Assembly (NCBI GenBank): GCA_037140955.1
Contig: JBAXDL010000002.1
Coordinates: 28,176-92,175, forward strand
Length of the DNA: 64,000 nucleotides
Direction: 5' to 3'
From: a bacterium
GTDB taxonomy: Bacteria; Patescibacteriota; Minisyncoccia; Moranbacterales; GWC2-37-73
Position 1 is the first letter of the stretch; each line of letters opens with the position of its first letter. A model generated the notes under the pieces. That model saw only the letters and a list, made by a program, of their open reading frames with translations. It was not told where the DNA came from and searched no databases. This document shows positions 1 to 64,000 of this stretch, piece by piece. The position numbers and the translations under genes were made by a program.

Positions 1-2720
1 AGGTTGTTGATCAATTAAAGCTTATCGATGGAACTTCAAAAGTAAGTGTGCTTGGAGACAAATTGAACAATTTGCAAATAGAACTGGATACAGAAAAAAT
101 AGCCACCAATCATTTGTCTGTTTCTGATGTCATTGGAGCTTTGCAAACAGCAAATGGAATCTATAGCACTGAAACACTAAAAAATAGAAGCGACAAAGAA
201 ATAATAAAAATCAATGGAAGCATCTCATCAATTAATGATGCAGAAAACATTGTCATCTTGCCAAACCAAAACAATCCGACACTGCTCAAAGATGTTGCAA
301 CAATCTCCTTTGGTCCTGGAGAAATAACCAGCAATGTCCATTACACCCAGAAAAAATCCACCCCAAAAGAAGTGGCCTATGTCACAATTGCAAAAATAAA
401 AGGTGCCAACATCAGTTCTGTTGCCAGCGTCATCACGGAAAAATTAGACATCATTAAAAAGCAAAAAGAATTTTCAAATATTGATTTTTCAGTTTTGCGA
501 GATGATGGACAAACAGCACATGAAGAAATTTCGACTCTCACCAAGCATTTAATTTTTTCCATTTTAATTGTGGTGATAATCTTGATGGCTTTTCTTGGCA
601 TGAGAAATTCATTGATCGTGGCCATTTCAATCCCACTGACATTGCTCACCTCTTTTGGCATTGGGCTTTTGGCTGGACAAACAGTCAACCGCATCACACT
701 TTTTGCTTTGATTTTGGCACTAGGACTTTTGGTTGATGATGCCATTGTTATTATTGAAAATGTGCATCGCACCATCAAAAACAATCCTGGCAAGGAAAAA
801 TCAGCATTGATAATTCAAGCAGTGGATGAAGTTGGCATGGGCGTGTTCATGTCGACAATCACAATTTTATTGGCTTTTATTCCAATGGCATTTGTGAGTG
901 GCATGATGGGACCATACATGAGTCCAATTCCATTTTTTGTTTCAGTCACCCTGTTGGTCTCCTTGTTTATTGCCTTTACTATAAATCCAGCTCTGACAGG
1001 ATTTTTCAGCACGCATGAAACTGAAGAAAAAGAAAATATTTTTGTGAAAACAATTCACAAAATTGAAAATGCCTATGCAAAATTAATCGGAAAATTAACC
1101 CAAGACAAACGAAAGAAAAACCTTGTACTAATCAGCGCTGCGGTTTTGCTGTTTATTTCTCTTTTGTTGCCACTGTTTAAAATTGTGCAATTTCGCATGC
1201 TACCAAAGGCCAACAAAGAGCAATTCTATATCTATCTTGATATGCCATCCTACATGACATATGACACAACAAACAAAGTTGCCAATGAACTTGAAAAAAG
1301 CGCGCTGGACTATGGCGAAGTTACCAGTGTTGAAAGTTTCGTTGCCACCGCACCAATTTCAGATTTCAATGGTCTTTTCAAAGGAAGCTTCATGCGCTCA
1401 GGCGAAAATCAAGCAACTTTGAAAATAAACCTCACACCAAAAAATCAGCGCAAGCAAACATCAGAACAAATTGCCATGATTCTCAGAGAAAAACTTTCCA
1501 AGGATGTTCTGACAAATGAACCTGATGCAAAAATAACAATAGTTGAAGATCCACCAGGACCACCAGTGCGCAGCACTTTCTTTTTGAAAGTTCAAGGCAA
1601 TGATCAGCAACTGCTAGATGCAACCGCCAAAGATTTGGAACAATTTGCCAAAAACATTCCTGGCATTGTTGATTTGAGAACAACCAGCGCGCAAAGATCA
1701 GTGGAAAAACAATATTCTATCGATTTTGAAAAAGCTGGAAGACTAGGAATTCAGGCGCAAGCAATAATTGAAACATTGCACATCTCCGTTTCAGGCTTTA
1801 ACGTTGCTCGATATTCAGCTGCGATGAACGACGGCGGGCGTCAAACTGAGCAGCAATTTGCCATCGTGCGCATGCGCAAGGATGATCGACAAGACATCAA
1901 CAATCTTGCAAATATTACCATCAAAAGTTCCAATGGAAACACTGTGCCAATTTCCGAGCTTTTGATTGAACAACCACTTTCAAAAGTCAGTGAAATTGCC
2001 ACTGACTCAAGACAGCAAGTCACCTATGTCAGCGGAGAAATGGGAGCGCGCAGCGTGATGTATGCAGTTTTTGATTTGTTTCCAAAACTTTTCAAGTATA
2101 AACTCAGTGACGGAACTGGACATATTGCTTCTTGGTCGCCACTTGGTGTTACCTTGGAAAATTCAGCAGGCCAACAAGTTGAAATCAAAATTGATGGCGA
2201 ATGGAAATTAACCCTAGAAATTTTCAGAGATCTAGGCATTGCCATGGGAATAGCATTATTACTGATCTATTTCGTGCTTGTCATTCAACTAAAGTCAATC
2301 ATAACCCCCCTATTAATCATGGCAACAATTCCACTAGCGATGATTGGAGTGCTGGGTGGATTTGCTATTTTAGCAGCAACCAAGGGGACATATTTCAATG
2401 CCACTTCCATGATTGGAGTTATCGCTCTTTCAGGAATTGTGGTTAAAAATGCCATCATATATCTTGCTTATCTTGATGAGCTCAAGGAGCGCAAAATGGC
2501 ACTTACCGAGGCATTGATGGAAACTGGACGCGTAAGATTGCTCCCAATACTTTTGACCTCTATGACAGCCATTCTTGGCTCAATGACAATCATTGCTGAT
2601 CCTGTTTGGGAAGGACTTGCTTGGGCTATTATTTTCGGACTTTCTGTTTCAACCATTTTAACCCTAATCATTTTCCCATTGCTCTATCAAACATTTGAAA
2701 GCAAAAAGTGGGAGAAATAA
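1..2720 (+). CDS. RND-family efflux transporter permease (AcrB/AcrD/AcrF-like), 5' end lies outside the window
   Basis: The reading frame is open from base 3, so the listed GTG at 48 is not the true start. Translation ...VVDQLKLIDGTSKVSVLGDKLNNLQIELD is a typical RND periplasmic-loop motif. Two blocks of multiple TM helices separated by large soluble domains, about 890 aa visible. Confidence 0.8.
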   Translation, partial: VVDQLKLIDGTSKVSVLGDKLNNLQIELDTEKIATNHLSVSDVIGALQTANGIYSTETLKNRSDKEIIKINGSISSINDAENIVILPNQNNPTLLKDVATISFGPGEITSNVHYTQKKSTPKEVAYVTIAKIKGANISSVASVITEKLDIIKKQKEFSNIDFSVLRDDGQTAHEEISTLTKHLIFSILIVVIILMAFLGMRNSLIVAISIPLTLLTSFGIGLLAGQTVNRITLFALILALGLLVDDAIVIIENVHRTIKNNPGKEKSALIIQAVDEVGMGVFMSTITILLAFIPMAFVSGMMGPYMSPIPFFVSVTLLVSLFIAFTINPALTGFFSTHETEEKENIFVKTIHKIENAYAKLIGKLTQDKRKKNLVLISAAVLLFISLLLPLFKIVQFRMLPKANKEQFYIYLDMPSYMTYDTTNKVANELEKSALDYGEVTSVESFVATAPISDFNGLFKGSFMRSGENQATLKINLTPKNQRKQTSEQIAMILREKLSKDVLTNEPDAKITIVEDPPGPPVRSTFFLKVQGNDQQLLDATAKDLEQFAKNIPGIVDLRTTSAQRSVEKQYSIDFEKAGRLGIQAQAIIETLHISVSGFNVARYSAAMNDGGRQTEQQFAIVRMRKDDRQDINNLANITIKSSNGNTVPISELLIEQPLSKVSEIATDSRQQVTYVSGEMGARSVMYAVFDLFPKLFKYKLSDGTGHIASWSPLGVTLENSAGQQVEIKIDGEWKLTLEIFRDLGIAMGIALLLIYFVLVIQLKSIITPLLIMATIPLAMIGVLGGFAILAATKGTYFNATSMIGVIALSGIVVKNAIIYLAYLDELKERKMALTEALMETGRVRLLPILLTSMTAILGSMTIIADPVWEGLAWAIIFGLSVSTILTLIIFPLLYQTFESKKWEK

Positions 2721-2797
2721 AATTCACGCTCAACAAAAAAACGCCATAAAACTTGTAATCAGTGGCGTTTTTTTTGTTTTTCAGATAAACTAATATT

Positions 2798-3832
2798 ATG
2801 AAATACAAGCTATATACAACTTCCTTCAAAGCTTGGGATGCCATGATTGAGGCAATCGATGGAGCATCAAAATCAATATACCTTGAAATGTATATTTTTG
2901 AACGCGACACCACTTCAAGTCATGACTTCATTGGCAAGCTGAAACAAAAAGCCCGTGATGGTGTGCGAGTCGTGATTGTGGCTGATGCCTATGGCAGCAA
3001 GAACCTGAAAAATGAATTGGCAAAATCAATGCAAGCAGCTGGCATTGAGCTTATTTTTTTTAGTCATTGGCTGCGGCACATTCACAGAAAAATATTAATC
3101 GTCGACAAAAAAATAGCCTTTGTGGGTGGGGTCAATATTGGCAAGGAATTTGCTCACTGGGATGATTTGCAACTTCGCATGAAAGGTGGAATTGTCAAAA
3201 GAATCTTGAAATCATTTGCCTATACCTATGAAATGGCTGGCGGAAAAGATCACAAAATTTTGCACTTGAAAAATGGAAAATTCACAGCAAAATTAAAATT
3301 TTTGATCATGGAGCATTGGCCAACCAAAAACATTCATACCCTGAAAAGTCATTACATCGAAAAAATTTCTAACGCCAAAAAAAGTATTCAAATTGCAACT
3401 CCATATTTCACTCCGCCACGCTGGCTCAGCTCCCTGCTCGACAGTGCCGCCAGCAGAGGCGTCGCAATTGAAATTCTCATTCCAAGCGATGTTGATTTAA
3501 AAATAATGAACAATGTGAACCGCCACTACATGAACAAATTGAATCCCTCGGGAGTAAAGTTTTATTTGTCAAAAAAAATGAATCATGCCAAGCTTCTTAT
3601 TGTTGATCATGAAGAAGGATTGATTGGTTCGCAAAACATTGACCTTGCTTCCTTTCAATTGAACTCTGAAGTAGGGATATTTTTTAAAGAAAAAAAATTG
3701 CTAACAGAACTGGAAACAACCATCAAAAAATGGAAACAGAATTCAGAAATATTCAAACCACAAAAACACAAAATGCGATTTATTGACTATGTCATCCTGG
3801 CCCTGTCAAAAATATTATATCCAATATTATAG
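2798..3832 (+). CDS. PLD-superfamily protein with two HKD motifs (cardiolipin-synthase-like, no N-terminal TM helices)
   Basis: Two HxKxxxxD motifs: HRKILIVDKKIAFVGGVNIG and HAKLLIVDHEEGLIGSQNID. 344 aa. Confidence 0.7.
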   Translation: MKYKLYTTSFKAWDAMIEAIDGASKSIYLEMYIFERDTTSSHDFIGKLKQKARDGVRVVIVADAYGSKNLKNELAKSMQAAGIELIFFSHWLRHIHRKILIVDKKIAFVGGVNIGKEFAHWDDLQLRMKGGIVKRILKSFAYTYEMAGGKDHKILHLKNGKFTAKLKFLIMEHWPTKNIHTLKSHYIEKISNAKKSIQIATPYFTPPRWLSSLLDSAASRGVAIEILIPSDVDLKIMNNVNRHYMNKLNPSGVKFYLSKKMNHAKLLIVDHEEGLIGSQNIDLASFQLNSEVGIFFKEKKLLTELETTIKKWKQNSEIFKPQKHKMRFIDYVILALSKILYPIL

Positions 3833-4014
3833 CCACAAAAAAGAGCACCCTCCAAAGACACACAGATAATTCAGAAATACTATAGAATTTTTTTGTGAAA
3901 CCTATTTCTTATGAAGCAACAGCAAGCGAGAGCGAGCTCTTAGCGAAGCAGTTATAGTTCCCAACTGCAAGCGTGCTGAAAAAGAAATAGCGTGAACAGA
4001 AAAATATCACTACT

Positions 4015-5262
4015 ATGCCAAAAATTCAAATTACCGCCAAGGGTATCAGAGCTGCACTAAAAAAATATACACCATATCAATCACTAACAGAATACATCTG
4101 GAATGGTTTTGACGCTCAAGCATCAACCATTGAAATAAACTATATCGCCAACGAATTGGGAGGAATCGAATCAATTTCAATCAGTGATAATGGCTATGGC
4201 ATTCCACATGAAAAATTGCAAGATAAATTTGAACCAGTTTTTGAATCAAAAAAAGCCCTCGAAAACAAACTCAAAAAAAATCTCTCAGCTATTCATGGAA
4301 AAAACGGAATTGGACGATTGACCTTTTTCACTTTTGCCAGAAATTCATCATGGAAAACAACATATTCCAGCGGCCAAGAAAATTTGACCTATGAAATATA
4401 TGCCAACGCTGAAAACATCAACCTATACACCGGCATCAACGCCACACCAAAAAAGACCACCGAGCAAACCGGCACAACAACAACATTTTCTGGAATTTTT
4501 GGATTGACAGCCTCTCAACTTGAAGAAAAATTTCAAGAATATTTGCTCAAAGAATTTGCCTGGTTTTTGGCACTCAACAAAAAGCGCAATTTTTCAATTC
4601 TAATCAACGGCATTGCTATTGATTTCAAAAATATTGTTGCCGACAGTGAACAATTTGAAATATTGCATCCAGACACACAAACCTTGTTTGAAGTTTCATA
4701 CATCAGATGGGAACAAAGACTCAACAATGAACCATCACGCTATTATTACATGAACGCACAGCATCAGGAGCGCTGGAAAGAGCCAACCGCCATCAAGAAC
4801 AAGGGTGAGCAATTTTATCACAGCCTTTTTGTCGAAAGTTCATATTTTGACTCTTTTGGATTTCAAAGTTCTTCGATTCAAACTCAAGATGCTCTCATTG
4901 TTGGAACCAGGAGCGATTCGCAATTTCGATTCTTGCGAAGAAAATTGGCAAACACTTTGCGCATCAAAAGAAGACCATTTCTCAAGGGTTTTGCTGAGCA
5001 ACTCTTGCTTGAATATGAGCAAAAAAATATTCTTCCAGTTGATGCCAAAGAAAATCTAAAACAAACAATCAGGATTTTATACGAAATGCAACCAAAAATT
5101 TTCAATTCGCTGAATCTTGAACAGAAAAAAATATTAGTCGGCTTGCTTGGAGCGCTCCTTGAAAGCAACAAAAATGAAGCCATTGCAGGACTTCTTGGCG
5201 GAATCATTGAGCTTACCGCTGATGAACAAGCAGAACTTGCCCAACTATTGTTGCCGGTATAG
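4015..5262 (+). CDS. Standalone GHKL (HATPase_c-like, Bergerat fold) ATPase
   Basis: N-box-like EYIWNGFDAQAS, G1 box ISDNGYGI and G2-like HGKNGIGRLTFF near the N-terminus. No kinase dimerisation/His domain and no MutL or topoisomerase C-terminal domains recognised. Confidence 0.55.
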   Translation: MPKIQITAKGIRAALKKYTPYQSLTEYIWNGFDAQASTIEINYIANELGGIESISISDNGYGIPHEKLQDKFEPVFESKKALENKLKKNLSAIHGKNGIGRLTFFTFARNSSWKTTYSSGQENLTYEIYANAENINLYTGINATPKKTTEQTGTTTTFSGIFGLTASQLEEKFQEYLLKEFAWFLALNKKRNFSILINGIAIDFKNIVADSEQFEILHPDTQTLFEVSYIRWEQRLNNEPSRYYYMNAQHQERWKEPTAIKNKGEQFYHSLFVESSYFDSFGFQSSSIQTQDALIVGTRSDSQFRFLRRKLANTLRIKRRPFLKGFAEQLLLEYEQKNILPVDAKENLKQTIRILYEMQPKIFNSLNLEQKKILVGLLGALLESNKNEAIAGLLGGIIELTADEQAELAQLLLPV

Positions 5263-5313
5263 GAAAAATGAATAACAAAAGACCGCACAGTTTTAACTAT
5301 GCGGCCAACTTTT

Positions 5314-6126
5314 TTAAGCCACTCTTGGAGGGCGAGGTCGTATTAATTTGAAGAAATTTTCCCTTGCTTCGTTTTCAAGCAATATAATATTTGCTTTTTC
5401 AAAACCAGCTTTTTTTATTTTACTCTTAAGATTCATGCTTAATCGAAAATTAATGCGAGATTCATCGCGACCAACCCTATTAAGAATAAATTGCCCCATT
5501 TTCATAGCATCAACAATTACTATTGATTCTCCATCAATACAACAGTACTGAGATCCTTTGTCGTTGCGAATGATGCAAATAAAAATTTGCCTCCTATCCC
5601 CCCTACCAAAAATTTTCTTCTTGAAATTAAAGACTGGGTATTGATAGCATAGGATTCCAATAATCAAAAGCACGCCAAGAAGAACCATGATAATCATTTT
5701 ATTTTCCAATTTTCTCTCCTCATTTCCCTGTTTGTGTTGCAATGCATTAACAATGTCAACCTTCTCAATCTTGGTTGCCTCTGTGATTATTTTCTCCTGC
5801 TCCATGGCGGCCAAGACCTCTTCCTTTGAACTTATCCTTGCAGCAACCTTTTTTTTCTCGACAGGTTTTTCAATGACATTCTCAACAATCTTTTTGCCTG
5901 GTGGTATTTCCATTTTTTGACCAGGGAAAATAAGATTTGGATTATTCTTATCTTTCAATCTCTCTTTGTTGAGCTTAATAATAACTTCATGCGAAATGTT
6001 GTAGCGCTTTGCCAATTTCCAGAAGTTATCACCTTTTTTAACAACAATTTCAATGTTTTCAGCAAAAGACATTTCAGCAAAAGACAGACCAAGCATCATC
6101 ACGGCAAACAAGACAAAAATTCTCAT
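5314..6126 (-). CDS. LysM-domain protein with signal peptide and one internal TM helix
   Basis: N-terminal signal-like MRIFVLFAVMMLGLSFA. LysM motif VKKGDNFWKLAKRYNISHEVIIKLN...IFPGQKMEIP. Charged linker, then TM MIIMVLLGVLLIIGILCY. C-terminal about 90 aa not recognised. Confidence 0.5.
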   Translation of the reverse strand: MRIFVLFAVMMLGLSFAEMSFAENIEIVVKKGDNFWKLAKRYNISHEVIIKLNKERLKDKNNPNLIFPGQKMEIPPGKKIVENVIEKPVEKKKVAARISSKEEVLAAMEQEKIITEATKIEKVDIVNALQHKQGNEERKLENKMIIMVLLGVLLIIGILCYQYPVFNFKKKIFGRGDRRQIFICIIRNDKGSQYCCIDGESIVIVDAMKMGQFILNRVGRDESRINFRLSMNLKSKIKKAGFEKANIILLENEARENFFKLIRPRPPRVA

Positions 6127-6253
6127 AACATCCCCCTTTTTATTAGCAAGATCATTGCTTTTTGGTATTAACTTGTCAAAAAACCATAGCCATTAGTACT
6201 TCTTTTGGTACCCATAAGTTAAACACACAAACACCAAGCAGTCAAGCACAAAA

Positions 6254-6276
6254 AAAGACCCCCATTGGAGGTCTTT
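6254..6276 (-). terminator. Rho-independent terminator after rplL
   Basis: aaagacc / ggtcttt stem. On the minus strand it is followed by a T-run (plus-strand A-run 6251-6256). Confidence 0.5.
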
Positions 6277-6303
6277 CGTTGTTTTTTGAAATATTCTAAC
6301 TGA

Positions 6304-6702
6304 CTATTTCAATACTACAGTTGCACCAGCTTCTTCAAGTTTCTTTTTAACTTCTTCAGCTTGAGCCTTAGCAATCTTCTCTTTGATCACTTTTGGAGCT
6401 GCATCAACCAAGTCTTTTGCTTCCTTAAGTCCAAGACCAGTGATTTCGCGAACAGCTTTAATAACGTTGATTTTTTGAGCACCAGCAGATGTCAATTCAA
6501 CATCGAAATCAGATTTTTCTTCAACAGCTTCTGCAGCAGCAGGAGCAGCTCCCATCATCATTGGAGCAGCAGCTGAAACACCAAATTTTTCTTCAAGAAC
6601 CTTCACAAGTTCAGAAAGATCCAAAACACTCATCTTCTCAATTTCTGCAACAAGTTTTTCAAATTTTGCAGGAACCACAACGTCCTTTTTTTCTTCAGTC
6701 AT
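6304..6702 (-). CDS. rplL: 50S ribosomal protein L7/L12
   Basis: Ala-rich hinge [19 protein letters not shown] and C-terminal domain ...[28 protein letters not shown]... Confidence 0.92.
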
Positions 6703-6813
6703 ATTTTTAGTCTTTAGTTTTCAGCTTCACTCTTTTACAGTAAAGACAAAAACTAAAATACACTTATTATTTATAAATTAACCCAAGAGCCAAATAGCAA
6801 AAGCTATCAAACC

Positions 6814-7335
6814 CTACGCTTTTTGCTCTTTTACAGCATTAAGCACCTGTACCAAACCTCTCAAATTGCCAGCCAAAACATTGACGAAACCTGAAATTGG
6901 AGCATTCAATGTTCCAACAAGTTGTCCAAGCAACTGTTCCTTTGAAGGAATCTTTGCAAGGGCTTTAACTTCAGCCGCGCTCATGATTTGTGTTCCAAGA
7001 ACACCGCCAAGCATTTTGATGTTTTCATTGGTCTTAGCAAAAGTATCAATGATTTTGGCCCCAGCAACTTCGTCAACATTTGACAATGAAACAGCAACCT
7101 GACCTTCCATACCTTTGATGCTCACTCCTTCGATTCCTGCATTTTTCAGTGCAATGTCCAAAAGAGTTTTGCGAACAACGAAATATCCAACACCCTCAGC
7201 TCTCAATGATTTTTTAAGTTCAGTTAAGTCCTTAACTTTCAAACCCTTAAAATCAACGAAAACCAAAGATTTTGCTAGCTTGATTTTATCTGTAAGCTCT
7301 TTTACAAGCTCAATTTTTTGATTCTTTGTAAGCAT
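6814..7335 (-). CDS. rplJ: 50S ribosomal protein L10
   Basis: MLTKNQKIELVKELTDKIKLAKSLVFVDFKGLKVKDLTELKKSLRAEG... Immediately upstream of rplL. Confidence 0.9.
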   Translation of the reverse strand: MLTKNQKIELVKELTDKIKLAKSLVFVDFKGLKVKDLTELKKSLRAEGVGYFVVRKTLLDIALKNAGIEGVSIKGMEGQVAVSLSNVDEVAGAKIIDTFAKTNENIKMLGGVLGTQIMSAAEVKALAKIPSKEQLLGQLVGTLNAPISGFVNVLAGNLRGLVQVLNAVKEQKA

Positions 7336-7393
7336 TTGCTTTGCATTCTACTAATTACAAATTTAATTGAAAATTTTGTAACCTCGTAGGAAT

Positions 7394-7418
7394 TAAAAAA
7401 ATCTGCGTTTCCGCAGAT
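7394..7418 (-). terminator. Rho-independent terminator after rpsP
   Basis: atctgcg-tttc-cgcagat hairpin. The plus-strand A-run 7394-7400 is a T-run on the minus strand. Confidence 0.55.
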
Positions 7419-7546
7419 CGACCTTTGAAACCACAGAAACATTCAAAATCAAATGTTCCCATAGCTCCTCGATAGGACTTATTGCTTTTGCAAGCTGCCT
7501 ACTGTCTGCGGACACTATTTCTATTTAAATTTCCCAATACTCTAAT

Positions 7547-7885
7547 TTATTCAGCCTTCTTTTCTGCAGCAGCAGGTGCGGCAACTTCAGCTTTTGCTTC
7601 TTCCACAACTGGAGCAGCTGGTTTTTCCATCTTGACCTGACGCTTCTTTCCTTCAATCACACCTTCTTTAATGAAAAGATTGTATGCACTGTTAGAAACT
7701 TGCGCTCCTTTTGCAATCCATTCTCTAATCTTATCAGCCTTAAGAACAGCAATTTTTTGATGTGGGTCATAGCTTCCAAGAACTGCAACATGTCCACCAG
7801 TAGGGGCTGCTGTGTGCTGTTGAAGCACTACTCGAAATTGAGCTCTGTTTTTTCGTCCAACGCGTGAGAATCTAATAGTCAACAT
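7547..7885 (-). CDS. rpsP: 30S ribosomal protein S16, with Ala/Glu-rich C-terminal extension
   Basis: MLTIRFSRVGRKNRAQFRVVLQQHTAAPTGGHVAVLGSYDP... Confidence 0.85.
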   Translation of the reverse strand: MLTIRFSRVGRKNRAQFRVVLQQHTAAPTGGHVAVLGSYDPHQKIAVLKADKIREWIAKGAQVSNSAYNLFIKEGVIEGKKRQVKMEKPAAPVVEEAKAEVAAPAAAEKKAE

Positions 7886-7971
7886 AATTTCCGTCTTTAT
7901 TACAATTAATTACCAGGTATTCAAAAATCCCTGTTTTTAGCCAAAATTAGGCCTTTTTTTAGTACCTATCT

Positions 7972-7999
7972 AGTATACCCCTCTTGACGAATTTGTCAA
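7972..7999 (-). promoter_or_regulatory. Candidate sigma70-type promoter for rpsP (-35 TTGACA, 16 nt spacer, -10 TATACT on the minus strand)
   Basis: Plus tgtcaa at 7994-7999 and agtata at 7972-7977, about 85 nt upstream of the rpsP start. It sits inside the ttgacgaatttgtcaa palindrome. Confidence 0.35.
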
Positions 8000-8080
8000 T
8001 AGTTTGCTAGTCAACATCCCCCATTTGCTGAAATTTCAATGCTTATAGTAAAATTTCATCATTTGCAAAAAATATAATAA

Positions 8081-8110
8081 AAACAAAAACCCTGCCGAAG
8101 CAGGGTTTTT
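8081..8110 (-). terminator. Rho-independent (bidirectional-looking) terminator after the HU gene
   Basis: ccctgc-cgaa-gcaggg stem flanked by an A-run on one side and a T-run on the other. Confidence 0.55.
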
Positions 8111-8132
8111 GAAAAGTTGAAAACTTCTAAAA

Positions 8133-8429
8133 TTACAATACTGCTTCTTTAGCAGCTTTTGCAAGACGGAATTTAACAACAGTCTTTGCAGCAATTTTGA
8201 TTTTTTCTCCAGTTGCAGGGTTCACTCCCATACGAGCCTTTCTTTTTGCTTTAACCATTTTACCAAATCCAGGAAGAACGAATTCTCCAGTCTTCTTTAC
8301 TTCTTTGTATGCAATTGCAACCAATTCATCAAAGAATCCAGTTACTTCTTTTTTTGCCAAGCCTGTTTTTTCAGACAAGACTGTCACTAGTTGTGACTTT
8401 GTCATTTTTGCCATTGTGTTTTTTTTCAT
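8133..8429 (-). CDS. HU/IHF-family DNA-binding protein
   Basis: MTKSQLVTVLSEKTGLAKKEVTGFFDELV...GKMVKAKRKARMGVNPATGEKIKIAAKTVVKFRLAKAAKEAV. The true start may be an internal Met at 8414 or 8405. Confidence 0.85.
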   Translation of the reverse strand: MKKNTMAKMTKSQLVTVLSEKTGLAKKEVTGFFDELVAIAYKEVKKTGEFVLPGFGKMVKAKRKARMGVNPATGEKIKIAAKTVVKFRLAKAAKEAVL

Positions 8430-8597
8430 TTCTAATCCAGCAATAATGCTAGTTTAAAAACAAATTATTTATTATTTATTTATCATTATGCATGTTGACT
8501 CATGCATGTCATCATTATACACCATTATTAAAAGGTTTGACAATAGGCAATTTGATTTTTGTCAATGGTCATGGTGTGTGCATTTGATTTTTAAAAT

Positions 8598-9515
8598 TTA
8601 CTTGACGTTTATTGGCGCAATATCAACTTTTTTCAGAACTGTGCGAGCAAAACAAAAATTTCCAGCATCATGTTTCCATTCATTTGTGTATTGAAAATAT
8701 TGTGGAGCAACATCATTCAAACTTGAACGCAAAAATGTTGCGCATAATTTGTATGATTTTTCATCTTCTATTTTATATTCAATATCTTTCAAGTTTCCAG
8801 TACCATATGAAAATTTTGTTGTCTGCAAATCATCCAATTTTGCTGGCAATTTTTCAGACTCACCAAAATAGCTTTGGATTGAATTGTCGATTGACTGAAT
8901 GGTGTCGATTGACTGCTGGTCAAGCTTCTTTTGCCTTGCCACATTTGGAGAGTCAATAATGAAAAAAGCCGCAATAAATGTCACACCAAGCACTAGCATG
9001 CAAACAATCATGGCATTTTTATTGATATTTGAAACATCCTCAGTTCTACGCATATCCCAGAAGTAATATCCAAAAATTCCGCCAGCAATCAAAAGAATCA
9101 CCAAAACTTTCAACAAAAAGCTGGAAGTAAAATCACCACCAAGAAAATTGACCACCAAGGTGATGAGATCGCCAATGATTGTTGCTGATGCAAAAAACAA
9201 AACAATATAGGTCAACCATTTTCTAATTTTTGACTCCAATGAAATCCTTCCAGCATTAATTCTTGCAACGATTATCCTTGAAACAAAAAGGAAGATGGGT
9301 CCAGCAATGAAGAGTGCTGCAATACCAAATTTCACAGACTCCTGAGAAAATGACTGATACAAAAGTCCCTCAGTGTCAGTCACAAATTTATCAACAAAAC
9401 CAAACAAAATAGAACCTTCACCAATAGAAACAAATGCCAGCGACAAAAAAGTCACCAAATAAAGAAAGAAATCCTGCGCGCTACTGTCTTGTTTTACTGA
9501 AATTTCATTTTCCAT
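8598..9515 (-). CDS. Hypothetical polytopic membrane protein with soluble C-terminal domain
   Basis: Four or more predicted TM helices in the first 180 aa, then a hydrophilic roughly 120-aa tail. Family not recognised. Confidence 0.4.
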   Translation of the reverse strand: MENEISVKQDSSAQDFFLYLVTFLSLAFVSIGEGSILFGFVDKFVTDTEGLLYQSFSQESVKFGIAALFIAGPIFLFVSRIIVARINAGRISLESKIRKWLTYIVLFFASATIIGDLITLVVNFLGGDFTSSFLLKVLVILLIAGGIFGYYFWDMRRTEDVSNINKNAMIVCMLVLGVTFIAAFFIIDSPNVARQKKLDQQSIDTIQSIDNSIQSYFGESEKLPAKLDDLQTTKFSYGTGNLKDIEYKIEDEKSYKLCATFLRSSLNDVAPQYFQYTNEWKHDAGNFCFARTVLKKVDIAPINVK

Positions 9516-9712
9516 ATCGGATAGTAGAAATTCAAATGGCCTTTGGCCAATATGAATCTCCTTAGTTATGTATTTTTTAATTTTAATTATATCCTACATT
9601 TATCTATACTTTTTCTATTTTTTTGAATTTTCACTATCCGACATAATTTTTAAATTTAAAATTTTATTTGAATTATTAAAGTAATACAAAAAATGAGACA
9701 GAATGTCTCATT

Positions 9713-12013
9713 TTATTTTGCAATTATTTTTCCACCTTGCCCAATCTGATCAAGCTTAACCGAAAGCAGTTTTGAAATTCCATCTTCCCCCATGGTCACA
9801 CCATACAAAAGTGATGCTTGGCGCATGGTTTCACGATTATGCGTGATGGCAATAAATTGAGTTGTGCCAGAAAGTTCTTGCAAAATCTTGCTAAAGCGAG
9901 CTGAATTTGCTTCATCAAGGGCAGCTTCAACTTCATCAAGAATTGCAAATGGTGGTGGATTGTGAGAAATGATAGCAAAAAGAAGTGCCAATGAAGTCAG
10001 TGAGCGTTCTCCACCAGATAGCATGGACAAATTGGCAATTTTTTTGCCTGGCGGACAAGCAAAGATTTCAACCCCCACCTCACCTCTTTCATTTTCGGCA
10101 TCTTGATCTTCTTTTTCAGTTTCATCGCCAGCCTCTGATTCACTATTTTTGAATTTTGACTTTTGAATTTTGACTTTTGTCAGGTTTGCATTCCCTCCAC
10201 CGAAAATAATTTTGAAATATTTGGTAAATTCCTTGTTGATTTGCTCAAAAGCTTGCTCAAACTCAACTTTGATTCTTTGATCCATCTCCTTTATGATCTC
10301 TTCGAGAGAAACAAGTGCATCTGCCAAGTCTTTCAATTCTTGGGTCAAAAAATCAAAACGTGCATTTGTTTCAGTATATTCCTGAACAATCATTGGATCG
10401 ATTCCACCAATTTGCTCCATCTGAGTTTTGAGTCTCATGATGTCACGCTCAAGTTGCTCTCTGTTGATCTCTGTTCCATCATATTTCAATTCTTGCACTT
10501 CACATCTGAGTTCATCCTTGATTTCATTGACCAAATCTTCTTCTCGAACCTCAACTCTGGCCAACTTTATCTTTGCATCATTAAATTGATCCTTGATGAG
10601 ATTGAGCTGCTCCTGACGAGCGCGCGATTCTCTTTCAACTTGAAAAAATCTCTCACGCAAAGCTCGCACTCTTTGATTTTCTGCTGAAATTTCTTTTTCT
10701 ACTTTTTCAAAATCACCTCGAAGCTCAACTTCTTTTGCTTTGAATTTTTTCTTTTTCTCCTCAAGTTCAGCAATTTTGTTGTTGATCTCAGCAACCTCCT
10801 TGGAATTATCTCTTTTTACTGAAACTTCTCCCTTGCCAGATTGTTCATACAAGTCAAAAAGTTGCTGCTGAATGGCCCTGGCTGATTCTTTGATCTCCTG
10901 CAAGTCATCCATGTTTTCAGCCTCTTCAACGCGCAAAATGAGACGCTCCTGAGCCATGCGAATGTTGGAAAGTTTTGCTTGAACATATTTCAAATCAACC
11001 GGAATAATCTCAATCACTTTTTGATTGGCCAATTTTTCTTTTTCAACCACAATCCTTCCTTCTGAGATGATCAATTCCCGCTCAATGTCATTCAATTGAT
11101 AGCGAATTTGAGTTTTTTTCTTGTCCAATTCCACTTCAGCTCCTGCCTCCTGCGCTCTACTTGATTCATTGGTGAGCTCATCATTCATTTTGTCCACCTC
11201 TCTTTGCATGTTCATCATTGATGCTCCCAATGTTTCTTTTTCTTTCGAGAATTTTTCACGTTCATTTTGAAATTGATGCCACAAAAAAGAAAACAATTTT
11301 GTTTGTTTTTCTTTCAATTCATCAGAAACAATTTTTCCTTGTTGTGCTTTTTCAGCCTGACGTTTGAGCATCTTCAAATGCGGTTCAATTTCACGAATAA
11401 GCCCAGCAGTTCTTTCCATGTTTTCCTTGGTAGAATCAAGCTTTTTCAGTGCCCTGTCTTTTTTGATTTGATATTGCTTCACTCCAGCTGCATCTTCCAA
11501 CACGCTTCTGCGTTCAACTGGGGTGGCATTTAGCAAGGAATCAGACATTCCCTGATTGATCACACAATAACTTTCTTTTCCAACTCCAGCCTTGGCAAGA
11601 AGGTCGCTCACATCCAAAAGCCTGGAGCGATTTCCATTGATCAAATATTCTGATTCGCCAGAGCGATACAATTTCCTGGTGATGACAACTTCGCCATATT
11701 CCAAAGGAATTCTTTTGTCGCTATTGTCAAAATGAAGTGAAACCTGAGCACTGGAAAGTCTTGCCTTTGTTCCAGAACCTGCAAAAATGATGTCCTCAGC
11801 CTTTTTCCCACGCAAGGTTTTCATTGATTGCTCGCCCATGGCCCACTTGATTGCATCGGACGTGTTTGATTTTCCAGATCCATTTGGCCCAACAATAGCG
11901 GTTATCCCACAAGCTTCTCCTGCACTATTAAAATTCCCCGCTGGTAAAAATTCCAGCGCGGTTTTGTTTGCAAATGATTTGAAGCCCGATATTTCAACTT
12001 TTTTTAGATACAT
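9713..12013 (-). CDS. smc: SMC-family chromosome-condensation ATPase, unusually short (766 aa), no recognisable hinge domain
   Basis: N-terminus MYLKKVEISGFKSFANKT...GPNGSGKSN (Walker A). C-terminus LSGGERSLTSLALLFAI (signature motif) and ILDEVEAALD (Walker B). The middle roughly 450 aa is continuous coiled-coil-like sequence. Confidence 0.75.
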   Translation of the reverse strand: MYLKKVEISGFKSFANKTALEFLPAGNFNSAGEACGITAIVGPNGSGKSNTSDAIKWAMGEQSMKTLRGKKAEDIIFAGSGTKARLSSAQVSLHFDNSDKRIPLEYGEVVITRKLYRSGESEYLINGNRSRLLDVSDLLAKAGVGKESYCVINQGMSDSLLNATPVERRSVLEDAAGVKQYQIKKDRALKKLDSTKENMERTAGLIREIEPHLKMLKRQAEKAQQGKIVSDELKEKQTKLFSFLWHQFQNEREKFSKEKETLGASMMNMQREVDKMNDELTNESSRAQEAGAEVELDKKKTQIRYQLNDIERELIISEGRIVVEKEKLANQKVIEIIPVDLKYVQAKLSNIRMAQERLILRVEEAENMDDLQEIKESARAIQQQLFDLYEQSGKGEVSVKRDNSKEVAEINNKIAELEEKKKKFKAKEVELRGDFEKVEKEISAENQRVRALRERFFQVERESRARQEQLNLIKDQFNDAKIKLARVEVREEDLVNEIKDELRCEVQELKYDGTEINREQLERDIMRLKTQMEQIGGIDPMIVQEYTETNARFDFLTQELKDLADALVSLEEIIKEMDQRIKVEFEQAFEQINKEFTKYFKIIFGGGNANLTKVKIQKSKFKNSESEAGDETEKEDQDAENERGEVGVEIFACPPGKKIANLSMLSGGERSLTSLALLFAIISHNPPPFAILDEVEAALDEANSARFSKILQELSGTTQFIAITHNRETMRQASLLYGVTMGEDGISKLLSVKLDQIGQGGKIIAK

Positions 12014-12143
12014 AAAAAAGTGTAGAGTTTAAAGTGAAAAACTAAAAACAAAAAACAAACACGAAACATATAGCATCTTACATGCTTTTCGCTTTTAGCT
12101 ATAAGTTTTAAGCTTTTTTATTGTACTATACTTTTTTATTTTA

Positions 12144-12181
12144 GAAAAGAAAAAAGACTTTTATCGATGATAAAAGTCTTT
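12144..12181 (-). terminator. Perfect 13-bp-arm palindrome, followed on the minus strand by a T-run: terminator-like
   Basis: aaagacttttatc gat gataaaagtcttt. Plus-strand A-run 12146-12155. Confidence 0.4.
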
Positions 12182-12306
12182 AGGTTGGTCTGGGTACATC
12201 TAATTTGATGTTTTTTTGCTTCAGGAGTCATCAAAATTAAATGCACCCGGATGTAAGATTTCAAAAATTCTTTTTGAAGAAGGTTTGAAATCAAAAGAGA
12301 TTTTAG

Positions 12307-12374
12307 GTGTCAGAGGTTTGGTGTGTTGTGTTCATAGCGCCATAATACTCAAACACCAACTACCTCTGACACCT
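12307..12374. other. Long imperfect hairpin (about 19-bp stem, about 27-nt loop) in the 460-bp SMC/gap intergenic region; candidate structured RNA element
   Basis: ggtgtcagaggtttggtgt ... acaccaactacctctgacacc. One bulge. Confidence 0.3.
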
Positions 12375-12423
12375 TCATCATATAGCAAAGTGGCCTTTTG
12401 TCAATAATTCAGAATTAATCAAA

Positions 12424-12455
12424 CAAAAAAAATGGCCAATTAAGGCCATTTTTAA
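12424..12455 (-). terminator. Rho-independent terminator after gap
   Basis: aatggcc-aattaa-ggccatt stem with A-run before and T-run after. Confidence 0.55.
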
Positions 12456-12476
12456 AGATAAAATTTGAGCTAGTTT

Positions 12477-13469
12477 TTATTTGCAAATGTAGTGAGCCAT
12501 CTCCACCAAACGATTTGAATATCCCCATTCGTTGTCATACCAGCCAACAATCTTCACCTGATTTCCCATGCTCATGGTCAATGGCAAGTCAACAATAGAA
12601 GAATGTGGATTCATTTTATAGTCCATTGAGACAAGTTCTTTGTGTGTGGCATCAAGAATGTTGAGCATGCTTCCATTGGCAGCTTTTTCAAAAGCAGCAT
12701 TAATTTCTTCAACTGTCTTTGGTTTTGTGACTGTGCAAATGAAATCAACAATTGAAACAACTGGCGTTGGCACGCGCAGAGCAATTCCGTCCAACTTTCC
12801 TTTGAGATGTGGAATCACCTTTCCAACTGTCTTGGCAGCACCAGTGGTGGTTGGAATAATAGAAAGTGCAGCAGCACGTGCTCTTCGCATGTCACGATGA
12901 GGTAAATCCAAAAGATTTTGATCGTTGGTATATGAATGAGTGGTTGTCATGAACCCCTGCTCAACATCACAAAGATCATCCAAAACTTTGATCATCGGAG
13001 CCAAACAATTTGTGGTGCAAGAACCATTGGAAACAATTTTTTCGCCGTTATATTCTTTTTCATTGATGCCAAGCAAGAAAACTGGCACATCATCTTTTGG
13101 TGGAGCAGAAAGCACAACTTTCTTTGCACCAGCTGCAATGTGTTTTCCAGCACCTTCTTGATCCAAGAATATTCCAGTGCAATCAAGCACAACATCAACT
13201 TCCAATTTTCCCCATGGCAATTCCAAAGGATCCTTTTGTGAAAAATATTTTATTGGCTTTCCATCAATAATGATCTCGCTATTTTCCTTGTCTACTTTTA
13301 CATCGCGCCCATACACACCATATGATGAATCATATTTCAAAAGATGTGCACTTGTTTCAATGTCAGTCAAATCATTAATAGCCACAACTTCCATATCATT
13401 CTTTTCGAAAACTATTTTCAATGATGGTCTTCCAATACGACCAAAACCATTAATTGCAACTTTCAACAT
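12477..13469 (-). CDS. gap: Glyceraldehyde-3-phosphate dehydrogenase (type I)
   Basis: MLKVAINGFGRIGR... and the active-site region SNGSCTTNCLAPMIKVL. Confidence 0.92.
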   Translation of the reverse strand: MLKVAINGFGRIGRPSLKIVFEKNDMEVVAINDLTDIETSAHLLKYDSSYGVYGRDVKVDKENSEIIIDGKPIKYFSQKDPLELPWGKLEVDVVLDCTGIFLDQEGAGKHIAAGAKKVVLSAPPKDDVPVFLLGINEKEYNGEKIVSNGSCTTNCLAPMIKVLDDLCDVEQGFMTTTHSYTNDQNLLDLPHRDMRRARAAALSIIPTTTGAAKTVGKVIPHLKGKLDGIALRVPTPVVSIVDFICTVTKPKTVEEINAAFEKAANGSMLNILDATHKELVSMDYKMNPHSSIVDLPLTMSMGNQVKIVGWYDNEWGYSNRLVEMAHYICK

Positions 13470-13630
13470 ATTTTTTTATTTTAATTATAAAAAATAATTT
13501 TTAATTTTTAATTTTCACCCTGCGGGTGCGAGTAATTTTATAAATAAATCATAATGTTTTAATTTTTTAAACATTAGAAATTTAAGAATTATTTAAAAAT
13601 TATAAAATTAAAAATTAAAAATTTTGCAAA

Positions 13631-13906
13631 CTATTGTCCTTCAATTTCAGTCAGATGCCAATGCTCACCTTTCACTTTTTTGATATTAAACTTTGTTCTT
13701 TCAAGAATTGTGCCTTTGGCAATGTTTTTGATTCCAAATTTCAAATTATCAATACTGATGTCTTCTGTGTGTTTTTCATGACCATCGTGCGCCAATGCAA
13801 TTTGCCCAATTTCCAAATTCACATATTCAATCTGTGAAAGTTTCTCACTTTTCACAATTTTCATGATATCATCAACAATTTCCTTGGCCAGCATAAAATC
13901 ATGCAT
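13631..13906 (-). CDS. HypA/HybF-like hydrogenase Ni-insertion protein, non-canonical: lacks the CxxC...CxxC zinc finger
   Basis: N-terminal MHD (HypA has the Ni-binding MHE), then FMLAKEIVDDIMKIVKSEKLSQIEYVNLEIGQIA matching the HypA N-domain. The C-terminal ...GEHWHLTEIEG resembles the HypA end. There is no Cys at all; His-rich instead (HDGHEKH, HWH). Confidence 0.45.
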   Translation of the reverse strand: MHDFMLAKEIVDDIMKIVKSEKLSQIEYVNLEIGQIALAHDGHEKHTEDISIDNLKFGIKNIAKGTILERTKFNIKKVKGEHWHLTEIEGQ

Positions 13907-13946
13907 ACGAGAGTGTAAAATGTAAAGTGTAAAAATAAAAGTACAC

Positions 13947-14288
13947 TCAACTCTTTTTTCTTAATGTAATTATACTTGATCCTAAAATATTTGCTATTTC
14001 TTGCGTTTCCTTTAAAATTTTCTCAGCCTTTTCTTTTTCTGCTTTTTTAGTGTCCCGCAATAATCCTAACCAGAATTTTGTTTCATTTGCAGACTTAAGC
14101 GCATAACTAAAAAAATTTGCAAAATCTTTCCTGGAGGCACCAGCTTGCGCTTCAACAATATTTGCACCAATACTAGTTGCGCTTCTCAATAATTGCTTTG
14201 AAATAACTTCAGTACTGAAATCTCGCTTATTTAATCCATCAACAAACATTATGACATCAATTGCATAGAAATATGCTCTGTGCTTCAA
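13947..14288 (-). CDS. Four-helix-bundle protein (23S rRNA intervening-sequence protein / Avd-like family)
   Basis: LLRSATSIGANIVEAQAGASRKDFANFFSYALKSANETKFWLGLL is the family hallmark. Confidence 0.6.
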   Translation of the reverse strand: MKHRAYFYAIDVIMFVDGLNKRDFSTEVISKQLLRSATSIGANIVEAQAGASRKDFANFFSYALKSANETKFWLGLLRDTKKAEKEKAEKILKETQEIANILGSSIITLRKKS

Positions 14289-14349
14289 TTATGTTTTATT
14301 TTTTTCTTGCATTTTAGTTTTTCGTTTTTAGCTTTGCGTTTTGCACTTT

Positions 14350-15612
14350 CTAGTGGACCGCGCAGCTGATACATGGGTCGTAGGCACGAATGAAAGCGCG
14401 CATTTTTCGTTCCATGGCTTTTTCGTCTTTGTCCAAAATTCCAGGAATAAAGGCGGCTATGTCATCTTCCAGATGTGTCAAAACTTGAGCTGTTGGAGTG
14501 ATGATATTTGCATTTTTGATATACCCTTTTGCATCAATATCAACCCAATAATACAAGGTTCCGCGTGGAGCTTCAATGGCAGCAGCAGCCGACCCCTCAC
14601 GCACAGTATATTCCTTTGTGATTGCATTTTCAAGGTTTTCATGTGTAAGCTCTTTGAGCAAGCGAATTGAATCCTCAATGCAATGCACAACCTCCACCAT
14701 TTGATATATAACATTGTGAAATGGATTATAGTCTGGCAAATTAAATTCCAAACTTTTCAGATATTTTTGAGCAGCAGGACTCAATTGTTCGTGATTATTG
14801 TTAATTCTGGCAATAGCGCCAATCATATAACTTGTTTTTCCATCACGTTCAACTCTCTTGATGACCTCCTTTGGACGTTGAAATTCATGAAAACTTTCTT
14901 CAAATTTTTGAGCACTAACATTCAATCCTTTGTTTGAAATAACATCACCCTCGCAAATTGCATATTCACCTTTTGTGCGAAGACAAACATATTCAGTTGG
15001 ACGAGAAAAATTTGGAACTTTAATTGTTTTGAAAAATGCTGCCAATTCCAAGGCTATTGGCAAAATCTCCTCCCCATTGGCAATAAGCTTTTGCAATTGA
15101 TCAACTGTTGGAACTTTTTTGAAACCACCAACTTCATTTGTGAGAGAATGAACGACTCGGCCACCAAGAGTTTTGACAATAGCCATGCCATATTCACGAA
15201 TTTTCACCGCCTTGATTGTTTCTTCGGGATAGGCTTTGATCAAATCCAAGTCATTTTCAATGTCCAAAAAATCTGCCAATGACAAAAAGAAAAGATGCAG
15301 CGCGTGAGAATGAATAAATTGAGCATGCTCCAAAACTTTTCGCATTTTTATTGTTTCTGGTGTGACCTCAACCTTCATTGCATTTTCAATGGCCTTGATT
15401 GCTGTCAGATTGTGCACAATTGGACAAATACCACAAATTCGCTGGGCGATTGTTGGCATGTCTTTGTAATTTCGGCCAACCAAAATCCCTTCAATCAAGC
15501 GAATTCCCTCTTGCACTTCAAATTTGGCTGATTTCACATCGCCCTTGATAACACTAGCCATAAAGCCAGTATGTCCTTCAATTTTTGCAATGTGATTTAT
15601 TTTTATATTCAT
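14350..15612 (-). CDS. [NiFe]-hydrogenase large subunit, group 3 type; ends exactly at the C-terminal His
   Basis: N-terminal RICGICPIVH (L1 motif). The C-terminal DPCISCAVH is immediately followed by the stop, so there is no cleavable extension. 420 aa. Confidence 0.9.
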   Translation of the reverse strand: MNIKINHIAKIEGHTGFMASVIKGDVKSAKFEVQEGIRLIEGILVGRNYKDMPTIAQRICGICPIVHNLTAIKAIENAMKVEVTPETIKMRKVLEHAQFIHSHALHLFFLSLADFLDIENDLDLIKAYPEETIKAVKIREYGMAIVKTLGGRVVHSLTNEVGGFKKVPTVDQLQKLIANGEEILPIALELAAFFKTIKVPNFSRPTEYVCLRTKGEYAICEGDVISNKGLNVSAQKFEESFHEFQRPKEVIKRVERDGKTSYMIGAIARINNNHEQLSPAAQKYLKSLEFNLPDYNPFHNVIYQMVEVVHCIEDSIRLLKELTHENLENAITKEYTVREGSAAAAIEAPRGTLYYWVDIDAKGYIKNANIITPTAQVLTHLEDDIAAFIPGILDKDEKAMERKMRAFIRAYDPCISCAVH

Positions 15613-15758
15613 AGATTTTTTATGTTTAATATTTTTGTAAATAGTATGTGAAAATATGTTTTTATTTTTGCGCTTAAAACAAGATTCCTTGGTTGTTATT
15701 TCGAAAGTTGCAATTGTTTTTCCGCGCCAAAAATAAAAATATATTTGAACAATCTAAC

Positions 15759-16550
15759 CTATCCCTTGTGCTCCCCTTCCCATTTCTCAACATCATCACG
15801 AAGACCAAAAATCTCAGTAGTGTTTTCAAATTCTTCATCTGTCATCATGTTTTTGAGCGCCATCTTCATTGATTTGACATTAGCAGTTGGACGCAGACCG
15901 CGACAACCTTGGCATCCCATGCGAGAACTAGGGCAAACGGCCTCACATCCACCCAGAATCATTGGACCAAAGCAAGGCTTTTTGTCCAAAAGCAAACAAC
16001 GATTTCCTTGCTCTTTGCACTGCACACAAACTGGACTGTCAGGAATTGTTGGCAAAGCAGTGCCATCCTTCACGTTTGCTAGCAATATCGGAAAATATGC
16101 CAAAAATTCTTCTCCTGTGATTGGACAACCAGGGAAAGTAAAATCAACCTTCACAAAATTATTAACTTCTTTGATTTCTTCATTCTCAATTCCTTGCATG
16201 TATTTGTACACATGCTTGATGGTGTTTTTTCCTTCTTGATAATTTTTAATCTCTGGCACACCACCCATGGCAGCGCAGTTTCCAATCACCACCAACAATT
16301 TGCTGCGTTTTCGAAGCTCCAAGAGAGTTTTGATGTTTGCTTTGGTGGCAGGATTTCCCTCCACAAAGGCAATGTCCAAATCAACACCTGGATCTTCCAA
16401 ATCCTCCAGCAAACGAAAATCAACCATCTCAACTTGCGCCACAGCTTCCAAAAATTTGACACCCAAATCCAAAAGCACAAATTGACACCCTTCGCATGAT
16501 GTCAAAGAAACAATAGCAATTTTTGGTTTTTTCACTTCTTGATTTTCCAT
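15759..16550 (-). CDS. [NiFe]-hydrogenase small subunit, group 3 (delta-type)
   Basis: KIAIVSLTSCEGCQ is the group-3 small-subunit N-terminal motif. Also GNCAAMGG and multiple Cys clusters (CVQCKEQGNRC, CEAVCPSSRMGCQGC) for FeS clusters. Confidence 0.85.
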   Translation of the reverse strand: MENQEVKKPKIAIVSLTSCEGCQFVLLDLGVKFLEAVAQVEMVDFRLLEDLEDPGVDLDIAFVEGNPATKANIKTLLELRKRSKLLVVIGNCAAMGGVPEIKNYQEGKNTIKHVYKYMQGIENEEIKEVNNFVKVDFTFPGCPITGEEFLAYFPILLANVKDGTALPTIPDSPVCVQCKEQGNRCLLLDKKPCFGPMILGGCEAVCPSSRMGCQGCRGLRPTANVKSMKMALKNMMTDEEFENTTEIFGLRDDVEKWEGEHKG

Positions 16551-16655
16551 ATTTATTTTATTTTTATTTGTAATATTTGCACACTAATAAAACCTATTTT
16601 ATTGTATCATATTTTTAAACATAAAAAAATGAGGATTCTTAGAATCCTCATTACA

Positions 16656-17318
16656 CTACATCCTTTTTTTCAAAATTGAAAGATATGGAAAGTCAAAATG
16701 ATTAACATTTCCAGCCAAAAACCTTGCAGCCTCCATAAAATCAGAGTCATTTGCCTGTGAATACAAAAGATTCTTAATCAAAACAACACCTGGCGCATCA
16801 TCAACAACCATGGGATAGTGACAAAGCACAGTTTTTCCCTCAATCATTTCTTTTCTGTCTTTCTCCCAAAAAAGAATACCATTGACTTTGACTGCAACGC
16901 TGCCATTTCGATATTCACCGATCATAATATTGTCTTTTGGTGAAACCTTTTTGATCACAATTGGCATCAGCATGTGATTGAAGATGGTGTAATTGTAAAA
17001 CTTTCCACCTCTGGGGATTTGCTCCTTTACAAGATCACCCAAAACAACATCCGTGTGAAACGATGAGCCAAAATAATTTACAATCACCTCCCTGTCAATA
17101 TCTTTTTTGCCAAGATTTTTTGCAACCAAAACAATAGCTTCTTTGCGTTCATCCCATTGTTGCAGCTTTTTGCAAAATTTTGCAAAATCAATATCAATCT
17201 TCTTTGCTAAATTTTCTTCAATAACCTTGCGATTATTTTCACTACTAGGTTTCCCATCAACATAGCAACTGAAAAACATTTTGTAAAAAAGCTCCATCGC
17301 ATCAGCAGTAATTTTCAT
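16656..17318 (-). CDS. Hypothetical 220-aa soluble protein inside the hydrogenase operon, between hypC and the small subunit
   Basis: No recognisable motifs and only four Cys, so it is not an FeS/diaphorase subunit. Same strand with tight spacing to both neighbours. Confidence 0.4.
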   Translation of the reverse strand: MKITADAMELFYKMFFSCYVDGKPSSENNRKVIEENLAKKIDIDFAKFCKKLQQWDERKEAIVLVAKNLGKKDIDREVIVNYFGSSFHTDVVLGDLVKEQIPRGGKFYNYTIFNHMLMPIVIKKVSPKDNIMIGEYRNGSVAVKVNGILFWEKDRKEMIEGKTVLCHYPMVVDDAPGVVLIKNLLYSQANDSDFMEAARFLAGNVNHFDFPYLSILKKRM

Positions 17319-17321
17319 GGC

Positions 17322-17528
17322 CTATTTCCTTTCATTGATTATGTTAAAGATCTCTTGAGCTTGTCTTTTGTCCATTTTTTCAAGCACAACATTTTGCTGC
17401 GACATGACAAAATCACCGATTGCTAATTCTACAATAGTTTTCATTTCCTGTCTATCGCCCTTGAAATCTTCTACCACCACAAGATCACCCCTGACTTCAA
17501 CGACTTTTTTTGGAATTGTTAGGCACAT
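17322..17528 (-). CDS. hypC: Hydrogenase maturation factor HypC/HupF
   Basis: Starts MCLTIP (the HypC hallmark is MC[LG][AGT]IP), 68 aa. Confidence 0.85.
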   Translation of the reverse strand: MCLTIPKKVVEVRGDLVVVEDFKGDRQEMKTIVELAIGDFVMSQQNVVLEKMDKRQAQEIFNIINERK

Positions 17529-17637
17529 ATGAAAAACTATAAACTAAAAGTGCAAAACTAAAAGCAATCTAGTCTTACCTTTTTATTTTTTTATATTTTA
17601 TACCTTTAACTTTTCGCCTTAAGCTTTACACTTTCAG

Positions 17638-18567
17638 TTATTCTTCTCCAACTTCAACTGATTTTTTGTGATGATTATGTTTGGCCTCATCTTCTTTTGT
17701 GACAACGCATTTTCCATCACTGCAAAAATCAATCATTTTTTTCATTACAGTTTTTTTAACTTCCTCTTGTGCATCGCCAAGAATCTTGCGAATATCAAAA
17801 GAAATTTCATTTTGAGATCTGACAGTTTTGATTATGCTATTTATAAATGAAACACGTGTTGCTGTGTCAACATTGAAGCAATTAACCCCACGCTTAACAA
17901 CCTCTTTGACCCTGCCATTTTCCCAATCAGATGCGCCATGCAAAACAATCGGCACATCAACATTAGCCCTTATTTTCTCAAGTCTTGCATAATCAGGCTC
18001 ACTGCGCTCCTTCACAAATCCATGCGCATTTCCAATAGCAACAGCCAAGGTGTCGATTCCAGTTTTTTCCACAAACTCAGCAGCCTCATCAGGATCAGTC
18101 ATATATTTGTCCCAATCAACATCGCCAGCATCCATTTCTCCAATATATGGAACACTACCAAGCTCTCCTTGAACATCAACACCTTTTTCATGACAATAAT
18201 CGACAACATTTTTTGTGATCAAGATATTGTCATTAAGATGCTTTCTGGATCCATCAATCATCACTGAATTGAAACCAATCTCCACGCATCTCTTGCAAAT
18301 GTCAAAACTCTTGCCATGATCAAGATGAATTCCAATTGGAATTTCTGGTGCATACATTTCCGCCATATTTTTCACAATATTGAAAATCTGCCGACCACCA
18401 GCATAGTCCAAAGTTTTTTCAGTAATTTGAACAATAACAGGACTATGCATTTCTCTGGCAGCCTCAATAATAGCCCTGGTTGTTTCCATGTTGGTGGTGT
18501 TAAATGCTCCAACAGCATATCCACCTTCTTTTGCTTTTGTAAGAATTTCTTTTACACTGGTTATCAT
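17638..18567 (-). CDS. fba: Class II fructose-1,6-bisphosphate aldolase
   Basis: GGYAVGAFNTTNMETTRAIIEAA...GIHLDHG...VMIDGS is the class II aldolase signature. Confidence 0.85.
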   Translation of the reverse strand: MITSVKEILTKAKEGGYAVGAFNTTNMETTRAIIEAAREMHSPVIVQITEKTLDYAGGRQIFNIVKNMAEMYAPEIPIGIHLDHGKSFDICKRCVEIGFNSVMIDGSRKHLNDNILITKNVVDYCHEKGVDVQGELGSVPYIGEMDAGDVDWDKYMTDPDEAAEFVEKTGIDTLAVAIGNAHGFVKERSEPDYARLEKIRANVDVPIVLHGASDWENGRVKEVVKRGVNCFNVDTATRVSFINSIIKTVRSQNEISFDIRKILGDAQEEVKKTVMKKMIDFCSDGKCVVTKEDEAKHNHHKKSVEVGEE

Positions 18568-18634
18568 ATTTTTTAGTCCATAAAGTCAAAAGTCACAAGT
18601 CCTTAACGCTTGATGGACTTTTAGCTTTTAGCTT

Positions 18635-19399
18635 TTAGCTATTTATTATTTCTAAAATCTTCACCAATTCGCTAGGAATCAAACTTTCCCTCCCAACAAG
18701 AACACCATCCATGCCAGGATCAATGCAAACCTGTTTTACGGTGATTGCTTTGACACTTCCACCATACAGCACCTTTATTTTTTCAGCTACAGCAATTCCA
18801 TAGGCTTTTTCAAATATCTTTTTTAGCAAAATTTTAATTTGCAAAATTTCATCACTTTTGGGAATAGCATCACTGCCAACAGCCCAAATTGGTTCATAGG
18901 CAATAACAACAGATGATGCCTTCATTGATGAAACATCAACAAATGCTTCCATGATTTGCTCAGCAATAACCTGCGCTTCATTTCCAGCCTCTCTTTCTTC
19001 CTTTGTTTCGCCAACACAATAAATTGGAGTAATATTATTTTTTAGTGCTGCCTTGATTTTCAAATTTGCATCGGCATTTGTTTCTCCAAAAAATTTTCGG
19101 CGCTCACTGTGACCAATAATCACAAATTCTGACCCAAGATCCTTCAGCATTGGAGCAGAAATCTCACCAGTATATGATCCCCTGTCTTCCCAGAACAAAT
19201 TTTGAGCCCCAATAGCAACGTCCTGTGTTTTCAGATTGTTGATAAAATTTTCGACATGCAAAGATGGCACACAAAGAACCAATTTTGAGTTTACAATTCT
19301 TTTTTCGTATAATTCTTTTTTCAGAGACTCAATATATCGCTCACGTTCAACCGTGGTGAGAAGATTCATTTTCAGGTTGCCAATTATTAATTTCTGCAT
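18635..19399 (-). CDS. tpiA: Triosephosphate isomerase
   Basis: LIIGNLKMN...VIIGHSERR...YCVGE are TIM motifs. Confidence 0.9.
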   Translation of the reverse strand: MQKLIIGNLKMNLLTTVERERYIESLKKELYEKRIVNSKLVLCVPSLHVENFINNLKTQDVAIGAQNLFWEDRGSYTGEISAPMLKDLGSEFVIIGHSERRKFFGETNADANLKIKAALKNNITPIYCVGETKEEREAGNEAQVIAEQIMEAFVDVSSMKASSVVIAYEPIWAVGSDAIPKSDEILQIKILLKKIFEKAYGIAVAEKIKVLYGGSVKAITVKQVCIDPGMDGVLVGRESLIPSELVKILEIINS

Positions 19400-19555
19400 A
19401 TTTTTTATTCTATGATATTACCTCGCGGAGAAGTTTCAGCCAAAGGCTGATCAGCCCATGGCTGACATTTTAAGATTTCCAACAATTACTTTTTCCATAA
19501 ATTTACCATATCAACTTACCCTCCTATACGAAACTCAGTCGATTCAAATATTAAG

Positions 19556-20167
19556 TTATCTCTTGATTAATTTAAAAATAGCAGGCAAAACGGAAATTCC
19601 AATAATGCCCAAAATCACAACTGAGAAATTGTCTCTTATTACTGGAATGTTGCCGAAAAAATATCCAGCAAAAATAAACAATCCAACCCAGCAAAGACCA
19701 CCAAGGAAGCTAAAAAAGGCAAAGTCGCGATATTTCATTTTCCCAATACCAGCAACAAATGGAGCAAAGGTCCTAACAATAGGCATAAACCTAGCCAAGA
19801 TTATAGTTTTTTTGCCATACTTTTCAAAAAAATGCTGTGTCTTGTCGATATGATTCTGATTGATTGGTATTTTTTTATTATTAACCATCTTTTGACCAAG
19901 GTAATATCCAATCCAATAATTTGTGTTGTCACCCAAAAATGATGCTGCCCACAAAGAAAAAAACAAAATTCCCACATTTAAGGAGCCGGTGGCAGAAAAC
20001 ATGCCAGAGGCAAAAAGCAATGAATCACCAGGCAAAAAGGGAGTAAAAACCAACCCTGTTTCAGCAAAAACAATAGTAATCAAGAAGGCGTAGGTTAATT
20101 TTCCGTAGTTCAAAATAATCTCACCCAAATGAACATCGAAATGCAAAACAAAATCAATTATATTCAT
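19556..20167 (-). CDS. DedA/SNARE-associated family membrane protein
   Basis: FLPGDSLLFASGMF is the DedA motif. Five or six TM helices. Confidence 0.75.
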   Translation of the reverse strand: MNIIDFVLHFDVHLGEIILNYGKLTYAFLITIVFAETGLVFTPFLPGDSLLFASGMFSATGSLNVGILFFSLWAASFLGDNTNYWIGYYLGQKMVNNKKIPINQNHIDKTQHFFEKYGKKTIILARFMPIVRTFAPFVAGIGKMKYRDFAFFSFLGGLCWVGLFIFAGYFFGNIPVIRDNFSVVILGIIGISVLPAIFKLIKR

Positions 20168-20205
20168 AAATTTAATTTATCTCTTAAAAATATTTCTTAC
20201 CAGCG

Positions 20206-21291
20206 TTATTGCAGCTTGTTTCTTAAAAATTGCGCAGCCACTTCCGGAGCAAGAGTTGAAATCTCAATCCCTGTGTCCAACTCGAATCCAGCCCAACTTG
20301 CAGTGTGCGGCAAAATTTCAATGTGCCAATGAAAATGAGGATAATCCTTGCCATCACATGGCGCGCTATGGATGTAAAAATTATAAGGAGGATCGCCAAG
20401 TGCATTATAGATAGCATTTAAAGCTTTTCCGAAAACTTCAGCCAATTCAACTTTCTGCTTATTGGTAATGCGTTCAAAATATGGAGAATGCTTCTTTGGC
20501 ATCACATGAACTTCAAAGGCAACACGTGAAGCAAAGGGACAAAAGGCAATAAAATTTTTGTTCTCAAAAACAACACGTTTTTTTTCTTCACTTTCATATT
20601 CCATGATATTACAAAAAACACATTTCCTGTTGCTTTTGTGATATTTTGCAGCGCCATCAAGTTCCAATTTTACATAAGGAGCAACAACAGGAATTGCCAT
20701 CAATTGAGAATGTGGATGAGGGATCGATGCACCAGCTTCTTTGCCATGATTGTGAAAAATTGCGACATAATTGATTCCCTTGTTGTTCATCAAATCCAAA
20801 TATCTGTCTTGATAGGCATCAAAAACTTCTGCAATTTCCATAGTATCCATCAATGCAAGTTGCCTATGATGATCACGAGTCACAATAACTTCATGATATC
20901 CAACTCCAGGCATTGCGAAATATGGACCTTCGGCAATTGGCTTCGAAGTTGTTCCTTGTGAAAAAGCCGGGTATTTGTTTGGAAAAACGCGCAGAGTCCA
21001 ATCCCCATCAGCCTTGTGATACAGTAAAACATCTTTTTCTTGACCAGAAGCAACTGGGTCTTCAAAGACACATCCACCAACACCTTTGTCGTCAGCAATT
21101 CTTTGAAAATTTGCAAAATCATCTGGACGCTTTGACCTGGCCGTTGCAATCACAACCCAATCAGTAGAAATAATGTCCTGTCGCAATTCAGAAACAGGCA
21201 GTGAATTCTCAGGTTCTTGTGGTTGCCGCTCTCCGTTATTTTCAATTGAAATATTCACAATGTCTTGCCCCGTCAAATTCGCCATGGGCAA
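20206..21291 (-). CDS. Galactose-1-phosphate uridylyltransferase family (HIT superfamily) nucleotidyltransferase
   Basis: HPHSQLMAIPVV is the HxHxQ active site. A CxxC...H Zn-like site, VFCNI...H. Two HIT-like halves. Confidence 0.7.
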   Translation of the reverse strand: MPMANLTGQDIVNISIENNGERQPQEPENSLPVSELRQDIISTDWVVIATARSKRPDDFANFQRIADDKGVGGCVFEDPVASGQEKDVLLYHKADGDWTLRVFPNKYPAFSQGTTSKPIAEGPYFAMPGVGYHEVIVTRDHHRQLALMDTMEIAEVFDAYQDRYLDLMNNKGINYVAIFHNHGKEAGASIPHPHSQLMAIPVVAPYVKLELDGAAKYHKSNRKCVFCNIMEYESEEKKRVVFENKNFIAFCPFASRVAFEVHVMPKKHSPYFERITNKQKVELAEVFGKALNAIYNALGDPPYNFYIHSAPCDGKDYPHFHWHIEILPHTASWAGFELDTGIEISTLAPEVAAQFLRNKLQ

Positions 21292-21342
21292 AAATTCAAC
21301 TAGGGTAATTTTAATTTTTTGTTTTTGCTTTTATATCAACAA

Positions 21343-22095
21343 CTATTGCTTCTTTATATTATATTTTCCAAATATTAAACGTAATTTTGTTTTAAACAAG
21401 TCGATTAAAACTTGAATGAAACCATTTGGGCCAGTAAGACTAACGGTAGAACCATCTTCATTCAACCATCTCACCGGCATTTGCTTGATTTTAAAACCAA
21501 GGACTTTTGCCAAAATGATAAGCTCAAAATCAAAACCAAAACGATCCACAACCATTCTCTTGGCAATTTCATGTGCAGCCTTTCCTGTTAGCATTTTGAA
21601 TCCACACTGCGTGTCTGGAAAACTCCAAAGACCAAGCACAATTCTGATGAGCCAATTTCCACCCTCCCCCATGAATTCTCGATATCTTGGTTGATGAACT
21701 TGCACAAATGCTCCCTTTATCTTTCGTGAACCAACAATCAAATCATTACCAGCAATAAGTTCTGGCAAAAATTTCTCCACATGAGAAATAGATGTTGAGC
21801 CATCGGCATCCAGAAAGACAACATACTCACCTTTTGATTCAAGCAATCCTTGCCTAACAACATAGCCCTTTCCGTGATTTTCTTTATTATCAATAACACG
21901 AAGATTTTTGACTTGTTTGGAATAATTGCGAGCAACTTCAGCTGTATTGTCAGGTGAACCATCAACCACAATAATAATTTCGTATTCGAAATCCTTGGCC
22001 GACAAAAAACTTTCAATTTCTAAAAGATTACTTCCGATGCGCTCCTTTTCTTTGTAAGCCGGAATTACAACCGACAAATATGGTTTTTGCTCCAT
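21343..22095 (-). CDS. Family-2 glycosyltransferase (polyprenol-phosphate sugar transferase / Dpm1-like)
   Basis: LSVVIPAYKEKERIG...IIVVDGSPDNT...VVFLDADGS are GT2 motifs. Confidence 0.75.
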   Translation of the reverse strand: MEQKPYLSVVIPAYKEKERIGSNLLEIESFLSAKDFEYEIIIVVDGSPDNTAEVARNYSKQVKNLRVIDNKENHGKGYVVRQGLLESKGEYVVFLDADGSTSISHVEKFLPELIAGNDLIVGSRKIKGAFVQVHQPRYREFMGEGGNWLIRIVLGLWSFPDTQCGFKMLTGKAAHEIAKRMVVDRFGFDFELIILAKVLGFKIKQMPVRWLNEDGSTVSLTGPNGFIQVLIDLFKTKLRLIFGKYNIKKQ

Positions 22096-22217
22096 GAGTT
22101 TTATGTCAAATTTATATTAAAATTTTTTATTAATCTAAAACATCAATATCTCAACATTTTTGAAATATCTTATAAATTCATTATACCACAACATTAATAT
22201 ACGTAAAATATCTATTT

Positions 22218-22643
22218 TTAAGATTCATGCGTAAGAGAACTTGCTTGCCTGTCCAGCCAACTTTGCAGAATGATTCTGGCAGCTTCTTTGTCATCACTCT
22301 CGGCGATATTTTTTCCGCCATGCATTTTGATGTTGTCCTGCGCCATTTTGGTGGTGAACATTTCATCTTGAAACATCACCGCAATGCCAAGCTCTTTTTC
22401 AAGCTTGTTGCCAAATTCAATCTTTTCATCCTCGCCAGCTTGATCATTTTGATGCCAAGTCACACCCAAAACTATCATCTTAACATCTTTTTCCTTGGCA
22501 ATTTGTTTCAATTTGCTAAAAAAATCACCATCGTTTTTGATTGTGTCATAGGCAAAAGCCATACGAGTTTCCTCGTCAGCAATAGCCAGTCCAATCTTTG
22601 ACTTGCCATAATCTACCCCCAAAAATGTGCTAACCTGAGCCAT
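22218..22643 (-). CDS. ruvX: Putative pre-16S rRNA nuclease / Holliday-junction-resolvase-like YqgF (RuvX)
   Basis: LGVDYGKSKIGLAIAD... RNase H-like fold motifs, 141 aa. Confidence 0.8.
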   Translation of the reverse strand: MAQVSTFLGVDYGKSKIGLAIADEETRMAFAYDTIKNDGDFFSKLKQIAKEKDVKMIVLGVTWHQNDQAGEDEKIEFGNKLEKELGIAVMFQDEMFTTKMAQDNIKMHGGKNIAESDDKEAARIILQSWLDRQASSLTHES

Positions 22644-22751
22644 ATATTGATATACTATTGACTTATTAGTGTTATTGTGCTATTATTATACATTGGTATA
22701 ATTTAATTGTACCATATATTCCAAAAAACAACCCAAAAAAGGAGAAAAGAA

Positions 22752-22988
22752 ATGGAAACAAAACAGGAAATAATCGGCGGAAGTTTGGAATTAGTTTGCC
22801 TGATGTCTGTATTATTCTTCGTAGTGTATTGGTTTTCATACACTCATCCAGACTTCAGCAACACAATCATTGGGCAAATTAGCCCTTGGGCTGCATGGGC
22901 AGTAATTGTTCTGGGATTCATCTCTGGATTGACTGGAGAGAGAATCCTAAAAAAGGAAAGTCGGCGCAACAGATTTATTGCGCGATAA
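22752..22988 (+). CDS. Small two-TM membrane protein (hypothetical)
   Basis: AAGGAG Shine-Dalgarno 8 nt before the ATG at 22752. Two hydrophobic helices. One of only two plus-strand genes in the central region. Confidence 0.35.
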   Translation: METKQEIIGGSLELVCLMSVLFFVVYWFSYTHPDFSNTIIGQISPWAAWAVIVLGFISGLTGERILKKESRRNRFIAR

Positions 22989-23055
22989 CATCCATCTGAT
23001 CCCCTTTTCCACATCGTGGAATTGGGGGTCTTTTTTATTTTAAAATTTACAAATA

Positions 23056-23083
23056 TGTCATTCCCGTGAAAACGGGAATCCAG
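23056..23083. repeat. 28-bp inverted-repeat arm (left), itself a hairpin
   Basis: tgtcattcccgtgaaaacgggaatccag. It is the exact reverse complement of 23420-23447. Confidence 0.85.
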
Positions 23084-23085
23084 CC

Positions 23086-23397
23086 CTAATTTATTTCACT
23101 TTTATAATATTCTTTAGCCAAATCTATCCAATCAGGATTTTCTTTTTCAATCAATACTGTCTTCCATTGCCTGTTCCATTTTTTTAATTGCTTTTCCCTT
23201 AGTAATGCAGAGGTTATATCATTTGTGGTTTCGTAATAAACCAATCTACCAACATTATATTTTTCAGTAAAGCCTTTTACTGTTTTATTTTTGTGTTCCC
23301 AAATTCTTTTTATTAAATTACTAGTCATTCCAATATAAAGAGTTCCATTTCTACTACTTGCTAAGATATATACAAAGTAAGTTTTTTGTTGATACAT
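23086..23397 (-). CDS. GIY-YIG nuclease family protein (YhbQ / UPF0213-like, about 100 aa)
   Basis: YFVYILASSRNGTLYIGMTSNLIKRIWEHK has the GIY...YIG motifs plus the conserved R/E. Confidence 0.8.
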   Translation of the reverse strand: MYQQKTYFVYILASSRNGTLYIGMTSNLIKRIWEHKNKTVKGFTEKYNVGRLVYYETTNDITSALLREKQLKKWNRQWKTVLIEKENPDWIDLAKEYYKSEIN

Positions 23398-23419
23398 ATT
23401 AGATTAATTTGTGTCAAAC

Positions 23420-23447
23420 CTGGATTCCCGTTTTCACGGGAATGACA
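23420..23447. repeat. 28-bp inverted-repeat arm (right)
   Basis: ctggattcccgttttcacgggaatgaca. Confidence 0.85.
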
Positions 23448-23571
23448 CATTTTTTAATCACTGAAGCATTGAAAATTGATTGGAAATCGAGATTTGAGAT
23501 TTGAAAATTTAAGCAATATTAAAGCAATAAGCGTAGTAAAAAAAAGACATTGCAATTATTAATTCAGAATA

Positions 23572-24336
23572 TTATGCGGTCAAAATTTCCACTCCTTTTT
23601 CTGTAATCAAAATTGTATTTTCATAGTGTGCAGAAAGTTTCCCATCGGCTGTCACAAAAACCCAACCATCAGAGCCAAGCTCGGTGTGATGAGTTCCGAT
23701 GTTGACCATTGGCTCAATGGCAAGTGTCATGCCAACTTGCAAGAGAAGGTCGCGAAAGCCTTTTTCAAAATAATTTGGAATCTGAGGATTTTCATGCAAG
23801 TTTTTTCCGATGCCATGCCCAACCAAATTTTTGACCACCGAAAATCCAGCATCCTCAACAATTTGCTGCGATGTCTTGGAATATTCACTCAAATTTGCTC
23901 CAGCTTTTAAACTTTTAATACCTTTCCAAAAAGATTTCTCAGTAACTTCGATCAATTTTTTTGCTTCAGCTGAAACTTCCCCCACAGCAAAAGTGCGGGC
24001 CATGTCAGCAAAAAAACCATCCATTTCAAGTCCAATATCAATCTTGAAAACATCCCCATCTCTCAAGAGTGTTTTTTCACTAGGAATTCCATGCACAACT
24101 TCATCATTAATCGAAGCGCAGATGGTTGCTGGAAAAAGATTTTTACCTTCGCCATACCCCTTGAATGCTGGCTTTGCGCCGGCTTGCAAAATCATTTTTT
24201 CAGCCAAAGCGTCAATTTCCATTGTGCTGACACCAACAGCAACTTTTTTTCCAAGTTCGCGCATAACCAAAGCCAAAGCCTTTCCAGCTTTGCGCATGAT
24301 CGCTATTTCATTTTCTGTTTTGATGTGAATACCCAT
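23572..24336 (-). CDS. map: Methionine aminopeptidase type I
   Basis: IKTENEIAIMRKAG... with metal-ligand motifs ...VVHGIP..., ...IDIG..., ...GHGIG... Start taken at the internal Met MGIHIKT. Confidence 0.85.
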   Translation of the reverse strand: MGIHIKTENEIAIMRKAGKALALVMRELGKKVAVGVSTMEIDALAEKMILQAGAKPAFKGYGEGKNLFPATICASINDEVVHGIPSEKTLLRDGDVFKIDIGLEMDGFFADMARTFAVGEVSAEAKKLIEVTEKSFWKGIKSLKAGANLSEYSKTSQQIVEDAGFSVVKNLVGHGIGKNLHENPQIPNYFEKGFRDLLLQVGMTLAIEPMVNIGTHHTELGSDGWVFVTADGKLSAHYENTILITEKGVEILTA

Positions 24337-24489
24337 AGCATACAAAAATCCAAAATCCAAATGTCAAATCTCAAATAAATGACTTAAGTTCAAATATTTA
24401 AAATCTAAAAAATTTTGATTTGGGATTTTATTTGAAATTTGAAATTTTGATTTTGAAATTATAACAAATAATCAAATCACAAATTTATA

Positions 24490-25134
24490 TTATTCCGCAA
24501 GTTTTTCAATTATATCACTAAACACTTTTTCTACTTTTTTGTTTCCATCAATTTCAATCAATAGTCCTTGATTGCGATAATGTTCAATAACAGGAATTGT
24601 TATTTTGTAAAAAGTATCAAGTCTTTTTGTTATTCCCTCTGGAGTGTCATCCCCTCTTTGCATGACAGGTCCTCCACAAGTTGGACAATGCTCATGAACA
24701 TCTTTGATTTGATTTCCAAGTACAAAGTGCCTATAGCAAACGGTGCAAGCATAGCGCTTCGAAATGCGCGCAATTGATTCAGCATAAGGGAGTTTGATAT
24801 AGATAGCTTTATCAATCGGAAATTTCATTTCATCAAGCATTTGCTCAACTCCTAATATCTGACCAAAAGTCCTGGGAGCAGAATCAATAATAACACCCAT
24901 GCCAGCTGGAACTTTTTCAAGACTATGCCTGAGAACATCAATAGTGATGTCATCAGGAATCATTTCTTTTTGCTCATTCAAGGCTTTAACTATTCTCCCC
25001 AACTCTGAATCATCTCTAGCAATTTCCCTGAAGATTAATCCAGTTTCAATGTGCGCTAAGTTGAATTTCTGAGCCAAGAGATCAGCTTGTGTTCCCTTTC
25101 CTGAACCCTGTGGACCAAAGATGATAATGTTCAT
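24490..25134 (-). CDS. adk: Adenylate kinase (with Zn-ribbon lid)
   Basis: MNIIIFGPQGSGKGTQ P-loop. Lid CTVC...CPTCG. Start taken at the internal Met. Confidence 0.9.
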   Translation of the reverse strand: MNIIIFGPQGSGKGTQADLLAQKFNLAHIETGLIFREIARDDSELGRIVKALNEQKEMIPDDITIDVLRHSLEKVPAGMGVIIDSAPRTFGQILGVEQMLDEMKFPIDKAIYIKLPYAESIARISKRYACTVCYRHFVLGNQIKDVHEHCPTCGGPVMQRGDDTPEGITKRLDTFYKITIPVIEHYRNQGLLIEIDGNKKVEKVFSDIIEKLAE

Positions 25135-25264
25135 TGTAAAATTTTGAATTTCGAATTTTGAATTTCGAATCAAGTTCGAATTTTTAATGATTAAAATATT
25201 TAAACATTAAAGGTTTATTCAAAATTAAAAATTTTAAATTAGAAATTCGAGCAAGGCGAGGCAT

Positions 25265-26536
25265 TTAGAATCCTTCATAGTCTCGCATAACAAGCTGTCC
25301 TTCGATTTGCTTGATTGTTTCAATCACAACTGAAACAACAATAAGAATGCTAGTTCCACCAATTTTCAATGATTGAATGTTTGTCATTCCTTGAATAATA
25401 AAAGGCAAAACTGCAATAATACCAAGAAAAACTGAGCCTGTAAGTGTGATTCTATTCATTATTCGATAAAGAAAATCAGCAGTAGTCTTTCCTGGTCTGA
25501 TTCCTGGGATATATCCACCTTGCTTTTGCAAATTCTCAGCAATCTTAACAGGATCAAAAACAACAGCAGTATAAAAATATGTAAACATCACAATCAGGAT
25601 GAAATACATGCTGCTATAAAAAACTTGATTTTGAAAAAGATTATTAACCGCAGTTGCAGCATGCGCTACAGCTGGGTTACTAGCCTTGCTCAAAAAAGTT
25701 GCAATCATGCCAGGAAAAAGCATGATAGACATGGCAAAAATAATGGGAATAACACCGGCCTGATTCACTCGAAGTGGCAAATGCGAAGTTGAGCCACCAA
25801 AAGTTTTGTCTCCCCTGATTCTTTTTGCATATGAAACCGGAATATTTCTTTGTCCCTCTGTCACCAAAACAACACCAGCAATGGTCACAACAGCAACCAC
25901 CAAAAGACCAAGATAGATAAAAATTTGAGCAGGATCAAATGTTAGCAATAATTTTGAAAGGCCAGAAGGAAGACCACTGACAATTCCAGCGAAAATAATC
26001 AAAGAAACACCATTTCCAATGCCTTTTTCTGTTATCAGTTCGCCAAGCCACATCAAGAAAATAGTTCCAGCTGTTGCAATCACTACAATAACAACAGTGT
26101 CATACATGGATGTAGCACTCAAAACTCCTTGCGAACGAAGCAATGTCACCATACTAAACGTTTGCAAAACTGCCAATGGAACAGTAAGCCATCGTGTCCA
26201 CATGTTGAACTTCTGACGTCCTGCCTCACCTTCTTCCTTGTAAAGCTGTTCAACGCGAGGAACAATCATAGTTAAAAGCTGCATGATGATAGATGCGGTA
26301 ATATATGGACCAACTCCCAACATCACAATTGAAATATTGGTCAAACCTCCACCAGAAAAAACATTCAACATTCCAAGCAATTGATTGCCTTCAAAAAGAC
26401 GTCTTAATTGTTCAATGTTAACACCTGGAAGAGGAATGTTGGCAGCAATACGAAAAACAATAAGAATCCCCAAAATAAAGAGGATCTTATTGCGAAGTTC
26501 AACAATTTTAAATATTTGTGTTATTTTTTCAAACAT
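25265..26536 (-). CDS. secY: Preprotein translocase subunit SecY
   Basis: Ten TM helices, ...GVNIEQLRRLFEG... typical SecY N-terminus. Position between rplO and adk. Confidence 0.9.
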   Translation of the reverse strand: MFEKITQIFKIVELRNKILFILGILIVFRIAANIPLPGVNIEQLRRLFEGNQLLGMLNVFSGGGLTNISIVMLGVGPYITASIIMQLLTMIVPRVEQLYKEEGEAGRQKFNMWTRWLTVPLAVLQTFSMVTLLRSQGVLSATSMYDTVVIVVIATAGTIFLMWLGELITEKGIGNGVSLIIFAGIVSGLPSGLSKLLLTFDPAQIFIYLGLLVVAVVTIAGVVLVTEGQRNIPVSYAKRIRGDKTFGGSTSHLPLRVNQAGVIPIIFAMSIMLFPGMIATFLSKASNPAVAHAATAVNNLFQNQVFYSSMYFILIVMFTYFYTAVVFDPVKIAENLQKQGGYIPGIRPGKTTADFLYRIMNRITLTGSVFLGIIAVLPFIIQGMTNIQSLKIGGTSILIVVSVVIETIKQIEGQLVMRDYEGF

Positions 26537-26618
26537 TATTTTAGCTTTTAGATTTTAGCTGCTAGTTTTTAGTCCAAAGTGGCATCCAACCTAGAAGCTA
26601 ATGCCTATTGGCCAAAAA

Positions 26619-27056
26619 CTATTCTAGAATTTTTCCACCTGCTTTTATTATAGCATCTTTAGAGGTTTGTGAAAGAAGCAACTCAGCTGAAATAGTAAGT
26701 TTTTTGCTAATTGTTCCAGTAGCCAAGATCTTGATACCATCTTTAGCATCAGCCTTGTCAACAATTTTAAGTGCAAGCAATGTTTCAACAGAAACAACAT
26801 CACCATCTTTGTAGAATTTTTCAAGTGCTTCAAGTTTTACAACTGATTTCTTGGCAGCAAGAGATTTGAATCCTCGCACTTTTTTCAAACGTTCAACAAG
26901 TGAAGATCGTCCACCTTCAAACAATGGATCAATAGATGCACCAGAGCGAGCTTTTTGACCCTTATTTCCTTTTCCAGAATAAGTTCCACGCTTTCCTCCG
27001 CGACCAACTGTTTTTTTGTCCTTGCGTTTTTTAACTGTAAGTTGATGAATTTGCAT
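26619..27056 (-). CDS. rplO: 50S ribosomal protein L15
   Basis: KKTVGRGGKRGTYSGKGNKGQKARSG. Confidence 0.9.
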   Translation of the reverse strand: MQIHQLTVKKRKDKKTVGRGGKRGTYSGKGNKGQKARSGASIDPLFEGGRSSLVERLKKVRGFKSLAAKKSVVKLEALEKFYKDGDVVSVETLLALKIVDKADAKDGIKILATGTISKKLTISAELLLSQTSKDAIIKAGGKILE

Positions 27057-27057
27057 A

Positions 27058-27588
27058 TTATTTTACCGCTTTAATTTCCTTAACTTCTTTAACCTCAGCT
27101 TCTTTGTTCATTTTAATGCGAGGAGCTTTCAATGCTTTTAGAGCCTCGATTGTTGCTCTTGCCACATTAAGCTTGTTTGCTGTACCAAGTGATTTTGAAA
27201 CAATATCACGAATACCAGCAAGGTCAACTACTGCGCGAACAGCACCACCAGCAATAACACCTCGTCCTTCTGAAGCTGGCTTAAGCAAAACTCTAGCGCT
27301 TCCAAGTTTCATTCTAATGTCATGAGGAATAGTATTATCAGAAAGATTTACTGTTATCATGCACTTCTTGGCATCATTGTATGCTTTACCGATAGCATCG
27401 GAAACATCAGATCCTTTAGAAACACCGACACCAACTCTTCCTTTGCGATCACCAATTACTAATGTTGCTCTGAAACGAAATCTTCGTCCACCTTTTACCA
27501 CACGAGTAACGCGAGCCAAATCCAAAAGTTTTTGTTCGAACTCTGGTTTTTCTCTGCGCACATTCTTTTTTCCTGATCTCTTATTCAT
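27058..27588 (-). CDS. rpsE: 30S ribosomal protein S5
   Basis: VTRVVKGGRRFRFRATLVIGDRKGRVGVGVSKG. It directly abuts rplO, so there is no L30 gene between them. Confidence 0.9.
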   Translation of the reverse strand: MNKRSGKKNVRREKPEFEQKLLDLARVTRVVKGGRRFRFRATLVIGDRKGRVGVGVSKGSDVSDAIGKAYNDAKKCMITVNLSDNTIPHDIRMKLGSARVLLKPASEGRGVIAGGAVRAVVDLAGIRDIVSKSLGTANKLNVARATIEALKALKAPRIKMNKEAEVKEVKEIKAVK

Positions 27589-27618
27589 AAGATAATATAG
27601 TATTTATAATTCAAAACA

Positions 27619-27978
27619 TTAAAATTGAAGCCCACCCTCTCGCGCTCCATCTGCAAGCGCTTTAACTTTTCCATGATATTGATACCCAGCTCTATCAAAA
27701 GTAATCGTTTCAATCTTAAGAGCTTTACATTTCTTAGCAACCAAGATTCCAACTTCTTTTGCTCCTTCAATTGTGTTGGCAGCATTTTTGATTTCTGAGA
27801 GTTTAGCACTTGCTAAAGTTTTTCCTACAGCATCATCAATAACTTGAGCATAAATACCTTTTAAGCTCTTAAACACAGCCAAACGTGGACGTGTTGCTGA
27901 TCCTGAAATCTTTGCACGAACTCTTCGTTTTCGTTGTAATCTACCACTGTTGCTACTTATTTTATTCATACTTATCAT
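27619..27978 (-). CDS. rplR: 50S ribosomal protein L18
   Basis: RKRRVRAKISGSATRPRLAVFKSLKGIYAQVIDD. Confidence 0.88.
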   Translation of the reverse strand: MISMNKISSNSGRLQRKRRVRAKISGSATRPRLAVFKSLKGIYAQVIDDAVGKTLASAKLSEIKNAANTIEGAKEVGILVAKKCKALKIETITFDRAGYQYHGKVKALADGAREGGLQF

Positions 27979-28065
27979 GAATCATGGAGCATGGAGTCTT
28001 TAGCATTTCAATGCTGCAACACTCTACGCTTTATGTTCTATGTTTTATGCGCTATGTTATATTGT

Positions 28066-28602
28066 TTACTTTGATGACTTCTTACCCTCTTTTCTTCTTA
28101 CATGTTCTCCAACATATTTAAATCCTTTTCCCTTGTATGGCTCAACTGGCTTAAGTGCTCTGATGTTAGCAGCAAATTGACCAACACTGTGCTTGTCATT
28201 TCCACTTACACTCATAACATTTCCTTCAATCACAACCTCAAGATCATCTGGAACAGTAACCACGACTGGATGTGAAAATCCGAGTGCAAGAGTAATTGTC
28301 TTTCCTGCGATAGCCATACGGAAACCAACTCCATTCAATTCAAGTTGTTTTTTGAATCCGCTCACCACTCCTTCAATCATATTTTCAATCCTACGAGCTG
28401 TAGTACCCCAAAGAGCTGGAACATTTTTCCCTCTGCCTTCCTTTTCAACTGTGAATTCTTTTTCTCCAAATTTAATCGAAACATCAAGATGATGTTCAAA
28501 TTTAAGTGTGCCTTTTGGGCCAACAACGGTAACAACATTTTTATCTGTAGTCACGCTCACACCTTCAGGGATAGCTACGGGTTTTTTTCCAATTCTACTC
28601 AT
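28066..28602 (-). CDS. rplF: 50S ribosomal protein L6
   Basis: MSRIGKKPVAIPEGVSV... two L6 repeats. Confidence 0.9.
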   Translation of the reverse strand: MSRIGKKPVAIPEGVSVTTDKNVVTVVGPKGTLKFEHHLDVSIKFGEKEFTVEKEGRGKNVPALWGTTARRIENMIEGVVSGFKKQLELNGVGFRMAIAGKTITLALGFSHPVVVTVPDDLEVVIEGNVMSVSGNDKHSVGQFAANIRALKPVEPYKGKGFKYVGEHVRRKEGKKSSK

Positions 28603-28609
28603 ATTATAT

Positions 28610-28693
28610 TAGTCAAAAGTCTTTCAAGTCTTTCAAGTCTTTCAAGCCAAAACATTTGCTTTATGGACTTTTTGACTTTCGACTTTATGGACT
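28610..28693. repeat. Intra-operon repetitive element, copy A (rpsH/rplF spacer)
   Basis: tagtcaaaagtc + 3x tttcaagtc + linker + ctttatggactttttgactttcgactttatggact. About 85% identical to copies B and C. Confidence 0.8.
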
Positions 28694-28706
28694 CGCTTAT
28701 TATTAT

Positions 28707-29111
28707 TTACCAAAGCTCACAAATTACCTCTCCACCTAGACCTAGTTTTCTTGCCTTATCTCCAGTCATCATACCTTGAGATGTTGAGATAATTGAGATA
28801 CCATATCCATTTTTGACACGCTTAATGTCAGTCTTTTTCACATAAATGCGCTGTCCTTGACGACTAACACGCTTAATTTCTCGAATTGCAGGATTTTTCT
28901 CAGTGTTTGAAACAACTTCATATTTCAAAACAATCTTAAGCACTGGAAAAGTTTCACCCATTTCTTTTTTCACAGATTCAATGAAATTTCTTTGCTCTAA
29001 AATTTTAGCAATAGACAGTTTCAATTTCGAAAAAGGCACTGACACTTCTTTGTGCTTTACCATCTGCGCATTTCGAATTCTTGTAAGCATGTCTGCTATT
29101 GGATCTAACAT
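28707..29111 (-). CDS. rpsH: 30S ribosomal protein S8
   Basis: MLDPIADMLTRIRNAQMVKH. Confidence 0.9.
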   Translation of the reverse strand: MLDPIADMLTRIRNAQMVKHKEVSVPFSKLKLSIAKILEQRNFIESVKKEMGETFPVLKIVLKYEVVSNTEKNPAIREIKRVSRQGQRIYVKKTDIKRVKNGYGISIISTSQGMMTGDKARKLGLGGEVICELW

Positions 29112-29157
29112 ATTCTAATTCTTTATCCTAATTATAATTATAAACACTTAAACATTT

Positions 29158-29343
29158 TTACCAACTGCTCTTTGTTACTCCTGGCAATTCACCTCTGCTT
29201 GCCAATTCTCGAAAACAAATTCTGCAGATATCGTAGGCACGAAGATAGCCATGCTTACGACCACATCGCCAACAACGGCGCACAATCCTGGTTGAAAACT
29301 TAGGTGTCTTCTCTGCTCGAGCTTCTGTAGATGTTTTAGCCAT
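29158..29343 (-). CDS. rpsZ: 30S ribosomal protein S14 type Z (Zn-binding, 61 aa)
   Basis: [21 protein letters not shown]4 zinc form. Confidence 0.9.
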
Positions 29344-29364
29344 ATAAATTCTTATATCAATTAT

Positions 29365-29922
29365 TTATTCGCTTTTTAGCGGAAATCCTAGTAATTTAAA
29401 CAATTCCAAACCTTCTTTTTGACTGTGTGCATTTGTTGAAACGGTAATTTGCATTCCGAATGGGTATCTAACTTTTTCTGGAGATATTTCTGGGAAAATA
29501 ACATGTTCTTTAAGTCCAATGTTCAAATTTCCACCAGTATCCACAGCTTTCCTATTTATTCCTTGGAAATCTCTAGTTCGTGGAAGAGTAGCGCTAACAA
29601 CTCTATCAATAAATTGCCACATTCTAGCTCCTCGCAAAGTAACTTTCACTCCAATTTCCATTCCTTCACGAATCTTAAATCCAGAAATAGCTTTCTTTGC
29701 TTTTGTTTTTACTGGTTTTTGACCAGTAATTGCAGTAAGCGCAGCAACAACTTCCTCGATCTTATCATTTTCCTTAACAATTTTTCCTATTCCGACATTA
29801 ACAACAACCTTCTGAATCCGAGGAACAGCCATGACGCTTTTATAGCTAAACTTTTGTTTCATTTCAGCTACAGCTATTTTGATGTATTTCTCTTTTGCTG
29901 GAGTTATATTCATACGATTCAC
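29365..29922 (-). CDS. rplE: 50S ribosomal protein L5
   Basis: Position plus ...NLNIGLKEHVIFPEI... typical L5. Confidence 0.88.
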   Translation of the reverse strand: MNRMNITPAKEKYIKIAVAEMKQKFSYKSVMAVPRIQKVVVNVGIGKIVKENDKIEEVVAALTAITGQKPVKTKAKKAISGFKIREGMEIGVKVTLRGARMWQFIDRVVSATLPRTRDFQGINRKAVDTGGNLNIGLKEHVIFPEISPEKVRYPFGMQITVSTNAHSQKEGLELFKLLGFPLKSE

Positions 29923-29951
29923 TTAAGACAAATAAATTAGAAAACAAATTA

Positions 29952-30257
29952 TTACATTTCCTTACCACATTTTTTACAAACTCTCACTTTTTTCTCATTA
30001 ACAGTGGCATATGAAACTCTGGTTGCTTTGCCACATGCTGGGCAAATAATCATAGCATTTGAAGCATCAAATGGTGCTGCAATCTCAACTCGTTGCCCTT
30101 GCTGTCCTTCTCTACGAGCTTTTTGGTGCTTGGTCACGATATTGATTTTTTCAACCACAATTTTTCCCTCGCTTGGCACAGTTCTAACAACTTTTCCTTG
30201 TTTTCCCTTGTCCTTGCCAGCTATTTTTTTTACGAGGTCTCCTTTTTTAATTCGCAT
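29952..30257 (-). CDS. rplX: 50S ribosomal protein L24 (Cys4 zinc-ribbon C-terminal form)
   Basis: MRIKKGDLVKKIAGKDKGKQGKV... and a C-terminal CPACGK...CKKCGK. Confidence 0.88.
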   Translation of the reverse strand: MRIKKGDLVKKIAGKDKGKQGKVVRTVPSEGKIVVEKINIVTKHQKARREGQQGQRVEIAAPFDASNAMIICPACGKATRVSYATVNEKKVRVCKKCGKEM

Positions 30258-30294
30258 ATATTTTAGTCAAAAGTCTTTTTACAGACCACAATTA

Positions 30295-30660
30295 TTATAA
30301 TACTTCAGGTGCCAATGAAACAATCTTAGAAAATCCTTTTTCACGCAATTCTCTTGCAATTGGTCCAAAGATACGAGTTCCCTTTGGCTCCTTGTCATTC
30401 AAAATAACAGCTGCGTTCTCATCAAATCGGATATATGAACCATCTTTTCTGCGAATAGCCTTTTTTGTTCTCACTACTACAGCTCTAACCTTGTCTCCTT
30501 TTTTAACCAAACCTCTAGGTTCAGATGACTTTACAGAGCAAACAATAATATCACCAACAGAAGCATATCGTCTGCGAGATCCACCAAGCACTTTAAAGCA
30601 CTCAATGATTTTTGCGCCTGAATTATCAGCTGCCTTCAATTTTGTTTCTGCTTGAATCAT
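30295..30660 (-). CDS. rplN: 50S ribosomal protein L14
   Basis: [17 protein letters not shown]... Confidence 0.92.
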
Positions 30661-30666
30661 ATATTT

Positions 30667-30753
30667 TAGTCAAAAGTCTATCAAGTCTATCAAGTCTATC
30701 AAGCAAATGCATTTCTGCTTTATGAACTTTATGGACTTTCGACTTTATGAACT
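30667..30753. repeat. Intra-operon repetitive element, copy B (rpsQ/rplN spacer)
   Basis: tagtcaaaagtc + 3x tatcaagtc + ...ctttatgaactttatggactttcgactttatgaact. Confidence 0.8.
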
Positions 30754-30761
30754 GATATTAT

Positions 30762-31016
30762 TTATGCTATTACTTTGTGACTCTTGTCCTTGCTAATTGG
30801 TTTACACTGTGAAAATTCAACCTTATCTCCTTTTTTGAACTTATTATCCTCATCATGAACTTTGTATTTCACAGTTGAGCGATATTTTTTAAGATATTTA
30901 GGATGAGTTTTAAGAGACTCAACAGCAACAACAATTGTTTTGTCCATTTTGTCACTAACAACTATTCCTTTTTTCTTAGCTACTTTTTTCATAGTATTTG
31001 TCATATATCTTTTCAA
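30762..31016 (-). CDS. rpsQ: 30S ribosomal protein S17
   Basis: KKGIVVSDKMDKTIVVAVE...KYKVHDE. Confidence 0.88.
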   Translation of the reverse strand: MKRYMTNTMKKVAKKKGIVVSDKMDKTIVVAVESLKTHPKYLKKYRSTVKYKVHDEDNKFKKGDKVEFSQCKPISKDKSHKVIA

Positions 31017-31032
31017 TGCCTTCTAAAAATAA

Positions 31033-31227
31033 TTACTTTTGAACGCTACGCTCAGTTAAGATAGTAAGCGCGCGAGCAATGTCAGTCTTAATTGCGCGAT
31101 ACTGCCTATGATTCTTCATCTGACGAGCAGCAATGTCGAATCTAAGCTTAACAGCTTGAGTTCTTTTTTCAGCGAGCATTTTTTTCAATTGCTCAATGTT
31201 CATATCTCTAATTTCCTGAATTTTCAT
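31033..31227 (-). CDS. rpmC: 50S ribosomal protein L29
   Basis: MKIQEIRDMNIEQLKKMLAEKR... Confidence 0.85.
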   Translation of the reverse strand: MKIQEIRDMNIEQLKKMLAEKRTQAVKLRFDIAARQMKNHRQYRAIKTDIARALTILTERSVQK

Positions 31228-31233
31228 ATGCTT

Positions 31234-31319
31234 TAGTCAAAAGTCTTTCAAGTCTTTCAAGTCTTTCAAGCCGATGCATTTCTGCTTTATGGACTTTATG
31301 ACTTTCAACTTTATGGACT
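31234..31319. repeat. Intra-operon repetitive element, copy C (rplP/rpmC spacer)
   Basis: tagtcaaaagtc + 3x tttcaagtc + ...ctttatggactttatgactttcaactttatggact. Confidence 0.8.
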
Positions 31320-31329
31320 GCAATTATTC

Positions 31330-31743
31330 TTATTTTTCCTTAACTACAAACTTTGTCTTGATGTTTAGCTTATGTGAAGCTAGTCTCATTGCCTCCTTGG
31401 CAATTGCCTCAGTGATGCCATCCATTTCAAACAAAACTCTTCCTTGCTTAGTTTTTGCCACAAAGTGATCAACACTTCCCTTTCCTTTACCCATGGGAGT
31501 CTCATCACCTTTTTTGGTCATCGGCTTATCTGGAAAAATTCTGATCCAAATTTTACCACCGCGCTTAACGTATCTTGTCATTGCTCTACGAGCAGCTTCG
31601 ATTTGTCTTGCTGAGATTAATCCTGAAGTCATGGCCTTAAGACCAAAGCTACCAAAACTAACTGTGTTGCCAGTCTGAGCAACTCCACGGATTTCTCCGC
31701 CTCGGTGAATCTTCCTATGTTTAACTTTTTTCGGCATCAACAT
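31330..31743 (-). CDS. rplP: 50S ribosomal protein L16
   Basis: [16 protein letters not shown]... Confidence 0.9.
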
Positions 31744-31813
31744 ATGCGTATCTTTTAATTCAAAATGTAAACTTTGATTTATTTGTTATTACTAGGCAGG
31801 CGATGACAGCAAT

Positions 31814-32461
31814 TTATTCTTTATTGAAAACTTCTCCCTTATAAAGCCAAGTCTTAACTCCAATTGCTCCATAGGTTGTAAAAGCTGTTGCTTTTGAGAA
31901 ATCAATATCAGCTCTAAGTGTGTGAAGTGGAACTGTTCCTCTTGAAAGCCATTCTCTTCTTGACATCTCAGCTCCTCCAAGTCTTCCAGAAACTTCAATT
32001 TTCACACCTTTGATATTCTTGTTCTTCTCAACTTGGTCCAACATTGATTTGAGAATTCTTCGAAATGGCACACGCTTTTCAAGTTGTTCAGCAACATTTT
32101 GAGCAACCAATGAGGCATTCTCTTCAAATTGTCGAACTTCTTGCGCCTCAATCTTAAGATCAACTTTCTTGCCAGCAAAGAATTTCTTCTTAATAACAGT
32201 ACTCATGTCACCAATACCAGTTCCACCCCTTCCAATCAATACTCCAGGACGAGATGTTTTGATAATCAATTTCAAGGTATTAGCATTTCTTTCAATTTCA
32301 ACATCAGCAATTGCTGCAGATTTCCACTTTTTCATTACAAACTCTCGAACTTGAACATCTTCCTTGAGTTTCTTCGTATAATCTTTGCCAGCAAACCACC
32401 TTGATTTCCATGTTGAGGTTATTCCTAGGCGCAGCCCTGTTGGATTGACTTTATGTCCCAT
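31814..32461 (-). CDS. rpsC: 30S ribosomal protein S3
   Basis: MGHKVNPTGLRLGIT... KH domain. Confidence 0.9.
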   Translation of the reverse strand: MGHKVNPTGLRLGITSTWKSRWFAGKDYTKKLKEDVQVREFVMKKWKSAAIADVEIERNANTLKLIIKTSRPGVLIGRGGTGIGDMSTVIKKKFFAGKKVDLKIEAQEVRQFEENASLVAQNVAEQLEKRVPFRRILKSMLDQVEKNKNIKGVKIEVSGRLGGAEMSRREWLSRGTVPLHTLRADIDFSKATAFTTYGAIGVKTWLYKGEVFNKE

Positions 32462-32530
32462 AATTTTATAAATCTCTAATTAACTGTATTTTTTATCACT
32501 TATTATTTTTAAACTTCTCTTTTGTCGAAT

Positions 32531-33100
32531 TTATGCTCCTGATTTTCTTTGAAAAACTTTTTTCAAAAATCCATTGTCTTGTCCTTTCTTAACAGTTTCT
32601 TTCTTGGCTGTAGTTTTTTTGACTGTAGCCTTTTCAACAACTGCATCTTGAATTTTTTCTTCCTTTTCAATCTCTTCCATTTCTTGCTTGATCATCTTTG
32701 CTCGAGCTGCCTCTCTTTCTGCGCGTTGTTTTTCCAATTCTTGTTTGGTTTTCTTGTTTTTTCCTTCAACTCTTTCTTCCAATTCCAGTTTGATATGAGA
32801 TGTTCGCTTCAAAAGCAATGTCGCTCTTCCTTGAGCTCTTGGTAGCCATCTTTTAAGCTTAGCACCTTCACCAACAAGAATACTACTTACAAACATGTTG
32901 TCTTTATCTAAACCAAAATTATTTTCAGCATTAGAAAGTGCGCTGTTTAATAATTTTTCCATTGGCTCGCTGGTCTTTTTAACAAGATGTTGCAGTTGAA
33001 CAAGCGCTGAACTTGCATTCATACCGACAATACTGTTTGTTACCAAGCGAACTTTTCTTGGAGATGTTCTTAAATTGTTGAGTGATGCTATTACTTTCAT
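32531..33100 (-). CDS. rplV: 50S ribosomal protein L22 with a roughly 75-aa Lys/Glu-rich C-terminal extension
   Basis: L22 core ...SPRKVRLV..., then the KQELEKQRAEREAARAKMIKQEMEEIEKEEK tail. Confidence 0.85.
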   Translation of the reverse strand: MKVIASLNNLRTSPRKVRLVTNSIVGMNASSALVQLQHLVKKTSEPMEKLLNSALSNAENNFGLDKDNMFVSSILVGEGAKLKRWLPRAQGRATLLLKRTSHIKLELEERVEGKNKKTKQELEKQRAEREAARAKMIKQEMEEIEKEEKIQDAVVEKATVKKTTAKKETVKKGQDNGFLKKVFQRKSGA

Positions 33101-33130
33101 ATATTATTCAAATTTACAGACTTGCAATTA

Positions 33131-33475
33131 TTATTTTTTCTTCTTTCCTGCTGGTTCAGCTTTTGCTGCCTTCAAAGCGTCTTGTTGTTTCTGCTTTGCA
33201 GCCTGCTCCATTTCTTTTTGCATCTTACCACCATGTCTTGTGAATTTACGTGTTGGTGAGAATTCTCCAAGTCTATGTCCAACCATTTCTTCAGTAACAT
33301 AAACTGCAGTGTGCTCTCTTCCATTGTGAACTCCGAAAGTAAATCCGATCATTTCAGGTGCAATTGTGCAAGCCCTGGACCAAGTCTTTATTGTTCCTTC
33401 GCCTGGTTTTGCATTAACAACCTTTTTCATTACTCGCGGATCAACATATGGCCCTTTTTTTAAACTTCTTGACAT
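33131..33475 (-). CDS. rpsS: 30S ribosomal protein S19 with Lys/Ala-rich C-terminal tail
   Basis: [12 protein letters not shown]...[13 protein letters not shown]. Confidence 0.9.
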
Positions 33476-33535
33476 AATTTTCTTTAATTAGTTTATTAAT
33501 TCCTTAGTCTTTTCGGAGCTAAGAAACCATTTTAA

Positions 33536-34366
33536 CTATTTCTTAATTCTTCGTTTTACAATAAATTTGTCGCTATATCGGTTCTTCTTTCTTGTCTTCT
33601 TTCCAAGAGCAGGTTTACCCCAAGGAGTTTTTGGATACTTAAGTCCAATTCCTTGTTTTCCTTCTCCTCCTCCGTGTGGATGATCAACAGGATTCATCGC
33701 AGATCCACGAACTTCTGGTCTCTTTCCTTTCCATCTGTTTCTTCCAGCCTTACCAAGAGTTTCACTACTATGTTCGAAGTTACTTACTCTTCCAATTGTA
33801 GCATAACATTCCTTACTTACAATTCTAATTTCACCAGATGACATTTTTAGTTGTGCCATTTTTTCATCAATAGCCATCAAAGTTGCTCCACTTCCAGCAC
33901 TTCTAGTGATCTGACCACCTTTTCCAGCAATCAACTCAATGTTTGAAATAATAGTTCCTGATGGAATATTTCTAAGCACTGTTCTGTTCCCTTTTTTGAT
34001 TGGAGCATCAACTCCTGTCATAATTTCCATTCCAGCCTTCATTCCCTCAGTAGCCAAAACATATTTCTTGTCTCCATCAATATATGAAACAAGAGCAATC
34101 AAAGCGCTTCTGTTTGGATCTTTTTCAATTGAAACAATACGTCCCAAAATTCCAAATTTTTGCTGCTTAAAATCAACCAAGCGATATCGTCTCTTGTGTC
34201 CACCTCCTTGATGACGAGTAGAAATCTTTCCATGTGATCGCCCAGCTTTCTGAGTCATCGGTGCAAGCAAAGACTTCTCAGGTTTTCGGTCTGTCAAGTT
34301 ATCAGGTTTTACAATTGACATATTTCGTCTGCCAGCTGTATTTTTTTTGTATACTTTAATTGCCAT
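33536..34366 (-). CDS. rplB: 50S ribosomal protein L2
   Basis: ...GGGHKRRYR..., ...HPHGGGEGK... Confidence 0.92.
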   Translation of the reverse strand: MAIKVYKKNTAGRRNMSIVKPDNLTDRKPEKSLLAPMTQKAGRSHGKISTRHQGGGHKRRYRLVDFKQQKFGILGRIVSIEKDPNRSALIALVSYIDGDKKYVLATEGMKAGMEIMTGVDAPIKKGNRTVLRNIPSGTIISNIELIAGKGGQITRSAGSGATLMAIDEKMAQLKMSSGEIRIVSKECYATIGRVSNFEHSSETLGKAGRNRWKGKRPEVRGSAMNPVDHPHGGGEGKQGIGLKYPKTPWGKPALGKKTRKKNRYSDKFIVKRRIKK

Positions 34367-34404
34367 AATATTCTCTTACCTAAAATTTCAAATTATTGTA
34401 TTTA

Positions 34405-34806
34405 CTATACTGCTTGGAATAATTCAATCTTGCTTCCTTCTTTCAATGTCACTGTGGCTTTTTTGAAACCAGACTTAACGCCCATGTGTCTTCCATAAGC
34501 CTTTTTCTTTGGCTTAATGTTAACAACTGTTATCTTTGAAACTGCCACACCATATGTTCCTTCAATTGCTAGTTTTACTTGTTTTTTGGTTGAGCTCTTT
34601 ACTACCTTGAAAGTATATTTGTTGTCAGCAATTGCCTTGTGAGTTTTTTCAGTAATCCATGGTTCAATCAGTACGCGATATGCAACCTCAGCATTTTTTG
34701 CCACTGCAATAACCTCTTTCTTTGGAGCAGAAACCTTTTTAGTTGCTTTTGCAACAACTGATTTTGCTTTAGAAACTAATTCTTTTTTCTCTTCAATTAC
34801 TGCCAT
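34405..34806 (-). CDS. rplW: 50S ribosomal protein L23 (N-terminally extended)
   Basis: ...YRVLIEPWITEKT...YTFKVVKSSTKKQVK... Confidence 0.85.
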   Translation of the reverse strand: MAVIEEKKELVSKAKSVVAKATKKVSAPKKEVIAVAKNAEVAYRVLIEPWITEKTHKAIADNKYTFKVVKSSTKKQVKLAIEGTYGVAVSKITVVNIKPKKKAYGRHMGVKSGFKKATVTLKEGSKIELFQAV

Positions 34807-34856
34807 ATACTTTTTTTTATCCTAATTATTTCGTAATATTTATCCTAATATCAAAT

Positions 34857-35501
34857 TTATTCAACAACTTTCTTGTCTCCAAATTTTTCCTCCAAAAATT
34901 CGATTGAAGACTTGCTCAAAAGTAAGAACTTGTTATTAAGCAAATCCATTACATTCAAATCCTTTGTCATAATGTTCAAAGTATTTTTGAGGTTTCGACT
35001 GATCAATGATGTTTCCTTTTCATTTTCAGAAAGAGAAACCAAAATTTTTCCAGAAATTTTCAAATTCTTCAAAATTTGTTCAAATTCTTTAGTTTTAGCC
35101 TTAGCTACAACCAAAGAGTCAATCGCGATCAATGTTCCAGAGCGAAGTTTTTCAGAAATTGCAATCACTACAGCCTTTTGCTTCATTTTTTTGTTCAAGT
35201 CTCTTTTGAAATTTCTTTCATTTGTTGGACCAAAAGCAACACCTCCACCTCGCATCACAGGATTTCTTTTTTGTCCTTGTCGAGCTGATCCAGTTCCTTT
35301 TTGCTTGAATGGCTTCTTTCCTGATCCTGCAACTTCACTTTTATCCTTAGTGTGAGCAATTGGATTTCTTTGATTTCCAGCCATCACCATAAAAACCTGA
35401 TGCAGCAATTCATTGTTTGCCTTTGCACCAAAAACAGCATCTGAGATCTTCAGGTCCTCGATTTTTTTTCCTTCTTGATTGTGAATAGCAATTGTAGCCA
35501 T
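34857..35501 (-). CDS. rplD: 50S ribosomal protein L4
   Basis: Position plus ...GSGKKPFKQKGTGSARQG... Confidence 0.88.
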   Translation of the reverse strand: MATIAIHNQEGKKIEDLKISDAVFGAKANNELLHQVFMVMAGNQRNPIAHTKDKSEVAGSGKKPFKQKGTGSARQGQKRNPVMRGGGVAFGPTNERNFKRDLNKKMKQKAVVIAISEKLRSGTLIAIDSLVVAKAKTKEFEQILKNLKISGKILVSLSENEKETSLISRNLKNTLNIMTKDLNVMDLLNNKFLLLSKSSIEFLEEKFGDKKVVE

Positions 35502-35560
35502 AGTATTTCTAATATCTAATATCTAATTTTTTACTTCAATTCTGACTCTTGGGGATGAAA

Positions 35561-36127
35561 TTATCCTCTTAGTTCAACAATTCTACCAACTACACCAGGA
35601 ACAGCTCCCAAAACTCCCATAATATTTCTTTGTGCGTCGATGTATACAACCTTAATTCCCTTTGTTGTTGATCTTTTTCCACCCATGCGTCCAGCCATTC
35701 TTTTTCCTTTAATAACATGTTGTGGTTGCTGAGCTCCAATTGAACCTGGCGCTCTGTGATCATGCTTATGTCCATGAGTTGCAGGAGAACCAGCAAATCC
35801 GTGTCTTTTTACAACACCTTGAAATCCTTTTCCTTTGGCTATTCCACTAATTTGAACTTCATCACCTATTACAAAGCTTTCGATGCTAACTTTGTCACCA
35901 ACAGCTACTGTTGGATCAGTGTCCAAACGAAATTCTTTACGATGAGTAACCTTCTTGGTCTTGGCAAGTTCCAATTGAACAGCGCAGTATCCATTCTTTT
36001 CTTGAGTTCTTACAACTGAGACAACGTTTTCAGGGCATTCAATCAAAGTCACGTTCAAAGCACCAGCTGCTTGATCATACAGCGTTGTCATTCCCAATTT
36101 TTTCCCTAGAATATATTTTATATACAT
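35561..36127 (-). CDS. rplC: 50S ribosomal protein L3
   Basis: ...LGKKLGMTTLYD...KGKGFQGVVKRHGF... Confidence 0.9.
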   Translation of the reverse strand: MYIKYILGKKLGMTTLYDQAAGALNVTLIECPENVVSVVRTQEKNGYCAVQLELAKTKKVTHRKEFRLDTDPTVAVGDKVSIESFVIGDEVQISGIAKGKGFQGVVKRHGFAGSPATHGHKHDHRAPGSIGAQQPQHVIKGKRMAGRMGGKRSTTKGIKVVYIDAQRNIMGVLGAVPGVVGRIVELRG

Positions 36128-36309
36128 ATTGTTCTTAAATAAAGCGTTTCTTGATAAAAAAAATCTGGCCTCTCAGCCAGCACAACCCAAGATTTCTCTT
36201 GTATTGGCTAGTTGAGTATCCCAATTTACTGAGACTTTAACTAGTATTTTTCTGTTTTTCTAACTTATCTATATTAAACTATTTCTCAAAATAATGCAAG
36301 TCCTCCAAT

Positions 36310-36642
36310 CTACATCTTTATTTCCACATCAACACCTGCTGGCAAATCAAGACTTGTTAGGTTTTCAATCGTTTTTGGAGTTGGATCCCAAATATCAATC
36401 AAACGTTTGTGAATTCGCATTTCATATTGATCACGAGCATCCTTGTATACAAATGTTGATTTGTTTACTGTTACTTTGTGAATCTCAGTTGGAAGTGGAA
36501 CTGGACCAGTAAATTTTGAGCCACTACGTTCGACAGTTTCAGCAATCTTGCGTGCTGATTGATCAATGACCTTGCTGTCATACGCCTTAATTTTGATCCT
36601 GATTCTTGTAGCTTGTTCGTCTTGATTTTTTTTCGCAGCCAT
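36310..36642 (-). CDS. rpsJ: 30S ribosomal protein S10
   Basis: [22 protein letters not shown]...[17 protein letters not shown]. Start taken at the internal Met; the listed ORF is over-extended upstream. About 180 bp separates rpsJ from rplC. Confidence 0.85.
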
Positions 36643-36746
36643 CTGATTCTTGTATAATAAACGATTTAAATTACAATCTAAAGTTTTGTTCAGGTGAACA
36701 CTGGCAGACACAAGGATTAACTCGTGTCTGCTAAGTAAATCTGAAA

Positions 36747-37940
36747 CTATTTGATAATCTTTGTTGCAACTCCAGCACCAACAGTCTTTCCACCTTCGCG
36801 AATAGCAAAGCGCATTCCTTCTTGCATAGCTACTGGGGCAATCAACTTAATAACCAAGTTAATTGTATCTCCAGGCATAACCATTTCAGTTCCTTCTGGA
36901 AGCACAACTTCACCAGTAACATCAGTTGTTCGGATGTAAAATTGTGGTTTGTATCCTTTGAAGAATGGAGTGTGACGTCCGCCTTCTTCTTTGGTCAAAA
37001 TATAAATTTCACCTTCAAATTCTGTATGAGGAGTGATTGAACCAATCTTAGCCAAAACTTGTCCGCGTTCAACATCTTCCTTTTTGATTCCACGAATCAA
37101 AAGTCCAGCATTGTCTCCAGCTTGTCCTGAATCAAGTGATTTGTTGAACATTTCGATTCCAGTAACTGTAGTTTTTGCTGTTGGACGAAGACCAACAATT
37201 TCAACTTCTTCATTGATTTTGATTGTTCCTGATTCAATTCTTCCTGTTACCACTGTTCCACGACCTTCAATTGAGAAGATATCTTCAATAGGCATAAGGA
37301 ATGGTTTTTCTGTTTCACGAACAGGTTCAGGGATTTGAGCATCAAGTGCAGCCATAAGGTCATAGATTGGCTTCACAGCAGCATCATCAATTGAAGTAGC
37401 AGCCAAAGCTTGCGTTGCTGATCCTTTGATCACAGCAGCATTGTCTCCATCGAATTCATATTTTGAAAGAAGTTCACGAACTTCAGCCTCAACCAATTCA
37501 ATAAGCTCTTCATCATCAACCATATCAACCTTGTTAATAAAAACAACGATTGCAGGCACACCGATTTGTTTTGCAAGCAAGATGTGTTCACGTGTCTGAG
37601 GCATAGGGCCATCAGTTGCAGAAACAACCAAGATTGCTCCATCCATTTGAGCTGCACCAGTAATCATGTTTTTGATGTAGTCAGCATGACCTGGACAATC
37701 AACATGAGCGTAGTGACGAATGTCTGATTCATATTCACAATGTGAAGTAGCAATTGTAATTCCACGCTCTCTTTCTTCTGGAGCATTGTCAATTTCACCA
37801 ACTCCTCTTTCCTTTGCCATTCCTTTCAAAGACTGACCATGCAAAATAGCCGCGGTAAGAGTTGTCTTGCCGTGGTCAACGTGTCCGATTGTTCCAACGT
37901 TTACATGTGGTTTTGTTCTTTCAAACTTTGCTACTGCCAT
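36747..37940 (-). CDS. tuf: Elongation factor Tu
   Basis: [14 protein letters not shown]..., DCPGHADY..., NKVD... 397 aa with no in-frame stops under code 11. Confidence 0.95.
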
Positions 37941-38184
37941 AGTTTTTTTCTCGCTACTCTCTTTGAGCTGTTTTTTTGCTCAAAAGCGCGATTGTTTAAA
38001 GCTGATTTATTATTTATCTTATCACAAATTTACTCCAAAAAGTAAATTCAAAAATTCCTTTATTGGAAAATTAGATACTTAATTATTTTACACGAATTAA
38101 AAATACTGTCAAGAGCTTGAATAAGCTTTTTAGGCATTAGCTTCTTAACTTTTAGTTCTCTACTATTTTTGGCTTAAATAATGG

Positions 38185-38697
38185 TTATTTCTGAGTATGG
38201 CACAGGTCATTAACAACACATAATTGATAGCAAAAATCAGGATCAATCATTGGCTCTGGTCCAGGCATTCCACCACAATGACCCAAAAGTTTTCTATTTT
38301 CATCATAAACTGTCCATGGCATATCAGTAACATTCCGCGGAGGCATCACCTTGAAATACTTTCCACATTGAAATACTCCACCATTTTCCTTTTTTTCACA
38401 CAGCTCCTCAGTGATATTTTTTTTCTCATTTGGACATGGTGCAAATTCACAATTTTCACCACTTCTACCAACATAAGTTTTTCCATCCTCACAGAGCTTG
38501 GCCTCCTGTGTGCACATGGTGACTTTTTTTTCAGCAGGCACTTGAGCCACTGGCTTTTGAATTTCCAAATTATTGTTTGTTGTATTTTGAATTTTGGATA
38601 TTGATTTGCTTTGCAACCAAAAAATTCCACCAACAACAACTGCGATGAGCAAAATAATTCCAACTGCAATTTCACTGGCAATTTTTTTGTTTGTCAT
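38185..38697 (-). CDS. Hypothetical N-terminally anchored, Cys-rich secreted protein (12 Cys)
   Basis: TM anchor IAVGIILLIAVVVGGIFWL, then an extracytoplasmic domain with CTQEAKLCEDG...CEFAPCP...CEKKENGGVFQCG... Confidence 0.4.
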   Translation of the reverse strand: MTNKKIASEIAVGIILLIAVVVGGIFWLQSKSISKIQNTTNNNLEIQKPVAQVPAEKKVTMCTQEAKLCEDGKTYVGRSGENCEFAPCPNEKKNITEELCEKKENGGVFQCGKYFKVMPPRNVTDMPWTVYDENRKLLGHCGGMPGPEPMIDPDFCYQLCVVNDLCHTQK

Positions 38698-38769
38698 TTT
38701 ATTTTTTTATATATTTATATATAAAAATTATACCACAAAAAAATGATATTCTAAAAAAATGTGTAGAAC

Positions 38770-38797
38770 CTGGATTCCCGCCTTAGTGGGAATGACA
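38770..38797. repeat. Third (solo) copy of the GIY-YIG-associated hairpin repeat
   Basis: ctggattcccgccttagtgggaatgaca. It shares ctggattcccg...gggaatgaca with the 23420-23447 arm; only the loop differs. Confidence 0.75.
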
Positions 38798-38842
38798 AAA
38801 ATAAAAAAACAGCCCCTTGCGAGACTGTTTTTGAAAAGTGTT

Positions 38843-39313
38843 TTATGCTTGATGCGATAATGATAAGTTTTCCAGCTTCACAACACGTTTTTCAAGTCTT
38901 TCAAATTCCTGGGCATCCACCTTGCGTTTGAGCTCAAATTTCACTTCGACCATATCATCCTGCAGCCTGTCTATCTTGGTTTCAACCAGTTCAAGTTTAT
39001 CATCAATTCCATCTAGCCTATTGTCTATGCCATCAAGCCTATTGTCGATTCCATCAAACCTACGGTCAATACCATCGAATCGCTTATCGATTGCCTCGAA
39101 TTTTTGATCAACATTTTCAAATTTAATCTCCATGCTTTCTGCAAGCGTTGAAAGATTTTCATCAAATCTCTCCATTAAGACACCCAATTGCTCGAATTTC
39201 CTATTAGTATTTTCAGATATAGCATTTAAGGACACATCAAATCTTTCAATCATCAAGCCAACCTCATTTGCAGTAAATGTTTTTTCTTCAGTTTTGTTTG
39301 ATTGTTTTTTCAT
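38843..39313 (-). CDS. Coiled-coil protein with tandem heptad repeats (RFDGID x5)
   Basis: KRFDGIDRRFDGIDNRLDGIDNRLDGIDDKLE, encoded by 21-bp tandem DNA repeats at about 39009-39092. Confidence 0.5.
   Translation of the reverse strand: MKKQSNKTEEKTFTANEVGLMIERFDVSLNAISENTNRKFEQLGVLMERFDENLSTLAESMEIKFENVDQKFEAIDKRFDGIDRRFDGIDNRLDGIDNRLDGIDDKLELVETKIDRLQDDMVEVKFELKRKVDAQEFERLEKRVVKLENLSLSHQA
39009..39092. repeat. 4 x 21-bp in-frame tandem repeat within the coiled-coil gene
   Basis: ccatctagcctattgtctatg / ccatcaagcctattgtcgatt / ccatcaaacctacggtcaata / ccatcgaatcgcttatcgatt. Confidence 0.8.
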
Positions 39314-39422
39314 ATGTTTATTGTTTAGTGAAGTGAGAGAAATGAAATAGCAATTTCATTTCCGAGCGAACGACAACAACAAGATTCCTCTTATTTTATA
39401 ATTATAAATCGACTGCGTCAAA

Positions 39423-39716
39423 TCAAGATAGATAAGTTTTTGCTTCTTCAAAAGTTGAAATGAAACTTGAAACATGGTCACCAAAGATCATCATGCGATT
39501 GGTCACTTTTTCACCTTTTTTGTTCTTATATAAATCAGTTATCGACAAACAATTGTTGCCATTACTGGTGAGTTTTACATCAAAGAAATAATTTTTGCCG
39601 CCAGCGCGCAGCAATTTTGAAAAAACTCTGTTTTGAACTTTGTCCTGAATTGGCATTTGCAATTGAGCTTGATTTTTGCTCTTTGCTTGATTTTTGATTT
39701 GATTTTGTTTTTGCAT
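39423..39716 (-). CDS. Bacterial PUR-alpha-like (DUF3276-type) nucleic-acid-binding protein
   Basis: VFSKLLRAGGKNYFFDVKLTSNGNNCLSITDLYKNKKGEK resembles the GRRTYFFDV...LTITE PUR repeat. Gln/Lys-rich N-terminus. Confidence 0.45.
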   Translation of the reverse strand: MQKQNQIKNQAKSKNQAQLQMPIQDKVQNRVFSKLLRAGGKNYFFDVKLTSNGNNCLSITDLYKNKKGEKVTNRMMIFGDHVSSFISTFEEAKTYLS

Positions 39717-39906
39717 ATTTTTTTCAATCCCATCAAATCAACTTGTTGGTAATTTGCTTGAGATTCTCTATTTATTATTTATTTTCTCTTTGAGCATTGG
39801 CCACTGCTCATGATGTTATTATATCACTGATATGTGACCACTGCAATAGTCTGCAATGTGGATAACTTGAGATGGGATGCCAATGTTGACATTTTTGCTT
39901 TCAATA

Positions 39907-39941
39907 AAACAAAAAAACAGCTTCTTGCGAAGCTGTTTTTT
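39907..39941 (-). terminator. Rho-independent terminator after fusA
   Basis: cagcttc-ttgc-gaagctg stem with A-run and T-run flanks. A similar hairpin aacagccccttgcgagactgtt lies at about 38803-38826. Confidence 0.5.
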
Positions 39942-39972
39942 GAAAGTGTCTTATTTTTCCTAAAACTAAAGA

Positions 39973-42060
39973 TTATTTTTTTGCAATAATTTCATCAGCA
40001 ACATTCTTTGGAACTTCATTGTAATTTGCAAATTCCATTGAATAACTAGCACGTCCCTGTGTCATTGAGCGCATTTGTGTGGCATAACCAAACATGTTTG
40101 CAAGAGGAACTTCAGATTCAATCTCTTTCACGCGCGCATTTCCCTCTCCACGATCATTAATTTCCTTGATCATTCCACGACGTGAGTTGATGTCACCCAC
40201 GATGTCACCCATGAATTGTTCTGGGCAAGTTACCACCACTTTCATGATCGGCTCAAGAATGATTGGGTTGGCACGTTTTACTGCTTCTTGAACTGCCATT
40301 GAACCAGCAATTTTGAAAGCTGCTTCATTGGAGTCAACTTCATGGAAAGATCCATCATACAAAGTCACCACAACATCAACCATTGGATATCCAGCAAGTA
40401 CACCATTTTCCAAAGCTTCTTTTGCTCCCACAGAAACTGGCTTGATGTATTCTTGTGGAATAACACCACCTTTAATTTCATCAAAGAATTCAAAGCCTTT
40501 GCCTTTTTCTTCTTGTGGGCGAACTTTGAGCCAGCAATGACCGTATTGTCCACGACCTCCGGATTGTTTGACATATTTTCCTTCAGCCTGAGCTTCTCCT
40601 TTGATTGTTTCGCGGTACGCAACTTGTGGTTGACCAATATTTGCTTCAACACCAAATTCTCTTTTCATACGATCAACAATAATATCAAGATGAAGTTCAC
40701 CCATTCCAGAGATAATTGTCTGTCCTGATTCTTCATCAGTTCGTAGACGCAGTGTTGGATCCTCACCAGCAAGCTTGCGAAGAGCAACTCCCATTTTTTC
40801 TTGATCAGCTTTGGTCTTTGGCTCAACAGCGATGTCGATAACCGGCTCTGGAAAAACAATATTTTCCAATTGAATTTGATTTGCTTCATCACAAAGAGTG
40901 TCACCAGTGGTTGTGTTTTTTAGTCCAACCAAGGCTCCGATTCCACCAGCGCGAATTTCATCAATTTCTTCACGATGATTTGCATGCATTTGCAGAATTC
41001 GTCCAATTCGTTCTCGCTCACCATTTGTTGAATTGATCACATATGAACCAGCTTTCAATGTTCCAGAATAAACACGGAAAAATGTTAGCTGTCCAACAAA
41101 AGGATCAGTTGCAACTTTGAAAGCCAAAGCAGAAAATGGTTCGTTGTCATCAGCGTGTCTTTCGATTTCCAATTCAGTCTTTGGGTCAGTTCCTTTGATT
41201 GAAGTCACATCCAATGGAGATGGAAGATAGTCAACTACTGCATCCAAAACCAATTGCACACCTTTGTTGCGAAGAGCTGTTCCAGTGAAAACTGGCACAA
41301 TCTTTGCATCAATAACGCCTTGGCGAAGTGCTGCTTTCAATTCATCAATTGAGATTTCTTCTCCGTTTAAATATTTTTCAGTAAGTTCATCATTTGTTTC
41401 AGAAACTTTTTCAACCATCTTTTCTCTCCAAGCTTGTGCTTTTTCCAAAAGCTCAGCAGGGATTTCACCTTCAACCACAATTTCACCCATAGGACCATCA
41501 AAAGAATATGCCTTCATTTTGATCAAATCAACCACACCAGAAAATTCATTTCGCTCTCCGATTGGCATTTGAAGCGCAATTGCATTTGGAGTCAAACGAT
41601 TCCAAATTGAACCAATCACAAAATCAAAATCAGCTCCTTCTTTGTCAATCTTGTTGATGAAACAAATTCGAGGAACCTTGTATTTGTCAGCCTGACGCCA
41701 AACTGTTTCTGATTGTGGCTCAACACCTTCTTTTCCATCGAAAATTACCACAGCACCATCAAGCACACGGAGTGATCGCTCAACCTCAACAGTGAAGTCA
41801 ACGTGTCCCGGAGTGTCAATGATGTTGATTGGATGACCTTTCCAGAAACATTTTGTGGCAGCAGATGTGATGGTGATTCCACGCTCTTGCTCTTGAGCCA
41901 TCCAGTCCATTGTTGCTGACCCATCATGAACCTCACCAATTTTGTGAGTAATTCCAGTGTAAAACAAAATACGCTCAGTGGTAGTGGTTTTTCCACCATC
42001 AATGTGAGCAATAATACCAATATTTCTTAATTTTGCGATTTCGCTAGTTTGGTCAGACAT
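39973..42060 (-). CDS. fusA: Elongation factor G
   Basis: [20 protein letters not shown]..., DTPGHVDF... 695 aa. Confidence 0.95.
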
Positions 42061-42248
42061 AGTTCATTAAATTTCTAATTTCTAATTTACAATTTCTAAT
42101 CAAATCCCAATTCATTAATTGATACATTAAAGAATTCAAAATTCATTCAAAATTCAAAATTCAAAATTCAAAATTTTTATTATTAATTTTTGTTGATTAT
42201 ATAAACAAAGATAGAAACTCCCCATGAAAGAAGTTTCTATCATAAATA

Positions 42249-42716
42249 CTAAGCGAAGTGGGCAAATGCCTTGTTTGCTTCAGCCATTCGGTGAGTGTCA
42301 TCGCGCTTCTTCATTGCTGATCCAACCTTGTTTGATCCATCAATAAGCTCATCCGCAAGTTTCTCAGCCATTCTCTTGCCCTTTTTTGCTCGGCATGCTG
42401 TCAAAATCCAACGAACTGCAAGTGTTTGACGTCGTTCACCAGAAACTTGAATTGGAACTTGGTAGTTTGCACCACCAACTCTTTTTGATTTAAGTTCAAG
42501 CAGTGGAGAAATATTCTTGATTGCTTGTTCGAAAACATTCAATCCACCTTTTTTGGTTCGCTCATGAATAACATCAAAGCAATCATAGATAACTCTTTCT
42601 GCAACACTTCTTTTTCCGTCTTGCATAACGTTACCAATAAAGCGTCCAACCAAGATATTTCCATATCGTGAGTCAGGTTTCCATTGTTTTACAAATGTTC
42701 TTTTTCTTCGTGCCAT
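42249..42716 (-). CDS. rpsG: 30S ribosomal protein S7
   Basis: MARRKRTFVKQWKPDSRYGN... Confidence 0.9.
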   Translation of the reverse strand: MARRKRTFVKQWKPDSRYGNILVGRFIGNVMQDGKRSVAERVIYDCFDVIHERTKKGGLNVFEQAIKNISPLLELKSKRVGGANYQVPIQVSGERRQTLAVRWILTACRAKKGKRMAEKLADELIDGSNKVGSAMKKRDDTHRMAEANKAFAHFA

Positions 42717-42868
42717 AAATTCAATTAATTTCTAATTTTGTAATTTTGTAATTTTTAAATAATTTTTTAATTTCTTAATGCTTTAAGCATTGAAGAATTT
42801 GAATTTATTTAAAAATTAAAAATTGTAAAAATTAAAAATTGTAAGTCCTAATCTTTAATTATATATAA

Positions 42869-43291
42869 TTATTCAGTCTTTGCTTTTGGACGTTTTGCGC
42901 CATATTTTGAGCGTGAACGATTTCTCTTTTCCACACCAGCACTATCCAAAACTCCACGCACGATGTGATATCGAACACCTGGAAGATCCTTCACTCTTCC
43001 TCCACGGATCATCACGATTGAATGTTCTTGCAAATTGTGACCAATTCCAGGAATGTAAGCTGTAACTTCCATACCATTGGTAAGTCGAACTCTAGCAATC
43101 TTTCGAAGAGCTGAGTTAGGTTTCTTTGGTGTGGTTGTACTAACTTTAATACAAACACCACGCTTAAATGGGTTTACAGTTTTCTTGGGCTTGTTTTGCA
43201 AAGTATTAAAAGTCATCGTCATTGCTGGCGATTTTGTTTTCTTTACTGCAGATTTTCGGCTTTTTTTCACTAACTGATTGATTGTTGGCAT
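42869..43291 (-). CDS. rpsL: 30S ribosomal protein S12 (with short internal insertion)
   Basis: [13 protein letters not shown]...[10 protein letters not shown]... Confidence 0.9.
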
Positions 43292-43623
43292 AACGCGCTT
43301 CGCTTTAATTTCTAATTTCTAATTTCTAATTTCTAATCAAATCTTAATGACCAAATTTCAAAAAATAAAATTGAAAAATTATAAGTTCAATTTTTAATTA
43401 CTTGTAAATACACAAAAATTCTCCTAAAAAACCCTTATTGCAAAAGCAATAAGCAAAAATATGATGCTATTTTGAAATCCCAACCAGAACGAAGTGAGCC
43501 TCAAATAACATCTTTTTATACAAAAAACAGCTAGTAAACTAGCAAAACTATTCTACACAATTATCAAATTTATGTCAACCATGAGCAGCTTTTTAGGCAT
43601 CAAAATTCGAAAAATCCAAAAAA

Positions 43624-44316
43624 TTAGACTGCGAGCTTAAAAAAGATGTTTAGCATGGTGTTTATAAAAATTCCAAGTGGTCCGGAAAAAATGAAAATAA
43701 ACAACAATAAAAGCATAAATCCATATTGCTCAAACATCATCATAACCTCATTTCGCATAGGAAAAATTGCAAACAAGAGTTTTGAACCATCCAATGGTGG
43801 AAATGGTATCAAATTAAAAAACGCCAAAATAACGTTCCAAAAGACCACTATCATGGAAAGTTCAAAGAAAATAGAGCCAACTGAGCCTGATATTAGCGTG
43901 GAAACATTACTCCATTTGTCAAAACTACGAATTATCTCGATCTTAACAGCAGCTGGAATTGCAATTGAATGCGCAATCATCGCAAAAACAAAGGCAATGA
44001 TAATGTTTGAGAGTGGTCCTCCAAGTGCCACCAAGGATGGTCCCCACTTTTGATCCTTGAGATTATAGGGATTGTATGGCACTGGCTTGGCCCAACCAAA
44101 AGCAAGACCAGTGCTAATAAACATGAGCAATGGCACAATAACAGATCCCCATGGATCAATGTGCTTTATTGGGTTAAAATTAAGCCTGTCAGCATATTTT
44201 GCCGTTGAATCACCAAGCCAAAGAGCCACAAAGCCGTGAGCAACTTCATGAATGATGATCGTATAAACCAAGATCAAAATGTAAAATCCAATAAGAACAA
44301 TTGAATTTAAATCCAT
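43624..44316 (-). CDS. Site-2 protease family (M50) intramembrane zinc metalloprotease
   Basis: HEVAHG (HExxH) within the first TM helix region, six TM helices, a downstream LDG motif (PFPPLDGSK). Confidence 0.7.
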   Translation of the reverse strand: MDLNSIVLIGFYILILVYTIIIHEVAHGFVALWLGDSTAKYADRLNFNPIKHIDPWGSVIVPLLMFISTGLAFGWAKPVPYNPYNLKDQKWGPSLVALGGPLSNIIIAFVFAMIAHSIAIPAAVKIEIIRSFDKWSNVSTLISGSVGSIFFELSMIVVFWNVILAFFNLIPFPPLDGSKLLFAIFPMRNEVMMMFEQYGFMLLLLFIFIFSGPLGIFINTMLNIFFKLAV

Positions 44317-44421
44317 AAATTTAATTTAAGATGTTTTTAGATGTTTGGCTCTTGTCAAAACTCAATATATATGATACACTGAGTTCTGTAATAAATCAAC
44401 CGCTTATAACGACTAATAACT

Positions 44422-44595
44422 ATGAGTAAAACATGCAGCGTGTGTGGCCGCGGAACAATTGCTGGAAATTCCCGAAGTCATTCAAATATCGCATCTAAAA
44501 GGAAATTCTCTATCAATATTCAAACAAAAAAGATTGATGGAAAGAAAGCTAAGGTTTGCACCAAGTGCATCAAAACTGAAAACAAAGAAGCTTAG
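44422..44595 (+). CDS. rpmB: 50S ribosomal protein L28 (57 aa; below the ORF-track cutoff, found by hand translation)
   Basis: atgagtaaaacatgcagcgtgtgtggccgc... translates to MSKTCSVCGRGTIAGNSRSHSNIASKRKFSINIQTKKIDGKKAKVCTKCIKTENKEA. L28 motifs C.VCG and NxxSHS..[KR][KR]F. Confidence 0.8.
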   Translation: MSKTCSVCGRGTIAGNSRSHSNIASKRKFSINIQTKKIDGKKAKVCTKCIKTENKEA

Positions 44596-44612
44596 TTTTC
44601 TACTTCATATAA

Positions 44613-44646
44613 AAATCCCCTTTCGCAAGATTGGGGATTTTTTAAT
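44613..44646 (+). terminator. Rho-independent terminator after rpmB
   Basis: aaatcccc-tttcgcaagatt-ggggattt followed by ttttt. Confidence 0.6.
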
Positions 44647-44699
44647 TGGCCTTCAAAATTTCTAATTTTGTCCGGACAATATATACCCGGAGGGTGTGT

Positions 44700-45026
44700 T
44701 TATTTCTTTTTTTCTATTTCTTTTCCAGATTCAACATCTTTCTTTTTTTTCTCAACTTTTAATATTCTCGACAAATAAAGTGAAACTGACACAACAACGA
44801 TGGTTAAAATAAAGGCGTATAAAAATTTGGCTCGCAAGCCATTTCCAGAGTCAGCAAAGAATCTGTCAATGAACGCCTTAATAGCATCATTCCAAGCCAA
44901 ACCTGCCACAAGTCCAAAACTTGTGATGATGTACCCTAGTGTTTTTTCACGAACTTCCTTTTCAAGTTCAGCGCCTCGGCTTTTAATTGTGACTATTTTT
45001 TCGGTGATTTTTGCCATTTTACTCAT
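44700..45026 (-). CDS. Small hypothetical membrane protein (two TM helices, Lys/Glu-rich tail)
   Basis: GYIITSFGLVAGLAWNDAI... Family not recognised. Confidence 0.35.
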   Translation of the reverse strand: MSKMAKITEKIVTIKSRGAELEKEVREKTLGYIITSFGLVAGLAWNDAIKAFIDRFFADSGNGLRAKFLYAFILTIVVVSVSLYLSRILKVEKKKKDVESGKEIEKKK

Positions 45027-45063
45027 GGTTAATGATTACGAAAAATTTAAAAACTTCTTTCAA

Positions 45064-45726
45064 TCAGAAAAGTCTTGCGGCTGGTTTTTCAAAAACCATT
45101 TTGCGATATACTGCGCGAGTCGTTTCCACATCGCGTTTGCAATATTCCAAAATGTCATTCACTTTTCCATCTGCAAAAAATTGCGCTACTTGCGAACCAT
45201 CAATGCCATCCTTTGGTGAAGGAATGTCCAAGGCTAATGCAAGATATTCTAAACCAACACTTGAATTTGACCATTTTACCCATTCTTTCATGGTGTCAAA
45301 AATTGGATAGTTTCGATAACGCACAAAATTCAAATCAGCAGTTGGCTTAACATTCAAAATTATTGAACGTTGATAAATGAAACGCAAATCAAAGTCCATC
45401 ACATTGTGACCGACAAACAAAATTCCATAGTCAGTGCCTTGATATCCTTGTTTGGGAGAACTCAATGCATCAACCAAGTGCCAAAATTGTTGCAAGGTTT
45501 CTTTTTCATTATTTTCATTGTAAAAATTTTGTGGCGCATCATCATCAACGGCATACCCAATACATAAAATTCTACCAAAAGCTCCATCAAAATTTGTTTT
45601 GGTCACAAACTCATCAAATTTTTCCTGATCAAACTCGGGATTTTTTTTGTCAAAGAGTGTTCGCAGTGTCTCCATTTTCGATTCATCCGCCGGCAACGTT
45701 TCAATGTCTAAAAATAATTTACGCAT
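45064..45726 (-). CDS. Predicted 3'-5' exonuclease (DnaQ-like / RNase H-fold; PolB-exonuclease-related)
   Basis: LFLDIETLP (Exo I, DxE), HNVMDFDLRF (Exo II), YCKRDVETT (Exo III, YxxxD). Start at the internal Met MRKLF. Confidence 0.6.
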   Translation of the reverse strand: MRKLFLDIETLPADESKMETLRTLFDKKNPEFDQEKFDEFVTKTNFDGAFGRILCIGYAVDDDAPQNFYNENNEKETLQQFWHLVDALSSPKQGYQGTDYGILFVGHNVMDFDLRFIYQRSIILNVKPTADLNFVRYRNYPIFDTMKEWVKWSNSSVGLEYLALALDIPSPKDGIDGSQVAQFFADGKVNDILEYCKRDVETTRAVYRKMVFEKPAARLF

Positions 45727-45802
45727 AGATTTTGTATTGATTGAAAATTTTATTGTTGATTTTTTTATTATAACACGAAAAAGCAAGTTTAAATGAAAAA
45801 AA

Positions 45803-46513
45803 TTAGAGCAGCTTCAATTGTGAGACTATTTTTTCATAATCAGGAAAAGTCTGTGCCACTAGACTCCAAAACCTTTTGCTATGATTAAATTCTTTCAAAT
45901 GGCAAAGCTCATGCACGATAATATAGTCAGCATGACGTTGTGGCAAAAGTAATATCTTGTAGTTGAAATTCAAATTACCTTTCGATGAACATGATCCCCA
46001 GCGAGTTTTTTGATTTCGAATTGCCACGCTTCCATATTTAAAACCATAAAATTCGGCATATTTCTCCAGTCTTCTGGTCACCATTTCTCTAGCATGTTCC
46101 TTGAGCTTGGTGTATTCAACTTGGTCGTGCCTAGCAAAAAGACTATTTTTGCCAATTTTTTTCATGGCTTTCATTTTTTCCAGCACCCAAGCGGCATTTT
46201 TTCGAATAAACTCATCAGCGCTAACAAAACCCATGCGCCATGGCAAAGTCACGGTGCAATTTCCATCACAAGAAATGACCAATTTAAGCCTTTTTGCGGT
46301 CCGGTGCTTTCGTACAGTATATTCAATTTTTTCGCTAAAAAGCGTCATTTTTTTCTGAACAGTCATCTTGTTTTTCGTTTGGACATTATTAACTTTTTCA
46401 TCCCTATCAAGCCATTGCTGCAATGAAATGCCATCATTTAGGGAAAAACTATTTCCACCAAGAGATGACATTGACAAACAAACATTAAAATGTTTTAATA
46501 TGTTTTTTCTCAT
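45803..46513 (-). CDS. YgjP/DUF45-family (M48-like, WLM-like) metallohydrolase
   Basis: C-terminal IIVHELCHLKEFNHSKRFWSLV (HExxH...H). The true start may be an internal Met. Confidence 0.6.
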   Translation of the reverse strand: MRKNILKHFNVCLSMSSLGGNSFSLNDGISLQQWLDRDEKVNNVQTKNKMTVQKKMTLFSEKIEYTVRKHRTAKRLKLVISCDGNCTVTLPWRMGFVSADEFIRKNAAWVLEKMKAMKKIGKNSLFARHDQVEYTKLKEHAREMVTRRLEKYAEFYGFKYGSVAIRNQKTRWGSCSSKGNLNFNYKILLLPQRHADYIIVHELCHLKEFNHSKRFWSLVAQTFPDYEKIVSQLKLL

Positions 46514-47724
46514 TATTGCTTGATCAATACGTTATACCTTGCGGTTGATTTATTGTAAAGGGAAACACTATTATTGTATTTTTTTACATCTTTCTTGTAA
46601 TTTTCAAGAAAATCATTAAAATGACCAACCATTTTGTTGTATTTTTCAACATCAGCACTACTGTTTGAATTTTCTAGGGTTTTTTTCATGTCTGACAATT
46701 TTTTTTCTTCATTTGAAATTGATTTTTTTTGAGCTTGCAAATCAATCAATGAATTGGCAATATTTTTTTTGAGAATATCAATTTCTTTGCTGATTTTTTT
46801 CGTTTCAATAATCCCGGCATATTCCTTGCCAGTTGTTTTTTGATATATAGTTACCTGTCCAAGTTGTTGCAGTTTCAGCTGTTGCCCTTGACTTGCATCA
46901 AATATTGCCAAATCACCTGCGTCAACTGTTTTATTACTGTTAGAATCAAAGGATGGAATAATTCCAATCTTGTTGCCAACACTTGTTGTTTCACTATAAC
47001 AGTAACCAGAGCCATAGGTTGAATATTCTTTTAGACATTGCACGCCGATCGCCATATGATTGTCCTGCTCATAAGCAAAAATTGCAGTGCCATAACCAAG
47101 CTCCCTTAAAATTGCAATTGCAAGCAAACTCTTGTCAGAGCAAACACCAGACTGTTGATACAAAAGCTCATAGGGATATAGCACAGTTTCACTTCCAATT
47201 GAGGCTAAAATGTTTTTTGCTTTCGCGTCGTCATATTTGATTGCCTGAACAAAAGCCAACACCAAATCAACAATTTGGTCGTCGCTAAGTTTGTGAGCTT
47301 TTCCAAGCGCTTGAATTTCCAGGGCAAGTTTTGCAATGGAATCATCATTTGCATTTGCCTTCAAGAACATGGCGTAATAATCATCTTGCCAATTTGCTTT
47401 GATTTCACCTTCATAAAAATATGCCTTTGGCTGCAGATTGTAATACTTATATACCGATTCAAAAAGTTTTTCCTTTAAGGAATATTTCACTCCCCTATAT
47501 TCCCAATTGAAATCGCGAGAAACCTGATTCTCCATGACAGGAAAAACAGCTTCTTGCGGCTTTACAGTCAAAGACGCTTCTGACCCCGTTGCTAATTGTT
47601 CAATTGCAGTCACCATTTGGCCTATATTTTCAAAATTCTTTTTTTGGTACACATACAAAAGAAGACCGCCAATCAAAGCCAGCTCAATCAAAACTATTCC
47701 TATTTTCCGTAGCAAATTAACCAT
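46513..47724 (-). CDS. N-terminally anchored protein with transglutaminase-like Cys-protease core, coiled-coil C-terminus
   Basis: GVCSDKSLLAIAILRELGY...HMAIGV (a Cys...His arrangement), TM anchor IGIVLIELALIGGLLLYV. Confidence 0.4.
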   Translation of the reverse strand: MVNLLRKIGIVLIELALIGGLLLYVYQKKNFENIGQMVTAIEQLATGSEASLTVKPQEAVFPVMENQVSRDFNWEYRGVKYSLKEKLFESVYKYYNLQPKAYFYEGEIKANWQDDYYAMFLKANANDDSIAKLALEIQALGKAHKLSDDQIVDLVLAFVQAIKYDDAKAKNILASIGSETVLYPYELLYQQSGVCSDKSLLAIAILRELGYGTAIFAYEQDNHMAIGVQCLKEYSTYGSGYCYSETTSVGNKIGIIPSFDSNSNKTVDAGDLAIFDASQGQQLKLQQLGQVTIYQKTTGKEYAGIIETKKISKEIDILKKNIANSLIDLQAQKKSISNEEKKLSDMKKTLENSNSSADVEKYNKMVGHFNDFLENYKKDVKKYNNSVSLYNKSTARYNVLIKQ

Positions 47725-47936
47725 TAGTATGCTATTTTTTATTTGATATTGTGTAATACGCCAAATTCACGTTGTTTCATTTTGATATTGCCAAAATTTA
47801 CAATTAGCATGGGAATTCGTGTGAGATTATTTTTATCGAAACATTGAATTCTAATTACAAGCATAGCAATATTTTGAAAAAGAAAAAAGGGATATTCTAT
47901 AATAAGAATATCCCTTTTATTTACTGCTGGAGAAAA

Positions 47937-48206
47937 CTAGGCAACTTCTGCCTCTGATATGAATAATTCATTTAACAATCTCTTTGACGGATTTGCGTTA
48001 AGCAGCATGCGCTTTAATGCTCCATCAATTTTGACGTTATGGACATAGTACAAATGAAGAATTCGCTCCTCTATTTGACTTTTTCCACTGTAATGATTTT
48101 CCGGAATATTAGCTAACTTCCGGATCGTATTATGCATATTTACTGAGTGCTTTGAACTCTGGCGAACTTCAACCTCTCTCTTCAAACTTCTTAAGCATCC
48201 TTGCAT
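47937..48206 (-). CDS. Hypothetical 89-aa protein with a strong Shine-Dalgarno
   Basis: AAAAGGGGG is 6 nt upstream of the ATG, which is rare in this genome. No family recognised. Confidence 0.35.
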   Translation of the reverse strand: MQGCLRSLKREVEVRQSSKHSVNMHNTIRKLANIPENHYSGKSQIEERILHLYYVHNVKIDGALKRMLLNANPSKRLLNELFISEAEVA

Positions 48207-48224
48207 GACTTGCCCCCTTTTAAT

Positions 48225-48479
48225 TTAACCTCTGAAGTTAACAGCATCCTGAACACAAAGCCCAAGACTTTTCCTCAAAAAAATTGCATCCACCATTAGC
48301 TTATGGATCGTTTCCATAGTGTTGCCATTGCCGTATTGGAAAACAGCAATTTCTTTTTCAACAAATTCAAGCTGCTTTCTTGCATTCTCCCTTTGAAAAT
48401 TTCTTTCTTTTTCAATGGTCATTTTGATTTTTAGCTCCTCTTTTTTTCTTCTTAGTCGCATGTTTTTCTCCTTTTTCAT
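48225..48479 (-). CDS. Hypothetical 84-aa basic protein. Same frame as the next gene downstream, separated from it by TAA + 18 nt
   Basis: Lys/Arg/Glu-rich N-terminus. No family recognised. Confidence 0.3.
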   Translation of the reverse strand: MKKEKNMRLRRKKEELKIKMTIEKERNFQRENARKQLEFVEKEIAVFQYGNGNTMETIHKLMVDAIFLRKSLGLCVQDAVNFRG

Positions 48480-48610
48480 TTTTTAAACAACAGAATATAT
48501 TTGCCAATGGCAAATATTTGATACCAAATCATTATACATTTTTTTGACTTTTTGTCAAGACAAACAAAAAACCGGCCACATTAGCCGGTTTTTCAATATC
48601 TCAATTGATA

Positions 48611-49225
48611 TTATTCCAAGATTCCATCAAGATTAACGTCATATAGCATAGCTTCATTAATTGATCGATAGTTGATGATTTCATTTTCCTTAAACCAAAT
48701 CTTGATTTCTCTTTGAGCTTCTTCTGGCTTGTCGGAGCAATGGATCAAATTTCGCACTGCACGCTCATCGATTCCAGACAATTCATATGAATCCAAAGTG
48801 TAGTCGCCGCGAATTGTTCCAATGTCAGAAGTTAGTGGCTCAGTTCCACCAACAAGCTTGGTCACAATATCAACAGCTTGATTTCCCTCGATAACCATCG
48901 CAAGAACTGGACCAGCAGTCATGAAAGTCACCAACTGACCAATAATATCACGACCATATTCAATAGCTGGTTTGTCGATAGACATTTTGTTTTCTTCTCG
49001 ATTTTTCACGATTCTATCGCCCTTCAATTGAAACCAAGCCTCGTCTTTGTTGTAATGATCCCAACATTGCTGCGCTTCAGGAACCAAAAGCTTCATAGCT
49101 GTAATTTTCAAGCCAACTTTCTCAAAACGTGAAATAATTTCACCAATCAAAGAACGCTGAACACCATCTGGTTTAATAATAACAAAAGTTTGCTGCTTTT
49201 TTGGATGTGTCATTTTATTTATCAA
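48611..49225 (-). CDS. ndk: Nucleoside diphosphate kinase (long form with insertions)
   Basis: TFVIIKPDGVQRSLIGEIISRFEKVGLKITAMKL...NLIHCSD (active-site His). Confidence 0.8.
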   Translation of the reverse strand: MINKMTHPKKQQTFVIIKPDGVQRSLIGEIISRFEKVGLKITAMKLLVPEAQQCWDHYNKDEAWFQLKGDRIVKNREENKMSIDKPAIEYGRDIIGQLVTFMTAGPVLAMVIEGNQAVDIVTKLVGGTEPLTSDIGTIRGDYTLDSYELSGIDERAVRNLIHCSDKPEEAQREIKIWFKENEIINYRSINEAMLYDVNLDGILE

Positions 49226-49271
49226 CTTAAATTAATTACTCTAAACAGCATAGCCCAATATTTAAAAACAG

Positions 49272-50150
49272 TCAAAAGGAGGTTAGCCTTTGACACATGT
49301 CCTTAGCCCTTTGACAGCGATAAACAATATCCCCAAGCTCATCAGTTCTGAAAATATTAATCTTGTGATTTTTGAGTCTTTGCAAAACTTCTTGATTTGG
49401 ATGACCATATGAATTGTTTTTTCCAACTGAAATAATGGCATCCAATGGTTTTGCTGCAGCAAGAAATTCATTTCCGCTGGCATATTTTGAACCATGATGT
49501 GCTATTTTCAAAAATTGTGCCTCGATATCAATATTTTTTGCCAACAACTCATTTTCCTGCTCAGTTGGCAAATCACCAGTAAAAAGAAATTTATTAGACC
49601 CAAAAGTAAGTTTCACCACCACACTATATTTATTAGTATCTTTATTGTTAACATCATCAACACTTTGAAATGGGTAGATAACTTCAGCCACTGCTCCACT
49701 ATCAAATCTTATTATCAAAGATTGCTTGGCTTCAATTTTATTTATTCTATTTTCAACAATAAGGCTTTCTAATTTTTTGAAAGTTTGTGAATCATTTTGC
49801 ATTTTTGTTTCTATCACAGAATCCACGTTATACGCGCCAAGCACATCAATCAATCCACCAATATGATCAGCATCCGGATGTGTCTCAATAATGGTCTCAA
49901 TTTTTCTATCCCAAAATGGAACATATTTTCCCAATTTTTCCAATAATATTTTTCCATCCTTTCCACCATCAATCAAGATTTGCTGATCGCCCTCAGAAAT
50001 CAAAATACTATCACCTTGACCAACATCTAGAAAAACAACCGTGAGTTCATTCTTTTGTGGGTATAAAATAATCACACTCAAAATTATTCCAAGCAAAAAG
50101 AATGCGAGCAAAACAAAGTATATTAATTTGCGGTTATTTTTTTGATTCAT
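49272..50150 (-). CDS. comEC: ComEC/Rec2 C-terminal portion: TM anchor + metallo-beta-lactamase domain
   Basis: LTVVFLDVGQGDSILI, HPDADHIGG, ...IAHHGSKYAS... MBL motifs. Confidence 0.75.
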   Translation of the reverse strand: MNQKNNRKLIYFVLLAFFLLGIILSVIILYPQKNELTVVFLDVGQGDSILISEGDQQILIDGGKDGKILLEKLGKYVPFWDRKIETIIETHPDADHIGGLIDVLGAYNVDSVIETKMQNDSQTFKKLESLIVENRINKIEAKQSLIIRFDSGAVAEVIYPFQSVDDVNNKDTNKYSVVVKLTFGSNKFLFTGDLPTEQENELLAKNIDIEAQFLKIAHHGSKYASGNEFLAAAKPLDAIISVGKNNSYGHPNQEVLQRLKNHKINIFRTDELGDIVYRCQRAKDMCQRLTSF

Positions 50151-51605
50151 TTATTCTTTTTCTTGATTTTGATTGGCAGACTTATTTATGTGCATTATTA
50201 GCATTGCTAGTATTATATAATAAAAAACAATCCACCACACCTCTATTTTTGCAATTGAAACACTGCTCCATGAGAATGATGCCAGAAGTTGAATTGTTTT
50301 TATTTCATAAAACAACAAGCAAAATGAGAGCCAGCCAAAAACAATTGCAAGTGGCGTGAAAATAAAACCAAAAATTACCACCAAGAAAACAATCAGCATT
50401 GAAAGTGGAATAATCGGCAAGATCAAAACATTAGCCAAAAGTGAAATCAGGGAAACAATTTTGAAATTATAGACAATTATTGGAAGTACAAAAAATTGAG
50501 CACTGAGCGAAAGTGCTATTATTTCAGAAATACCAAAGACTTTATTTTTTTTGATAAAATTTTTTTCCCAAAAAGATGAAGTGGCAACAATTCCCAATGT
50601 TGCCAAAAAAGACAATTGAAAACCAACATCCCAGCGCAAAAGCAAAGGATTAAGCAATAGCATGGCAGATCCAGTAAAGATGATGGCGTTTTGTGATGAA
50701 GCCAATCTTCCATTTTTCATCGCCCAAAGCAAAACCGTGCTCATCACTCCAGCGCGCACAGCAGAGGCAGGAAGGCCTGCCATCACAACAAATAGCACAA
50801 TGCCACCAATAGCAAACCAAATCGCCTGAGGCCGCCATAGTCCCAAGAAAATTCCAAGTAAAATCAAGTATTCAGCCACGATCGTAACGTTATACCCGGA
50901 AACTGCCACAATATGAGTCATTCCCGTGATTGAAAAATCTTTTTGAATTTCTTTGGAAAGACCGGCATTTCCACCAAACAAAAGTCCAATTGCCAGTGCC
51001 CCTTCTGGCATGGGAATAACTTTGACAATTTTGTCTTCAAAACTTTTTTTGGCCGAGATTATTTTGGCATAAATCCAGCTTCCAGCATTTTTTTCAACTT
51101 TTTCAATCTTACCTTTTTCGCATTGATACAGCACACCCTCCTTGGCCATATACATCCTATAATCAAAACTAGCGTCCTTGTTTTCAATGGCGTTTAATGT
51201 GCAATTTAGCTGCAAAATGTCACCATAGGTATATTGCGGATACTGCGGTGCTTGCAACAATAAATAAATATTTTCTTCTTGCAAGCCAACAACTACATTT
51301 TGACCAAAAAATGATTGCGTAGATTTTTGAACAATAACTTTTCCGTCAAAATTCATTCCAAGATAAACAAGATTATTTGCATTATCAATTTTCTTATTAG
51401 TGACAAAATATCCAACAAAAAAGGCGAGCAAAATAAAAGCGACCAAGGTCGCTAGTTTATTTTTATAAAAAAGAAAAAACAAAACTAAAGAAAAAATCAA
51501 TAAAACAAAATAATAATTTCCACTTATTTCAAAAAATGAACGGGCAAATACTCCGCCAATAAAACTTAAAAGCAAAAATAATAATATTTTCGATTTAGTA
51601 ATCAT
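50151..51605 (-). CDS. comEC: ComEC/Rec2 N-terminal portion: DUF4131 + competence membrane-channel domain
   Basis: Polytopic membrane protein with the ComEC competence-domain pattern (...GYNVTIVA...VMAGLPASAVRAGVM...). Stop TAA at 50151-50153 is immediately followed, in frame, by the ATG of the MBL part. Confidence 0.7.
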   Translation of the reverse strand: MITKSKILLFLLLSFIGGVFARSFFEISGNYYFVLLIFSLVLFFLFYKNKLATLVAFILLAFFVGYFVTNKKIDNANNLVYLGMNFDGKVIVQKSTQSFFGQNVVVGLQEENIYLLLQAPQYPQYTYGDILQLNCTLNAIENKDASFDYRMYMAKEGVLYQCEKGKIEKVEKNAGSWIYAKIISAKKSFEDKIVKVIPMPEGALAIGLLFGGNAGLSKEIQKDFSITGMTHIVAVSGYNVTIVAEYLILLGIFLGLWRPQAIWFAIGGIVLFVVMAGLPASAVRAGVMSTVLLWAMKNGRLASSQNAIIFTGSAMLLLNPLLLRWDVGFQLSFLATLGIVATSSFWEKNFIKKNKVFGISEIIALSLSAQFFVLPIIVYNFKIVSLISLLANVLILPIIPLSMLIVFLVVIFGFIFTPLAIVFGWLSFCLLFYEIKTIQLLASFSWSSVSIAKIEVWWIVFYYIILAMLIMHINKSANQNQEKE

Positions 51606-51820
51606 CCAATATCAACCATTTTTATTTTAGTAGATTTCCCACCAACAATCTTGATCAAACTTTTGGCAACTTTGAAGTGTTTTGACAAAATATCTATCAA
51701 TGCGTCATTAGCTTGACCATCAACAGGCGGAGCAGTTAATTTTATTCTGTATTCACCTTCTGAAGTTTTCACAACTTCATTTTTTGATGATCGAGGTGAA
51801 ACTTTAATATAAATTCTCAT
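51602..51820 (-). CDS. DUF167 (YggU/UPF0235) family protein
   Basis: VSPRSSKNEV...LKIKLTAPPVDGQANDALIDILSKHFKVAKSLIKIVGGKSTKIK. Confidence 0.7.
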   Translation of the reverse strand: MRIYIKVSPRSSKNEVVKTSEGEYRIKLTAPPVDGQANDALIDILSKHFKVAKSLIKIVGGKSTKIKMVDIG

Positions 51821-52740
51821 TAGACTTGATTTTGTGCACTAGCATTTGCAGCATTCTTCCTATCGATATTAGTTTTAATGCGAACAAACATGTTTATTAG
51901 CATCAGCAGTATCAAGAAAATATTAGCAACCACGAAGATATTTCTCACAATAATATTTTGCATATCAGTCCCAAGAAGGTATGCGTGCGAAATTACAGCA
52001 CCATACAAAAAGATGTTCAAAAAATGCAAAGCTCTCCACAATTTTGCAGAAATATATTTTCGAACATAAGATGATGCAGTCAGAATAACCATCAAATAAA
52101 ATCCAATAATTCCAAGCGCCACCAAGGTTGATTTGTATTGCGTAGCAAATGGAACAAAAACATCAATCAAACTGAAATGAATAAATTTATCAAACATCAA
52201 AAACACACCATGAATAAGTGCAAACAAAGTCGCTTGAAAAGCAATCCAGCAATGGCCTTGCATGGCATAAAGTGGAGCAAAAAATTTACGAAGAAATCCT
52301 ACGCGAATTGTTAGGCCAAGAAAAATAGAGAGGTATAGCAAGGTAAATCCAACCAAGCCACTAGCTCTTGAAGCATACCAAGCCCAGGGGGTTTCATTTG
52401 AAGATGAGGCTTGATTTTCTCCTACTGGAGGAAGACCAGGAATTGAAGCTGAATCAAGCGGATCAGTTTCTGCCAAAACTTCACTACCATCATAATATCC
52501 ATCGCCATCAGTATCATGATTCTTAGGATCAGTCCCATATATTTGCACCTCAGCTTGATCAGTCAAACCATCCAAGTCTGAATCTAATGCTGGGCCTCCT
52601 TCATAGCTAACTTTTGATTGTGTGCCAATAGGTGCATCCTGCGCCTTGGTGTAAGCAAAAAACATCAAGCCAGAAACAGCAATAAAGCATGATGCTAGCA
52701 CGATTTTACCCTTATTGCTGATCTTATTTGTCGTGTTCAT
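51820..52740 (-). CDS. Ferric-reductase-like transmembrane heme-binding domain protein (MsrQ/YedZ-like) with N-terminal secreted Ca-binding repeats
   Basis: Signal/TM anchor. DSDLDGLTDQ and DTDGDGYYDGSEV thrombospondin-type-3-like Asp motifs. Membrane domain with paired His, IHGVFLM and ALHFLNIFLYGAVISHAY (H-x13-H), as in YedZ. Confidence 0.5.
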   Translation of the reverse strand: MNTTNKISNKGKIVLASCFIAVSGLMFFAYTKAQDAPIGTQSKVSYEGGPALDSDLDGLTDQAEVQIYGTDPKNHDTDGDGYYDGSEVLAETDPLDSASIPGLPPVGENQASSSNETPWAWYASRASGLVGFTLLYLSIFLGLTIRVGFLRKFFAPLYAMQGHCWIAFQATLFALIHGVFLMFDKFIHFSLIDVFVPFATQYKSTLVALGIIGFYLMVILTASSYVRKYISAKLWRALHFLNIFLYGAVISHAYLLGTDMQNIIVRNIFVVANIFLILLMLINMFVRIKTNIDRKNAANASAQNQV

Positions 52741-52756
52741 TTTTTTAAAATTAAGA

Positions 52757-53749
52757 TTAATATAAATGTTCCTTAGCTTTAGGTGAGATCCAGGCGGCTC
52801 CTCGATAATTCAAAATCACTACTGCCAGGTCATGCTCCCTTGCGTATAGCATACCACCTTTTGCACCCATTAGAAAGATTGTTTTTGCCCAAACATCAGC
52901 CGAGGTTGTATCATCCGCAATAACAGAAACTGATTTTAAGTCAAAAGAAAAATTTTCAGGATTTTTTGGATCAACAATATGATGCACTCTTTTTCCATCA
53001 ATTTCCCAGCGTCTTCTGCCAATTCCAGAAGTTGCTATCCCCTTCTTATCAAGAGCAAAAATCATTTTTTTTTCATCAATACCTTCAACTGCAATTGTCC
53101 AGCGCCGCTGCTCCTCATCTAATCCTTGCATAAACATGTCACCACCAGAATCAACCAAAAAATTATTCCAACCTTTTGAAATCAAAAATTCAGCAACTCT
53201 ATCAGTGATATATCCTTTTGCTATTCCAGAAAAATCCATCTTAACACCAAAAAAAACTTTTCCATCTTCAATTCTCAAATCATCTACCAAGGGACCCTGC
53301 AATAGTGTTGATTTTTCATCAATATCTGACCTGAACAATCTGCTTCCATCACTAAAATCATCAAAATAACCAACCTTTTCCAAAACATCGAGTATTCTTG
53401 GATCAAAAATCCCATCAGTATCACTATTGTATTTCAGTGACATTTTAACAATTTCGAGCAAATGGCTAGATGCAAGATTAAAAACACCTAATTTCAAATT
53501 TAATTTTGACAGCTCGCTTTCTAAATCAAAACGACTAAAGATCTTAGTAAAATCATCATACACTTTTTCTACCAAAGAAAAATCTTCTCTCATCAACTTT
53601 TCTTCCTCAGCGGTGGTAACCACAACTTGAATATCAATATCAGTTCCCAACTTTCTAAATTGAAAACGTGCTATTTTGGGAAATTTTTCAGAATTTTCAG
53701 CGTTAGCTTGCATATTCAAAGGTGTCAACAATTCCATTTCCATTTTCAT
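52757..53749 (-). CDS. apbE: FAD:protein FMN transferase (ApbE family)
   Basis: FSGIAKGYITDRVAEFL (the GIAKGY motif), ...FDPRIL..., ...SGIGRRRWE... Confidence 0.75.
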   Translation of the reverse strand: MKMEMELLTPLNMQANAENSEKFPKIARFQFRKLGTDIDIQVVVTTAEEEKLMREDFSLVEKVYDDFTKIFSRFDLESELSKLNLKLGVFNLASSHLLEIVKMSLKYNSDTDGIFDPRILDVLEKVGYFDDFSDGSRLFRSDIDEKSTLLQGPLVDDLRIEDGKVFFGVKMDFSGIAKGYITDRVAEFLISKGWNNFLVDSGGDMFMQGLDEEQRRWTIAVEGIDEKKMIFALDKKGIATSGIGRRRWEIDGKRVHHIVDPKNPENFSFDLKSVSVIADDTTSADVWAKTIFLMGAKGGMLYAREHDLAVVILNYRGAAWISPKAKEHLY

Positions 53750-54107
53750 CTTTTACGATATAAATATCAGCGACATCAGGATATTGATCATCCACATCAG
53801 CAATCCCATCAAGATCGCGATCAGACAATGAGATAGTTTCTGTTTGATATTCCGTCACTATTTGCGCAGGAGTCACCACAACTGTCTGTTTGTATGTTGC
53901 TGGTTTTGGAGTGCTTGTTGTGGCCTCTTGAACTGTTGCCGCTGGAGTACTAACGGTTGCTGGCTTATAGTCATCATCCTCACCTTCACCATCGCGTTCA
54001 TATTTACCATCTTCTTTTTCAGCATGCACAAAATAAGAACCAACAAACAAGCCACCAAAAATCAAAGAGATTACTGCAAGAAATAAGAATAAATTTTTTT
54101 TGAACAT
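53703..54107 (-). CDS. Hypothetical anchored/secreted protein with Thr/Pro/Ala linker and acidic Ca-binding-like C-terminus
   Basis: TM anchor LFLFLAVISLIFGGLFVG, linker PATVSTPAATVQEATTSTPKPAT, then DRDLDGIADVDDQYPDVAD. Its last 47 bp overlap the apbE start. Confidence 0.35.
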   Translation of the reverse strand: MFKKNLFLFLAVISLIFGGLFVGSYFVHAEKEDGKYERDGEGEDDDYKPATVSTPAATVQEATTSTPKPATYKQTVVVTPAQIVTEYQTETISLSDRDLDGIADVDDQYPDVADIYIVKDENGNGIVDTFEYAS

Positions 54108-54131
54108 ATTTTTATATTAATAATAAAATTC

Positions 54132-54548
54132 TTAAGATTTCTTTGTAGTGGCCTTGGCTGGAGCTGCTGCCTTTGGAGCAGTATAGGAAGCTGTTGTGCT
54201 TGATGTTGGCGCTGTTGTTGTTACCGTTTTTGTTACAGCTGGAATTGTTTTTGTCACAGGAACAGATTGTTGTTTTGAAACAGTCCCAGTATTATTTGCA
54301 ATACTGTTTAATTTTGCTTCCTTGTCAGCCTTAACTCTTTGCTGTGCATCATAGGCATAGTCAGCAGCTGATTTGTAGCTCTGAGATGTTGGAGCAATCT
54401 CAGCTTCCGCCGCAGCCGTTGTTACTTTTTCAAGCTCTTTTTCGGTACTTTTTTGCTTGATAAGCATCACTCCAGTTGCAACAACTGAAATATTCATAAT
54501 CAAAAACATTATTTTAACACCATGTTCTTTTAATTTTTCTAAAATCAT
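54132..54548 (-). CDS. Hypothetical N-terminally anchored low-complexity (Thr/Ala-rich) protein
   Basis: TM anchor, then TVTKTIPAVTKTVTTTAPTSSTTASYTAPKAAAPAKATTKKS. Confidence 0.3.
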   Translation of the reverse strand: MILEKLKEHGVKIMFLIMNISVVATGVMLIKQKSTEKELEKVTTAAAEAEIAPTSQSYKSAADYAYDAQQRVKADKEAKLNSIANNTGTVSKQQSVPVTKTIPAVTKTVTTTAPTSSTTASYTAPKAAAPAKATTKKS

Positions 54549-54577
54549 TTTTTTGTAAATTAAATAAATTATTAATA

Positions 54578-54799
54578 TTATGAAACTTTTGTGGTTGACG
54601 ATGTGTATGGTTGCTTGCTTTGGGTAGTCGCTGAGGTCGCCTTTGTGGGGGGTGCATTTTTATTATTAACTTCTGCGGTACTTTGAGCTGTCTTATTTTT
54701 CTGCGAAATATTTTTAATCAAAAATACACCACCAACTATAATTAAAATATTCACCAAGAAAAATAAGATTTTTTTATAATGCTTTTGAAACAATTGCAT
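54578..54799 (-). CDS. Hypothetical small N-terminally anchored low-complexity protein
   Basis: TM anchor ILFFLVNILIIVGGVFLI, then a Thr/Ser/Ala-rich tail. Confidence 0.3.
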   Translation of the reverse strand: MQLFQKHYKKILFFLVNILIIVGGVFLIKNISQKNKTAQSTAEVNNKNAPPTKATSATTQSKQPYTSSTTKVS

Positions 54800-54901
54800 G
54801 CTTAATTATTTTTGAATAAATTACTTTATCGCCCAGGCACATTCAAATGCCGAATAATAACTACTACGCAGTAATTTATATTTTTCTTTACAGCAAGATT
54901 A

Positions 54902-56401
54902 TTATGATTTTTTAGTGGTACCCTTAGATGAACTCTTATATCCAGCCTGTTTTCTTGTTATATCAGCCGTTATTTCATATCTCATCAGTTTACTTCTGCG
55001 ACCAGTTTTCAAGTCAACAGCATACCATTTATACTTTCCGTAGTTCTTTTTTGCGATATAATAAACACTAAATGCTCCTTTTTTATCAGTCTTAACTGAG
55101 ATTGGTGGATAATAGCTCAAATTAGAACGAGAAAAATACAAATTAACCATTGAATTTTTGGAAAATCGCTTGCCTGTTTGGGTTATTTCACCACCTCTTT
55201 TAACTTTACTATAACTTTGATTTATCTGACGCTTTGGCTCTTCAACCTCATCTTCATCATCTTTTTTTTCAACAGATGCTGAAACCGGCGTTGAAATTGG
55301 AATTGCAGCTGCAGGAGCCTGAATTGAAAAGGCAGCAGAAAGTGCAGATTCATTGGCAAAATCATCATAAGCTGAAACACGATATTGATATGCGGTTGAA
55401 GGATTTATTGTTAAATCAGAATAACTAAGACTTGTCGTGGTTGCAATCTCAATATCGTTTCTATAGATCTTATATCCAGCAACTGCTACAATGTCTGATG
55501 ATGCTGCCCATGAAAGATCGGCTTGATTTGCGGAAACAACATTAACACTCAAACTTCCGGGCACTGTTGGTGCAATCAAGTCTCCGCCAGTATTTAGAAT
55601 TGAAAAAGATATAATATAATCATCAAGATTCACATTCAATGAATCATCTTGGCAACGCACATAATATGAATATGTTGACCCATTAGAAAGCCCAGTAACT
55701 GTCGTTGAATGAATAGTTCTTGCGCCAGTGTTTGCAAATTGTGTCATTGAAGCATAAGGAGTATCTACAGATGTTGAATAGGCACAAGTGGCATTTTCAT
55801 TAGTCATGAGTGAGATATTAGAACTAGTTGTGCCTGCTGAACGCGCCGAAGTTGGAGCTTTGTTCAAGCGAATTGGAGGATTTTCAACTGTTACGGAAAT
55901 TGCAGCAGACGCCTTTGCGCCATAATCGACAGTACTCGCATCACATGACAATGAATGAACACCATCAGCAACACCTGTAGTGTCCCATGTTATGCCATAT
56001 GGAAAAACAGTGTCCTGCTCGCCAAGATTAAAGCCATCTAATTTAAACTGAACCCCAGAAATTGGGACATCAATCGGAAGCGGGCTAGTTGCATCAGCAG
56101 TAACAGAAACAGACGCACCAGAAACTGTTGAGCCATCCACCGGAGCAGTAATACTACGCGATACAGTCATAGCACTAACGCTGTGCACGAAAATGTCATT
56201 TCTTTGATATTGATCTTCTTTAATTGCTAATAGTCCCTTAAGTTTAGAATCACGAAAAGAATCACCTTGCCTGACAAGTGCGAAGAATTTTTTGGAAAAT
56301 TTTACAATAGAAATAAATGAGTCAATATAAAACTGCACACAATAAACCAGAAGGATTGAAAAAGTGATGCTTATTATTTTTCTTTTTTTTATTTTTATCA
56401 T
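54902..56401 (-). CDS. Cell-surface protein with bacterial Ig-like and fibronectin type III domains (paralog 1)
   Basis: N-terminal anchor identical to paralog 2. Ig-like domain ...SGVQFKLDGFNLGEQDTVFPYGITWDTTGVADGVHSL.... FN3 ...APTVPGSLSVNVVSANQADLSWAAS...GYKIYRN...YQYRVSAYD... Confidence 0.55.
   Translation of the reverse strand: MIKIKKRKIISITFSILLVYCVQFYIDSFISIVKFSKKFFALVRQGDSFRDSKLKGLLAIKEDQYQRNDIFVHSVSAMTVSRSITAPVDGSTVSGASVSVTADATSPLPIDVPISGVQFKLDGFNLGEQDTVFPYGITWDTTGVADGVHSLSCDASTVDYGAKASAAISVTVENPPIRLNKAPTSARSAGTTSSNISLMTNENATCAYSTSVDTPYASMTQFANTGARTIHSTTVTGLSNGSTYSYYVRCQDDSLNVNLDDYIISFSILNTGGDLIAPTVPGSLSVNVVSANQADLSWAASSDIVAVAGYKIYRNDIEIATTTSLSYSDLTINPSTAYQYRVSAYDDFANESALSAAFSIQAPAAAIPISTPVSASVEKKDDEDEVEEPKRQINQSYSKVKRGGEITQTGKRFSKNSMVNLYFSRSNLSYYPPISVKTDKKGAFSVYYIAKKNYGKYKWYAVDLKTGRRSKLMRYEITADITRKQAGYKSSSKGTTKKS
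56261..56398. repeat. 138-bp direct repeat (copy 1) covering the 5' end of paralog 1
   Basis: Identical to 57191-57328 apart from 1-2 mismatches. Encodes ...KIKKRKIISITFSILLVYCVQFYIDSFISIVKFSKKFFALVRQGDSF. Confidence 0.85.
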
Positions 56402-56431
56402 GTGAAATAAAAACTCAAATATTTTAAATAT

Positions 56432-57334
56432 TTATAAAACCATTAGGCTGCTTGGTGCACTTGGTGCTGTCACATCAGTCAAAACAGAAAAATTTATAGC
56501 GGTATAATCACTAGCATTTTGATTTCCAACCAAATCCTGGCAACGCACATAATATGGATAAGAATTTCCTCCAATAAGTCCAGTGATCGTAGCAGAATGA
56601 GCTGTGCCACCAATTGCTGCAAATGCGTTTGTCATTGAGGCATATGGAACGCCAGCAGAAGTTGAATATTTGCAAGTTGCACTTTCATTGGTTGTAAGTG
56701 TTATATTTGTTTGTGTTGTTCCTATGGCAAGGGCCGTGGATGGACCTCCAAGCAAACGAACCGGGGCTGTATTATCAACCGTTACTGAAGTTACAGGAGA
56801 TACCTGTCCAGTGCCATATCTTGTGCTGCTATTGTATGTAATAATTGTCAATGAGTGAACCCCGTCTGTAGTGGTGGTTGTATCCCAAGGAAAAATAGCC
56901 GTGGCATCATTTCCCACAAGTGTCAACATAGAATTTGCCACGGTGGCTTTTGCGCCAAGATTAGCTCCATCTAATCGGAATTGAATACCATTAACAATAG
57001 CTGGTTCAGCTGGCTGACTTATAGCTGTAGCTGTCAAATTGAATGTCCCATGAATTACAATACCAGCAGTTGGTGCTATTATGGAATCAGAAATTGTTGC
57101 AGCCGAAACAGCATGCACAAAAATATTCTCTTTTTGGTATTGATCATTTTTAAATTCTAATAATCCTTTTTTCTTAGCAACATCAAAAGAATCACCTTGC
57201 CTGACAAGTGCAAAGAATTTTTTGGAAAATTTTACAATAGAAATAAATGAGTCAATATAAAACTGCACACAATAAACCAGAAGGATTGAAAAAGTGATGC
57301 TTATTATTTTTCTTTTTTTTATTTTTAAGTGCAT
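56432..57334 (-). CDS. Cell-surface Ig-like-domain protein (paralog 2, shorter)
   Basis: Same N-terminal 45 aa. Ig-like domain ...NGIQFRLDGANLGAKATVANSML...FPWDTTTTTDGVHSL... Confidence 0.5.
   Translation of the reverse strand: MHLKIKKRKIISITFSILLVYCVQFYIDSFISIVKFSKKFFALVRQGDSFDVAKKKGLLEFKNDQYQKENIFVHAVSAATISDSIIAPTAGIVIHGTFNLTATAISQPAEPAIVNGIQFRLDGANLGAKATVANSMLTLVGNDATAIFPWDTTTTTDGVHSLTIITYNSSTRYGTGQVSPVTSVTVDNTAPVRLLGGPSTALAIGTTQTNITLTTNESATCKYSTSAGVPYASMTNAFAAIGGTAHSATITGLIGGNSYPYYVRCQDLVGNQNASDYTAINFSVLTDVTAPSAPSSLMVL
57191..57328. repeat. 138-bp direct repeat (copy 2) covering the 5' end of paralog 2
   Basis: See copy 1. Confidence 0.85.
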
Positions 57335-57407
57335 GAAAAAAATTTACTTTTTAACCTACTTTTAAATATATTATATCACAAAATCAACAATATCACACAC
57401 GACATAT

Positions 57408-58109
57408 TTAGTTATTTTCCCTAATTCCACATATTTTAAAGTTTTTTTCTATTTTTTCCTTTATCTTGGCTAAATCTATTTTTTTGTTTAGTGACACTGT
57501 GCGCAAATTTTGATCAAGAATTACTCCGTCTCTATATTCTTGCAAATAATATGCATCAGCACCATTGATCCATTTGGCAATTTTTTTAAAATCTTCTTCA
57601 TTGTGAATCCCAGGAACAACAGTGGTGCGAAACTCGTAGGCCAAGTCACTTTCCATGATCAATTTCACACTTAACTTTATTTTTTCAATATCAACATTAA
57701 GTCCAACAGTCTTACTGTAATTTTCTGGAGAATTTTTAATATCCATGGCAATAAAATCCACCAATTTTTCATCAATAACCTTTTTCAAAACTTCTGGCCG
57801 GCTGCCATTAGAATCAAGCTTAACTTTAAAACCAAGATCTTTGATTTTTTTGATAAATGGAATAATATCACTTTGAATAGTTGGCTCTCCCCCAGTAATA
57901 CAAACTCCTTCCAATTTTCCAATACGTTTTTTCAAATGCTCAAAAAATTCTTTTTCCAATTCATTTGGATACGGAAATTGAGACTGAAGGACAAGTTCTG
58001 GATTATGACAAAAGCCACAACGAAAACTGCAACCAACAGTGAAAACCGTGGTTGCAATTGTTCCTGGAAAGTCTATTAGGGTTAGTTTTTGATAACCACC
58101 AATGCGCAT
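57408..58109 (-). CDS. nrdG: Anaerobic ribonucleoside-triphosphate reductase activating protein (radical SAM)
   Basis: CSFRCGFCHN (CxxxCxxC), ...GVCITGGEP... Confidence 0.85.
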   Translation of the reverse strand: MRIGGYQKLTLIDFPGTIATTVFTVGCSFRCGFCHNPELVLQSQFPYPNELEKEFFEHLKKRIGKLEGVCITGGEPTIQSDIIPFIKKIKDLGFKVKLDSNGSRPEVLKKVIDEKLVDFIAMDIKNSPENYSKTVGLNVDIEKIKLSVKLIMESDLAYEFRTTVVPGIHNEEDFKKIAKWINGADAYYLQEYRDGVILDQNLRTVSLNKKIDLAKIKEKIEKNFKICGIRENN

Positions 58110-58279
58110 ACGCGTAATTTTAAAACTTACATATATTCCAGCAATGTGAGGCTATTTTTGTTTTTGGCCAATAGCCGGCGACAGCGGCTTCTTGAGCTTT
58201 TGGATATTGTGCATTTATCCAAAAGCGTGCCAAAAATAAAAATAGTCGAGCAATTGCGGGCACATCATAATTTAGAAAA

Positions 58280-58546
58280 TTAGCAAGAAACACAGGCGCC
58301 TTGCTCAACCATATATTCTGCGCGGTCTCCAAACTCTGCCTGCTTGCCCTTGTTCCATTGAGAAATTGGGCGAATATACCCAACCACACGAGAATAAACT
58401 TCTGTTGCTTGAAAATTTCGAAGCACTGAATCTTTTTGATGACAAGACTTGCATTTAGCAAAGGTTTCTTTGCCGACAGAATATGGCATATATTCTTCAT
58501 TGTGCTCTAGGCTTTTTTGACAATCATGACATGTGTGTTTTTTCAT
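58280..58546 (-). CDS. Standalone NrdD-C-terminal-like mini-protein: Zn-ribbon + glycyl-radical motif (candidate spare-part for NrdD)
   Basis: CHDC...CKSC, then TEVYSRVVGYIRPISQWNKGKQAEFGDRAEY. 29 of 31 residues match the NrdD C-terminus TEVYSRVVGYIRPVEQWNKGKQAEFGDRKEY. The DNA is also similar (58330-58420 versus 58835-58925). Confidence 0.7.
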   Translation of the reverse strand: MKKHTCHDCQKSLEHNEEYMPYSVGKETFAKCKSCHQKDSVLRNFQATEVYSRVVGYIRPISQWNKGKQAEFGDRAEYMVEQGACVSC

Positions 58547-58624
58547 GTTTTTGTTTTTAATTATTTTTTATTTATACTGTTTAATGAAATCTAAATACTT
58601 TTTTACTTAAAGTGCAAGCTTAGA

Positions 58625-58770
58625 TATATTTTATTTTCATCATTGAAAAACAATTACAACTTTCCAAATAACACCAAGAAGGCTTGTTTTTAATTATCTT
58701 TCAAAATCTATGATTTTGTTCAGATAATATATGCCCTTGGGTGAGGTGAAAAAATAAAAAATATCTCAAC
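58625..58770 (-). promoter_or_regulatory. Conserved upstream element, copy 1 (ahead of the mini glycyl-radical gene): a duplicate of the nrdD upstream region
   Basis: atatattttattttcatcattgaaaaacaattacaactttccaaataacaccaagaaggcttgttttt ... aggtgaaaaaataaaaaatatctcaactttct versus 61048-61160. Confidence 0.55.
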
Positions 58771-58779
58771 TTTCTTGTT

Positions 58780-60975
58780 TTATTTTTTCTCCGCACAAGC
58801 AACTTCGCATTTTCCATTTTCATATTCCTTGCGATCTCCAAATTCAGCCTGCTTTCCTTTGTTCCATTGTTCAACGGGGCGAATATACCCAACCACGCGA
58901 GAATAAACTTCGGTTTTTTGTTCAATAACACACTTTGGACAAACTGGTTGTTCGCCGTTGATATATCCATGCACCGGACAAATACTGAAAGTTGGAGAAA
59001 GCGTGAAATATGGCAAAGAATAATTTTCCGCAATCTTTCTGACCAGATTTTTCACCATTTCAATGTCCCAAATTCTTTCCCCCAAGAATCCATGAAGCAC
59101 CGTTCCTCCTGTATATTTTGTTTGCATTTTTTCCTGCAAATCTAAAGCCTCAAAAATATCTTCTGTGAAGTGAACTGGCAATTGTGAAGAATTGGTATAA
59201 TATGGCTCTGCACCTTTTGTTCGAACCGCCACATTGTTTGCAAAAATAATTTCTGGATATTTTTCACGATCCTTTCTGGCCAAGCGATATGATGTTCCTT
59301 CAGCTGGAGTTGCTTCAAGATTGTACATGCTGCCAGTTTCCTCTTGAAATTTGAGCATTTTCTCTCGCATATGCACCAAAATTTCCTCTCCCAAATCCTG
59401 TCCTTCTTTGGTGGTAATATCCTTTCCAATTAAATTTACCAAAGCCTCATTTAATCCAACCAAGCCAATGGTTGAAAAATGATTTGACCAATAAGACCCC
59501 TGACGCATTTTGATCGCATCTAAATAAAATTTGGTGTATGGATATAATCCTTTTTCTGTTAGACTTTCTACTAATTTTCTTTTTGTATCAAGACTTTCCT
59601 TGGCCACATCCATCAATGAATCAAGTTGCACAAAAAATTCTTTTTTGTTTTTTGCGGCATAACCAATACGTGGCATGTTTATTGTTACCACCCCAATTGA
59701 GCCAGTTAGTGGATTTGCGCCAAAGAGTCCTCCACCTCGTTTGCGCAATTCTCGATTGTCCAAACGAAGACGACAGCACATAGAACGAGCATCATCAGGA
59801 TCCATGTCTGAGTTAACAAAGTTTGCAAAATATGGAATGCCATACTTTGCTGTCATTTCCCAAACAGCATCAAAGCGCTTGTCACTCCAATCAAAATCTT
59901 TGGCAATGTTGTATGTCGGAATTGGGAAAGTGAAGATTCGCCCGCTAGCATCACCTTCAGTCATCACCTCAGCAAAGGCGCGATTGATCATGTTCATTTC
60001 ATCTTGAAATTCACCATAAGTTTCTTTTTGTGGAACCCCACCAATGATGACAGCTTCTTTTGCAAGCATTCCTGGTGCGGTCATGTCCATAGTGATGTTT
60101 GAAAATGGTGTTTGAAATCCCACGCGCGTTGAAACATTCATATTGAAAACAAAAGATTGAATTTCTTGTTTAACTTGCTCATAGGTCAATTTGTCATAGC
60201 GCACAAATGGAGCAAGAAGTGTGTCAAAATTTGAAAAAGCTTGCGCTCCAGCAACCTCACCCTGCAAAGTATAAATGAAATTTACCATTTGCCCAAGAAT
60301 TGAACCAAGATGTTTTGCTGGCTTGCAGGCAACCTTTCCAGGCACACCAGTAAATCCCCTGCGAAGCAAATCTTGCAAATCCCAACCACAACAATAGGCA
60401 GCAACCAGCTGCAAATCATGAATGTGAATATCACCACTCTCATTGGCAGATCGAATTTCCTTAGAATAAACACGATTCATCCAATATTTAGAACTAACGA
60501 TTGAAGCGATGTAATTGTTAAGGCCTTGCAAAGAGTATGCCATGTTTGCGTTCTCTTTTACTTGCCAATCTAATTCTTGAATATATTTATCCACTAAACT
60601 TACAGCCTCATCCAGAGAGTGTTCTGTTTCGCGAATTTTTCGATGCTGTTCTCGATACAAAATATATGCCTTGGCAGTTTCCTCATAATCCAAAACCATC
60701 AGCACACGCTCAACCAAATCTTGCAATTGTTCAATTGCTGGAATTTCACCCTTTTTAAAATTTTTGTTCAGCAATTGCACAACTTTGTCAGCAACTTTTT
60801 TGGCATCATCCTTTGTTCCTTCTTTTGTTATTAAAAATGCTCGCTCAACCGCAACTGCAATCTTTTTCTGGTCAAAAGGCACAACCACTCCACTTCTCTT
60901 TACAATCTTTTTCACCAAATTCACAACTTTTTTCTTTTCAATCTTTTTTTCTTCCACCTTCTTTTGATTTTTCAT
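58780..60975 (-). CDS. nrdD: Anaerobic ribonucleoside-triphosphate reductase (class III) with N-terminal ATP-cone
   Basis: ATP-cone VVKRSGVVVPFDQKKIAVAVERAF. C-terminal glycyl-radical motif SRVVGYIRP preceded by a Cys cluster CPVHG...CPKC. 731 aa. Confidence 0.9.
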   Translation of the reverse strand: MKNQKKVEEKKIEKKKVVNLVKKIVKRSGVVVPFDQKKIAVAVERAFLITKEGTKDDAKKVADKVVQLLNKNFKKGEIPAIEQLQDLVERVLMVLDYEETAKAYILYREQHRKIRETEHSLDEAVSLVDKYIQELDWQVKENANMAYSLQGLNNYIASIVSSKYWMNRVYSKEIRSANESGDIHIHDLQLVAAYCCGWDLQDLLRRGFTGVPGKVACKPAKHLGSILGQMVNFIYTLQGEVAGAQAFSNFDTLLAPFVRYDKLTYEQVKQEIQSFVFNMNVSTRVGFQTPFSNITMDMTAPGMLAKEAVIIGGVPQKETYGEFQDEMNMINRAFAEVMTEGDASGRIFTFPIPTYNIAKDFDWSDKRFDAVWEMTAKYGIPYFANFVNSDMDPDDARSMCCRLRLDNRELRKRGGGLFGANPLTGSIGVVTINMPRIGYAAKNKKEFFVQLDSLMDVAKESLDTKRKLVESLTEKGLYPYTKFYLDAIKMRQGSYWSNHFSTIGLVGLNEALVNLIGKDITTKEGQDLGEEILVHMREKMLKFQEETGSMYNLEATPAEGTSYRLARKDREKYPEIIFANNVAVRTKGAEPYYTNSSQLPVHFTEDIFEALDLQEKMQTKYTGGTVLHGFLGERIWDIEMVKNLVRKIAENYSLPYFTLSPTFSICPVHGYINGEQPVCPKCVIEQKTEVYSRVVGYIRPVEQWNKGKQAEFGDRKEYENGKCEVACAEKK

Positions 60976-61047
60976 ATTGTTTTCTCCCCTAAGAGTTATA
61001 TTTTTTAAAAAAATTTTAATTCAAACCAACCCACGTAAACAGTTTGA

Positions 61048-61160
61048 ATATATTTTATTTTTATCACTGAAAAACAATTGCAACCTTTTCAATATAACAC
61101 CAATGATACTTGTTTTAGGTGAAAAAATAAAACATATTCAAACTTTCTCAAAAATACAAT
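61048..61160 (-). promoter_or_regulatory. Conserved upstream element, copy 2 (between nrdR and nrdD): candidate NrdR operator and promoter region
   Basis: atatattttatttttatcactgaaaaacaattgcaaccttttcaatataacaccaatgatacttgtttt aggtgaaaaaataaaacatattcaaactttct. Confidence 0.5.
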
Positions 61161-61176
61161 TTTGCTAAAATATAAA

Positions 61177-61632
61177 TCAATCTTCGACTGACATCTTCTC
61201 AACTTCTCTGCGAAAACTTTCAGCTGTCTTGAATGATTTGTACACACTGGCAAAGCGCAGATATGCCACATCATCCAACTCTTTTAATTTGTCTAAAATC
61301 ATTTTCCCAATTTCCTTGCTTGTGATCTCATTTGATTCTCTGGCCTGAATTTCATATTCAATATCGCCAATTGCTTTTGAAATTTTTTCTTCACTCACTG
61401 GTCTTTTCTCCAGGGCCTTGTGCAAACCAACCTCAATCTTTTTGCGATCATACTCTTGTTTTGAGCCATCACGCTTGATAACACTTAATTTCATTATTTC
61501 CATTTCTTCATAGGTACTGAAACGCGATTGGCATTTTTCGCATTCCCTGCGTCTACGAATGGCCCTTCCCTCATTGGTGTCGCGCGAGTCCACCACCTTT
61601 GTTTCGCTGTGCGCGCAAAAAGGACAAATCAT
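61177..61632 (-). CDS. nrdR: Transcriptional repressor NrdR (Zn-ribbon + ATP-cone)
   Basis: MICPFCAHSETKVVDSRDTNEGRAIRRRRECEKCQSRFSTYE. Confidence 0.9.
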   Translation of the reverse strand: MICPFCAHSETKVVDSRDTNEGRAIRRRRECEKCQSRFSTYEEMEIMKLSVIKRDGSKQEYDRKKIEVGLHKALEKRPVSEEKISKAIGDIEYEIQARESNEITSKEIGKMILDKLKELDDVAYLRFASVYKSFKTAESFRREVEKMSVED

Positions 61633-61984
61633 GTGTTTATTAAATTTCCAATTTCCAACTTTAAATTTTCAATGAAATTCAAAATTATAAATTCAAATTT
61701 CCAATTTAATTTTTAATTTTTTTGTTTTTGATTTTTTATCGCAAATGCAACAAAAAAAGACATTACAATAAAACTTGACAACTTTTATTTTTCACTTTTT
61801 TTGAAACTTGACTTTTTTGATTTTTGTGTACTTTTATACTACATGTTGTGTATTACTAGTTCATTATACCACAAGCCAATAATATGCCAAGCATCCCATT
61901 TTAAGCTATTTTTCAAAGTTATGCACAGAAAAAACTCAAAAAAAACAACCCATTTCCATGAATTGTTTTTTTGATTTTAATTTT

Positions 61985-63706
61985 TTACAAGGCTGTTTCT
62001 TGCCATTTTTGAATTGAAATTGGAAGTGGACAATACAATGTTTCACTCGTAGAAGAGCAAGGCACACCACAGTCTGCATTTGCTGGATACGTTGTTCCAC
62101 CACCGCATGTAGTATCCGTTTTAGCACACATTGGTTTAGCAGTTGTAATTGTTTTTCCTGCTTTATCAGTAGTATTGCAAACAGCGCCAGTTGAAGTCAT
62201 AGGACAAATATATGAATATACTGGAATGCAAGTCTTTTTTGCCGTGCAACTTGCTGGAGAACCACCGCTTTTTCCGTTGCATGTCCAAGACCAAGGTCCA
62301 GATCCTGATACTGCTGGAGTTGAACCATCACCACAGAGACCAACAGGATCAGCTGAAGAAGGAGGGGAAAAAAGATAATCATTGCCTGGATTTGAATATG
62401 AACCACAAACTCCATCTACCGGCGAATTTATCCCAACTGTGACACTTTGATTAACAATGGAAATATTCGATGAATTCAAACACTCCATATTGTAAGTTGT
62501 TGGTACTGTTATGCCACTAAAAATACTTGAACCAGCTGCTGGATCAGGAGCCCAGCCGAGTATTGAACCATAACTATCTATAAACCTACAAGAGGCAGTA
62601 TTGGTTGATAACCATGAAATTGTCGAAGACCCTCCCTGATCAACACTAGTCGGAGACGCTGTCAATGAAAGTGTTGGAGTAGTGCAAGATGAATAATCAA
62701 GAGTTGCAAGTGAACCAGTACCACTATGACAAGTGCAGTCAACAACATAACCAATACCTGGTGGATCTAGAAAGGTTGCGCAGCTAGCATCTGCAGATTC
62801 ATATGGTGCAGCAACCTTAGTATTGTTGTACAAACTAGAACATCCTACCCCACAAGTATACTTTTTGTTGGCAGAGCAAGAGGTTCCACTGCAGGTCCAG
62901 GACCAAGGTCCAGATCCTGATACCGCTGAAGCTGTGCCAGATGAACAAAAGTTGGCAGTTGGAGCAGAGAGGAAATATTGACCATTTGATGAGCCGCATC
63001 CTGATTGAGTTGCAGAGCAACTTGCAGCTGCTCCCCCATATTGTCCAAGGCAACTCCAAGACCAAGCACCAGAAGCTGAAGCTGTGCCAGCTTGGCAAAG
63101 ATTAGAGGTTGGAGCTGACGGGAATGATTGACCATTAGCAGAACCACAGACACCAGGAATTGGGTCATGACACTCACCACCGCCAGAACTAATAGTGCCA
63201 TTATCGCATGACATATAAGTAAAGCCAACATTTGAATTTATAGCATTATCAAATTTTCCAGAAAAATTATAGGCCACTTCCATATTTAAGATAACACCAC
63301 ATTGTTTTGGGTTATCAGATGTTCCCCAATAAGAAGAATAGAAAAAACAATTCCTATTTGCATAGCAAGATGCATCTGAACCACCATTTTTTCCAGCACA
63401 TGTCCAATTCCATGTTCCAGCAAAAGAAACTGGTACCCATGAACCATCTCCACAAAGATTTGAACCTGGTGAATTTAAAAATGATCCACCATGTGATGAG
63501 CCACAAGAACCATTGATTTTTTCATAAGCAATACATGCAGTTTCATTGCTTGGACTAGCTACTGTTTTACATCCCCATTTCCATGCGCCAGCAGGAGAAC
63601 CTGCGACATATGAAACAGCAGTACTTATCTTACTTCCAACAGCACAAAATTCTTGACCCATGATTGGAATTGAAGTTCTCATTGTCCCATCAGCTGAACC
63701 ACACAC
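61985..63706 (-). CDS. Large secreted Cys/Gly/Ser-rich protein built from a roughly 48-aa repeated module (C-terminal part)
   Basis: Repeated module CGS.NGQ.F.SAPT.NLC..GTASA.SG.GPWSW.C.G..GG.AASC.A, at least five copies. Confidence 0.5.
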   Translation of the reverse strand: MCGSADGTMRTSIPIMGQEFCAVGSKISTAVSYVAGSPAGAWKWGCKTVASPSNETACIAYEKINGSCGSSHGGSFLNSPGSNLCGDGSWVPVSFAGTWNWTCAGKNGGSDASCYANRNCFFYSSYWGTSDNPKQCGVILNMEVAYNFSGKFDNAINSNVGFTYMSCDNGTISSGGGECHDPIPGVCGSANGQSFPSAPTSNLCQAGTASASGAWSWSCLGQYGGAAASCSATQSGCGSSNGQYFLSAPTANFCSSGTASAVSGSGPWSWTCSGTSCSANKKYTCGVGCSSLYNNTKVAAPYESADASCATFLDPPGIGYVVDCTCHSGTGSLATLDYSSCTTPTLSLTASPTSVDQGGSSTISWLSTNTASCRFIDSYGSILGWAPDPAAGSSIFSGITVPTTYNMECLNSSNISIVNQSVTVGINSPVDGVCGSYSNPGNDYLFSPPSSADPVGLCGDGSTPAVSGSGPWSWTCNGKSGGSPASCTAKKTCIPVYSYICPMTSTGAVCNTTDKAGKTITTAKPMCAKTDTTCGGGTTYPANADCGVPCSSTSETLYCPLPISIQKWQETAL

Positions 63707-64000
63707 TCCCGATGGAACAAGACATATTGAACCAGAAAGGGTTCCACCAGAAGGACATGAAAATCAATTGGAAGTTTTGCTTGTGGGTTATAGCAATCAG
63801 CTCCACCACTCATGGGATAACTTATTGCTAGCTCTGGTATTGTACACATAAATTGCCTGTGACATATTGTGAAGCAGTTATTTCCCTGTATTGTCATTCC
63901 CCTATAATTTCCAAGACCACATGATCCAATATTAACAGAACAAGATGGAGTTGCATCATAAGCCTTAACACTTCTAGAGTCAAAAATCCCAAACAATATT
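63679..64000 (-). CDS. Upstream continuation of the same Cys-rich gene in another frame (frameshift or fragment); runs off the window end
   Basis: Cys-rich composition up to about 63780. It overlaps the downstream ORF by 28 nt in a different frame. Confidence 0.3.
   Translation of the reverse strand, partial: ILFGIFDSRSVKAYDATPSCSVNIGSCGLGNYRGMTIQGNNCFTICHRQFMCTIPELAISYPMSGGADCYNPQAKLPIDFHVLLVEPFLVQYVLFHRECVVQLMGQ

Follow-up and report, generated by a model that had tools for sequence, protein, structure and literature searches.

Host-cell contact is essential to Patescibacteria and DPANN archaea, and most of their surface proteins are annotated just as 'hypothetical'. Small disulfide-containing repeats are exemplified by the thrombospondin type-1 repeat (TSR), a three-stranded unit of approximately 55-60 residues with the motif WSxWSxC. 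To our knowledge, the C-terminal signals of the LPXTG, PEP-CTERM and PGF-CTERM class all consist of a short motif, then a hydrophobic helix and then a basic tail. In Paceibacteria, highly expressed secreted proteins with adhesion-type domains have been proposed for host attachment (PMC10936435). The module described below is not mentioned in that paper, which deals with the parasitism of Minisyncoccus (PMC10936435). Here, we analyzed a gene at the end of a 64,000-nucleotide stretch of DNA (hereafter, the window). Our best overall explanation, which we consider probable, is that a joined gene of approximately 2.05 kb and 682 codons encodes one exported disulfide-rich surface protein of a Moranbacteria-like Patescibacteria.

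On the minus strand, frame 0 is uninterrupted from 63763 down to its stop codon at 61985-61987. This main frame (61985..63763; 592 codons plus stop) carries the module-bearing body of the protein. Its composition is S 16.6%, G 12.7%, T 9.3%, A 8.8% and C 7.1%, so that S, G, T and A together make up 47%. An earlier reading made from the sequence alone (the sequence-only reading) had called the protein Cys/Gly/Ser-rich, and this composition, with 42 Cys in 592 codons, bears it out. As that reading also stated, a second frame lies upstream (open at 63679-63999, up to the window end) and the gene runs off the window: the ATG is located 32 nt past base 64000, at position 9651 of the ENA contig L001. 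The window sequence and this contig show 0 mismatches over 12,016 bp. The 5' coding part in the other frame (frame 1; 63764..63999, minus strand) encodes the last residues of the signal peptide, together with an N-terminal region rich in Cys; here, ILFGIFDSRSVKA is followed by YDATPSCSVNIGSCGLGNYRGMTIQGNNCFTICHRQFMCTIPELAISYPMSGGADCYNPQAKLPID. The N-terminus of the upstream frame, just outside the window, is MKKVLLLFCFVILFGIFDSRSVKA followed by YD; by inspection, we assigned it as a typical Sec signal. The proposal that the protein is secreted agrees with this signal and with the Sec-like N-termini found in 158 of 227 module proteins. In the NCBI annotation, the 5' part is a separate 117-aa ORF (WCI36_01665) and the main frame covers only 61985-63682 (WCI36_01660, 565 aa, start MRTSIP). 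This start cuts module copy 1.

The profile search suggested by the sequence-only reading gave five significant copies in the gene; the profile was built from 695 copies in other proteins. All copies are on the minus strand. Copy 1 (63518..63709; E-value 2e-9) is divergent and has two insertions (GVCGSADGT...GAWKWGC...ACIAYEK). Copy 2 (63353..63514; 2e-21) has the full 54 residues, NGSCGSSHGGSFLNSPGSNLCGDGSWVPVSFAGTWNWTCAGKNGGSDASCYANR. Copy 3 lies at 63005..63157 (4.5e-21) and is followed by copy 4 (62861..63004; 8e-20), in which the last loop is shortened (..WSWTCSGTSCSANKK); this short form, followed by KKY-x-C, recurs in the paralogues and in other Patescibacteria proteins. Copy 5 (62234..62416; 1e-17) has two small insertions. 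The four Cys per module noted earlier are present in every copy: Trp 37 and the Cys residues at profile positions 4, 21, 39 and 50 occur in 5/5. Three other details need correction. The module length is not roughly 48 aa, because the consensus has 54 residues and the copies here have 48-64. The GPWSW sequence, which was thought invariant, is found in copies 4 and 5 only, and the others have GAWKWGC, GTWNWTC and GAWSWSC. The count of five modules stands; however, they form two adjacent pairs and a single copy, not one tandem array. The spacers between these groups, of approximately 65 and 148 residues, are other Cys-containing sequence. Pairwise identity between copies is 35-71%, which points to old duplications and not to a low-complexity artefact.

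The 65-residue insert between copies 2 and 3 (63158..63352, minus strand) contains 4 Cys, matches no recognisable family in Pfam-A and has low confidence in the full-length model. After copy 4, a Cys-rich segment (62687..62860, minus strand; YTCGVGCSS...CTCHSGTGSLATLDYSS) is conserved in both paralogues from the same genome. It is followed by a beta-rich segment of approximately 90 residues (62417..62686, minus strand; TPTLSLTASPTSVDQGGSSTISWLSTNTASC...), which is conserved in paralogue P0002 and has beta strands predicted at low confidence. This segment has no Pfam match, and a PDB sequence search gave chance-level matches only; judging from its sequence, it is probably an Ig-like domain. The C-terminal Cys-rich region (62030..62233, minus strand; 9 Cys in 68 residues) is common to P0002. 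The extreme C-terminus, PLPISIQKWQETAL (61988..62029, minus strand), has the form W-x-E-x(2-4)-COOH, a motif that is present in other Patescibacteria module proteins. Often preceded by Pro (L-P-x-W-x-E-[VI]-x-P), it recurs at the ends of secreted Patescibacteria proteins and possibly acts as a tag for retention or sorting. Searches of NCBIfam and Pfam-A gave no known family for this tag, and no NCBIfam sorting-domain model matches the protein. The chain ends ...QKWQETAL, with no hydrophobic segment of the sortase or exosortase type.

The module family is large. At E<=1e-3, the search of representative sequences gave 5,663 clusters; with the cutoff at E<=1e-10, the number is 3,381. As many as 45 stretches were matched in one protein. 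Among the 227 proteins examined by hmmsearch, the number of copies per protein has a median of 7 and reaches 33, and gaps between neighbouring copies are <=10 residues in 80%. C4, C21, W37, C39 and C50 are invariant among 1,702 copies (all four Cys are kept in 1,701), and W35 and P34 occur in 91% and 78%, respectively. The Cys spacing is C-x16-C-x17-C-x10-C, with a W-x-W-x-C strand, and conservation is confined to Cys, Trp, Gly, Pro, Asn, Leu and Ala. Export-type N-termini were found in 170 of the 227 members (158 Sec-like, 9 bacterial type IV pilin and 3 archaeal class III), and the remainder are mostly partial. Partner domains include OmpA, GH5, GH16, GH26, CE4, peptidase C1, NHL, Kelch, PKD and SLH, and further fusions are to discoidin and DUF4082. 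The family occurs in Patescibacteria, DPANN, Proteobacteria, Desulfobacterota, Bdellovibrionota and Micavibrio; because these taxa were taken from a narrower alignment with the pattern [VY][SAG]G[ST]GPWSW, the list is a sample and not a census. One phage protein, named chitobiase C-terminal domain protein, also carries the module (40% identity, TM 0.77). When plasmid and phage records were searched by tblastn with the consensus dimer, nothing matched; the low-complexity filter may be partly responsible.

The sequence-only reading did not recognise the module, and we obtained no curated match in Pfam-A, NCBIfam or PDB; yet, as the 5,663 clusters show, the module is far from unique. In Pfam-A 2025 and NCBIfam r20, no family at E<=1 covers the module in the query, and nothing covers it in homologues with 11-14 copies or in the consensus dimer. 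PDB contains neither a sequence match nor a fold match, and the literature search gave no paper with the module motif strings in a relevant context, and none of use on Cys-rich surface repeats of Patescibacteria. The structure prediction suggested earlier was informative: AlphaFold2 gave a confident all-beta model of copy 2 (pLDDT 94.5). For the full-length protein, the mean pLDDT was 39.5 with an 11-sequence alignment, too low for a fold search or for the overall shape. In the module model, W35, W37 and C39 occupy positions i, i+2 and i+4 of predicted strand 34-40, and A48, C50 and A52 are spaced likewise on predicted strand 48-53. Each set thus faces one side, and in the model these faces presumably form the module core. 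From the Cys pattern, two disulfides per module are presumed. We rejected TSR as an identity, because TSR has six Cys, WxxWxxW and PF00090, and the module has four Cys, WxW and no PF00090 match. PKD and carbohydrate-binding module (CBM) assignments were also rejected, as there is neither a Pfam match nor a PDB fold match.

In our reading, each module would be a small bead stapled by two disulfides, with a core made of the Cys residues, a Trp pair facing the Cys39 side and Gly/Pro/Asn turns. Ser, Thr and Asn would be frequent at its exposed positions, which would be variable. Joined in a string, these beads could make up a stalk that extends outward from the envelope or pili and resists proteases and shear; variable loops or other domains displayed on the stalk might then serve in attachment to polymers or host cells. 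We infer this stalk or adhesin role of module proteins from their architecture and conservation pattern. The glycoside hydrolase fusions fit a carbohydrate-binding role equally. If the module were CBM-like, its copies would bind host or substrate polysaccharide via aromatics and the protein would be a multivalent lectin. Members fused to GH5 cellulase, GH16, GH26, CE4 deacetylase, discoidin and DUF4082 speak for this idea, as do the two near-invariant Trp residues and the name of the sole phage module protein. However, in the model both Trp share one predicted strand with Cys39, at positions i and i+2, a placement that suggests the core, and no conserved polar or charged residue is available for a ligand site. 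Moreover, most members are enzyme-free, with the copy numbers given above resembling those of PKD or Big spacers, and there is no CBM family match in Pfam and no CBM structure match in PDB. We therefore regard CBM-like binding as unlikely.

A wider form of the stalk proposal can be offered only tentatively, and we consider it possible but on the doubtful side. The module would be an undescribed fold that serves as a shared 'attachment bead' on the cell surfaces and type IV-like pili of cell-attached organisms and has been exchanged between bacteria and archaea; in Patescibacteria, retention or processing of these proteins might also depend on an undescribed helix-free tag, L-P-x-W-x-E-[VI]-x-P-COOH. 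The cell-attached organisms named in this connection are Patescibacteria, DPANN archaea, Micavibrio and Bdellovibrionota.

The gene occupies a slot between ftsZ and nrdR. The FtsZ of this genome has 82-92% identity to those of Candidatus Moranbacteria. In one relative, nrdR directly follows ftsZ, and in another, two different surface-protein genes of approximately 900 aa are present in the slot. Thus, this slot gains and loses surface-protein genes between close relatives, and it records a fast turnover of the surface repertoire between relatives with 92% identical FtsZ.

In the joined-gene explanation, the coding frame changes by -1 at a T4 run (gaTTTTca; 63760..63763, minus strand), as judged from stops and codon log-odds. 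With a T5 reading, or a -1 slip on UUU, ...AKLPIDF is joined to SCPSGGTLSGSICLVPSGVCGSADG... and the 682-codon gene results. Because frame 0 has a TGA stop at 63764-63766 and frame 1 has a stop at 63679-63681, the switch must lie within 63682-63763. Over 63764..63999, the upstream frame has codon log-odds of +30.1 bits (gene model) and +7.6 bits (general model), and the two other frames are strongly negative. Across this interval, the scores are +32.9/+8.8 bits for frame 0 and -43.2/-4.7 bits for frame 1. Thus, the coding signal changes frame, the downstream part has no export signal of its own and the signal peptide lies only upstream. In contrast, the genome's two paralogues are each an uninterrupted ORF that includes a signal peptide. 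Three observations uphold the suspicion of a frameshift: the codon statistics, the location of the signal peptide and the cut that the annotated ATG makes in copy 1. A homology search with the reconstructed N-terminus (109 aa) returned the ORF itself only. Because no homologue spans the junction, support for the frameshift comes from the gene's own sequence only and we infer the exact joining point at the T4 run. The alignment to P0002 extends to residue 69, and that stretch is weak. As assembled, the gene would yield only a 117-residue secreted N-terminal fragment. The break would be either a consensus error or a mutation of recent origin that is inactivating or strain-variable, and not programmed recoding. 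With four T, the run is short for either a sequencing error or phase variation. The frameshift is mainly an annotation point: in the deposited record, a single surface-protein gene appears as two 'hypothetical proteins'.

The frame change might instead be functional, with programmed -1 slippage on U UUU C or slipped-strand phase variation acting as an on/off switch. Surface proteins are the usual targets of phase variation, and this gene is in a variable surface-protein slot. Furthermore, tRNA-Phe can re-pair without mismatch following a -1 slip on UUUU, which would give the same product as the T5 reading. However, the site is just U UUU C and not an X XXY YYZ heptamer, and no stable downstream structure is predicted (96-nt fold z-score, -0.62). 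Phase variation or transcriptional slippage usually involves tracts of approximately seven or more, far longer than the four T here. The paralogues have no frameshift, and the homology search with the N-terminus found no orthologue in which conservation of the T4 site could be checked. We consider a functional switch very unlikely.

Two separate genes without any frameshift are the call of the gene callers in three sources: a 117-residue secreted peptide (WCI36_01665) and a 565-residue protein (WCI36_01660), the ATG of which overlaps the upstream stop as ATGA. Although such a stop-start overlap is a common coupling arrangement, the 565-residue product would have no signal peptide despite being made of four-Cys extracytoplasmic modules. 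The ATG lies inside copy 1, the first Cys and CGSADG of which are encoded before it in the same frame. In frame 0, the 27 codons that precede the ATG score +32.9 bits, and the tail of the 117-residue ORF scores -43.2 bits. Both paralogues, moreover, are single ORFs. Thus, separate genes are highly improbable. That the ORF is a non-coding, low-complexity artefact, open by chance, has virtually no likelihood and was ruled out: its composition is biased, but a profile from other organisms' proteins matches the copies (E down to 2e-21), thousands of homologues and a confident fold exist, the identity to an intact paralogue is 49% over >600 residues and in-frame codon bias is strong.

The module makes up a large share of the sequence in thousands of surface proteins, mostly annotated as 'hypothetical', including bacterial and archaeal pilins. 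Its fold is predicted with confidence, it has no curated name, and no solved structure is related to it. Its definition as a family would improve the annotation of many metagenome-derived surface proteins, and with 54 residues and two presumed disulfides it is a tractable target for structure and binding work.

Compared with known systems, the C-terminal tag resembles LPXTG/sortase, PEP-CTERM/exosortase and PGF-CTERM/archaeosortase signals in being a short conserved motif at the protein end. In contrast to these signals, the chain here stops 2-4 residues after W-x-E and the helix is absent. The module itself is similar to CBM10 and CBM5/12, short beta modules with aromatics on glycoside hydrolases, in that it occurs on GH5, GH16 and GH26 enzymes. 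However, it has no sequence or fold match to them, its copy number per protein is much higher and its aromatics appear, in the predicted structure, to be core residues and not a surface platform. The likeness to TSR (PF00090) is that of a small disulfide-stapled extracellular repeat with a Trp strand beside Cys, arranged in tandem in adhesive proteins. Like PKD, Big and FN3 domains, the module is extracytoplasmic, is arranged head-to-tail with short linkers and is freely combined with enzymes, propellers, anchors and pilins. PKD, Big_7 and fn3 co-occur with the module in the same proteins, and the likely role common to all of them is that of a spacer, stalk or adhesion unit.

The frame carrying the Cys-rich gene is open on the minus strand from 63763 to a stop codon at 61985-61987 (592 codons). 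Ser makes up 16.6% of its product, Gly 12.7% and Cys 7.1% (42 residues), and Thr and Ala are also abundant. A profile was seeded with five repeats seen by eye and picked up 756 copies among the 120 top-ranking homologues in the database. The final profile was rebuilt on 695 full-length copies, mostly from proteins of other organisms, and its consensus, NGVCGSANGKSFSSAPTTNLCSAGTASAVSGSGPWTWTCAGSNGGTTASCSANK, has 54 residues. With the rebuilt profile, five significant module copies were found, all on the minus strand: copy 1 at ORF residues 19-82 (63518-63709, domain E-value 2e-9), copy 2 at 84-137 (63353-63514, 2e-21), copy 3 at 203-253 (63005-63157, 4.5e-21), copy 4 at 254-301 (62861-63004, 8e-20) and copy 5 at 450-510 (62234-62416, 1e-17). 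The module was absent from every other ORF of the window. Thus, the Cys-rich, module-bearing feature is real, and the sequence-only reading was essentially correct. That reading had described at least five tandem modules of about 48 residues. The repeat unit and the five copies stand; the length has to be corrected to 54 residues, and the copies form two adjacent pairs and one single copy, with other Cys-containing sequence in between, rather than one tandem array. Because pairwise identities among the copies are 35-71%, these are old duplications. The non-module parts include two Cys-rich segments common to the paralogues of the protein. A further segment of about 90 residues is beta-rich and Ig-like in look, and had no database support as an Ig-like domain.

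Judging from the sequence, the gene is interrupted in the assembly by a putative 1-nt frameshift. The second frame (63679-63999) is open up to the window end, as had been noticed before. The ENA contig k141_511937 (L001), from another assembly, is identical to the window across the 12,016 bp shared and places the start codon of this frame 32 nt outside the window. The N-terminus encoded there, MKKVLLLFCFVILFGIFDSRSVKA followed by YDATPSC..., resembles by inspection a Sec signal peptide, with a basic n-region, a hydrophobic core and a V-K-A cleavage-type site. The public annotation has two ORFs, WCI36_01665 (117 residues) and WCI36_01660 (565 residues, start MRTSIP). The MRTSIP start falls within module copy 1, and the first Cys and the CGSADG motif of this copy are encoded upstream of it in the same frame. 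The export signal would be missing from the 565-residue product. The frame can change only within 63682-63763, which is bounded by a stop codon of the main frame (63764-63766) and one of the upstream frame (63679-63681). Codon log-odds were calculated with a gene-trained model and a model trained on seven other genes of the window. In this interval, the main frame scored +32.9 and +8.8 bits, respectively, and the upstream frame -43.2 and -4.7 bits. Upstream of 63763, the upstream frame scored +30.1 and +7.6 bits, and the other two frames were strongly negative. Therefore, the frame switch lies at or adjoining the T4 run at 63760-63763. With one T added to this run, or with a -1 slip, the product reads ...AKLPIDFSCPSGGTLSGSICLVPSGVCGSADG... 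and the gene has 682 codons. Two paralogues in the same genome, P0002 (688 aa, 49% identity across residues 69-682 of the joined product) and P0090 (580 aa), have no interruption and each possesses its own signal peptide. The homology search found no homologue of the N-terminal 109 residues. Therefore, the frame join is not confirmable by homology and its evidence is internal to the sequence. The suspected frameshift is nevertheless supported, because the codon log-odds swap frames, the signal peptide is present only upstream and copy 1 begins before the annotated ATG. Programmed recoding is unlikely: the site lacks an X XXY YYZ heptamer, and no stable structure was found downstream of it (z = -0.62). 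The break may be a genuine mutation of recent date, a variant of the strain or an error in the consensus. Because the 592 downstream codons contain no second lesion, the break, if real, is recent.

The FtsZ encoded 1.3 kb upstream shares 82-92% identity with Candidatus Moranbacteria FtsZ. The gene order is ftsA-ftsZ, a gene for a 261-residue secreted Cys-rich protein, the module gene and nrdR-nrdD-nrdG. Thus, the slot between ftsZ and nrdR (L001 8694-12050; window 61633-64000 plus upstream sequence) contains two Cys-rich secreted genes. In a relative whose FtsZ is 92% identical (L082 and L083; L082 8231-8594), nrdR directly follows ftsZ and the slot is empty. In another relative (L080 8345-15344), the slot is occupied by three or more large secreted genes, one for a PKD protein and two paralogous ones of about 900 residues with one module copy each. 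Because the contents differ among relatives, the slot is a gain/loss hot spot for surface-protein genes, and a real inactivating frameshift is therefore plausible. A strong promoter-like site, TTGGCA-16-TATAAT with TG (61863-61890, minus strand; near-consensus sigma-70-type, 11/12 matches), lies downstream of the module gene's stop and upstream of nrdR, which fits separate transcription of the two. The 261-residue neighbor (L001 8796-9581, upstream of the window) has a signal peptide, an internal duplication (QCINPDVNGVCESYFTPILFG / ECVNPDINGVCESYFTPTHFG) and no Pfam match. Its C-P-x-x-x-T-L...C motif is like the one that immediately precedes module 1 in the frameshifted gene.

The other genes of the window are those of an ordinary Patescibacteria chromosome (SecY, EF-Tu, EF-G, ComEC, GAPDH, aldolase). 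NiFe-hydrogenase large-subunit-like (PF00374) and small-subunit-like (PF01058) ORFs at 14350-16550 (minus strand) adjoin glycolytic genes. Between nrdD (58780-60975) and an nrdG-like activase gene (57408-58109) lies an 88-residue ORF (58280-58546, minus strand), which is conserved in a relative (L082 11446-11712). Its last 44 residues, which follow Cys pairs, share 77% identity with the glycyl-radical C-terminus of the NrdD encoded next to it (EVYSRVVGYIRP..QWNKGKQAEFGDR; E 5e-20). This ORF looks like a stand-alone "spare-part" glycyl-radical domain for anaerobic ribonucleotide reductase, a candidate role analogous to that of GrcA/YfiD for pyruvate formate-lyase.

The module had not been recognised by eye, and the databases agree. 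Pfam-A and NCBIfam gave nothing at E<=1 for the protein, its 11-14-copy homologues or a consensus dimer, and a profile search of all PDB sequences gave chance matches only (best E 1.1). Therefore, the module has no curated name and is placed in no named family. When 1.84 billion cluster representatives were searched exhaustively with HMMER, 5,663 proteins matched at E<=1e-3; the count fell to 3,381 at E<=1e-10 and to 897 at E<=1e-30. A single protein had as many as 45 matched stretches. In the 227 proteins scanned by hmmsearch, the median was 7 copies (maximum 33). Neighboring copies are separated by 10 residues or fewer in 80% of cases. All four Cys are kept in 1,701 of 1,702 full-length copies. 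These Cys and W37 are the invariant residues; 91% of copies have W35 and 78% have P34. GPWSW, which had been called invariant, is carried by only two of the five copies here. In a pattern-limited taxon scan that took one genome for each GTDB species, the module turned up in many classes of Patescibacteria (Paceibacterota, Saccharibacteria, Magasanikbacteria, Yonathbacteria, Staskawiczbacteria, Peribacteria and the isolate Minisyncoccus archaeiphilus), DPANN archaea (Micrarchaeia, Pacearchaeota), Alpha-, Beta- and Gammaproteobacteria (including the isolate Thiobaca trueperi DSM 13587), Geobacter, Syntrophobacteraceae, Smithellaceae, Nitrospirota, Acidobacteriaceae, Bdellovibrionota and Micavibrio. 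An uncultured Caudovirales phage protein (BFVD A0A6J5SE33, 518 aa; 40% identity, TM 0.77) and two IMG/VR contigs, one a 150 kb UViG (L084 527-688), also match. Thus, the module is not confined to cellular surface proteins. M. archaeiphilus PMX.108 is a parasite of methanogens that has been cultured; on its chromosome, a module protein of 841 residues that also bears a Kazal-like segment is encoded directly upstream of ftsZ (L049 2516-5041 and 5535-7070). This echoes the ftsZ-adjacent position here and may be a coincidence.

Among the 227 module proteins, 158 N-termini are Sec-like, nine are bacterial type IV pilin-like and three are archaeal class III signal-like; the remainder are mostly fragments. 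Together with the Sec-like signal in the upstream frame, this result supports the earlier proposal of a secreted protein. The partner domains include OmpA-like anchors, SLH, GH5, GH16, GH26, CE4 deacetylase, peptidase C1, NHL, Kelch and YVTN propellers, PKD, discoidin, RHS and DUF2341, and in Thiobaca a beta-helix and FG-GAP-like repeats were read by eye beside the module. These N-termini and partners are the behavior of a general-purpose extracytoplasmic building block. Fusions to glycoside hydrolases are what the main rival, a dedicated carbohydrate-binding role, can draw on; we consider this role unlikely. Every conserved position is a structure-forming residue, and there is no conserved polar or charged site. 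W35, W37 and C39 are at i, i+2 and i+4 on one predicted strand, as are A48, C50 and A52 on the next, and residues so spaced point to the same side. Therefore, the two Trp residues are most likely packed in the core together with the disulfides and would not be a ligand platform. The conserved G5, P16, L20, G24, G41, N43, G44 and G45 would lie in turns, and the variable positions are mainly Ser, Thr, Asn, Gly and Ala. These variable positions, the lack of a conserved polar or charged site, the short linkers and the high copy number favor a disulfide-stapled bead. Such beads would form a stiff, protease-resistant stalk on the envelope or on pili, and binding specificity, if any, would sit in variable loops or partner domains.

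The protein ends in PLPISIQKWQETAL (61988-62029, minus strand). Secreted Patescibacteria proteins end in a short common motif, roughly (L/I)-P-x-W-x-E-[VIS]-x-P, for example ...QKWQETAL, ...LSLPQWKEISPF, ...PLPKWTEIAP, ...NQIPWMEVTP and ...CPQWTEVIP. It is present in P0002, P0090, P0019, P0050, P0085, P0111, P0131, P0178, P0189, P0198, P0204, P0223 and P0227, and at L080 8587-11340 and 11501-14323 and L038 1459-2733. The motif was found in 18 of the 227 module proteins and, across all loci retrieved, in nine of 1,772 ORFs; four further matches are likely due to chance. No NCBIfam or Pfam model covers it. A sortase- or exosortase-type signal was rejected because no hydrophobic helix follows. 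The motif may be an undescribed retention or sorting tag. A non-Patescibacteria-like subgroup of module proteins (P0014, P0015, P0017, P0026, P0048, P0052, P0095, P0103, P0110) has another conserved extreme C-terminus, ...C(T/S)APTPPPPPSFGGACP(GP).

The gene adds another member to a large family of extracytoplasmic four-Cys modules that is unnamed and undescribed, and whose definition here combines profile, Cys pattern and export context. In practice, this means improved annotation and a well-behaved target for structure determination; more speculatively, the family may bear on attachment biology common to episymbiotic bacteria and archaea, and on a possible new C-terminal tag. As a tandem surface-protein module, it is a variant of a familiar kind and not a new kind of system. 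Small CBMs are ruled out by HMM and fold. The thrombospondin type-1 repeat is superficially alike, being likewise small and disulfide-stapled and having a Trp strand beside a Cys, but is ruled out by Cys number, motif, HMM and fold. PKD, Big and FN3 are the closest in usage, although they differ from the module in size, disulfides, sequence and fold.
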